Assembly: GCA_039592975.1 (NCBI GenBank)
Contig: JBCNQE010000009.1
Span: 98,762-130,761, forward strand
Direction of reading: 5' to 3'
Origin: Ralstonia sp.
GTDB taxonomy: Bacteria > Pseudomonadota > Gammaproteobacteria > Burkholderiales > Burkholderiaceae
DNA length: 32,000 nt
In this document: piece by piece, positions 1 through 32,000 of the stretch
Layout of the letters: the number at the start of each line of letters is the position of its first letter
How positions within the stretch are numbered: the stretch's first letter is position 1
Made by a program: the position numbers and the translations under genes
Notes under the pieces: model-generated
Seen by the model: only the letters and a program-made list of their open reading frames with translations
Database searches by the model: none
Told to the model about the DNA's origin: nothing

Positions 1-429
1 TATCTGCCGCTGCCCGAGTTGCTGGCGCAGTCCGACATCGTCAGCCTGCATTGCCCGCTCAATGCGGAGACGCATCACCTGATCGATGCCAACGCGCTCG
101 CCCGCATGAAGCCGGGCGCGATGCTCATCAACACGAGCCGTGGCGGCCTGGTCGACAGCCCGGCGCTGATCCATGCGCTCAAGACGGGCCAGCTCGGCCA
201 CCTGGGCCTGGATGTGTACGAAGAAGAAGCCGACCTGTTCTTCGAAGACCGCTCCGCCGACGTGCTGCAAGACGATGTGCTGGCGCGGTTGCTGACGTTT
301 CCCAACGTCATCGTCACCGCGCATCAGGCGTTCTTTACGCGCGAGGCGCTGGCGGGCATTGCCGACACCACACTCGCCAACGTGGCGGCCTGGGCGGCCG
401 GTGCGCCCGTCAACGTGGTGAAAGCCTAA
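1..429 (+). CDS. ldhA: D-lactate dehydrogenase / D-isomer-specific 2-hydroxyacid dehydrogenase, C-terminal part (5' end outside window)
   Basis: Frame-1 reading frame is open from base 1 to TAA at 427-429. The translation (..[49 protein letters not shown]..) is nearly colinear with the C-terminal half of E. coli LdhA as I remember it. Confidence 0.85.
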
Positions 430-1053
430 CTAGGCCGCCTCTACCTTCGGCTGGGACAGCTCGCTCTCCCCCGCTTTCACGTAGATGGAGTTGCGCGGCT
501 TGGCCAGCACGCGGCGCACCATCGGCTCGAAGAACGACAGCGGCAGGTTGTCGTAATCGGCCATGAAGGCGGCGGCGTCGTACTTGGCGCAGAACTCGGC
601 AGTGCGCTCGAAGAGTTCCGGCTGGCTGCGGTATTGCTCGCGCAGGTTGCGGTCCAGCCCCAGGTGGTGGAAGAAGTAGTAGCCCTGGAAAATGCCGTGC
701 TTCTCGACCATCCATAGGTTCTCGGGGCTCACGAACGGCTTGAGGATGGCGGCGGCGATGTCCGGGTGGTTGAAGCTGCCCAGCGTGTCGCCAATGTCAT
801 GCAGCAACGCGCAGACGACGTATTCCTCATCGCGGCCATCACGGTGGGCCAGCGTGGCGGTTTGCAGGGAGTGCGCGAGGCGGTCGATGGGGAAGCCGCC
901 GCAATCACCGTCGAGCAGCTTCAGGTGCGCGAGCACGCGGTCGGGCAGCGCACGGGCGTAGGGCATGAACTCGGCCGAGATGGCGGCCCAGTCCTCACGC
1001 GTGCCGTGCTCCATGTGGGAAAACGTCGCTCGGGGGGCGGTGTCGTGCGTCAT
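430..1053 (-). CDS. HD-domain metal-dependent phosphohydrolase/oxygenase superfamily protein
   Basis: ATG at 1053 is preceded by GGAGAC. The 207-aa product contains LLHDIGD (HD motif) and further His/Asp-rich helices. The upstream part of the 320-aa ORF is just the translated DnaA-box repeat array and was trimmed. Its stop codon (complement of 430-432) directly abuts the ldhA stop. Confidence 0.7.
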   Translation of the reverse strand: MTHDTAPRATFSHMEHGTREDWAAISAEFMPYARALPDRVLAHLKLLDGDCGGFPIDRLAHSLQTATLAHRDGRDEEYVVCALLHDIGDTLGSFNHPDIAAAILKPFVSPENLWMVEKHGIFQGYYFFHHLGLDRNLREQYRSQPELFERTAEFCAKYDAAAFMADYDNLPLSFFEPMVRRVLAKPRNSIYVKAGESELSQPKVEAA

Positions 1054-1113
1054 GGGGTGTCTCCTTCGTCGCCTGAATCGGTCGGGTGTGCCGCGTCTGG
1101 ATGCGCAGGTTGC

Positions 1114-1187
1114 TGTGGATAACCACTGTGGATAACCACTATGGATAACTGCTGTGGATAACGCTTGTGGATAACCGCTGTGGGTAA
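1114..1187. promoter_or_regulatory. Array of six head-to-tail DnaA-box 9-mers (TGTGGATAA = complement of TTATCCACA) with a 13-bp period
   Basis: Read directly: TGTGGATAA 1114, TGTGGATAA 1127, TATGGATAA 1140, TGTGGATAA 1153, TGTGGATAA 1166, TGTGGGTAA 1179, each followed by a 4-bp spacer. It lies in the 187-bp divergent intergenic region between the HD gene and the Crp/Fnr gene. Confidence 0.75.
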
Positions 1188-1240
1188 CGTCGGGCCATTC
1201 TCTGCCTGGGCCTTGCCCGCAGACTGTCAAGCGTTTGACA

Positions 1241-1978
1241 ATGGTCAGACCGCCCTTGCTGCACCTTGCCGCCATGCCCGCAGATGCTTCCCACGCCGCA
1301 TCCCTCCCCGCCTCGGCGCCGACGCCCGCGCAGCTGGCCCAAGGCTGGCTGCGCGATGCGCCCGCCGAGTTGCTAGCCGAAATCGCGCCCACGGCGCGGC
1401 TGATCGCCTATCCCGACGGCGAGTGCATCCACCCGCACGGCGGGCCGGCCCAGGGCATGTTCCTGATCGTGCGTGGCCGCGTGCGCATCAGCCGGACGAC
1501 GGATGGCGGCAGCGAACTCGTCTACGGCGTCCTGCGCGCGGGCGAATGGTTTGGCGAGATCGCCCTCATCGACGGCGGCGGCCGCACGCACAGTGCCCAC
1601 GCGCAAGGGCCGACTACGCTGGTCCTGTTAGGCAGTGCGGCATTTGCACGCGTGGTGTCGGCCTATCCGGCCGGCATGTGGGCGCTGATGCAGCAGCTCT
1701 GCCAGCGTATCCGGCTGATCTTCGACGAGTTCGAGCACGCCAGCGAAATGCCCGCCGATGCGCGCCTCGCCCAGCGTCTGCTGCAACTGGCCCGCGCAGG
1801 CGACGGGCACACTGTCGCCGCCAGCAATGAAGAGCTGGGGCGCATGCTGGCGCGCTCGCGGCAGACCATCTCCAAATACTTGCAGGCGTGGCAGCGTGCC
1901 GGGTGGATCCGCTGCCACTACAGAACGGTGGACATTGTCGATACGCAGGCGCTGCGCGCGCTCGCGGGCAGCCATTAG
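1241..1978 (+). CDS. Crp/Fnr family transcriptional regulator (cNMP-binding domain plus C-terminal HTH)
   Basis: The translation has a cyclic-nucleotide-binding beta-barrel signature (..FLIVRGRVRISRTTDGGSELVYGVLRAGEWFGEIALIDGG..). It also has a C-terminal HTH (..SNEELGRMLARSRQTISKYLQAWQRAGWI..). The start is uncertain: TTG 1235, ATG 1241 or ATG 1274. Confidence 0.8.
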   Translation: MVRPPLLHLAAMPADASHAASLPASAPTPAQLAQGWLRDAPAELLAEIAPTARLIAYPDGECIHPHGGPAQGMFLIVRGRVRISRTTDGGSELVYGVLRAGEWFGEIALIDGGGRTHSAHAQGPTTLVLLGSAAFARVVSAYPAGMWALMQQLCQRIRLIFDEFEHASEMPADARLAQRLLQLARAGDGHTVAASNEELGRMLARSRQTISKYLQAWQRAGWIRCHYRTVDIVDTQALRALAGSH

Positions 1979-2083
1979 CCTAGCCACCTCTGCTCCCCTG
2001 CGATCGGGCACGCGCAATTCGGCACGCGCCGCTAGAATTTCCCACACGCCACGCAGGCCCACCGCCCCTTCGCTGCCACCTCC

Positions 2084-3334
2084 ATGACCTCCACGCTCTC
2101 GCCGGTGTCTCCCGAAGGCCGGCGCCTTGTGCTGCTGCTCGGCCTCGCGCAAACGGTCTCGTGGGGCACGCTGTACTTCACCTTCACCGTCTTCCTGGCG
2201 CCGATGCATGACACGCTCGGCTGGGCGCGGCCGTTTCTGGCGGGCGGGTTCTCGCTGGGGCTGCTGGTGTGGGCGCTGTGCTCGTTCTGGGTGGGGCGTG
2301 CGCTGGACCGCTGGCCCGCGCGCCGCGTGATGGGCGCGGGCACCGTGCTGGCAGCGGGCAGCCTGCTGGCGTGGTCGCTGGTCTCCGATCAAACCGCGTT
2401 CCTATTGCTTTGGCTGCCGATGGGCGTGGCCATGGCCACCACGCTGTATGACCCGGCCTTCGTTGTGCTGCGCCAAGCGTTTGGTGATGCATACCAACGG
2501 CCCATCATCGGGCTCACGCTGATCGCCGGGTTCTCCAGCACGATCTGCATTCCGCTGGCGCAATGGGGGGCGGAGCACATCGGCTGGCGGCATACGCTGC
2601 AGGTGTTTGCGCTGGCGCAGGTGCTGGTCTGCCTGCCCGTCCATCTGCGACTGCGCGTGCGGCCGCCACAGCACGCATCCGCGAGTACCACCGATGACCC
2701 CGCGCCGATCCACGCCTCCGCATGGCGCATGGTGCTGCGTCTGCCCGTGTTCTGGGCCGTGGTGCTGGCCTTCGTGGCCATCAGCCTGATCGCCACGGTG
2801 CTCGGCGCGCATCTAATCCCGCTGCTCTCGGAAAAGGGGGTGCCGACGGGCCGCCAATTGCTGATCGCCGCCCTCATCGGCCCGGCGCAAGTCCTCGGCC
2901 GGCTGGCGATGATGCGCTTTCGCCTGGCGCATCCCGTCCGTGTCGCCCCCGTTACGTACGCCGCGATGACCGTGGCACTCATTCTGCTGGCGCTCTCCAG
3001 CGGGCCCCTGCTGCTGGCTTTCGCGCTCATCTATGGGGCGGCCAACGGCATCAACACGATGCTGCGCGCGATCGCCATGCCGGAACTGGTGTCGCGCAAC
3101 CAATACGCCACCCTCAACGGCCTGATGATGACGCCCGTGCTGCTGGCCCAAGCCAGCGCGCCATGGCTCGGGGCGCTGCTGTGGAAAGCGACCGGCGGTT
3201 ACGCCGCGGTGGAATGGGCGATGGTGGCTTGCGCACTGATTGCCCTGTGCGCCTTCACCTATGGGCTACGGCACGCCCGTACGCGCTCCGCACCGGATGG
3301 CGTGCCGGACGCCGAAGTAACGCCGTCGTCATGA
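2084..3334 (+). CDS. MFS transporter
   Basis: 416-aa product made almost entirely of hydrophobic helices (about 12 predicted TM segments) with a central hydrophilic loop, which is the typical MFS layout. Substrate unknown. Confidence 0.75.
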   Translation: MTSTLSPVSPEGRRLVLLLGLAQTVSWGTLYFTFTVFLAPMHDTLGWARPFLAGGFSLGLLVWALCSFWVGRALDRWPARRVMGAGTVLAAGSLLAWSLVSDQTAFLLLWLPMGVAMATTLYDPAFVVLRQAFGDAYQRPIIGLTLIAGFSSTICIPLAQWGAEHIGWRHTLQVFALAQVLVCLPVHLRLRVRPPQHASASTTDDPAPIHASAWRMVLRLPVFWAVVLAFVAISLIATVLGAHLIPLLSEKGVPTGRQLLIAALIGPAQVLGRLAMMRFRLAHPVRVAPVTYAAMTVALILLALSSGPLLLAFALIYGAANGINTMLRAIAMPELVSRNQYATLNGLMMTPVLLAQASAPWLGALLWKATGGYAAVEWAMVACALIALCAFTYGLRHARTRSAPDGVPDAEVTPSS

Positions 3335-3476
3335 CGGTTTCGTCACTTAACCAGCCAGCGATTGCTGATCGGAACCTTTGTTGACGCGAATCTGTCATTG
3401 AAACACGAGACGTGATGTTTCATTCTCATGTTAGAAGCGGCCCGCTTTTTGCGGCACCGCCAACGGAGGACGCGCA

Positions 3477-4331
3477 GTGTCACAGGCTCATCTGGCAACA
3501 CCATCCGCAAGCCAACCGATGCCATGGTCGATGCAGGAAATCGACTACAGCGGCATCAACGTCGTGCGCGTGCGCGAGAACCGCACGCTGTTCTACCTGG
3601 TGGTCTCGGCTTCGTTTGTGGAAAGCGGCTCCGACCTCTACGCCGGCAACCTCGCCCAGTACTACGCGGATCAACCCGAAGCCGCGCACTGGCTGACGCA
3701 CCACTGGGAGCGCGAAGAGCTGCAGCACGGCCGTGCACTGCGTCGCTACGTCGAAACCGTCTGGCCAGAGTTCGACTGGGAACTCGGCTACGCCCGCTTC
3801 TTCGAGGAATACTCCGTGACCTGCTCGATCGACCAATTCGAGCCGACGCAGGCACTGGAAATGGTGGCGCGCTGCGTGGTCGAGATGGGCACCGCCACGT
3901 TCTACCGTGCCATCGCCCAGGCCGCCGCCGAGGCCGACGAACCCGTGCTGCACGATCTCGCCAGCCGCATCTCGGCCGATGAGGTCCGGCATTACAAACA
4001 CTTCTTCCGCTTCTTCAACGCCTGTAACGCACGCGAAGGCGTAGGCCGCATGCGCGTGCTCAAGGCACTCGCCTCGCGACTGCGCGAAATCAAGAACGAA
4101 GATTCGATGATCGCCCTGCGCAACGTGCTGCGCATCGAGCGTGGCGAAGAAGACGTACCCGAGGCCGACGTGCGCGCGCTGAACTCCAGCGTAAGCGCGG
4201 TGGTGCGGGCGCATCTGCCGATCGACATGGCGGCCAAGATGCTGCTCAAGCCGCTGCGGCTGCGCCCGGGGCTTGAGCGCTCAATTCGGCCGCCACTGGT
4301 GGCGCTGGTGCGGCGGGTGATCCTGCACTAG
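3477..4331 (+). CDS. Ferritin-like di-iron carboxylate protein
   Basis: GTG at 3477 lies 8 nt after GGAGGA (3463-3468). The translation carries two ExxH motifs (EREELQH and ADEVRH) in predicted helical context, as in ferritin-like/desaturase-type di-iron proteins. Confidence 0.65.
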
Positions 4332-4356
4332 ACCCTGCGCACGATGCGCTAATAAA

Positions 4357-4380
4357 AAACCCGGGCCGAAGCCCGGGTTT
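4357..4380. terminator. Bidirectional rho-independent terminator
   Basis: Perfect hairpin AAACCCGGGC-cgaa-GCCCGGGTTT with an A-run upstream and T-run downstream. It sits between the convergent ferritin-like gene (+) and the porin gene (-). Confidence 0.85.
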
Positions 4381-4407
4381 CTCATTCAATCAATCGACAG
4401 GAGCCGA

Positions 4408-5481
4408 TTAGAACTTGTGGCGGAGACCAACCACGGCGCCCATTTGGTTATTGGTGCTGCCGTCGGCGCCGGTGAACACGTCACCGAAGCCATTCACGCC
4501 CAGCGGCAGCGCAGCGTTGTTGCTGTTCTTGGCATAGGCCAAGTTCAGGTACGCGTCGGTGCGCTTGGACAGTGCGTAATCGCTACCCACCACGAACAAC
4601 CACGGGTTACCCGCGCCAGTCGTCTTGAAGTTTTGGTAGTAAGCGGTGCCAGTCAGCGTCAGTGCCGGTGTAGCTTGGTAGCCAGCGCCCAGCCAGTACA
4701 GGTTCGAACGAGCCGTGTCGACAGCCAGGCCGGTTGCGTGTGCCCAACGGTAGCCAGCGTACAGCTTGGCCGGACCGAAGGCGTACGTGCCGCCGATGGT
4801 GGCGCGTTGCGTCTTGACATCAGCCAGAGGGACCGAGTTGGCGTTCATTTGGTCATAAACAGCACCAACTGCGAACGGGCCGGCTGCGTAGTTCACGCCA
4901 GCACTCCACTCGCGACCCACCTTGTAGTTGCCAGCGACTTCTTGACCGTCGTTGCGCGTCGAGTACAGCGCCGAGGCGGTCAGAGCACCGAACGTGCCTA
5001 CGTATTTCACAGCGTTGTCAGCGCGGCCAGCCAGGGCTGCATCCTGCGAAGCGATCGAGTAGCGCGAAGCGATCGCCATCGGATCATAGTTCAGCGCGAA
5101 GTCGTACAGCAGGTTCGTCTGACGACCCAGGGTCAATTGACCCCACTGGCCTTGCAGACCAACGTAGGCAGCGCGGCCGAACAGGCGGCCGTTGCCGTTG
5201 GCGTCCTTTTGTGCCGACGTGCCGTCATCAATATTGAAACCGCTTTCCAGGTTGAAGATGCCCTTCAGGCCGCCGCCCAGGTCTTCAACGCCACGCAGGC
5301 CCCAGCGCGAACCCGACATGTTGCCCGACTGCAGTGCAACACGGGAGCCGCCATTTTCGGGGGCCTTGTTCACCCACTCAACACCAGCGTCAGCCACGCC
5401 GTACAGGGACACGCTCGATTGTGCAAATGCGCCGGCAGAAACCAGGGCGGCAGCAGCGGCCGCAAACAGCTTGATCTTCAT
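4408..5481 (-). CDS. Gram-negative general porin (OmpC-like, Burkholderiales type)
   Basis: ATG at 5481 is preceded by AAGGAAAA. The signal peptide is MKIKLFAAAAAALVSAGAFA/QSS. The product is a Gly/Tyr/Asn-rich beta-strand protein ending in ..GLRHKF (C-terminal Phe), typical of trimeric porins. Confidence 0.9.
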   Translation of the reverse strand: MKIKLFAAAAAALVSAGAFAQSSVSLYGVADAGVEWVNKAPENGGSRVALQSGNMSGSRWGLRGVEDLGGGLKGIFNLESGFNIDDGTSAQKDANGNGRLFGRAAYVGLQGQWGQLTLGRQTNLLYDFALNYDPMAIASRYSIASQDAALAGRADNAVKYVGTFGALTASALYSTRNDGQEVAGNYKVGREWSAGVNYAAGPFAVGAVYDQMNANSVPLADVKTQRATIGGTYAFGPAKLYAGYRWAHATGLAVDTARSNLYWLGAGYQATPALTLTGTAYYQNFKTTGAGNPWLFVVGSDYALSKRTDAYLNLAYAKNSNNAALPLGVNGFGDVFTGADGSTNNQMGAVVGLRHKF

Positions 5482-5823
5482 ATCGTTTTCCTTGAAAAAC
5501 ACTATCGCAAGGATTTGCGATCGGCGGCCATTATGTATGTCGACACCGCCTATCAAACAATGAAGGGGGTCACGCTGTGGTAAATATGAAACCTAAGTCT
5601 TTCATCAAATATTTTCCATACACATCAATTACTTATCGATCGAACCGATTCAACGTAAGTGAGGCTTACATGTTTGCAATCCACAGGCTTACAAGCCGTA
5701 AGCCATTTGCTTATTAAAATAAGTCGATTGGCGATAAAAATTGAAGCCTTGAGGGATCGCTGTTTTCGCTTATGATTCGGGCCGAAGCTTGAATGACAGT
5801 TTCACAGCTTCATATCGACTTTA

Positions 5824-5854
5824 AGAGACCGCCCAACAGCGGTCTCTTTTTTTT
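5824..5854 (+). terminator. Rho-independent terminator oriented for plus-strand transcription
   Basis: AGAGACCGC-ccaaca-GCGGTCTCT followed by a T-run (5848-5854). On the minus strand the stem is followed only by TTAAAG, so it is a poorer terminator for the adjacent minus-strand response-regulator gene. Confidence 0.7.
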
Positions 5855-5871
5855 GCCCGAACGCCGGTCGG

Positions 5872-6456
5872 TCAGGCGGCGTGGCCGATCTTCTTAGTAA
5901 TGCGGTGCTTGAAGGTCGACACCGTCTTGGGGGAGATGCCCAGGCGCTTGGCGATCTCGGTGTTCCGATGACCTTCTGCGACGAGCTGGTTCACGCGCAT
6001 TTCGCGCTTGGTGAGGGTGGCCAGACCTGCGCCTTCCGATGCGCCCATCGCGGAAGTCGGAAAAGACAGGTAGCCGCGCGCGGCCAGCAGAAGCGCGGCG
6101 GTGAGCACGGACGTTGCTTCGGACTTGGGGACGTAGGCGTTGGCACCAGCCAGAAAGGCGAGGCGGGCCTCGTTGCCGGTGGTTTCGGCGGAGGTCATCA
6201 CCAGGCCGATGTCTTGTTGCTGGGCGCGCACGCGGCGCACCAGTTCAAGGCCATCCAGGCCCGGCAGGTTCATGTCGACGATGGCCAGCTTGGGCCGGGC
6301 CGAGCGAATCAGCTGCAGGCCCTGCGCACCATCGGCGGCGGTGGCGACCAGTTGCAAGTGCGGCGAACCCGCCAGCAGTGCCTGAATGGATTCGAGGACG
6401 ATGGGGTGGTCGTCAATGGCGACGACGGAATGAAAGGCGTGACCGACAGGTGACAT
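5872..6456 (-). CDS. LuxR/NarL-family two-component response regulator (REC plus HTH)
   Basis: The receiver signature is present: IDDHPIV, the acceptor Asp in AIVDMNLPGLDG, MTS and the Lys in YVPKS. The C-terminal LuxR HTH reads LTKREMRVNQLVAEGHRNTEIAKRLGISPKTVSTFKHRI. Start trimmed to ATG 6456. Confidence 0.9.
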   Translation of the reverse strand: MSPVGHAFHSVVAIDDHPIVLESIQALLAGSPHLQLVATAADGAQGLQLIRSARPKLAIVDMNLPGLDGLELVRRVRAQQQDIGLVMTSAETTGNEARLAFLAGANAYVPKSEATSVLTAALLLAARGYLSFPTSAMGASEGAGLATLTKREMRVNQLVAEGHRNTEIAKRLGISPKTVSTFKHRITKKIGHAA

Positions 6457-6638
6457 GAGCGTTGGCGCTTGAGCTGAGGAGTCTCCCGCCACGTTCCGTT
6501 GCAAAAAGAACCGGCGGATAGCACGTTGCGAGCACCCCAGCACCGCCGCAGTTCCATCCGGTACAGCTTTGCACAGATTGGCCGTCAGATCGGTGTCAAT
6601 TGCAACGCGGTGTCACAAACTGAGCCTATCCGCCGCGC

Positions 6639-8627
6639 TCATGCGAGCCGGAAGACGTCCACCGCCCCGCGCAATTCCTGCGCTTGCTGACGCAGGCTTT
6701 CGGCGGCAGCGGCCGCTTCCTCCACCAGCGCGGCGTTCTGCTGCGTCACTTCATCCATCGACGTGACGGCGCGGTTGACCTCTTCAATGCCTTGCGACTG
6801 TTCGCGCGAGGCGTGGCTGATCTCACCCATCAGGCCGGCGATGCGTTCCACGCGCGTGACGATGTCCTGCATGGCGTCGCCCGCACCGCGCGCGGCTTCG
6901 TTGCCGGCCTGCACTTCCTCCACCGAGCGGTTGATCAGTTCCTTGATCTCCTTGGCGGCGGCCGCGCTGCGCTGGGCGAGGCTGCGGACCTCACCGGCCA
7001 CGACGGCGAAGCCGCGGCCCTGCTCGCCGGCGCGCGCCGCTTCCACAGCGGCATTCAGCGCGAGGATGTTGGTCTGGAAGGCGATGCCGTCGATGATGCC
7101 GGTGATATCGGCAATCTTCTGCGCCGTGGCGTGGATGCCCGACATGGTGCCGACCAGCCGTTCGACGGTCTGCCCGCCAGCGTTGGCCGCCTCGCTGGCG
7201 GACTGCACCATGTCGTGCGCATGCTGGGCGCTGTCGGCGTTCTGGCGCACGGTGGCGGCCAGCTCTTCGATGCTCGATGCGGTGCGCTCAAGGCTGCCAG
7301 CCTGCGCTTCGGTGCGGGCAGACAGGTCGGCATTGCCGGCCGCAATCTGGCCGGTGCTCGAGGCGATGGTGGACGCGCTCGCGCGCACCTTGTCGACAAT
7401 GCCCGTCAGGCCATCGCCGACACCGTTCACGGCGCGCATGAGCTGGCCGATCTCGTCGCGACGGGTGGCGGGCAGGCGATGCGTGAGATCGCCAGCGGCC
7501 ACGCGCTGTGCCACGTTCACCACCTCGGCCAGCGGCGTGCTCACGGCGCGACGCAGCATCCAGTACAGGCCGCCGGCCAGCAGCGCGCCCAGCGCCAGGC
7601 CCAGGAGCAGGAAGCGGTTGCGGGCGGAAACCAGATCGGCTTCCAGCTCATCCACATAGGCTGTTCCCGCAATCACGAGCTTCCAATCCGGGTATTGCGT
7701 GAATACCGTGAAGCGTTCACGTGTGGCGCCGCCATCGGTGTCGGCCAGCGTATGGCGCAGCGTGCCGTCCTTGCCTTCGATCATCTCGCGCACCCAGGCG
7801 AGGCCATCGGCATCTTTGGCGTCGAGCAGGTTCTTGCCTTCGCGCGCGGTGTTGCGGTCGATCAGTACCTTGCCCTGGTCCGCGCCCGGCTTGCCGTCGA
7901 TGACGAAGTAGCCGCCGCTCTGGCCGATACCGTGCGCGCGGATCTTGTCCTTGAGCAGCGCGAGTTCCGAGCGCACATCCACGCCCACATACAGCGCGCC
8001 GATGACCTTGCCCGACGCATCGCGCACGGGCTCGTATTTGCTCATGTAGGGCACGCCAAACAGCCACGCCAGACCGCGGAACGGCTGGCCGGCCATCAGC
8101 GCCTTGTAGCTCGGGTGGGCGCGGTCGAGCAACGTGCCGATGGCGCGTTCGCCGTTTTCCTTCTTGAGCGAGGTGGTCACGCGGACGAAATCATCGCCGG
8201 TGCGGGCGAACACGGTGGCGATGGTGCCGCCCGTGCGCGCAAAGAACTTGTCCGGCACGGTGAAGTTGAGGTTCAACACGGTGTCGCCGCTCTTGAAGGT
8301 GGGCGTGGGCTTGCCAGCCACCTCCACGGTCTGCGCCGGGTCAACCGTGTACGGGCCAGGAGCCGCATCGGCAAAGGCGGTGAGGAAGCGGTCTGCCTCG
8401 GTGCGCATGGTGCCGTCGAACAAGGCGATCATGTCGCGCATGGCGGCTTCCTGATCGTGCATGGCGGACTGCATGTTGGCTTCGAGCGTGCGCAGGCTCG
8501 ATTGCGAAATCGCCAGTGCAAAGATGCCGAACACGAGCACCAGCACGGCCAGGCCAATCACGGCCAGCCGCGTGCCGAGACTCGTGGTGCGTTCAGAAGA
8601 TGGGCGCTGGGGCGCAGACGCTCGCAT
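6639..8627 (-). CDS. Methyl-accepting chemotaxis protein with periplasmic Cache-type sensor, HAMP and MA signalling domain
   Basis: GAGGAG RBS 4 nt before ATG 8627. An N-terminal TM helix is followed by a periplasmic domain of about 290 aa, a second TM helix and a HAMP domain. The conserved MCP hairpin is present (..[40 protein letters not shown]..). Confidence 0.92.
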
Positions 8628-8732
8628 GCTTGCTCCTCGGGGTCGTCAGTCGAGTTAACAACGGATCGCCTGGGAAAAGCTTGAGCGCAAACGTTTATCT
8701 GCGCGTTTTGTTGGCCATTCGAGCCCGGTGTG

Positions 8733-11462
8733 TCAGCGGCTGCAGTGCAGTTCGACGTGCTTCGGTACCGGTTTTGCCGGGTCGCCGGCGCCGAGGTCGA
8801 GCCGCCAATCGCCGCTGGGGGCGCCGAGCGCGCTGCCAGCATCGTGGCCGTCCACCGTGGCCCGGCACCCCTGCGCGTTGGCGAAGCGAATGAACGGGTG
8901 CACATAGCCGGCCACCTCCACCGACAGCGAACGGCCGTCCGGCGCGCGGCGCCAGTTGGACAAGCGGCCGCTGGCCTCGCGCACGTAGGGCAACGCCTGC
9001 GGGGCGCTGTCGATCGAAAAGCGTGCGGCGCCGCTCGTCAGGTGGATGTACGTGCCACCGGGGCCTGCCTGATAGCCGGCCACATCGCGCGCGTCGGCCA
9101 GGTGCGGCACGCCGTCGGCGCTCCAACGTACGGTACGCAGATCGCCTGCGCCCCGCACCACCCAGGCGTCGCCGTCACGGGCGACGGCCACGCTGCGGAA
9201 GTCGAGCACCTTGCGGATGTAGTCCGACGCGTACACCGGCATGACCGGCTGCGCGAGCGCCCAGTCGTACACCTGCCGCAGCGCCGTCAATGAAGCCAGC
9301 TTGGTGCCCGAATACATGTGGTAGTAGATGCCGATCGGCTTGAAGCGATAGGGCTTGTCGGTCAGCTCGAAGGTCTCGACGGCGCGCCTGAAGCCGTAAT
9401 ACGGGCCCTGCCAGAGGTTGGTGTAGATGTTTTCGTTCTGCGCGGGAGCAAAGACCTGAAAGAGGCCGCCGCCTTTGTCGACACCCAGCGGCGCCACCGC
9501 CGTCCAGCTCGGGTTGGAACGCGTGATGTACGTATCGCCGCCATTCATGCTCAGCACGCCGGCCTGGTTGGCCGCTTGCACGGCGGCCGGAGGCACCTGG
9601 CCGTTGCCGCTCCACAGCAGCACCTTCACGCGCTTGTCCGGCGGGGCAAGGCGGGTGTTGATGTAGTCGATGGAGCCGGCCACCTCGCGGTCAAGGTTGA
9701 AGCGGTAATTGGGAATCCTGAGCGAAAAGGAGTCGGCCGCACCTGCCGTGGGCGTCACTGCCTCTTCGGGTGGGCTGGCCGTCCGCAACCAGTTGAAGGG
9801 GTGCGAGAACGTGTGACTCGCCAGCTCAACATAGGGCAGCGCAAAGATGCTGCGCGCAATCGGCTCCAACTGGGGCGTGAGCTTGGGGTACATGCCGTTG
9901 GCCGCCACTTCCCCTTCGATGATGGAAACCGTGGTCGGCACCTTGTAGCGCGCAAAGATCTCGCGCTGCAGGGCCTGCCCCGAAAATTCACCGGGCGGAA
10001 ACTCCGTGCGCGAGGCAAAGCCGTCGCCATCGATATGCACCGTCATCAGGCGACGGCCGTTTTCCGTCGTGGTATCGGGGATGGGCATGGCGGGCAGCGC
10101 CAGTGCCTCGCGCAGAAACGCCAACGGCTGGATCACCCAGCGCGCCTGATCCACATCGGGCATGCGGAACACGCCGGACGGCTGCAGCACGTAACCGCCC
10201 CACGGCATGATGGCCGCCGCGTCATACGCGTAGCGGCCCGCCGATAAGCGCAACAGCGATCTCGCGCCCGGCGTATTGGGGCTCACCTTGACGCCCACAG
10301 CGCTGCGCCGGTCGGGGTGCGGTTGCAGCTCGAAACCGATCATCGGATCGCGCGAGACGATCGACAGCGCCTCCGGCGGCGCGCCGGGCACCACCTCCAG
10401 GCTCAGCGTCTGCGCCATCGCGGCGTCCATGCGCAAGCCAAACTGGTTAAACATGGCGACGCGCACACCGGCCCCAACCACGCGCCTGAGCCACGCCGCC
10501 CAGGTGCCCGGGTGCGGCGCATTGGCATCGAACCAGGTGACGACGCCGGCGTAGCGATCCGGCGTCACGGTAGGCAAGGGTTGATACGCGTCCGCCACCT
10601 CGACCCGGTAGCCGAGGTAGTTGAGCGGCATGGCGAGATACAGCACCGAAGGCAGCGTATTGGTGCTGGTGCCCGGCTCTTGCGGCTCCACCAGCAGCAC
10701 GCGACGCGGCATCACCTCCAGGCGGCCGATCCCGATGACATCGACAGCAGGCGTGGTGGCGTAGGCGGTCACGCCCGCTGTGCGCGCCACATTGGCGGTA
10801 TCACGCAAGCACGCGCGGGTGTAGCTGGGGCAGTAATCGAGCGCGACAGCGGGCAGGTGATACTGCGTGCCGATGCTGCGCAGCGCAGCGATGCGGGCCG
10901 CGCGATCGGCTTCGGACACGTCGCGCAAACCCGCGTCACCCGACCGCTCACGTACGAGCCCCGGGGTGACCACGCCCGCCAACTGCGGGGCAAGCCGATC
11001 CAGCCAAGCCGTACCGCCAGCCAGTACCTTTGTTTGGGGCGCGCGATCGTGCAGCGCACGTACCAGGGCCACCACGGCATTGCCGGCGTCGGGGGCCACG
11101 CGCTGGAGCGTGTCGAGCCCGTCGAGCAGGAAGCCCTGGTAACCCTGCGCCAGCAACGGAGCAAACACCGTATCGAGCACACCGCCAGGCCAGTTGCTTC
11201 CGCGAATCGCATCCGCCTGCTGTGCAAGATCGACCCGCGCGAACCATGCGGTGGGCGATGGCTGCTTTGGGTCAAACGTACCGGCGCTGGCCGGGTCCAG
11301 CACAACCCAATCGAACGCTTGCAGTTCGGGAACCGGCACATCGCGCCCGTAGTAAAACGCGATTTGGGGCTCAACCCCAGAGATGGCAGGCTGGGCTTGC
11401 GCGCCCAGGCCCACCAGCGACAGCGCCGCAGCCGCCACCCACATCGTCCAACGCGGTTGCAT
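8733..11462 (-). CDS. PelA-like bifunctional protein: N-terminal GH114-type glycoside hydrolase plus CE4 polysaccharide deacetylase domain, secreted
   Basis: GAGGA RBS and a signal peptide (..LSLVGLGAQA/QP). The N-terminus (IAFYYG..LQAFDWVVLDP) resembles the GH114/TM1410 family. The centre has CE4-type metal/catalytic motifs (HIDGDGF and ELASHTFSHPFNW). The size (909 aa) is comparable to PelA. No other pel genes are adjacent. Confidence 0.6.
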   Translation of the reverse strand: MQPRWTMWVAAAALSLVGLGAQAQPAISGVEPQIAFYYGRDVPVPELQAFDWVVLDPASAGTFDPKQPSPTAWFARVDLAQQADAIRGSNWPGGVLDTVFAPLLAQGYQGFLLDGLDTLQRVAPDAGNAVVALVRALHDRAPQTKVLAGGTAWLDRLAPQLAGVVTPGLVRERSGDAGLRDVSEADRAARIAALRSIGTQYHLPAVALDYCPSYTRACLRDTANVARTAGVTAYATTPAVDVIGIGRLEVMPRRVLLVEPQEPGTSTNTLPSVLYLAMPLNYLGYRVEVADAYQPLPTVTPDRYAGVVTWFDANAPHPGTWAAWLRRVVGAGVRVAMFNQFGLRMDAAMAQTLSLEVVPGAPPEALSIVSRDPMIGFELQPHPDRRSAVGVKVSPNTPGARSLLRLSAGRYAYDAAAIMPWGGYVLQPSGVFRMPDVDQARWVIQPLAFLREALALPAMPIPDTTTENGRRLMTVHIDGDGFASRTEFPPGEFSGQALQREIFARYKVPTTVSIIEGEVAANGMYPKLTPQLEPIARSIFALPYVELASHTFSHPFNWLRTASPPEEAVTPTAGAADSFSLRIPNYRFNLDREVAGSIDYINTRLAPPDKRVKVLLWSGNGQVPPAAVQAANQAGVLSMNGGDTYITRSNPSWTAVAPLGVDKGGGLFQVFAPAQNENIYTNLWQGPYYGFRRAVETFELTDKPYRFKPIGIYYHMYSGTKLASLTALRQVYDWALAQPVMPVYASDYIRKVLDFRSVAVARDGDAWVVRGAGDLRTVRWSADGVPHLADARDVAGYQAGPGGTYIHLTSGAARFSIDSAPQALPYVREASGRLSNWRRAPDGRSLSVEVAGYVHPFIRFANAQGCRATVDGHDAGSALGAPSGDWRLDLGAGDPAKPVPKHVELHCSR

Positions 11463-11552
11463 CGAAGTCCTCGAAAGCCATTCAGGCGCTCATTGTGCCG
11501 GTCAGGCGTGCGATTGCAATGTTTCGTGGACCCAGAGCCGATCCCGGCGGGC

Positions 11553-12341
11553 CTAGAACGCCGATTTCACCACGCCGCCATCCACGCGCAGCGCAGCGCC
11601 CGTGGTCGCCGACGACAGCGGGCTCGCCACATACGCCACCAGACTGGCCACTTCCTGCGGCGTGGCAAAGCGCTTGATGAGCGAGGTCGGCCGGGCGGTC
11701 TCGAAGAAGGTCTTCTCGAATGCCTCAAAACTCTGGCCACCCGAGAGCTTGCCGACAAATTCATCGACGCCTTCCGAACGCGTCGGCCCCGGCAGCACGG
11801 CATTCACGGTGATGGCCGTGCCCGCGGTCACTTCCGCCAGCCCGCGCGAGAGACCCAGCAGCGCGGTCTTCGTCACGCCGTAATGGATCATCTCGGCCGG
11901 AATCTGCACGCCGCTCTCGCTGCTGAGGAACACGATGCGCCCCCAGTTCTGCGCACGCATGCCGGGCAGGTACGCGCGGGACAGGCGCACGCCGCTCATC
12001 ACGTTCACGTTGAAGAAGTGCAGCCACTGCGCATCGTCGATGGCTTCGAACGGTTTGGGGTCAAAGATGCCGAGGTTGTTGATGAGGATGTCGACCGTGG
12101 GAAAGCGACTGACCAGCGCATCGATCTGGCCTGGGTCGGACAGATCGCCGGCAAACGCTTCGACCTGCGCGTCGGGCACATCGGCCCGCAGGCGCGCAAC
12201 GGCGTCGGTCACAGAGGCATCGGTACGCCCATTGACGATCACGCGGGCGCCTTCGGCAGCCAGTGCTACAGCGATGGCATAACCGATGCCCTTGGTGGAC
12301 CCGCTGACGAGGGCCAGCTTGTTCTGAAGGTGGAGATTCAT
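11553..12341 (-). CDS. Short-chain dehydrogenase/reductase (SDR) family oxidoreductase
   Basis: Trimmed to ATG 12341. The TGxxxGIG-type cofactor motif is present (VSGSTKGIGYAIA), along with NNLG and the catalytic S..YxxxK (SSESG..YGVTKTA). Confidence 0.9.
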   Translation of the reverse strand: MNLHLQNKLALVSGSTKGIGYAIAVALAAEGARVIVNGRTDASVTDAVARLRADVPDAQVEAFAGDLSDPGQIDALVSRFPTVDILINNLGIFDPKPFEAIDDAQWLHFFNVNVMSGVRLSRAYLPGMRAQNWGRIVFLSSESGVQIPAEMIHYGVTKTALLGLSRGLAEVTAGTAITVNAVLPGPTRSEGVDEFVGKLSGGQSFEAFEKTFFETARPTSLIKRFATPQEVASLVAYVASPLSSATTGAALRVDGGVVKSAF

Positions 12342-12635
12342 GGCACTGAAAAAGGGAATTTGGAGGAGGAAAGGCACATCGCGCCACATGCCCTGCACCG
12401 CGTGCGGCACCGGCGTTTCAACCATGATACGAACCCGCCCACCCCTTGGCAGCCGCAATCGTTTTGGAGCGGTATCCAATGAAATTTGATGGTGAGCGTC
12501 GGTGTCGATCCCGGCTTGACGGCCTGGGCAAGCGAAGATTAGTGTGCAATGAAGCACGCCCGCGCAACCGGGGCAGACAGGGAACGCAAGGCGCGCCTGA
12601 CAAGCCGGATCACCGGCAGAACGGGGAGCACCATC

Positions 12636-13130
12636 ATGAGTATCGACGTACAAACACCACCTGAGGCCGCCACCGCGAGCACCATCACCGAAGGCGCCTA
12701 CCAGCTTGACACCATGGATCGCGACACCAACATCGGCCGGCTCGTGCACCGGGTCCGGCATGCGTTGGTGACGAACATCGACAGCGCCCTGGCGTCGCTG
12801 GATTTGACCGCCGCGCAGTGGACGGTGGTCATCTATCTGGCAGAAGACCTGGCCACCACACCGGCTGAGCTCTCGCGCCTGCTGCACTACGATCCGGGCG
12901 CGATGACGCGCCTGATCGATCGGCTGGAGAAGAAGAACATCGTCAAGCGCGCGCCCAGCGATGCGGACCGCCGCTCGGTGGTGGTCTCACTGACCGAGCA
13001 GGGGCGCGCGCTGTATCCGGAGATCCGGCCCTTGATCATCGATGTGCTGAACCACATGCTGCGTGGGTTCTCGCAAGCCGAGGTCAAGCAGTTGGAGAAC
13101 CTGCTGCTGCGCGTGCTGCACAACGCCTGA
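12636..13130 (+). CDS. MarR family transcriptional regulator
   Basis: GGGGAG RBS upstream of ATG 12636. The winged-helix region reads LTAAQWTVVIYL..TPAELSRLLHYDPGAMTRLIDRLEKKNIVKRAPSDADRRSVVVSLTEQG. It is divergent from the SDR gene. Confidence 0.9.
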   Translation: MSIDVQTPPEAATASTITEGAYQLDTMDRDTNIGRLVHRVRHALVTNIDSALASLDLTAAQWTVVIYLAEDLATTPAELSRLLHYDPGAMTRLIDRLEKKNIVKRAPSDADRRSVVVSLTEQGRALYPEIRPLIIDVLNHMLRGFSQAEVKQLENLLLRVLHNA

Positions 13131-13153
13131 TCCGCTCAGGCGTTCGGTCGCGT

Positions 13154-13870
13154 TTAGCCGACGGTGCTGCCGGCGCGTAATGCATCGCGCTGGCGGCGCA
13201 GTTCGGCCACGGCATCGGATGCATCCGACGGGACTGCGCTGGCTTGCTTCAGCGCGGCTTCGAGCGCGCGTGCGCGTTCTGCAATCGCCCCCTGCTCCAC
13301 CGTCAATGCCGCGCCCTTGATGCGATGCGCGGCGTGGCGCGCTGCCGCCAGATCGCCGGTGTCCACGGCGCGGGCCAAGCTGTCCAGATCCTCATCGAGC
13401 GAATCCAGGTAGACCCGCCACAGGTCCTGACCGGCATCGGCCGCGACCGGTGTAACTACCTGCGAGCCACCCCCGATGTCACACCACAGTGCGATCAGGT
13501 CGCGCAGCACGTCGTCGCGAATCGGCTTGGTCAGCATGCCGTCCATGCCGCTCGCCATCACGCGCTGCTGGTGCTCCTCGTCGGTGGCGGAGGAGATGGC
13601 GAGGATGGGCGTGTGGATGCCCGTGCCGGATTCCCGCGTGCGGATGCGCTCGGCCACGGTGTAGCCATCGATATCGGGCAATTGGCAGTCCAGCAGCACC
13701 AGTTGAAACAACTCGGCAGCGGCTTTCTCCAGCGCCTGCGCGCCATCGGCAGCCAGCTCGACATCGCAATCGAGGGCAAGCAGTTGGTACTGGAGGATCA
13801 GCAGATTGGCCGGCTGGTCATCCACAACCAGCACGCGCGGGCGGGGCCGCGCCGATCCGCTGGCGCTCAC
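13154..13870 (-). CDS. Receiver (REC) plus histidine phosphotransfer (HPt) domain protein
   Basis: N-terminal REC domain: VLVVDDQPANL, acceptor Asp in LVLLDCQLPDIDG, Lys in MLTKP. C-terminal HPt signature: AAHRIKGAALTV. Its start overlaps the upstream regulator's stop by 4 nt. Confidence 0.85.
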   Translation of the reverse strand: MSASGSARPRPRVLVVDDQPANLLILQYQLLALDCDVELAADGAQALEKAAAELFQLVLLDCQLPDIDGYTVAERIRTRESGTGIHTPILAISSATDEEHQQRVMASGMDGMLTKPIRDDVLRDLIALWCDIGGGSQVVTPVAADAGQDLWRVYLDSLDEDLDSLARAVDTGDLAAARHAAHRIKGAALTVEQGAIAERARALEAALKQASAVPSDASDAVAELRRQRDALRAGSTVG

Positions 13871-14568
13871 TGCCCCTCCAGCTCGTGCTTGATCTTGAAG
13901 AGTTCGGTGTCGGTGCGAATGCCCAGCTTGCGGTAGGCCGATTGCTTTTGCGAGCTGATGGTCTTGATGCTGCGCGCAAATTTTTCCGCAATGTCCGTGA
14001 CGGACATGCCGTCGAGGCAGCAGCGCAGGACCTCGCGCTCTTTCGGGCTGAGCTCCGGGCGATCCACGAGGGCGGACAGCTCGGAGGACTCGGTGGCAGA
14101 TCCGTCGGCCGGTGCGGCGTTCAGCGTATCGCGCTCCATCTCGGCGGCCAGCGTGGGGTTCAGGCGTTTGCCGCCGGCTGCCACGGTGCGAATCGCCCGG
14201 ACCAGCTCTGACAACTCCTCTTCCTTGCCGACAAACCCGCGGGCACCCGCATGCATGACCATCCCGACGGTGGCCTTGTTGTGGTGTGCCGAGGCCACAA
14301 GGATCTTCAAATCCGGGTAGCGCACACGGATCAGGCGGATCAGATTGAGCCCGTCGATTTCGGCCGGGCCCAGCGAGTAGTCCATCAGCAGGACATCCAC
14401 TTCGACGGCGTTGTCCTTGAGGGCCTGCACGATGTCCCGGCCCGATGCGAACATTCCCGTCACCTCGATGTCGGCCTCTTGCTTCAGGCGCGCGCCCAAG
14501 CCGTGACGGACGACCGCATGGTCATCGAGCACGACCACACGGATCGGTCGGGTCGCGGTCCAGTTCAT
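13867..14568 (-). CDS. LuxR/NarL-family response regulator
   Basis: REC domain: VVVLDDHAVV, LLMDYSL, VASAH, the Lys in FVGKEE. LuxR HTH: LSPKEREVLRCCLDGMSVTDIAEKFARSIKTISSQKQSAYRKLG. It is first in a two-gene operon with the REC-HPt gene. Confidence 0.9.
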   Translation of the reverse strand: MNWTATRPIRVVVLDDHAVVRHGLGARLKQEADIEVTGMFASGRDIVQALKDNAVEVDVLLMDYSLGPAEIDGLNLIRLIRVRYPDLKILVASAHHNKATVGMVMHAGARGFVGKEEELSELVRAIRTVAAGGKRLNPTLAAEMERDTLNAAPADGSATESSELSALVDRPELSPKEREVLRCCLDGMSVTDIAEKFARSIKTISSQKQSAYRKLGIRTDTELFKIKHELEGQ

Positions 14569-14632
14569 GTTGGCAGGTTCCTATTCGACTAGTTTTGAGA
14601 CGGCTGCAAATAAAACTGGCTCCAATGTGCCA

Positions 14633-14668
14633 TAACGTCGCCGTAAAAATTAACGTTGCGGCACAAAT
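14633..14668. promoter_or_regulatory. Two tandem 18-bp direct repeats upstream of the response-regulator operon (candidate regulator-binding site)
   Basis: TAACGTCGCCGTAAAAAT (14633-14650) is immediately followed by TAACGTTGCGGCACAAAT (14651-14668), 65-100 bp upstream of ATG 14568. Confidence 0.35.
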
Positions 14669-14919
14669 TTTAGGTCAGATTCGACCCGCCCCCGTATCAC
14701 GCCACCGGCCGTTCTCGCGCAGCGGAAAGGCCGCATATTAATGGCTTTGCGCTCCGTGCTAAATGCCACTGAATTGATACCGGGTGTTTCGGCTTCCTGG
14801 ATGCGGTGTGTAGCAGCCTAACCCCGGACATAGAGAGGGCCGTAGCAATAACGTTCCGCACACCACGACGGCTCCGGGCAACCAAGCCGGTTTACCCCTT
14901 CAAGCCCGGTTGGGCCGGC

Positions 14920-15528
14920 TCAAGCAACGGCGGCGTTGATGCTTGCCTGCGTGCTGCGGCGGGCGCGTCCAAACACCATCATGTCGTCCATCAAGAACGC
15001 GACGTTGGCGTTCGAGCGAAACGACTCAATCTCAAAGATCAGTTGATCGACGTCCAGATCCGCACGCAACTCGCCTGCGGCCATGCCTGCTGCAATCACG
15101 TCACGAAACCGCGCACGCACCGCTTCCCGGTGGTTGCGTACGCGATCCTGGATGGCGCCGGGGCGTGCGCGGTATTCATAGCTGGCCGCGCAAACAAAGC
15201 ACCCGCCCGGCGACTGCCCGCTGGCCACGTAGTCGAACCAGCCCTCGGTCAGCGCGCGCAGGCGTGCCAGCGGGCTGTCTAGCGCCATCGCAGGTTCCAC
15301 CACGGAGGAGAAGTAATGCTCGACGCCGGCATTGAGCGTGGCGAGCTGTAGCGTTTCCTTATCGCCGAAGAGCGCCTGAATGTTGCCCTTGCCCACGCCG
15401 GCATCCGTGGCCACGCGGCCGATGGTCAATCCCTCCAGCCCGTCGGTGGAGGCAATGGTGGTGGCGTGTTCAAGCACCTGGGCGCGCGCGCGTTCGCCAC
15501 GCAGGCGGCGGCCGTCGGTTTCATTCAT
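14920..15528 (-). CDS. TetR/AcrR family transcriptional regulator
   Basis: N-terminal HTH (..LEGLTIGRVATDAGVGKGNIQALFGDKETL..). The 202-aa gene is divergent from an efflux-type MFS gene. Confidence 0.9.
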   Translation of the reverse strand: MNETDGRRLRGERARAQVLEHATTIASTDGLEGLTIGRVATDAGVGKGNIQALFGDKETLQLATLNAGVEHYFSSVVEPAMALDSPLARLRALTEGWFDYVASGQSPGGCFVCAASYEYRARPGAIQDRVRNHREAVRARFRDVIAAGMAAGELRADLDVDQLIFEIESFRSNANVAFLMDDMMVFGRARRSTQASINAAVA

Positions 15529-15570
15529 GACAAATACCCTGTGGACAAGTGGGGCTTCCGCAATCGGTCC

Positions 15571-15613
15571 TTGACGCAGCCCGATTCACTCTTAGTATAC
15601 GTACGACCGTATA
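15571..15613 (+). promoter_or_regulatory. Candidate sigma70 promoter with overlapping palindromic TetR-type operator
   Basis: TTGACG (15571-15576), a 16-bp spacer, then TAGTAT (15593-15598). The palindrome TATACG-tacgac-CGTATA (15596-15613) overlaps the -10 element and lies 20 bp before the MFS start. Confidence 0.5.
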
Positions 15614-15633
15614 TTAATTATCGAGCCCTCTCC

Positions 15634-17094
15634 ATGTCAACGGAATCGCTTTCGGGCAGCCGCATCGTCGCGCCGCCTGCCACACGGCATTGGCCGGCGC
15701 TGGCCGCCCTGCTGACCGGCAACTTCGTCACCATTCTCGACCTGTTCATCGTCAATGTGGCCATTCCGGACATCCGCGCGGGGCTGCATGCCAGCTTTGC
15801 GCAGATCCAACTCGTGATGGTGGGTTACAGCGCGGCGTATGGAGTGTTCTTGCTCAACGGTGCGCGGCTGGGCGATCTGTTCGGGCGCAAGCGCATGTTT
15901 CTGGCGGGTATGGCGCTGTTCACGCTGGCCTCGGCGCTGTGCGGGCTGGCGACGACGCCGTGGATGCTGATTGCCATGCGCGTCGGCCAGGGCCTGGGCG
16001 CGGCGATCCTGATGCCGCAGGTGATGGCCTCGGTGCGCGTGCTGTTTGATGGCGACGCGCGGCGCCGCGCGTTCGGCACCATGGGTGCGGTGCAAGGCGT
16101 GGCGGCCTCGGTCTCACAGATCATCGGTGGCTTGCTGATTGCGCATCCGCTGGTCGGGCACGTTGCCGGGTGGCGGGCGGTGTTCCTGGTGAACGTGCCG
16201 ATCGGTATTGTGGCGTTGCTGGCCGCGCGTGCCTTTGTGACGGAGTCGCGGGCGCCGGTGGCGGCGCGGCTGGATGTGCACGGCGCCGTGGCAGGCGCGG
16301 TGGCGCTGGGCATGCTGCTGGTGCCCATCATGCAGGGCCGCGAGTCCGGCTGGCCGTGGTGGTCCTGGTCCGTGCCGCTGGCCTCGCTGGTGGTGTTCCG
16401 GCACTTTGTGCGGGTGGAGCGTGCGCTGTCGGCTGCGGGTCGTGTACCGATCATCGAGATGGCCTTGTTCCGCAACCGCAGCTTCGTGCTGGGCGTGCTG
16501 GCGGTCTTCCTGTTCTACACGGCCATCAGCTCGTATTTTCTGGCGCTGACGATCCTGCTGCAGTTTGGGCGCGGGCTGTCGCCGCTGATGGCAGGGCTGG
16601 TGTTTACGCCGGCGGCAGTTGCCTATTTTTCCGGCTCGCTGATCGCGCCACGGCTGACCGAGCGCATCGGGCAGCGTGCGTTATTGCTGGGGATGGCGCT
16701 GTTTGCCGGGGGCCTCGCCCTGCTCGCGACGATGGCGCAGGCCGGGGCAAGCGAGGCATGGCTGCTCGTGCCGCTGGTGGTTGGCGGCTTCGGCCAGGGC
16801 ATGGTGCTGCCGCTGTCGCTCAACACCATCCTGAGCGGCGTGGAGACAGCTCAGGCCGGCATGGGCGCCGGCACGGTCACCACTATGCAGGCCGTCGGTA
16901 ATGCGGTGGGCGTGACGGTGGTGGGGGTGTTGCTGTTCTCGCTGCTCGGCCATGTGGAGGGCGCGGACGGTGCGAATGTCGTCGACCATGCCGCACACTA
17001 CGGCCACGCCTTTGCCCTGGCGATGCTGTACAACGTGGGCGCCACGTTGGTCGCCCTTGTCCTGTTCTGGCGCGCGTGGCGCCGGCACGGGTGA
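15634..17094 (+). CDS. MFS drug:H+ antiporter, DHA2 (EmrB/QacA-like, 14-TMS) family
   Basis: Trimmed to ATG 15634. The N-terminus (..LLTGNFVTILDLFIVNVAIPDI..) and motif ..GRLGDLFGRKRMFLAG.. are typical of DHA2. About 14 hydrophobic segments. Paired with a divergent TetR gene. Confidence 0.88.
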   Translation: MSTESLSGSRIVAPPATRHWPALAALLTGNFVTILDLFIVNVAIPDIRAGLHASFAQIQLVMVGYSAAYGVFLLNGARLGDLFGRKRMFLAGMALFTLASALCGLATTPWMLIAMRVGQGLGAAILMPQVMASVRVLFDGDARRRAFGTMGAVQGVAASVSQIIGGLLIAHPLVGHVAGWRAVFLVNVPIGIVALLAARAFVTESRAPVAARLDVHGAVAGAVALGMLLVPIMQGRESGWPWWSWSVPLASLVVFRHFVRVERALSAAGRVPIIEMALFRNRSFVLGVLAVFLFYTAISSYFLALTILLQFGRGLSPLMAGLVFTPAAVAYFSGSLIAPRLTERIGQRALLLGMALFAGGLALLATMAQAGASEAWLLVPLVVGGFGQGMVLPLSLNTILSGVETAQAGMGAGTVTTMQAVGNAVGVTVVGVLLFSLLGHVEGADGANVVDHAAHYGHAFALAMLYNVGATLVALVLFWRAWRRHG

Positions 17095-17104
17095 TCGCCC
17101 GACG

Positions 17105-17704
17105 CTACCTGCGCACCCAGCCGCGCCGCACGCACGGCGCCAGCACCACGCCATGCACCGCCAGCCCGAGGCGGTGCAGCGGCTCCGACAGCGTATGCGC
17201 CACGCGCCCGCTGCACAGCCACGCGCAGAGCGCCGACACTGCCGCCGCGCCCAGCATGTCGAACGGGTAATGCACCCCCAGGTAGATGCGCGCCCACGCC
17301 ATCGGCAAACCCAGCAGCGCCAGCAGCATGCCCACACGGCGCAGGCGCGCGTTCCACATCAGGCTGAATGCCACCGTCCACAATGCCGTCAGGTGGTCGC
17401 TTGGGAAGGAAGAATCCGGCGCATGCGGCAACAGGTTCGTGCCCAGGCCGATCGCAAACGGCCGCGGGTGATGCCACGCTAGGCCCAGGCCCACGTTGAT
17501 GAGCAACGCCAGCGCCGCAGCCACGCCGGTCTGCAACGCCTGGCGGCGCGTGGTCGGCTCGCCCCATAACCAGCCGGCCACGAGGGTCAGCGGCACGAGC
17601 CAGATGGCGTATTCGGCAAAGGCCATGGCCAGCCAGACGATGGCGCGCGACGGGTCGGCCGGCGCGTTGATCCAGAGAAACAGGGGGTGATTCAGCGATT
17701 CCAT
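17105..17704 (-). CDS. PAP2-family phosphatase (undecaprenyl-diphosphatase BcrC-like)
   Basis: Membrane protein carrying the PAP2 tripartite motif: ..HHPRPF.., ..FPSDH.., ..ARIYLGVHYPFD.. Confidence 0.8.
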   Translation of the reverse strand: MESLNHPLFLWINAPADPSRAIVWLAMAFAEYAIWLVPLTLVAGWLWGEPTTRRQALQTGVAAALALLINVGLGLAWHHPRPFAIGLGTNLLPHAPDSSFPSDHLTALWTVAFSLMWNARLRRVGMLLALLGLPMAWARIYLGVHYPFDMLGAAAVSALCAWLCSGRVAHTLSEPLHRLGLAVHGVVLAPCVRRGWVRR

Positions 17705-18012
17705 ACAACGTAGGCCAGTGGCTGGCGTGATTTCGAGTGCGGCAGTTTGTCCGGTGCACCGTACCGGGCGTTCCCTTCAATTGCCTTGGAGCCGGACTGC
17801 CCGCAAGCCTATGCCCCCAAACTTAGGCGGGGCACAGCAACCCTGATCCCTGCCTAGGCTTTTCCCTCCGCGAGCGGCTGCCTATGATGGAGACACGTCG
17901 ACGCGCCGCCGGATCACCAGATCGCCCAAGCGCATTGCCAGGCGTTGCCGGAGCCACAGCAGCACCTGGCCGGATCGCACACCGACAGACCACAACGAAC
18001 CCCGGGGGGCGG

Positions 18013-19380
18013 ATGGAAAGCTTGCTGATCCAGCGGACGACGCGCGCGCAGTTGGTCCTGGCCAGTACCGTCGCACTGTTGATCGTCCTGACCCTGGGGC
18101 TCTGCGGGCCACGTGCCAGTCTGCCGTGGCCCACCATCCCGCCTTTCATGCCGATGTGCGCGTTGACCGTCTTTACCACGGCCGTCATCGCCGCGTTTCT
18201 GCTGGGCGCGCAGTTCACCGTGACGCGGCAGCCGATGCTGGCGGCGCTCGGCGGCGCCTATGCCTTCACGGCGCTGGCCGTTGCCCTGCAACTGCTGATG
18301 TTTCCGGGCCTGTTCTCGCCCACCGGCCTATTGGGCGCGCGGCCTACCAGTGCGGTGTGGATGTGGGTCTTCTGGCATGGCGGCTTTCCATGGTTCGTGA
18401 TCGTAGCCGTGCTGGTGCGCGAGCGGGTGTCGCAAGACGCCATTCGTGCGGGCCAGGTCTACCAATGGGCCTGGCTGCTGATTGGCGGGCCGGTGGTTGT
18501 GGGCGCGCTGCTGTGCGGCTTGGCGTTGGTGGCCAACCTGCCGCCTCCGCTGGGCGAAACTCCGGCCGGCAACCCGGTGGCCGCCGCCCTGTGGACAATC
18601 AATGTCATCGCCGTGCTGGCCGTGCTGGCCAGCGGCCGCTTGCGTGCCGTACTCGATGTCTGGCTGGCGATTGCCGCACTGGCCTGCCTGACGGACACCA
18701 CCCTGAACCTGCTCAGCCCCGATCGCTTTACCGTCGGTTGGTATGTCGCCCGCTTGTTCAGCATGTTCGCGCCCGGGGTGTTGGTCTGCGTGATGGTGTG
18801 GCAAGTCACCACGCTGTACCGGCAACTGTTCGAGGCCCACGTGTCGTTGCGGCAGACCTCCATGCACGATGCACTGACCGGCCTGTACAACCGCAGCGTC
18901 TTCAACGAGCGGATCGGCGCCCACCTGCGTGCGGCACAGCGCAGCGGGCATCCGATCTCGCTGGTGATGATGGATGTGGACCACTTCAAGCGTTACAACG
19001 ACGCCTTCGGCCACCGGCGCGGCGATGCCTGCCTTGCGGCAGTGGCCACGGCGCTGGCGAGTGTGGTGCGTCGGCCAGCGGATTTCATCGCGCGCTACGG
19101 CGGAGAAGAGTTCGTCATCGTCCTGCCGGAAACGAACGCGGATGACGCGCAGTCGCTGGCCGAACGCGCCCGCGAAGCCGTACTCCGCTTGCGCATCGAA
19201 GCCGCCGCACCATCGCGCTATGTCACTGTCAGCGCCGGCTGCGCCACGGTGGCACCGGGCGCCGAACCCATCACCACCGACGTACTCGTGGAAACCGCAG
19301 ACGCTGCCCTCTACCAAGCCAAGGCCGCCGGACGCAACCTCGTGATCAGCGCTCAGGCGATGGCCGCTGCCGTGACGTAG
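18013..19380 (+). CDS. Diguanylate cyclase: N-terminal polytopic membrane sensor domain plus GGDEF domain
   Basis: Trimmed to ATG 18013 (MESLLIQ..). About 8 TM helices are followed by a GGDEF domain with an intact active site (RYGGEEF) and an I-site RxxD (RPAD) five residues upstream. Confidence 0.9.
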   Translation: MESLLIQRTTRAQLVLASTVALLIVLTLGLCGPRASLPWPTIPPFMPMCALTVFTTAVIAAFLLGAQFTVTRQPMLAALGGAYAFTALAVALQLLMFPGLFSPTGLLGARPTSAVWMWVFWHGGFPWFVIVAVLVRERVSQDAIRAGQVYQWAWLLIGGPVVVGALLCGLALVANLPPPLGETPAGNPVAAALWTINVIAVLAVLASGRLRAVLDVWLAIAALACLTDTTLNLLSPDRFTVGWYVARLFSMFAPGVLVCVMVWQVTTLYRQLFEAHVSLRQTSMHDALTGLYNRSVFNERIGAHLRAAQRSGHPISLVMMDVDHFKRYNDAFGHRRGDACLAAVATALASVVRRPADFIARYGGEEFVIVLPETNADDAQSLAERAREAVLRLRIEAAAPSRYVTVSAGCATVAPGAEPITTDVLVETADAALYQAKAAGRNLVISAQAMAAAVT

Positions 19381-19440
19381 TGCAATTCAGCGGCGCTTCC
19401 AAATGAGGCGGCACCACCCTGCCTGCTGTCTGTTTCTGTT

Positions 19441-19707
19441 TACGTTTTTGTATATATAAAGATAGTAGTAGTAGATAACGGTGGATAGTTTCTGTGGATA
19501 TCCCCAAAAAGCCCTTTAGCATCAATGACTTGTAGTGCGCACAACCCATCGGACCGAATGTGTGCCGGTGTGGATGAGTGGGGTAACTCGCATCCACGGC
19601 CATCTGCGTGTGGACAAGTTGTTCGCGCACCATCGACATTCCACCCCCGCAAAACCAACACGCTTGTCCGATAAGTTATTCACAGAGGGAGGTGGGAGTT
19701 ATCCACA
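19441..19707. promoter_or_regulatory. AT-rich tract followed by a second cluster of DnaA-box-like 9-mers
   Basis: AT-rich tract 19441-19480 (tacgtttttgtatatataaagatagtagtagtagataa). Boxes in TGTGGATAA orientation: aGTaGATAA 19470, gGTGGATAg 19480, TGTGGATAt 19493, TGTGGATgA 19569, TGTGGAcAA 19609. Boxes in the opposite orientation: TTATtCACA 19676 and a perfect TTATCCACA at 19699-19707. Confidence 0.5.
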
Positions 19708-19872
19708 GCGGGGCCGGTTGTTTGGCGGGCGCAGTACCGACAAGCGATGGGAGATGGCCGACGCTAGAATCCCCGCCTGCTCGCCGCCCTCGGGGAGGCG
19801 CACCGTGGGCTCGCGACGCGCTTGGAGCAAAAGATCGGGCTTTATCCTTCGGGGGCGTGAAGACTGCGCAGT

Positions 19873-20121
19873 TCAGCTATTACGCCGATCGGGTGAAACC
19901 GGCTTGCCTCTGTCATATAGCTCTTGCGTGATCTCGTCACCGAACCTGAGGGCTTCGTTGTAAAGGTTGCTGTCGTGAGGAATCGGCCCAAATTCCCTTT
20001 CGCCGTAAAACTTGCGGTAGACCTTTCCCTCGGCGTGGTCCCAACGGAACATCACCTCCTCGAAGGGGTAGTCCACAAAGACGTCCGCACGCGCGAACCG
20101 CTCGCCTTTATTGATTCCCAT
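19873..20121 (-). CDS. Hypothetical small protein (82 aa)
   Basis: Third-position G+C is clearly higher downstream of ATG 20121 than in the upstream part of the ORF (counted by hand), so the short form is preferred. An ATG at 20310 with an AAGGG RBS is an alternative start. No recognisable motif. Confidence 0.45.
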   Translation of the reverse strand: MGINKGERFARADVFVDYPFEEVMFRWDHAEGKVYRKFYGEREFGPIPHDSNLYNEALRFGDEITQELYDRGKPVSPDRRNS

Positions 20122-20608
20122 AGCGGGGATTCCAGCCGTAAGTTGGTTTCTGCAAGATTCGGCACGGGGCCGACATGTATTTCGATGCGACTCGGCCCTT
20201 ACCGAATTGAGTGCCGATTGATCGTCGATCAGTTTGATTGCGCTATCCCATCGCTGGGCGCCAGCATGGTCCCCTTTGAGGAATCGACAAAGAAAAAGGG
20301 CCTGGCGCATTGCCAAGCCCTTTGACCTTTGGATGGTGGACCGAAGGGCAACCGAACAACCTCAAGAAAGCCTTGTGGTTAAGCCAATCTTTGGCTCGAC
20401 CTCCATAACTTGCCCCCAAAATTGCCCCCTAGCGTTCTGCGTTGCCACCAACGGCTCGCTAGTGTCTAGAAAAGCCGGGGCGATTCATCTGACTACCTAC
20501 TTCCGACCCTCAGCCCCCATTCAACTCATCAGCCTGAGAACTCTCTTCACCGCCTTAACAGGCCGGTCGCAAACTGCGCTCCCGATCCGTCACCATGCCA
20601 AGCGCACT

Positions 20609-22330
20609 CTAGCTGTCCGAAACAAGTGCCGCGAATTCCTTGTGCTGATTGGCGACGCTGCTCGCGTATTGCAACACTGCAATTTTGCTCGCGACCGCTT
20701 CCAGATACTTGTCTTCTGCGATGGAATTGCTGAGATCCGCCGGCGTGACAATGGTTGTCACGAAAGCAGTCAGTCCCGTAACGACCGGAAGCCATCGGGC
20801 GACCAGTTCGATGAGACTGTTATCTTTGGCCTGCGCAGCATCGGGCGAAAACGCGACTGTAAGCGGGTCGACCTTTCGGCCAATTACCGTTTCAAGCGTC
20901 TGGGCCATCAGCGCGATCAAAAACGGCTTCGAACGGAGGTTTCTGAGGAGGGCAAGCTGATTGCTTTCGACCGAAAGAATGGTCCCACTCGTGGACTTGG
21001 CTTTGAGCTGCAACCGCAGATCGTCGATTGCGCGTGCGAGCGTGTAGACGAACAGGATATGGCGAGCCTTCTTACCTTCGAAGGCATTCTGATAAAGCGG
21101 TCTGCGGTCAAATATCTGGTTCTTACCGCGCGCCGCGTCCTGCGGCCGGCCGTGGAATGCCAGCAGGGGCTGCGCCACTTCCTCTATCCCAATCTGATCA
21201 CCTTGTACTCGAAAGCCGCGCTTGCGCACGTAGTTGTGCCCGATCGTGGTGAACTCGCCTGCGATGCGGTTTTGCTCCGAATCGTTACTGTATTGGTCCC
21301 ACGTTGTGATCTCGTTCTGAGTATTGTTGTACTTGACGATGTCGCCGATAGTCTCAGGATCCGTGGACTGTATGACTCGACACAAGACTTTCACATCTTT
21401 CAGATCGTTCTTTGTTGCGTCAACGGAACCTAGCGAGCCGGTAGTCTGCGCTCCGTTGATGATCGACATGCCAGTCAGCTTTGTCTGCCCGTCTTTCGTA
21501 TCGCTCTTGCCGAGTGTTATCAGCGTGATCCCGTTATTGAAGACCCAGAAGTCCGCTGGTTTAGTTTCCGCCGTCTGGCGGATTCCAGTGTTGATCCGCT
21601 TCCTCCGGCTTATGCCGAGGAATCCCCGGTAATTCGCAGAAAACAGGTCGTCGCCGTACCTTGCATACAACTCGTGCAACCACGTGCCAGGCACCGACAT
21701 GACAGCGGCTTCCCATTTCGGTCCAGTTTCGGTGAATGCGATCTTGGCTGGACATACCAGTTCGTCTTTCACCTGAATCTGGGATTCCTGACTTGCGAAA
21801 AGGTGCTCGATGCGCGCCGCTCCCAGTTCTCGTGCCGTAACACTAACCGCCCATTCACCATCGAGCGAATTCTTGAAGTGGGCTGCGGCCGTCTGCAGTT
21901 CCTTCGCTACGTTTACTGATTCCGGATAGTTGTGCACATAGAGCAACTCAACGCTATCAACCTCTCCGTTGGCCAGCGCTTCCCGGCATTCAGTAATGGC
22001 GGCCTGCAACGACGGCGGGACCTGGCTTACATCGCCTGAAAGCAGCCATGCGCTGGCAGTGTTGAGGTCCGAAGCCTTGTTGGCGGGCGCGGCATCTTTC
22101 TTCCCCACGCCCAAATATCCTTGAGCAAACAAGATTCGACGACTATCACGGTCGATGTAAATCAGGTCGATTTTCTTGTCGTCGGGTCCGTCAGTGAGCG
22201 CCTCGGAGGCAAGCGCCTCAATATCCGGCTCTTCTAGGTACATTGCTACAACCCAGACAAGATAAGCGTTGCCTTCGCCCAAGCTGCGGATCAGATTCTC
22301 GTTTGCCTTAAATGCGTCGATATATGCCAT
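20609..22330 (-). CDS. AIPR-family abortive-infection phage-resistance protein
   Basis: AAGGAG RBS 5 nt before ATG 22330. The 573-aa product has the central motifs I associate with the AIPR family (..FWVFNNGITLITL.. and ..SIINGAQTTGSL..). Confidence 0.75.
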   Translation of the reverse strand: MAYIDAFKANENLIRSLGEGNAYLVWVVAMYLEEPDIEALASEALTDGPDDKKIDLIYIDRDSRRILFAQGYLGVGKKDAAPANKASDLNTASAWLLSGDVSQVPPSLQAAITECREALANGEVDSVELLYVHNYPESVNVAKELQTAAAHFKNSLDGEWAVSVTARELGAARIEHLFASQESQIQVKDELVCPAKIAFTETGPKWEAAVMSVPGTWLHELYARYGDDLFSANYRGFLGISRRKRINTGIRQTAETKPADFWVFNNGITLITLGKSDTKDGQTKLTGMSIINGAQTTGSLGSVDATKNDLKDVKVLCRVIQSTDPETIGDIVKYNNTQNEITTWDQYSNDSEQNRIAGEFTTIGHNYVRKRGFRVQGDQIGIEEVAQPLLAFHGRPQDAARGKNQIFDRRPLYQNAFEGKKARHILFVYTLARAIDDLRLQLKAKSTSGTILSVESNQLALLRNLRSKPFLIALMAQTLETVIGRKVDPLTVAFSPDAAQAKDNSLIELVARWLPVVTGLTAFVTTIVTPADLSNSIAEDKYLEAVASKIAVLQYASSVANQHKEFAALVSDS

Positions 22331-22528
22331 ACGAGCTCCTTTGGCGTGTTATCACTGGCGTCTGTTCACATATGCACTTGCGCACGTTGGCCCGAGCGGG
22401 GCGCCAGATGTGAGAAGGACGCCGTTTGCTGCGGGTCGTTCACGCCAGCAATGCAGATGGCCCCAATTGAGTCGACCCAGAGGGCAACGGTCATGTGCTC
22501 CACATGTCAACTTCCATCGCCAGAGCTT

Positions 22529-23104
22529 TCATGTCTGTCCTGTCATTTTGAGTAGAGCCATGTGTTTGGCGTGGCGTGCAAAGTTCGCATCTTGAATTGC
22601 TGTCTCACCCTCTAGCGCATGGATGTATTGAGGTGGTAGGCCGTGCTGACGGGCGCCTGCAATCACAAGCTCCTTGTACCAAGTGTATGGCTTGAGCATC
22701 GGGTCGAACGCCGTCGCGTAGTAGAGCGATGCGATCGCTGTGCCGTCCTTGAACGTAACTTCGACCTGACGCTCAGAATAGCCAGAACCCAGCCCTTCTG
22801 CCTGATCGAGCGCGGCCTTTTCCGACCGAGCCAGCTCGTACAGAACGCCATAGACAGAGTCTCCGTCGGCAGCCGCGACAACATCACACTTGCCGGACCC
22901 ATCTTTGCTCGCCTTGTGCCAGCGCAGTTGATGTCCGATGAGAACTGCTACGCCAAGAGCGCGGGCTGAACGCACTCGTTCGCAGATACGAGTCGTCAGC
23001 ATATTCGAGCCGTAGGCGAAGTAGAGTATCGAGCGCCAGGCCGCATCCGGCGTGGAGAAGGATGGATCAGGCTTCAATCTTCGTTTTTCCTTTCCTGCGT
23101 GCAT
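22529..23104 (-). CDS. Gamma-glutamylcyclotransferase (GGCT / AIG2_2 family) protein, third gene of the operon
   Basis: YFAYGSNMLTTRI, LDQAEGLGSGY (catalytic-Glu context) and the C-terminal ..YKELVIAGARQHGLPPQYIHALE.. are colinear with human GGCT (FLYFAYGSNLLTERI, LDEQEGV, GAKENGLPLEYQEKLK). The start overlaps the upstream gene by 38 nt (11 nt if TTG 23077 is used). Confidence 0.85.
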   Translation of the reverse strand: MHAGKEKRRLKPDPSFSTPDAAWRSILYFAYGSNMLTTRICERVRSARALGVAVLIGHQLRWHKASKDGSGKCDVVAAADGDSVYGVLYELARSEKAALDQAEGLGSGYSERQVEVTFKDGTAIASLYYATAFDPMLKPYTWYKELVIAGARQHGLPPQYIHALEGETAIQDANFARHAKHMALLKMTGQT

Positions 23105-23804
23105 TTGACCGCAACGCTCGTAGTTGCTGGTTCAGCTTCTTACGGTCGAACAGCTTGTACTGGACACTCTGGCTGGAATGCCGACAGGCCAGGGACAGTT
23201 CCGACGGTGTTTCACCCAGCCATGCAACGACGGCATTGACGGTCTCGCCGGTGCGAAGCCACGCCTGCGCTGCGATATCGAGAATCTCCTCTTCAAATGG
23301 CGGCACTCGCCAGACTCTGTGAATGCAGGGGAGGGAATCGTCATCCTTCGCTAGGATCTGCAAAAAGTCGCCGTGCTTGACCGCGTGATGCAGGTAGCGA
23401 AGCATTGCGTGGTCACTGTCCTCCAAGGGGTGCACGGGGAAGGTCAGTCCGAGCTTGAAACCCCGGCCTTCAGTGATGCCGATGCTACCGTGGCTGTTGG
23501 GCACCAGCATCCCCCGGTGCACCACGAAATCCCGCTGGTCGGCCAGAAACCGCATCAATGGATCCGCAGTCAGCTTCTCCCTTTCCTGCCGGTACCACTT
23601 ATTGAACCCCTTGTGATTCTGCAGACTCATTTGGAGGAGCTGCGGCACCTCCTTGATGGATTTGAGGAAGGCATTGAGGTGCCATCGGAACGGATCCGCA
23701 AAGTGGTAATACTGCTCAAGCGTGTGAATCCAGAAATGGGCTTCACGAAACCGGTCGACTGCGGATTCGATCGCGGTCAGTGGTTGGGGAGAGTGGGCTG
23801 GCAT
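23067..23804 (-). CDS. Hypothetical protein with HEPN-type Rx4H motif (245 aa), second gene of the operon
   Basis: It starts 9 nt after the upstream stop. No family recognised. Residues 91-96 (RDFVVH) match the R-x4-H HEPN RNase signature within a predicted helical N-terminal half (..EAHFWIHTLEQYYHFADPFRWHLNAFLKSIKEV..). Confidence 0.4.
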   Translation of the reverse strand: MPAHSPQPLTAIESAVDRFREAHFWIHTLEQYYHFADPFRWHLNAFLKSIKEVPQLLQMSLQNHKGFNKWYRQEREKLTADPLMRFLADQRDFVVHRGMLVPNSHGSIGITEGRGFKLGLTFPVHPLEDSDHAMLRYLHHAVKHGDFLQILAKDDDSLPCIHRVWRVPPFEEEILDIAAQAWLRTGETVNAVVAWLGETPSELSLACRHSSQSVQYKLFDRKKLNQQLRALRSNARRKGKTKIEA

Positions 23805-23813
23805 GGGGGCACT

Positions 23814-24344
23814 CTACCGCGTTGCCGGTGGCGGACAGGTAGTGACAGCGCGGTTGCGATCACGTCGTGCCTTTAGTGGTTGGCATCGACCAGAGCAGTC
23901 GCTACTGGTCTGCAGTACGCCCAAAGTAGACGGCCTGAGCACGGAGACCTTTCGTGCCCATTCCACGAGAGCAAGGGCCTCAGCGCGTTCCACTCCAGAA
24001 AATGCATCGAGCACGAATCTAGTGCGCCCGCCATAGACGCGTCGGGCGAGGTTTGGAGCCACGCTACCTAATTCTGGACCATTGGCATCCAGCAGTAGGA
24101 AGTGCTCAAACGTAACGATGTCGCCGCGACGACCTTTACCCCCTGAGCTGCGTCGAGGGCCAACACCAATCCAGGTCAGCTTCCGGGAAATACCGAACCT
24201 TTGGGGCCCAGTACCGATGCCACCGACGCCGATCACAGCGTCAAAGCGAAGGTTGCGGACGTTTCCCATGCAGTCGTTGATACCGAAGCGCCCGAAGCAA
24301 TCGGGATCGCCCGTGTGCGTTCGCTTGTAGATCAAGATGCGCAT
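23814..24344 (-). CDS. Hypothetical protein (176 aa), first gene of the operon
   Basis: GGAGG RBS 8 nt before ATG 24344. The N-terminus (MRILIYKRTHTGDPD..FDAVIGVGGIGTGP) suggests a small alpha/beta ligand-binding fold. No family recognised. Confidence 0.5.
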   Translation of the reverse strand: MRILIYKRTHTGDPDCFGRFGINDCMGNVRNLRFDAVIGVGGIGTGPQRFGISRKLTWIGVGPRRSSGGKGRRGDIVTFEHFLLLDANGPELGSVAPNLARRVYGGRTRFVLDAFSGVERAEALALVEWARKVSVLRPSTLGVLQTSSDCSGRCQPLKARRDRNRAVTTCPPPATR

Positions 24345-24577
24345 CCGCCGTACCTCCGTTGTCGCTCCATCGCCTAGTTAGTCGCCTGTGGCGAGATGGC
24401 CGGTTCAGGCATATGCCTCTTAGCGCCACGCCCTAAAGGAGCTCGCAGTTTGCGAACACCGTGCGCGGCGAAACGGTCGAGCTCGGAACCTCACCCGGCC
24501 AAAAGGCACTTCAAATTGAGGGCCCCTTTGGGACCAACCTAGCACGCTCCGGGGGGACACAGGCAAAAAACACCCGT

Positions 24578-24853
24578 GAAACCGTGGCATGCCGCTCCCA
24601 TCGCCCGCAAAGCCTTACGCTACAACGAATTTGCCTCCCACGGAATGCCACGAAATGGGGTGTGGCACGCCTCCAATTCCGTGGCCTAAAAAATAGGCAA
24701 CCCCTCGAAACCGTGGCACGCCCCTTCCCTCCTTTTCTTTCTCTTTCTCTTTGATTTTTAAAGGAAAAAAGGAAAGAAGTAGGGGCGACTGGCAACATGG
24801 GCCGTGTGGCGGATCGGCGCGAAACCGTGGCATTTTGTGGCAAAACCGTGGCG
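24578..24853 (+). repeat. Iteron-like direct repeats (G/A)AAACCGTGGC(A/G) flanking a polypyrimidine/polypurine AT-rich tract
   Basis: GAAACCGTGGCA occurs at 24578, 24707 and 24821, and AAAACCGTGGCG at 24842. Shorter (C)CGTGGC / TGTGGCA cores occur at 24661, 24679, 24803 and 24836. An inverted TGCCACG is at 24646, and the inverted repeat CACGGAAT (24640) / ATTCCGTG (24676) spans it. The tract ccttccctccttttctttctctttctctttgatttttaaaggaaaaaaggaaagaag lies at 24721-24779. Confidence 0.7.
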
Positions 24854-25085
24854 CCGCTTTCGTTATAAATCAAAGAGTTAGGTGAGGGTCCACACGGAGC
24901 CACGGGTTTTTCAGTTTGCGTGTGTCCGGGTGTCCGTCGCGCTCCCTCGGGCGGCGACCCTCGGAGACGCTAAGAGCAGGTCTGAACAACATTCAATTGT
25001 CATCCGCCCGGTGCTACCCCAAAGTGTCGGCCGCCGTTCTTACTGGACGGCAATGACTTTGGCGCTACGGAGATGGAGGTCGATA

Positions 25086-25622
25086 TTGCGAGCTTGCGCA
25101 GTTCTGGGCGATAGGACGACGACGGGAGGCACGGTAATCACCGCCGGCGCAGGCTCGTTCATGACTATCGATGGCAAGCCCGCTGCGCTCTGGGGCGACA
25201 TTGCTACGTGCCCTGCATGCAAATCAACCGGGAAAATCACCGGCGAAACCTTCCCCATCCAGACCGTCAACGGTGTTCCGGTAGCTCGGCACTACGACCT
25301 CGTGTTGTGCAAGTGTCCGAAGAAGCCGCGGCTGATAGCTCCGGGAGTGAATATGGTGGCGGATGAGGTCCATGGCACGGGCGGGACGGGAAACGTCAGC
25401 GACGCTGCGGAGGTGATGGCGTTTGCCACGCATGCATTCGACCAGCGCGCGCAGCTGCTTGATGCGGAAACGCAGCAGCCCCTTGCTGGCAAGCGCTACC
25501 GTATAACGTGGTCGGGTGGAACCATCGAAGGCATCACGAGCGCGTCCGGGCATACGATGGCCGTTCGCAGCGACCAGGCGGAGACTGCAGAGATTCATGT
25601 TCTGACGGATGAACAAGCATGA
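25086..25622 (+). CDS. PAAR-domain protein with C-terminal transthyretin-like (TTR) extension (T6SS spike tip/adaptor)
   Basis: TTG 25086 lies 6 nt after GGAGGT; an in-frame ATG at 25053 is the alternative start. The N-terminus (..LGDRTTTGGTVITAG..) and two PAAR-type repeats (IDGKPAALWGD, VNGVPVARHYD) are present, with a Cys cluster (CPACKSTG, CKCP). The C-terminus (..FDQRAQLLDAETQQPLAGKRYRITWSGGTIEGITSASGHT..) resembles the TTR extensions of PAAR proteins. Confidence 0.8.
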   Translation: MRACAVLGDRTTTGGTVITAGAGSFMTIDGKPAALWGDIATCPACKSTGKITGETFPIQTVNGVPVARHYDLVLCKCPKKPRLIAPGVNMVADEVHGTGGTGNVSDAAEVMAFATHAFDQRAQLLDAETQQPLAGKRYRITWSGGTIEGITSASGHTMAVRSDQAETAEIHVLTDEQA

Positions 25623-26311
25623 GTGGCATACATTCCGCTCAACTCCCTCTAACACCAGTCGACGACCGTAACACCATCAAGGTCCACGTCCCGTCAAAGC
25701 TGCTCTACTTCTCTATCTACTACTACACGGCTGACAACGCTTTCAAGCGAGCCTCGCAGACCAAAGAGCGAGAGATAAAGCGCCGTTCGGATTGGAATCC
25801 TGCACAGGATACCTTTGTGGCCACTGAGGTGCGCACCGAGGCGGACTTCCGTGCCGCCTGGGCTCGCATGATGAAATTGGCTAAGGACGGGGGTTACGTT
25901 GTTGCAGAGGGGCACTTGTTCACCCACGCCAGCAAGCCCAAAGGTGGCCGTGGTGGACTCGAGTTCGCTGCTATCCCTGGCACCGGCGACGGCACCATTA
26001 CGCGGGAGGAGGTGTCACAGTTGGACAGGCTTCCCTGGCGCAAAGGCGGCTCGCTGGTGCTCTACGGTTGCAATACAGGGAGGACCGGTGAAGGCCGCAG
26101 CTGGACACCAGCACAAGCATTCGCGGACGCTCAAGGTGTGCAGACGACCGGCACGACGGGGTACGCGTACTTCTCCAAGTCACGCGACAAACACGTCAAA
26201 ATTTCCGATGACTCGACCGAGGTGTACCTGCATCCCTACAAGTGGGGCAAGAACGGGTACTTCGGCGACGGAGAGGCGATGCCAGACCAAACCTTTACAC
26301 CAGCGAAATGA
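25619..26311 (+). CDS. Putative T6SS cargo effector, unknown family (230 aa; possible His/Cys-dyad alpha/beta fold)
   Basis: Its ATG overlaps the PAAR stop (ATGA at 25619-25622). Alternating beta/alpha pattern with ..VVAEGHLFTHAS.. and ..GSLVLYGCNTGRTG.., reminiscent of the His..Cys arrangement of caspase/CHAT/DUF4347-type folds. No confident family assignment. Confidence 0.4.
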   Translation: MSGIHSAQLPLTPVDDRNTIKVHVPSKLLYFSIYYYTADNAFKRASQTKEREIKRRSDWNPAQDTFVATEVRTEADFRAAWARMMKLAKDGGYVVAEGHLFTHASKPKGGRGGLEFAAIPGTGDGTITREEVSQLDRLPWRKGGSLVLYGCNTGRTGEGRSWTPAQAFADAQGVQTTGTTGYAYFSKSRDKHVKISDDSTEVYLHPYKWGKNGYFGDGEAMPDQTFTPAK

Positions 26312-26604
26312 GAAACAAGCTCTTGGTTTTGATTGCCGCTGCGCCGGCGCTGCTGTCCATCATGTACGTGCTGTATCGCGCCGCCTTCGCGAGCGTGAAT
26401 CACGTTGGGCTGACGCCGCATTTCCTGGACATCTTCTCCGTAGTGTCCGTGCTTTTGGCGCTGACGTTCCGGCTCGAGCGTAAGTGGCTCTGGACGGTCG
26501 TCCTGGTAGCGACCGTGAACGTGCTGCTGGTGGTGTGGGCGATTGAGACCAACGTACTCGTCGAATACGAAGAGTGGATTCGACGTGGAATGCCGGAGCG
26601 GTAG
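26308..26604 (+). CDS. Small three-TM membrane protein (98 aa), putative cognate immunity protein
   Basis: Its ATG overlaps the upstream stop (ATGA at 26308-26311). It has three hydrophobic helices and occupies the last position of the PAAR operon, directly followed by a strong terminator. Confidence 0.5.
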   Translation: MRNKLLVLIAAAPALLSIMYVLYRAAFASVNHVGLTPHFLDIFSVVSVLLALTFRLERKWLWTVVLVATVNVLLVVWAIETNVLVEYEEWIRRGMPER

Positions 26605-26701
26605 AACGTTACGAGGCGTCGTGGAATGGCCGCTTTTGGCCGAACTCATCCGGTCGGCCATCCTTCGGTATTCTGCCGAGAATCGCTTTGTACCTGGAAG
26701 C

Positions 26702-26730
26702 AAAAGAGCCCGCAACAAGCGGGCTCTTTT
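26702..26730. terminator. Bidirectional rho-independent terminator
   Basis: AAAAGAGCCCGC-aacaa-GCGGGCTCTTTT is a perfect 12-bp stem with flanking A- and T-runs. It lies between the convergent PAAR operon (+) and the primase gene (-). Confidence 0.9.
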
Positions 26731-26749
26731 GAATGGAGGCGATCAGGCG

Positions 26750-29548
26750 CTACCGTGGTATGCCATGTTCCGATGGCGCCGGCGAGGCGTAGAGACCGAG
26801 CTTTTCGAGCTTGGCCAGGCTCAGCGCCGTCATGTGCCCATGGCGCCGGTTGAAGATCCGCTTCTCCACGTCCTCCATCGCCTTGCCACCCTGCACTGCC
26901 ACCACGCCGGACTGCAGGAGCTGCTGCTTGAACACCCGCGCCGTCTTGATCGGCAGCGCATCGAACTTGGGTCGCAGGTGCGGCGCCGTAGATAGGTGGT
27001 CCATCACGTGGCTCGGCCGCAGGAACAGCGCCATCTCGCGGCCGCTGTCGGTCTGGATCGTGTCCCAGCAGTGCGGATACTGGTAGCGGCCGGCATCGAG
27101 CTCCGACAGCAGGATTTCCATGATCCACACCCACGGCAAGCGCGTGCCGTTGGTCTCGGCGATGTGCGCGTTCATTTCGGTCAGCAGGTCATCGACAAAC
27201 GCGCCCTGGTCGACGTCGAGCTCGGCGAACTCGCACAGCAGCGCCCAGGCCGTCATGATGGCGGCGTAGTTCTCCATCATGCGCCTAGCGGTGGCGTCGC
27301 TCGCTTCGGCGCGGCTGTGTTTCTGGCACATATCCAGGAACGCTGCATGCAAATCGCGGATGCGTGCCGGGTCGAGCTGCGCGACGAACTGCATCCACTC
27401 CCACACGGGGAATTGCGGCAGGCTGTGCGGGATGATGGAGCCTTGCTTCGCCACCGACAGCGACGTGCGGCAAATCTTCGACTGCAGGCTCTCCACGTCC
27501 ACCTCTTCGCCGGCCAGCAGCACAGGCGCGCACATCAGGTACGGCGTGAGGGCCGCACCGACGCGGGTGAACTCGAAACGGTAGGTCGACTGCAGCAGGC
27601 CGTCGATGTCGGACAGCACCATCTTTGGCAGCTTGGAGAACTCATCCCAGCCAACCGGATGCGAGGTCCACGATACCGACGCGCGCCGGCGGTGGTCGGT
27701 CTTGAGCATCTGGCCTGACAGCACCTGAAACGCTAACGTGGTCTGCAGGCTCTCCAGGAGCTTCGATTTACCTGATCCCTTCTCCGCCTGCATCTGCAGG
27801 TGTGGGTAGAACCCGAGCACCGTTTTCAAGTGGGCGCCAAGGCCCCAAGCAAGCGCGATCGCGGCCGCGTTGTTACGGAAGGTGGCTTGATAGGCCGCGA
27901 TGACGGCGCGGGCGTTCTGCCGGCTGCCGCGCGGGAAGGTCATGTTGTAGTACAAGCACTGCTTATGCGGCTCCAGGAAGTAGCAGTCGCTGCCCTCCAT
28001 TGCTGCGAGCTCGCCATCCCGCCAAGCCACGCCCACGAAGTTCACCACGTCACGCGCTCCCAGCTCGGCGGCGCGCTCCAGGACGTTCACCATGCGCGCG
28101 AACTGCCCCGGCATCCAGATGTGGCCGAACTTGCCGCGCCACCACTCCAGGTTGTAGAGCTTGTCGTTGCCCACCACTTCCCGCTGCAGCGTGGCACCGT
28201 GGCGCGGCACCTGGGCGCTGATCCCGAACACGGTTTCGGGCTGGTTGTCGGGCGTGCCGTTGATGGTGGCTAGGTGGCTCTGGATGCGCAAGCGTGAGAA
28301 GCCGGCCACGCGGAACGAGCACAGATCGCCGAGCTCTTCGCTGCGGCTCATCTCTCCGTCGTCGCCATCGTGATCCTTGTACTTCTGCACGTAGTGGGTG
28401 AAGTCTTCCTTCACACGGAAGCGCCAGTAGATGCTGAAGTCGTGCAACGGCAGAAAGATGCGGCGCGTGCCCTCCAGGCGTTTGCCGCCACCCGGCATGC
28501 CGGGAATCAGCCACGGCTCTAGGCGCTTCATGCGTGCTGTGAGTTCGTCGACGCCCTGGGCCTTGAGCACATCGTTGATGTCCTCGCCCTCTTCCCAATC
28601 CTGCATGTCGACCAGCATCGAGCCGATGTCGGCGGCCGTCAGCACTTCGGACAACTTCCACGCGGCGGCCAGGCCGGCACGCTGGCCGGTTCGCTCGTTC
28701 ACCGCATCGGTGTGGTCCAGGGCGATCAGCACGCGCTTGCCGCGCAGGAAAGTCCAGTCGATCTTGTCGACGTTGGCCGTGCCGCGAATGGCGAAGGCCG
28801 CGAAGCCGTTCGGCAGGTGGCAGCACTCCACCGACAGTGCGTTGATCGGGCTCTCGACGATGTAGACCGTCTGTGCGCGTTGCAGCCGGCGCGCGTCGCT
28901 GGTCCAGCCGTGGCCGAGCTTTTCGCCCTGGCACTGCGTCTTGACGTTGCCATTGAGCGCAGCGTCGGCGTAGCGCAGGTCTACGGCGACGACGGACGCC
29001 GAGTCCGCTGCACGCACGATGAATGCGGCAGCCGGCCCGCCGTGGCCTGGCTCGCCGGTGGGCACTTTGTTGCTGCTCCAGGTGTTCCAGCCGAGCGCCC
29101 CGGTTTGGATGGCACGCCGGCTGACGGTCTCGTCAATACCGCGACCGGCGAGATAGGCTACTGCAGGCTCTGGGTTCGCCCTGCAGCGCTCAGCGATGTA
29201 ATCCTCGGTGCTCTTGCGTGCCGGCAGGCCTGTCGCCGCGACGGCCGGCATCGGGATGCCGTACCACTGGCCGAGCAGCTTTGCCGCATCCAGCGGTGTT
29301 GCCACTTCCGGCATGCAGTGGCGCACCAAGTCGATGCAGGAACCGCCCACGTCTTGCGACCAGTCTTTCCATGCGCGCCCCTGATCAAAGATCGACAGCG
29401 ACGGGCTGCTGTCCGTGTGATGCGGGCTGTGATAGTTGCCCTTGGCACCACTGCGCTTGAGGTCCAAACGCTCGGCTAGGTCGTGTAGGTCGATGTCGCG
29501 CTTGAGCTGGTCGTACCAGGAGCGCATAGCCGGATTGCCATTCATCAT
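26750..29548 (-). CDS. P4 alpha-like bifunctional primase / helicase (N-terminal primase-type region, Toprim, P-loop NTPase)
   Basis: GGAGG lies 7 nt before ATGATG (29548/29545), which overlaps the upstream gene's TGA. Toprim-like motifs are present (VYIVESPINALS, VLIALDHTDAVN). So are Walker A (AEKGSGKSKLLESL) and a degenerate zinc-ribbon-like N-terminus (YHSPHHTDSSPSLSIF..GGSCIDLV). The 932-aa size is typical of satellite/island primase-helicases. Confidence 0.8.
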   Translation of the reverse strand: MMNGNPAMRSWYDQLKRDIDLHDLAERLDLKRSGAKGNYHSPHHTDSSPSLSIFDQGRAWKDWSQDVGGSCIDLVRHCMPEVATPLDAAKLLGQWYGIPMPAVAATGLPARKSTEDYIAERCRANPEPAVAYLAGRGIDETVSRRAIQTGALGWNTWSSNKVPTGEPGHGGPAAAFIVRAADSASVVAVDLRYADAALNGNVKTQCQGEKLGHGWTSDARRLQRAQTVYIVESPINALSVECCHLPNGFAAFAIRGTANVDKIDWTFLRGKRVLIALDHTDAVNERTGQRAGLAAAWKLSEVLTAADIGSMLVDMQDWEEGEDINDVLKAQGVDELTARMKRLEPWLIPGMPGGGKRLEGTRRIFLPLHDFSIYWRFRVKEDFTHYVQKYKDHDGDDGEMSRSEELGDLCSFRVAGFSRLRIQSHLATINGTPDNQPETVFGISAQVPRHGATLQREVVGNDKLYNLEWWRGKFGHIWMPGQFARMVNVLERAAELGARDVVNFVGVAWRDGELAAMEGSDCYFLEPHKQCLYYNMTFPRGSRQNARAVIAAYQATFRNNAAAIALAWGLGAHLKTVLGFYPHLQMQAEKGSGKSKLLESLQTTLAFQVLSGQMLKTDHRRRASVSWTSHPVGWDEFSKLPKMVLSDIDGLLQSTYRFEFTRVGAALTPYLMCAPVLLAGEEVDVESLQSKICRTSLSVAKQGSIIPHSLPQFPVWEWMQFVAQLDPARIRDLHAAFLDMCQKHSRAEASDATARRMMENYAAIMTAWALLCEFAELDVDQGAFVDDLLTEMNAHIAETNGTRLPWVWIMEILLSELDAGRYQYPHCWDTIQTDSGREMALFLRPSHVMDHLSTAPHLRPKFDALPIKTARVFKQQLLQSGVVAVQGGKAMEDVEKRIFNRRHGHMTALSLAKLEKLGLYASPAPSEHGIPR

Positions 29549-29997
29549 GCGCCGGCCTCCGGATACATACCTTTGCCGAGCACCGTACCCATCAACCAGC
29601 GTGCGACCGTCATCAACGCGCGGTCGTTCTGGTACAGCGCATCGGCGCTGTCGCACGTATAGCCACCATCGGTGTCCATCGTGACGACCATGACGCCTTC
29701 CACGTCGCCGTGGAGCACGCGCTCGCGCTTCTGCTGCAAAAGCTCCAGTGACGCGCGGCATGCAGGTTCGGATGGCGCGTGCTCTACCAGACGCAGCACC
29801 GGTGCTGGCTGACGAACCGAAGCAGCTACCGGCGCGAGTGCTGCAGCGTGACATGCAATGTCGGTCAGCGCGGCACCGAGAATGTCCATCGACTCGCGGT
29901 CGCTGGGAGCATGCACAGCGGCACGTAGTGCAGTGAGAGCACGGCTACGAATGTCGGGAGAGGAAACGAGCTCAGGGCGAGCGAGGGCGTTAGGCAT
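29545..29997 (-). CDS. Hypothetical protein (150 aa), translationally coupled to the primase gene
   Basis: AGGAGG lies 5 nt before ATG 29997, and the stop overlaps the primase start codon. No recognised motif. Confidence 0.6.
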   Translation of the reverse strand: MPNALARPELVSSPDIRSRALTALRAAVHAPSDRESMDILGAALTDIACHAAALAPVAASVRQPAPVLRLVEHAPSEPACRASLELLQQKRERVLHGDVEGVMVVTMDTDGGYTCDSADALYQNDRALMTVARWLMGTVLGKGMYPEAGA

Positions 29998-30302
29998 GGA
30001 GCCTCCTAGAACGATGTGGGAGGCCCGCCGCTCATTTCCACATGAGGGGTGGCGGGCCTGACGGCGGGGGTGGAAAACCGGCGTTCTAGGAAACCGGCCA
30101 GCCCGAAGGCTGCCCCGCCCGGCCCGCCCTGGAAACTGAAGGCGCGCGCGTGCGCAACGGACGAAAAAAATGCCGCAAGAGGCGGCTATCCGCCTAGAAC
30201 TGTTCGGGTTTCCACACCCGGCCATCGCTGTTTCGACGGCAATCGAATTCTTGGTCATCTGGAATGCGGTGTCAAGCTGGGCTCGCTAAGGTGATGAGCG
30301 AA

Positions 30303-30327
30303 GCGCCCGCCAGCTAGTGGCGGGCGC
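30303..30327 (-). terminator. GC-rich hairpin just downstream of the Ogr-like gene (possible terminator/attenuator, no U-tract)
   Basis: GCGCCCGCC-agctagt-GGCGGGCGC begins 5 nt after the stop at 30332. It lacks a T-run on the minus strand. Confidence 0.3.
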
Positions 30328-30331
30328 GAGG

Positions 30332-30565
30332 TTAGAGAACGGCCGGCGCGGCTTGCGTCGAAGTAGGCGCGCTGAGTTGCCGGGTAACCAGTGGATCAGG
30401 CGTATTGCTGGGCGAGATCGTGCGCACAGCTTCCAGCAGGCTCACGAACGTATGACCGCAATGGAGGTTCGTGCACTGGCAATGCAGTTCACGCGTGACA
30501 CGGCTGACGGGGCGGCTGGAGCGGATGTTTGCAACGCTCTCGCAATGCGGGCAGGTGACTCTCAT
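30332..30565 (-). CDS. Ogr/Delta-family zinc-finger transcriptional activator
   Basis: MRVTCPHCES..(22 aa)..CTNLHCGHTF has exact C-x2-C-x22-C-x4-C spacing, and the motif ..IRSSR..ELHCQCTNLHCGHTF is like P2 Ogr (..ARTSRYI..RYHQCQNVNCSATF). Confidence 0.8.
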   Translation of the reverse strand: MRVTCPHCESVANIRSSRPVSRVTRELHCQCTNLHCGHTFVSLLEAVRTISPSNTPDPLVTRQLSAPTSTQAAPAVL

Positions 30566-30616
30566 GGTGTCGGCTCGATTCAGAGAGGACAGGCCGGCGA
30601 CATGCCGGCCTGTGTC

Positions 30617-30844
30617 CTAGCAGTCGGTCAGGATGGCGGGCGTCGTTGCTTTCAGCCCGGCTTGCTTGCCGTAGGTGCGCGTGGGGCGTGCCGGCTGTTG
30701 CCGCAACTGCGGCACGCGCGAGAACACCGTGCCGCAACTGTGCCCATTGCACCGATAAAGCGTCTCCTGTTTGCCGTCTGAGCGGGTCACGGTGCCTTGC
30801 GGTGCAGTCATGGCATGGCAGGCAGGGCAATGTTCGATGGTCAT
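30617..30844 (-). CDS. Second small zinc-finger protein with Ogr/Delta-type cysteine spacing
   Basis: AAGGAA RBS 7 nt before ATG 30844. HCPACH..(22 aa)..CNGHSCGTVF has the same C-x2-C-x22-C-x4-C spacing (C6, C9, C32, C37). Confidence 0.6.
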   Translation of the reverse strand: MTIEHCPACHAMTAPQGTVTRSDGKQETLYRCNGHSCGTVFSRVPQLRQQPARPTRTYGKQAGLKATTPAILTDC

Positions 30845-30874
30845 GATGCGGTTCCTTTGCGTGGTGAGAGAGGA

Positions 30875-31609
30875 TCAAGCGGAGGGAGATAGGGCCGCGT
30901 TCTTGCTTGCGGCAGCTTGTTGGCGCAGGACGTTGTCGCGGTGCGAAGCGGCAACGCTGACGACCTTGAAGCGCTCGCGGCCGGCAGGTCGCTTGGCGGC
31001 TTCCAGAGCCGGATCGCTGGTGTGATCCGGCGTCCAGTCGGAAAACCCTCGCTCGATGACGCCGAAGAGAGTGGCAAGCGCGGCCTTGCGGGCGGTCTCA
31101 TGGAAGTGCTTCCAATCCGCACCGCCGGGCGCGGCGGCGGAGTGGGCGTTGGCCATCTCTTGCATGTGGATCGCGGGAAACAATGGCGCGACGAGATGCA
31201 CCGCTTCCGCCATCAGTGAATCGGCGCGGGCGCGCAGCATCACGTTGTAGAAGTCGCCCTCCTCTCGCTTGGCGATGCCAGCCTTGGTGATCGCTTCGTT
31301 ATGTGCAGCCTGAAACTCGGCAACGATGGCGCTGTAGTCCTCCGCGAGCGTGTAAGCGGCGCGCTCTTTCGCTTTGAGTGCGTGGATGTCCTTCATCGAA
31401 GCGCCTGCGTTGCGCATCAGTTGCGCGGCATCGGCGCGCGCTTGTTGCGCCTCGGCCTCTGCTGCTTCAACGGCCTTGCGGTGCTTCTGCAGGTCGGCAT
31501 CAATGCGGTCGGCCTCATCACGGGCGCGCTCGAACTCTTCACGGGCGGCTTTGTAGCGCTCAAGTGCCTCTTGTACTTCTGGGGACAGTTCGGGACGTTC
31601 GATTTGCAT
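30875..31609 (-). CDS. Hypothetical protein (244 aa) with N-terminal coiled-coil region
   Basis: The first 90 or so residues are Ala/Glu/Arg-rich with a heptad-like pattern (..EALERYKAAREEFERARDEADRIDADLQKHRKAVEAAEAEAQQARADAAQL..). It sits between the AlpA and zinc-finger genes in the satellite backbone. Confidence 0.6.
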   Translation of the reverse strand: MQIERPELSPEVQEALERYKAAREEFERARDEADRIDADLQKHRKAVEAAEAEAQQARADAAQLMRNAGASMKDIHALKAKERAAYTLAEDYSAIVAEFQAAHNEAITKAGIAKREEGDFYNVMLRARADSLMAEAVHLVAPLFPAIHMQEMANAHSAAAPGGADWKHFHETARKAALATLFGVIERGFSDWTPDHTSDPALEAAKRPAGRERFKVVSVAASHRDNVLRQQAAASKNAALSPSA

Positions 31610-31621
31610 AAGGGGATGGAT

Positions 31622-31882
31622 TCAGAGTTGACGGGCTGCGATACGGCTGGCCATCCATTCGTGGATCTCGGATGCGAGCCACGCGACGCTCTTGCCGGTG
31701 AGTGGCACGGGCTTGGGGAAGTCGCCACGGCGCACGCCGTCATAGATGGACGATGTGGGCAAGCCGCACGTGGCGCTCACTTCCGGCAGCCGCATGAAGC
31801 GCTCGGACAACATGCCCGCCGTGCCGTGTATGGCTGCTGTGGCGGCTCGCGTGTTGGGCGCCTCGATGTGCGAACGGATCAT
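31622..31882 (-). CDS. alpA: AlpA-family (prophage CP4-57-type) HTH transcriptional regulator / excisionase-like protein
   Basis: ..RFMRLPEVSATCGLPTSSIYDGVRRGDFPKPVPLTGKSVAWLASEIHEWM.. is the canonical AlpA/MerR-type HTH. The start is chosen at ATG 31882 (GAGGA 6 nt upstream); ATG 31813 or 31795 are alternatives. Confidence 0.85.
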   Translation of the reverse strand: MIRSHIEAPNTRAATAAIHGTAGMLSERFMRLPEVSATCGLPTSSIYDGVRRGDFPKPVPLTGKSVAWLASEIHEWMASRIAARQL

Positions 31883-32000
31883 TTGCGTTCCTCGTCGATG
31901 GGTTGAAATCGAGCGCAATTGCTCGGCGTTGCTCGGTACTGCTCGGAGCCTTGCCAGTCTCGTTAGCCGCGCGGCTTGGGGCAATGCGAGGGTGTTGTGG

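Follow-up and report, generated by a model that had tools for sequence, protein, structure and literature searches.

On balance, the three-gene operon at 22,529–24,344 of the Ralstonia sp. DNA analysed here (the window, 32,000 nt in full) appears to be a young, lineage-restricted piece of cargo in which three genes that normally live apart have come together, each most likely acting alone. An earlier note on this DNA had proposed that the genes, designated A, B and C in order of transcription, constitute a new three-component anti-phage system. A conserved three-part system of this kind is not supported. Each gene is found elsewhere almost always without the other two, which argues for a recently assembled cassette and against a conserved system. 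The cassette genes are probably independent accessory genes with defence-related roles, and the cassette is a plausible candidate for defence cargo.

Operon layout and host element

The cassette and the genes around it are arranged as follows.

19873..20121, minus strand, homologue of the Tis1 immunity protein, at the host-proximal edge of the island
20609..22330, minus strand, AIPR/AbiU-like gene downstream of the cassette (PADLOC AbiU/MzaE match)
22529..23077, minus strand, gene C, 182 aa from TTG 23077, predicted enzyme of gamma-glutamylcyclotransferase (GGCT) fold
23067..23804, minus strand, gene B, 245 aa, lambda-Ea47-like (PF26900)
23814..24344, minus strand, gene A, 176 aa (ORF call)
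24353..24357, minus strand, GGAGG Shine-Dalgarno sequence of gene A, read directly, 8 nt before the ATG
24579..24852, minus strand, four exact GCCACGGTTT repeats within the 537-nt region upstream of A
24882..25622, plus strand, PAAR-motif protein, divergently transcribed
25619..26311, plus strand, 230-aa gene of no named family, overlapping the PAAR-motif gene
26750..29854, minus strand, primase/helicase with Toprim and CHC2 zinc finger (phrog_5629)
30332..30565, minus strand, Ogr/Delta-type zinc-finger activator
31622..31984, minus strand, AlpA/Vis-type regulator

A, B and C are co-directional and translationally coupled, and their open reading frames, strand, the GGAGG ribosome-binding site of A and the 9-nt gap between the stop of A and the start of B are all as the earlier note had described them. 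For C, that note had offered either ATG 23104, which would give a protein of 191 aa, or TTG 23077. The second is the most likely start, yielding 182 aa and an 11-nt overlap with B, because it is preceded 10 nt upstream by a AGGAAAGGA Shine-Dalgarno sequence, was also chosen by an independent gene call and lines up with the ATG at which the intact orthologue at locus L142 begins; the longer form is disfavoured on the same grounds. All three genes are real and under purifying selection, with pairwise dN/dS values of 0.16–0.28 for A, 0.07–0.14 for B and 0.22 for C, and each has hundreds to thousands of homologues. None of the three proteins matches a PADLOC-DB v2 model at E up to 1 or any NCBIfam model, in agreement with the earlier view that no described defence system has this composition.

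The cassette occupies a lower-GC cargo region with the primase on one side and the host junction on the other; G+C is 0.55–0.60 over 20–27 kb versus 0.62–0.69 in the flanks. The presence of the primase, the Ogr/Delta zinc finger and AlpA makes it reasonable to regard the host element as a P4-like satellite, as had been suggested, and the nearest relatives of the primase are those of P2-like Burkholderia and Ralstonia phages. No virion structural genes were found from the host junction to 32 kb, nor did the window, beyond whose end the element extends, yield an integrase, att sites, cos or capsid-redirecting genes of the psu/sid type. P4-like satellites and P2-like prophages reportedly possess hotspots for defence genes and other cargo. 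The region resembles such hotspots in its variable lower-GC cargo, which differs among related elements, in its setting within an element that encodes a primase, an Ogr/Delta activator and AlpA, and in the combination of an Abi-type gene (AIPR) with other conflict genes, but the cassette matches no described hotspot system and no PADLOC model. The cassette would occupy the variable part of this P4-like satellite or integrative element.

The AIPR/AbiU-like gene, which the earlier note had placed directly downstream, begins 198 nt beyond C and is an independent neighbour that other copies of the cassette lack. The PAAR-motif gene and the 230-aa gene (24882..26311) form a separate cargo module. 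A type VI secretion (T6SS) reading of the cassette was rejected because this module lies on the opposite strand and is apparently self-contained.

Distribution and history of the three genes

Homologues of the three genes do not co-localise. The earlier note had itself named this outcome as one that would refute its proposal, and the core claim of a three-component system is left unsupported. Neither B nor C is present at any of the 84 loci seeded with A, which comprise 80 genomes from many phyla and four viral contigs. Among non-redundant loci seeded with B, A is found in 2 of the 39 with at least 600 nt of sequence upstream, one of these being the remnant of a deleted A, and C in none of the 25 with at least 600 nt downstream. 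Around C-seeded loci, A and B turn up nowhere but in the cassette clade. The trio as a whole is confined to this narrow clade, whose B proteins are at least 83% identical, and is found there in three unrelated contexts: about 1.85 kb is common to the window, L141 and L142/L150 at 79–81% identity, and the flanks are unrelated. The cassette forms of A and of B each make up a small clade, and the sister lineages are solo genes; the nearest solo A genes, at 68–72% identity, resemble the A of the window as much as the cassette copies do. Such a pattern is consistent with a single assembly event in Burkholderiales, in which three accessory genes would have been joined and since then moved en bloc.

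Within the clade the cassette also decays. At L139, B is intact but A has an internal deletion and C is missing; at L141, C is frameshifted; at L142, the C reading frame is intact. The three genes are thus neither retained nor lost together (L139, L141).

One could instead suppose that a three-component anti-phage system has newly evolved in a single Burkholderiales lineage, with A as the sensor and B, as a HEPN RNase, and/or C as effectors. This would fit the translational coupling on a shared strand, the composition that matches no known system, the second A–B pair at locus L136, and the maintenance of a mobile block over three unrelated contexts with all of its genes under purifying selection. 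It would also fit the company that the cassette keeps, which always includes defence or toxin-antitoxin genes: AIPR in the window, BrxL at L141, and a PD-T4-6-like kinase, HigB and BrnTA at L142/L150. We nevertheless consider it rather unlikely, given that co-occurrence vanishes outside the young clade, that B has remained intact at a dN/dS of about 0.1 after the loss of A and C at L139, that C is broken at L141, and that solo A genes are no more distant than cassette copies. The sensor role that had been suggested for A finds no support either, the sole fusion and adjacency partner of A being Nmad3 (see below). Genes packed tightly into an operon within a hotspot need not constitute a system; here, neighbourhood conservation was what distinguished a genuine multi-component system from a composite cassette of recent origin.

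Proteins A and B

As the earlier note had found, A belongs to no recognised family: scans of Pfam, PADLOC, NCBIfam and PHROG gave no informative match, a profile search of PDB sequences returned nothing, and Foldseek against the PDB produced no significant match, the top one being the Lon N-terminal domain at E about 1. The family is unannotated and comprises approximately 630 clusters at 50% identity. A has a compact alpha/beta core (residues 1–135) and a disordered, basic, Cys-containing tail, and the motifs YKRTHxGDP, FGxxxCxG and AVIGVGG are invariant in the family. The one protein that accompanies it repeatedly is Nmad3 (PF18754, nucleotide modification associated domain 3), which adjoins A in 7 of the 80 genomic loci and is fused to it in two proteins (P0288 and P0328). 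The A family thereby shares adjacency and fusions with Nmad3 gene pairs, but the window lacks Nmad3, and its A is grouped with B and C. We consider A to be a putative small enzyme-like domain whose true partner, if it has one, would be Nmad3; that partnership points to nucleotide or nucleic-acid modification chemistry. Nmad3, and not B or C, is also the only functional link of A for which there is evidence.

The earlier statement that B has no recognisable family no longer holds, since B carries a PF26900 (Phage_lambda_Ea47) tag, a precomputed assignment on the identical protein P0001 and also on all 120 homologues among the matches listed. In hhalign, B residues 31–107 are placed on residues 22–99 of lambda Ea47 with 82% probability and E 1e-5, over 77 columns only. 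Like Ea47, B is an accessory gene of mobile elements. The two differ in length (410 aa in Ea47, 245 aa in B, of which about 77 residues align), and QRDFVVH of B corresponds to SRNTIEK of Ea47, in which a Lys takes the place of the His. Neither tblastn nor Foldseek linked B directly to Ea47, and B had no Pfam match at E up to 1, no informative match in the Pfam, PADLOC, NCBIfam and PHROG scans and no hit in a profile search of PDB sequences. One borderline match, to an unnamed BFVD entry, was obtained with Foldseek.

The N-terminal half of B is helical and carries an invariant R91-D92-x3-H96 cluster; next comes an alpha/beta region in which C160, C207 and H209 are invariant. This cluster lies in the RDFVVH motif (residues 91–96), from which the earlier note had derived a HEPN assignment. 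The expected conservation was borne out, R91 and H96 being invariant and D92 nearly so in 36 sequences, and RDxxxH is invariant within the subfamily of B. HEPN RNases, which include toxins of the Abi, MNT-HEPN and Cas13 types (Anantharaman et al. 2013, PMC3710099), are metal-independent; their Rx4-6H motif has a polar residue after the Arg and opens the last core helix of a four-helix up-down bundle of about 100–120 aa. B resembles these toxins in its invariant R-[polar]-x3-H within a helical domain and in its residence in defence and toxin-antitoxin islands. In contrast to HEPN proteins, its motif falls in a short helix of lower confidence and does not open a long fourth helix, the Ex3[KR] motif is not evident, and there are many further invariant residues as well as the extra alpha/beta domain. 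B matched no HEPN profile, and Foldseek against the PDB gave nothing significant, with probabilities of no more than 0.35. The R-x4-H signature stands for the close family, where it is invariant, and its His gives way to Lys in Ea47; B is at most a candidate HEPN protein.

Among the neighbours of B homologues, about 13 of 106 (about 13%) match PADLOC models of known or candidate defence proteins, including AbiEii, HerA, DrmD, DarT, PD-Lambda-3, SoFic and several PDCs; integrases, transposases, PIN and Fic proteins also occur nearby. Because B stays intact where A and C have been lost and its family is found in defence and toxin-antitoxin islands, it would be the most probable stand-alone conflict or defence effector of the three, possibly with nuclease or RNase-type activity conferred by the R91/D92/H96 cluster.

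The same features bear on a toxin-antitoxin-like addiction pair, in which B would be a HEPN-type toxin, A the upstream antitoxin and C a passenger. The small upstream gene, the 9-nt gap and the R-x4-H motif of B have the appearance of such a pair, toxin-antitoxin genes are common around B, and the N-terminal half of B shows weak Foldseek similarity to MNT-HEPN toxins. We regard it as very improbable: B almost always occurs without A and has outlived the deletion of A at L139, A is widespread without B, and A has neither an MNT fold nor any known antitoxin fold. A classical type II-like reading was rejected, since B persists without A.

Gene C and possible roles of the cassette

C is a GGCT with intact catalytic residues and, by prediction, GGCT activity, which upholds the earlier identification of a human-type enzyme. 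Its matches to Pfam AIG2_2 (56.3 bits, cut-off 27, E 4e-15) and GGACT (38.5 bits, cut-off 22.8, E 2e-9) both exceed the gathering score, and it aligns to human GGCT (PDB 2PN7) at E 3e-16 with YGSN and the catalytic Glu in register. This Glu is E94 in the 182-aa numbering, or E103 in the 191-aa numbering, and both it and YGSN are invariant in 18 members of the family. C thus has the fold signature, YGSN substrate-binding loop and catalytic Glu of human-type GGCT, to which GGACT, ChaC and BtrG are related in fold. Unlike the human enzyme, it falls within a bacterial subfamily (more than 1,600 matches) whose genes often lie inside defence or mobile loci. In two loci unrelated to each other, a relative of C is inserted between the Mod and Res genes of a type III system; another follows DUF6119 inside a Shedu/TIR island, others are fused C-terminal domains, and one has an ordinary chromosomal setting. 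The N-terminal domains of the GGCT fusions and DUF6119 were tested for kinship to A and B and are unrelated to them, as are the upstream partners at L002, L141 and L150. C would be an active enzyme that cleaves gamma-glutamyl amides, from a subfamily recurrently carried as an add-on in defence loci; instead of bulk glutathione, its substrate may be a small molecule or a modification with a gamma-glutamyl linkage.

The searched literature contained no report of a GGCT in an anti-phage system and nothing useful on the function of Nmad3, DUF4391, DUF6119 or Ea47, and the families of A, B and C are absent from the DefensePredictor text and supplements.

It is doubtful, though worth stating, that the cassette is a functional anti-phage module whose chemistry has yet to be validated in bacterial immunity. 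C-type GGCTs would then be a recurrent class of defence accessories or effectors that cleave a gamma-glutamyl-linked target, which would explain their position between type III Mod and Res and after DUF6119. The target could be, for example, glutathione, a signal carrying a gamma-glutamyl linkage, or a hypermodification of glutamyl type on phage DNA or on nucleotides. In the cassette, C might work together with A, as a nucleotide-modification domain linked to Nmad3, and with B, as an Ea47-like nuclease. Such a module would provide the first function for the lambda Ea47 family. Protection against phages by the cassette or its parts would give a role to three uncharacterised families, namely lambda Ea47, a widespread Nmad3-linked domain and a GGCT subfamily of restriction-modification and defence loci, and would bring gamma-glutamyl chemistry into bacterial immunity.

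The cassette might alternatively serve the mobile element itself, through counter-defence, exploitation of a helper phage or a metabolic 'moron' function, and not defend the host; C could, for example, remodel gamma-glutamyl metabolites and B act like lambda Ea47. C matches PHROG 2520, a GGCT classed as moron/auxiliary metabolic gene, the family of B takes its name from a phage accessory gene that lambda does not require, and the cassette lies in satellite cargo that adjoins T6SS-type genes (PAAR and the Tis1 immunity protein); the relative of C in an ordinary chromosomal setting agrees with this as well. It is nonetheless quite unlikely in view of the rarity of A and B on viral contigs (four loci and one locus, respectively, in IMG/VR), the lack of any match in a tblastn search of B against 50,697 phage records, the enrichment of defence and toxin-antitoxin genes next to B on bacterial chromosomes, and the occurrence of C relatives within restriction-modification operons and not in phage genomes.

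The GCCACGGTTT repeats upstream of A are possibly iterons or operators, and the region that contains them is particular to the window among the copies of the cassette.

Organization of the cassette and its host element

Genes A, B and C lie on the minus strand in a stretch, at about 20-27 kb of the window, where the G+C content is 0.55-0.60 versus 0.62-0.69 in the flanks. This location and the packing of three same-strand reading frames were read as the earlier note had described them, including the GGAGG ahead of A and the 9-nt gap between A and B. For C, the overlap with B was retained, but the start at ATG 23104 (38-nt overlap) proposed there is less likely than the alternative that it mentioned, TTG 23077 (11-nt overlap). 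The TTG is the most likely start because a ribosome-binding site, AGGAAAGGA, sits 10 nt upstream, because a separate annotation of an identical contig placed the start at the same position, and because it lines up with the ATG from which the intact orthologue at locus L142 begins. Pairwise dN/dS values among cassette copies (0.16-0.28 for A, 0.07-0.14 for B, 0.22 for C) show that each is a genuine gene kept by purifying selection.

Genes of the island in the window, in order
19873-20121, Tis1 immunity-protein homologue, an orphan; first island gene after the chromosomal genes
20609-22330, AIPR/AbiU-like gene, between the Tis1 homologue and C
22529-23077 (-), gene C, 182 aa from TTG 23077; overlaps B by 11 nt
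23067-23804 (-), gene B, 245 aa; starts 9 nt past the stop of A
23814-24344 (-), gene A, 176 aa; GGAGG 8 nt ahead of the ATG
24882-26311, PAAR protein and overlapping 230-aa unknown gene, divergent from A
26750-29854, primase, 1034 aa, beyond the PAAR module
30332-30565, Ogr/Delta zinc finger, beyond the primase
31622-31984, AlpA, the last island gene listed

Chromosomal genes of ordinary type (TetR, MFS transporter, MASE4-GGDEF cyclase) extend up to position 19380. The identification of the host element as a P4-like satellite is reasonable and has been partly tested: primase, Ogr/Delta and AlpA genes are present and no virion genes were found within the 32-kb window, but no integrase was found there either, and the primase is nearest to P2-like phages, being approximately 50% identical to those of the Burkholderia/Ralstonia phages KS5, KL3 and Mana, while the search of primase relatives did not match P4 itself. 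A second zinc-finger reading frame of 75 aa (CxxC...CxxxxC; 30617-30844, minus strand), with no Pfam match, adjoins the Ogr/Delta gene, a tandem reminiscent of P4 delta, in which the Ogr-like structure is duplicated.

The PAAR-motif protein matches PHROG 5348 (E 1e-38) and overlaps the 230-aa gene by 4 nt; a small, membrane-protein-like reading frame (26242-26604) follows. Together, this PAAR module (24882-26604) and the Tis1 homologue represent T6SS-type effector/immunity genes on a satellite-like element. The 537-nt region separating A from the PAAR gene contains four exact minus-strand copies of GCCACGGTTT and one copy with a single mismatch (24579-24908), with an extended form of about TGCCACGGTTTC. 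No exact copies occur elsewhere in the 32 kb, and this copy number was reached in none of 100 shuffles. The repeats may serve the adjacent primase as iterons, similar to P4 ori/crr, or act as operators for the divergent promoters. The region also has an A/G-rich tract at about 24720-24750.

Distribution and history of the three genes

The decisive test of the proposal that A, B and C form one anti-phage system is whether they belong together elsewhere, and the answer is largely no. None of the 84 loci seeded with A (80 genome and 4 viral, each ±6 kb) contains B or C. Among non-redundant loci seeded with B, A is present in two of the 39 whose upstream sequence extends to 600 nt or more, one of the two being a mere remnant of a deleted A, and a GGCT gene in none of the 25 with at least 600 nt downstream. 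Solo B genes adjoin a SIR2 gene and a transposase (L004), Fic (L002) or a riboflavin operon (L143), and in L136 a separate, more divergent A adjoins a truncated B.

The trio recurs only among close relatives, whose B proteins are 83-85% identical. The approximately 1.85 kb from A through C align at 79-81% identity, and the flanks are unrelated. One copy lies within an integrase-AlpA element near BrxL (L141). In another (L142:4425-10277 / L150:1694-7546) the cassette is found on the same strand 37 nt downstream of an operon that encodes a PD-T4-6-like Ser/Thr kinase, a UvrD-type helicase and an unknown protein of 468 aa; HigB and BrnTA are nearby, and the cassette there probably has no promoter of its own. 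Cassette A and cassette B each form one small monophyletic clade with solo-gene sisters (Paraburkholderia L005 and L006 for A; L085, L088 and L143 for B), so the cassette was assembled once, and recently. Decay is also evident. In the L139 relic (8794-9738), beside an integrase/RecD2 element, A keeps two recognisable ends but has lost cassette nucleotides 210 to 602 between them, C is missing altogether, and B, at 86% identity, is intact and under constraint; the C gene of L141 is frameshifted by 1 nt immediately ahead of the catalytic motif.

Because the coupled block has persisted over a dS of about 0.7-1.2 and through several relocations, cooperative action of the three proteins keeps some probability, although a low one. 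A composite cargo operon, made of three accessory genes that are each mobile, is favoured by the evidence over an integrated three-component system. Satellite hotspots with variable cassettes of defence or cargo genes are of a well-known kind; the content of this cassette is uncharacterised. In agreement with the earlier note, neither the PADLOC models nor the literature searched include a system of the A-B-C composition. The leads of greater interest come from the surroundings. The mechanisms of A, B and C, and any phage role, are what we infer.

Gene B and the Ea47 family

Gene B had no match in the local copies of Pfam, PADLOC and NCBIfam. The view that it belongs to no family had to be abandoned, as the identical database protein and all 120 homologues among the matches listed carry the precomputed tag PF26900 (Phage_lambda_Ea47), and in a profile alignment residues 31-107 of B match residues 22-99 of lambda Ea47, a non-essential protein, at 82% probability (E 1e-5). 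The likeness is confined to the N-terminal ~80 residues of Ea47.

HEPN proteins are characterized by a four-helix bundle and an Rx4-6H motif in which the Arg is followed by a polar residue, often with an upstream Ex3[KR] (PMC3710099). The suggestion that B is HEPN-like stood as far as the motif is concerned: in 36 homologues R91 and H96 never vary and D92 hardly does, and ~40 further positions, including C160, C207 and H209, are likewise invariant. Profile searches of Pfam and of PDB sequences, however, gave no match of B to a HEPN family. In lambda Ea47 (L138:1687-2919, minus strand) the aligned motif is SRNTIEK, with Lys in place of the invariant His, so any catalytic role of this His would not extend to the namesake of the family. 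The AlphaFold model of B, a confident one (pLDDT 92), has three long helices, a short lower-confidence helix with the motif and then an alpha/beta region; Foldseek against the PDB gave no significant match, with small MNT-HEPN toxins recurring at probability 0.15-0.35 and E >1. Near B genes of a soil metagenome lineage (L116:2185-2871, minus strand; also L111-L114), a protein of 229 aa that matches nothing in Pfam carries 'RNFVVHGSW' (R-N-x3-H), which recalls 'RDFVVHRGM' of B; HMM searches found no significant relationship between the two.

The 106 neighbours of B include integrases, transposases, AbiEii, DarT, PIN, Fic and Hypoth_Ymh. About 13 have PADLOC matches (AbiEii, HerA, DrmD, DarT, PD-Lambda-3, SoFic, Vsr, mad8 and several PDCs), a share well above that expected of random genes, where the expectation is an estimate rather than a matched background. 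This association of the Ea47 family with defence islands is a new lead from limited sampling. Because B occurs solo, is associated with defence islands, is strongly constrained and was kept when A and C were lost, it would be the best candidate of the three for an autonomous conflict effector.

Relatives of C and A

The assignment of C to the human GGCT type was confirmed by above-threshold matches to Pfam AIG2_2 and GGACT, by a match to human GGCT (2PN7, E 3e-16) and by a YGSN loop and catalytic Glu that are invariant in 18 family members. The family has over 1,600 members, about 171-180 aa in length, and none of the partners in the sampled contexts is related to A or B. In Brucella anthropi (L152:3067-8497), genes for an SNF2 helicase and DUF4391 are followed by type III Mod (PADLOC E 4e-212) and Res (E = 0), and between these two is inserted a relative of C whose start and stop overlap the flanking genes. 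The Mod-GGCT-Res insertion is found again in an unrelated helicase-DUF4391-Mod-Res locus (L161:3320-10270; also L162-L164), where GGCT follows DUF4391 and Mod and precedes RhuM and Res; this locus includes an SF1 helicase and adjoins AbiEi/AbiEii. On a Rhizobium plasmid island (L155:5144-7546) that also holds Shedu, TIR, AAA ATPase, UvrD and DUF3800, GGCT starts 16 nt after a DUF6119 gene. GGCT also forms the C-terminal domain of two longer proteins, of 402 and 505 aa (L153:6302-7510; L154:6017-7534), whose helical N-domain and zinc ribbon match nothing in Pfam; one of the two is encoded near Shedu. Another relative stands alone between a Tn7-like transposon and DndB/C, and one sampled relative has an ordinary chromosomal context. 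C is predicted to be an enzyme competent to cleave gamma-glutamyl amides, and its subfamily appears to ride in defence loci with changing partners. GGCT is found in no anti-phage system among the PADLOC models or in the literature searched, and these insertions into type III R-M and other defence loci, although from limited sampling, are a new lead.

Gene A had no matches in any family library scanned. An exhaustive profile search expanded its family to 632 clusters at 50% identity, spread over very diverse phyla and nearly all of them stand-alone and 110-230 aa long. Of the families represented among its 149 nearest neighbours, Nmad3 (PF18754) alone recurred, immediately adjacent in 7 of the 80 genome loci (e.g., L080:298-1577); the others were scattered and often housekeeping. 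Two proteins (P0288 and P0328) are Nmad3-A fusions. The fusion link is a new lead from limited sampling. Adjacency and fusion to Nmad3 together are the only functional link found for the unannotated A family, and through it A may be tied to nucleotide-modification chemistry.
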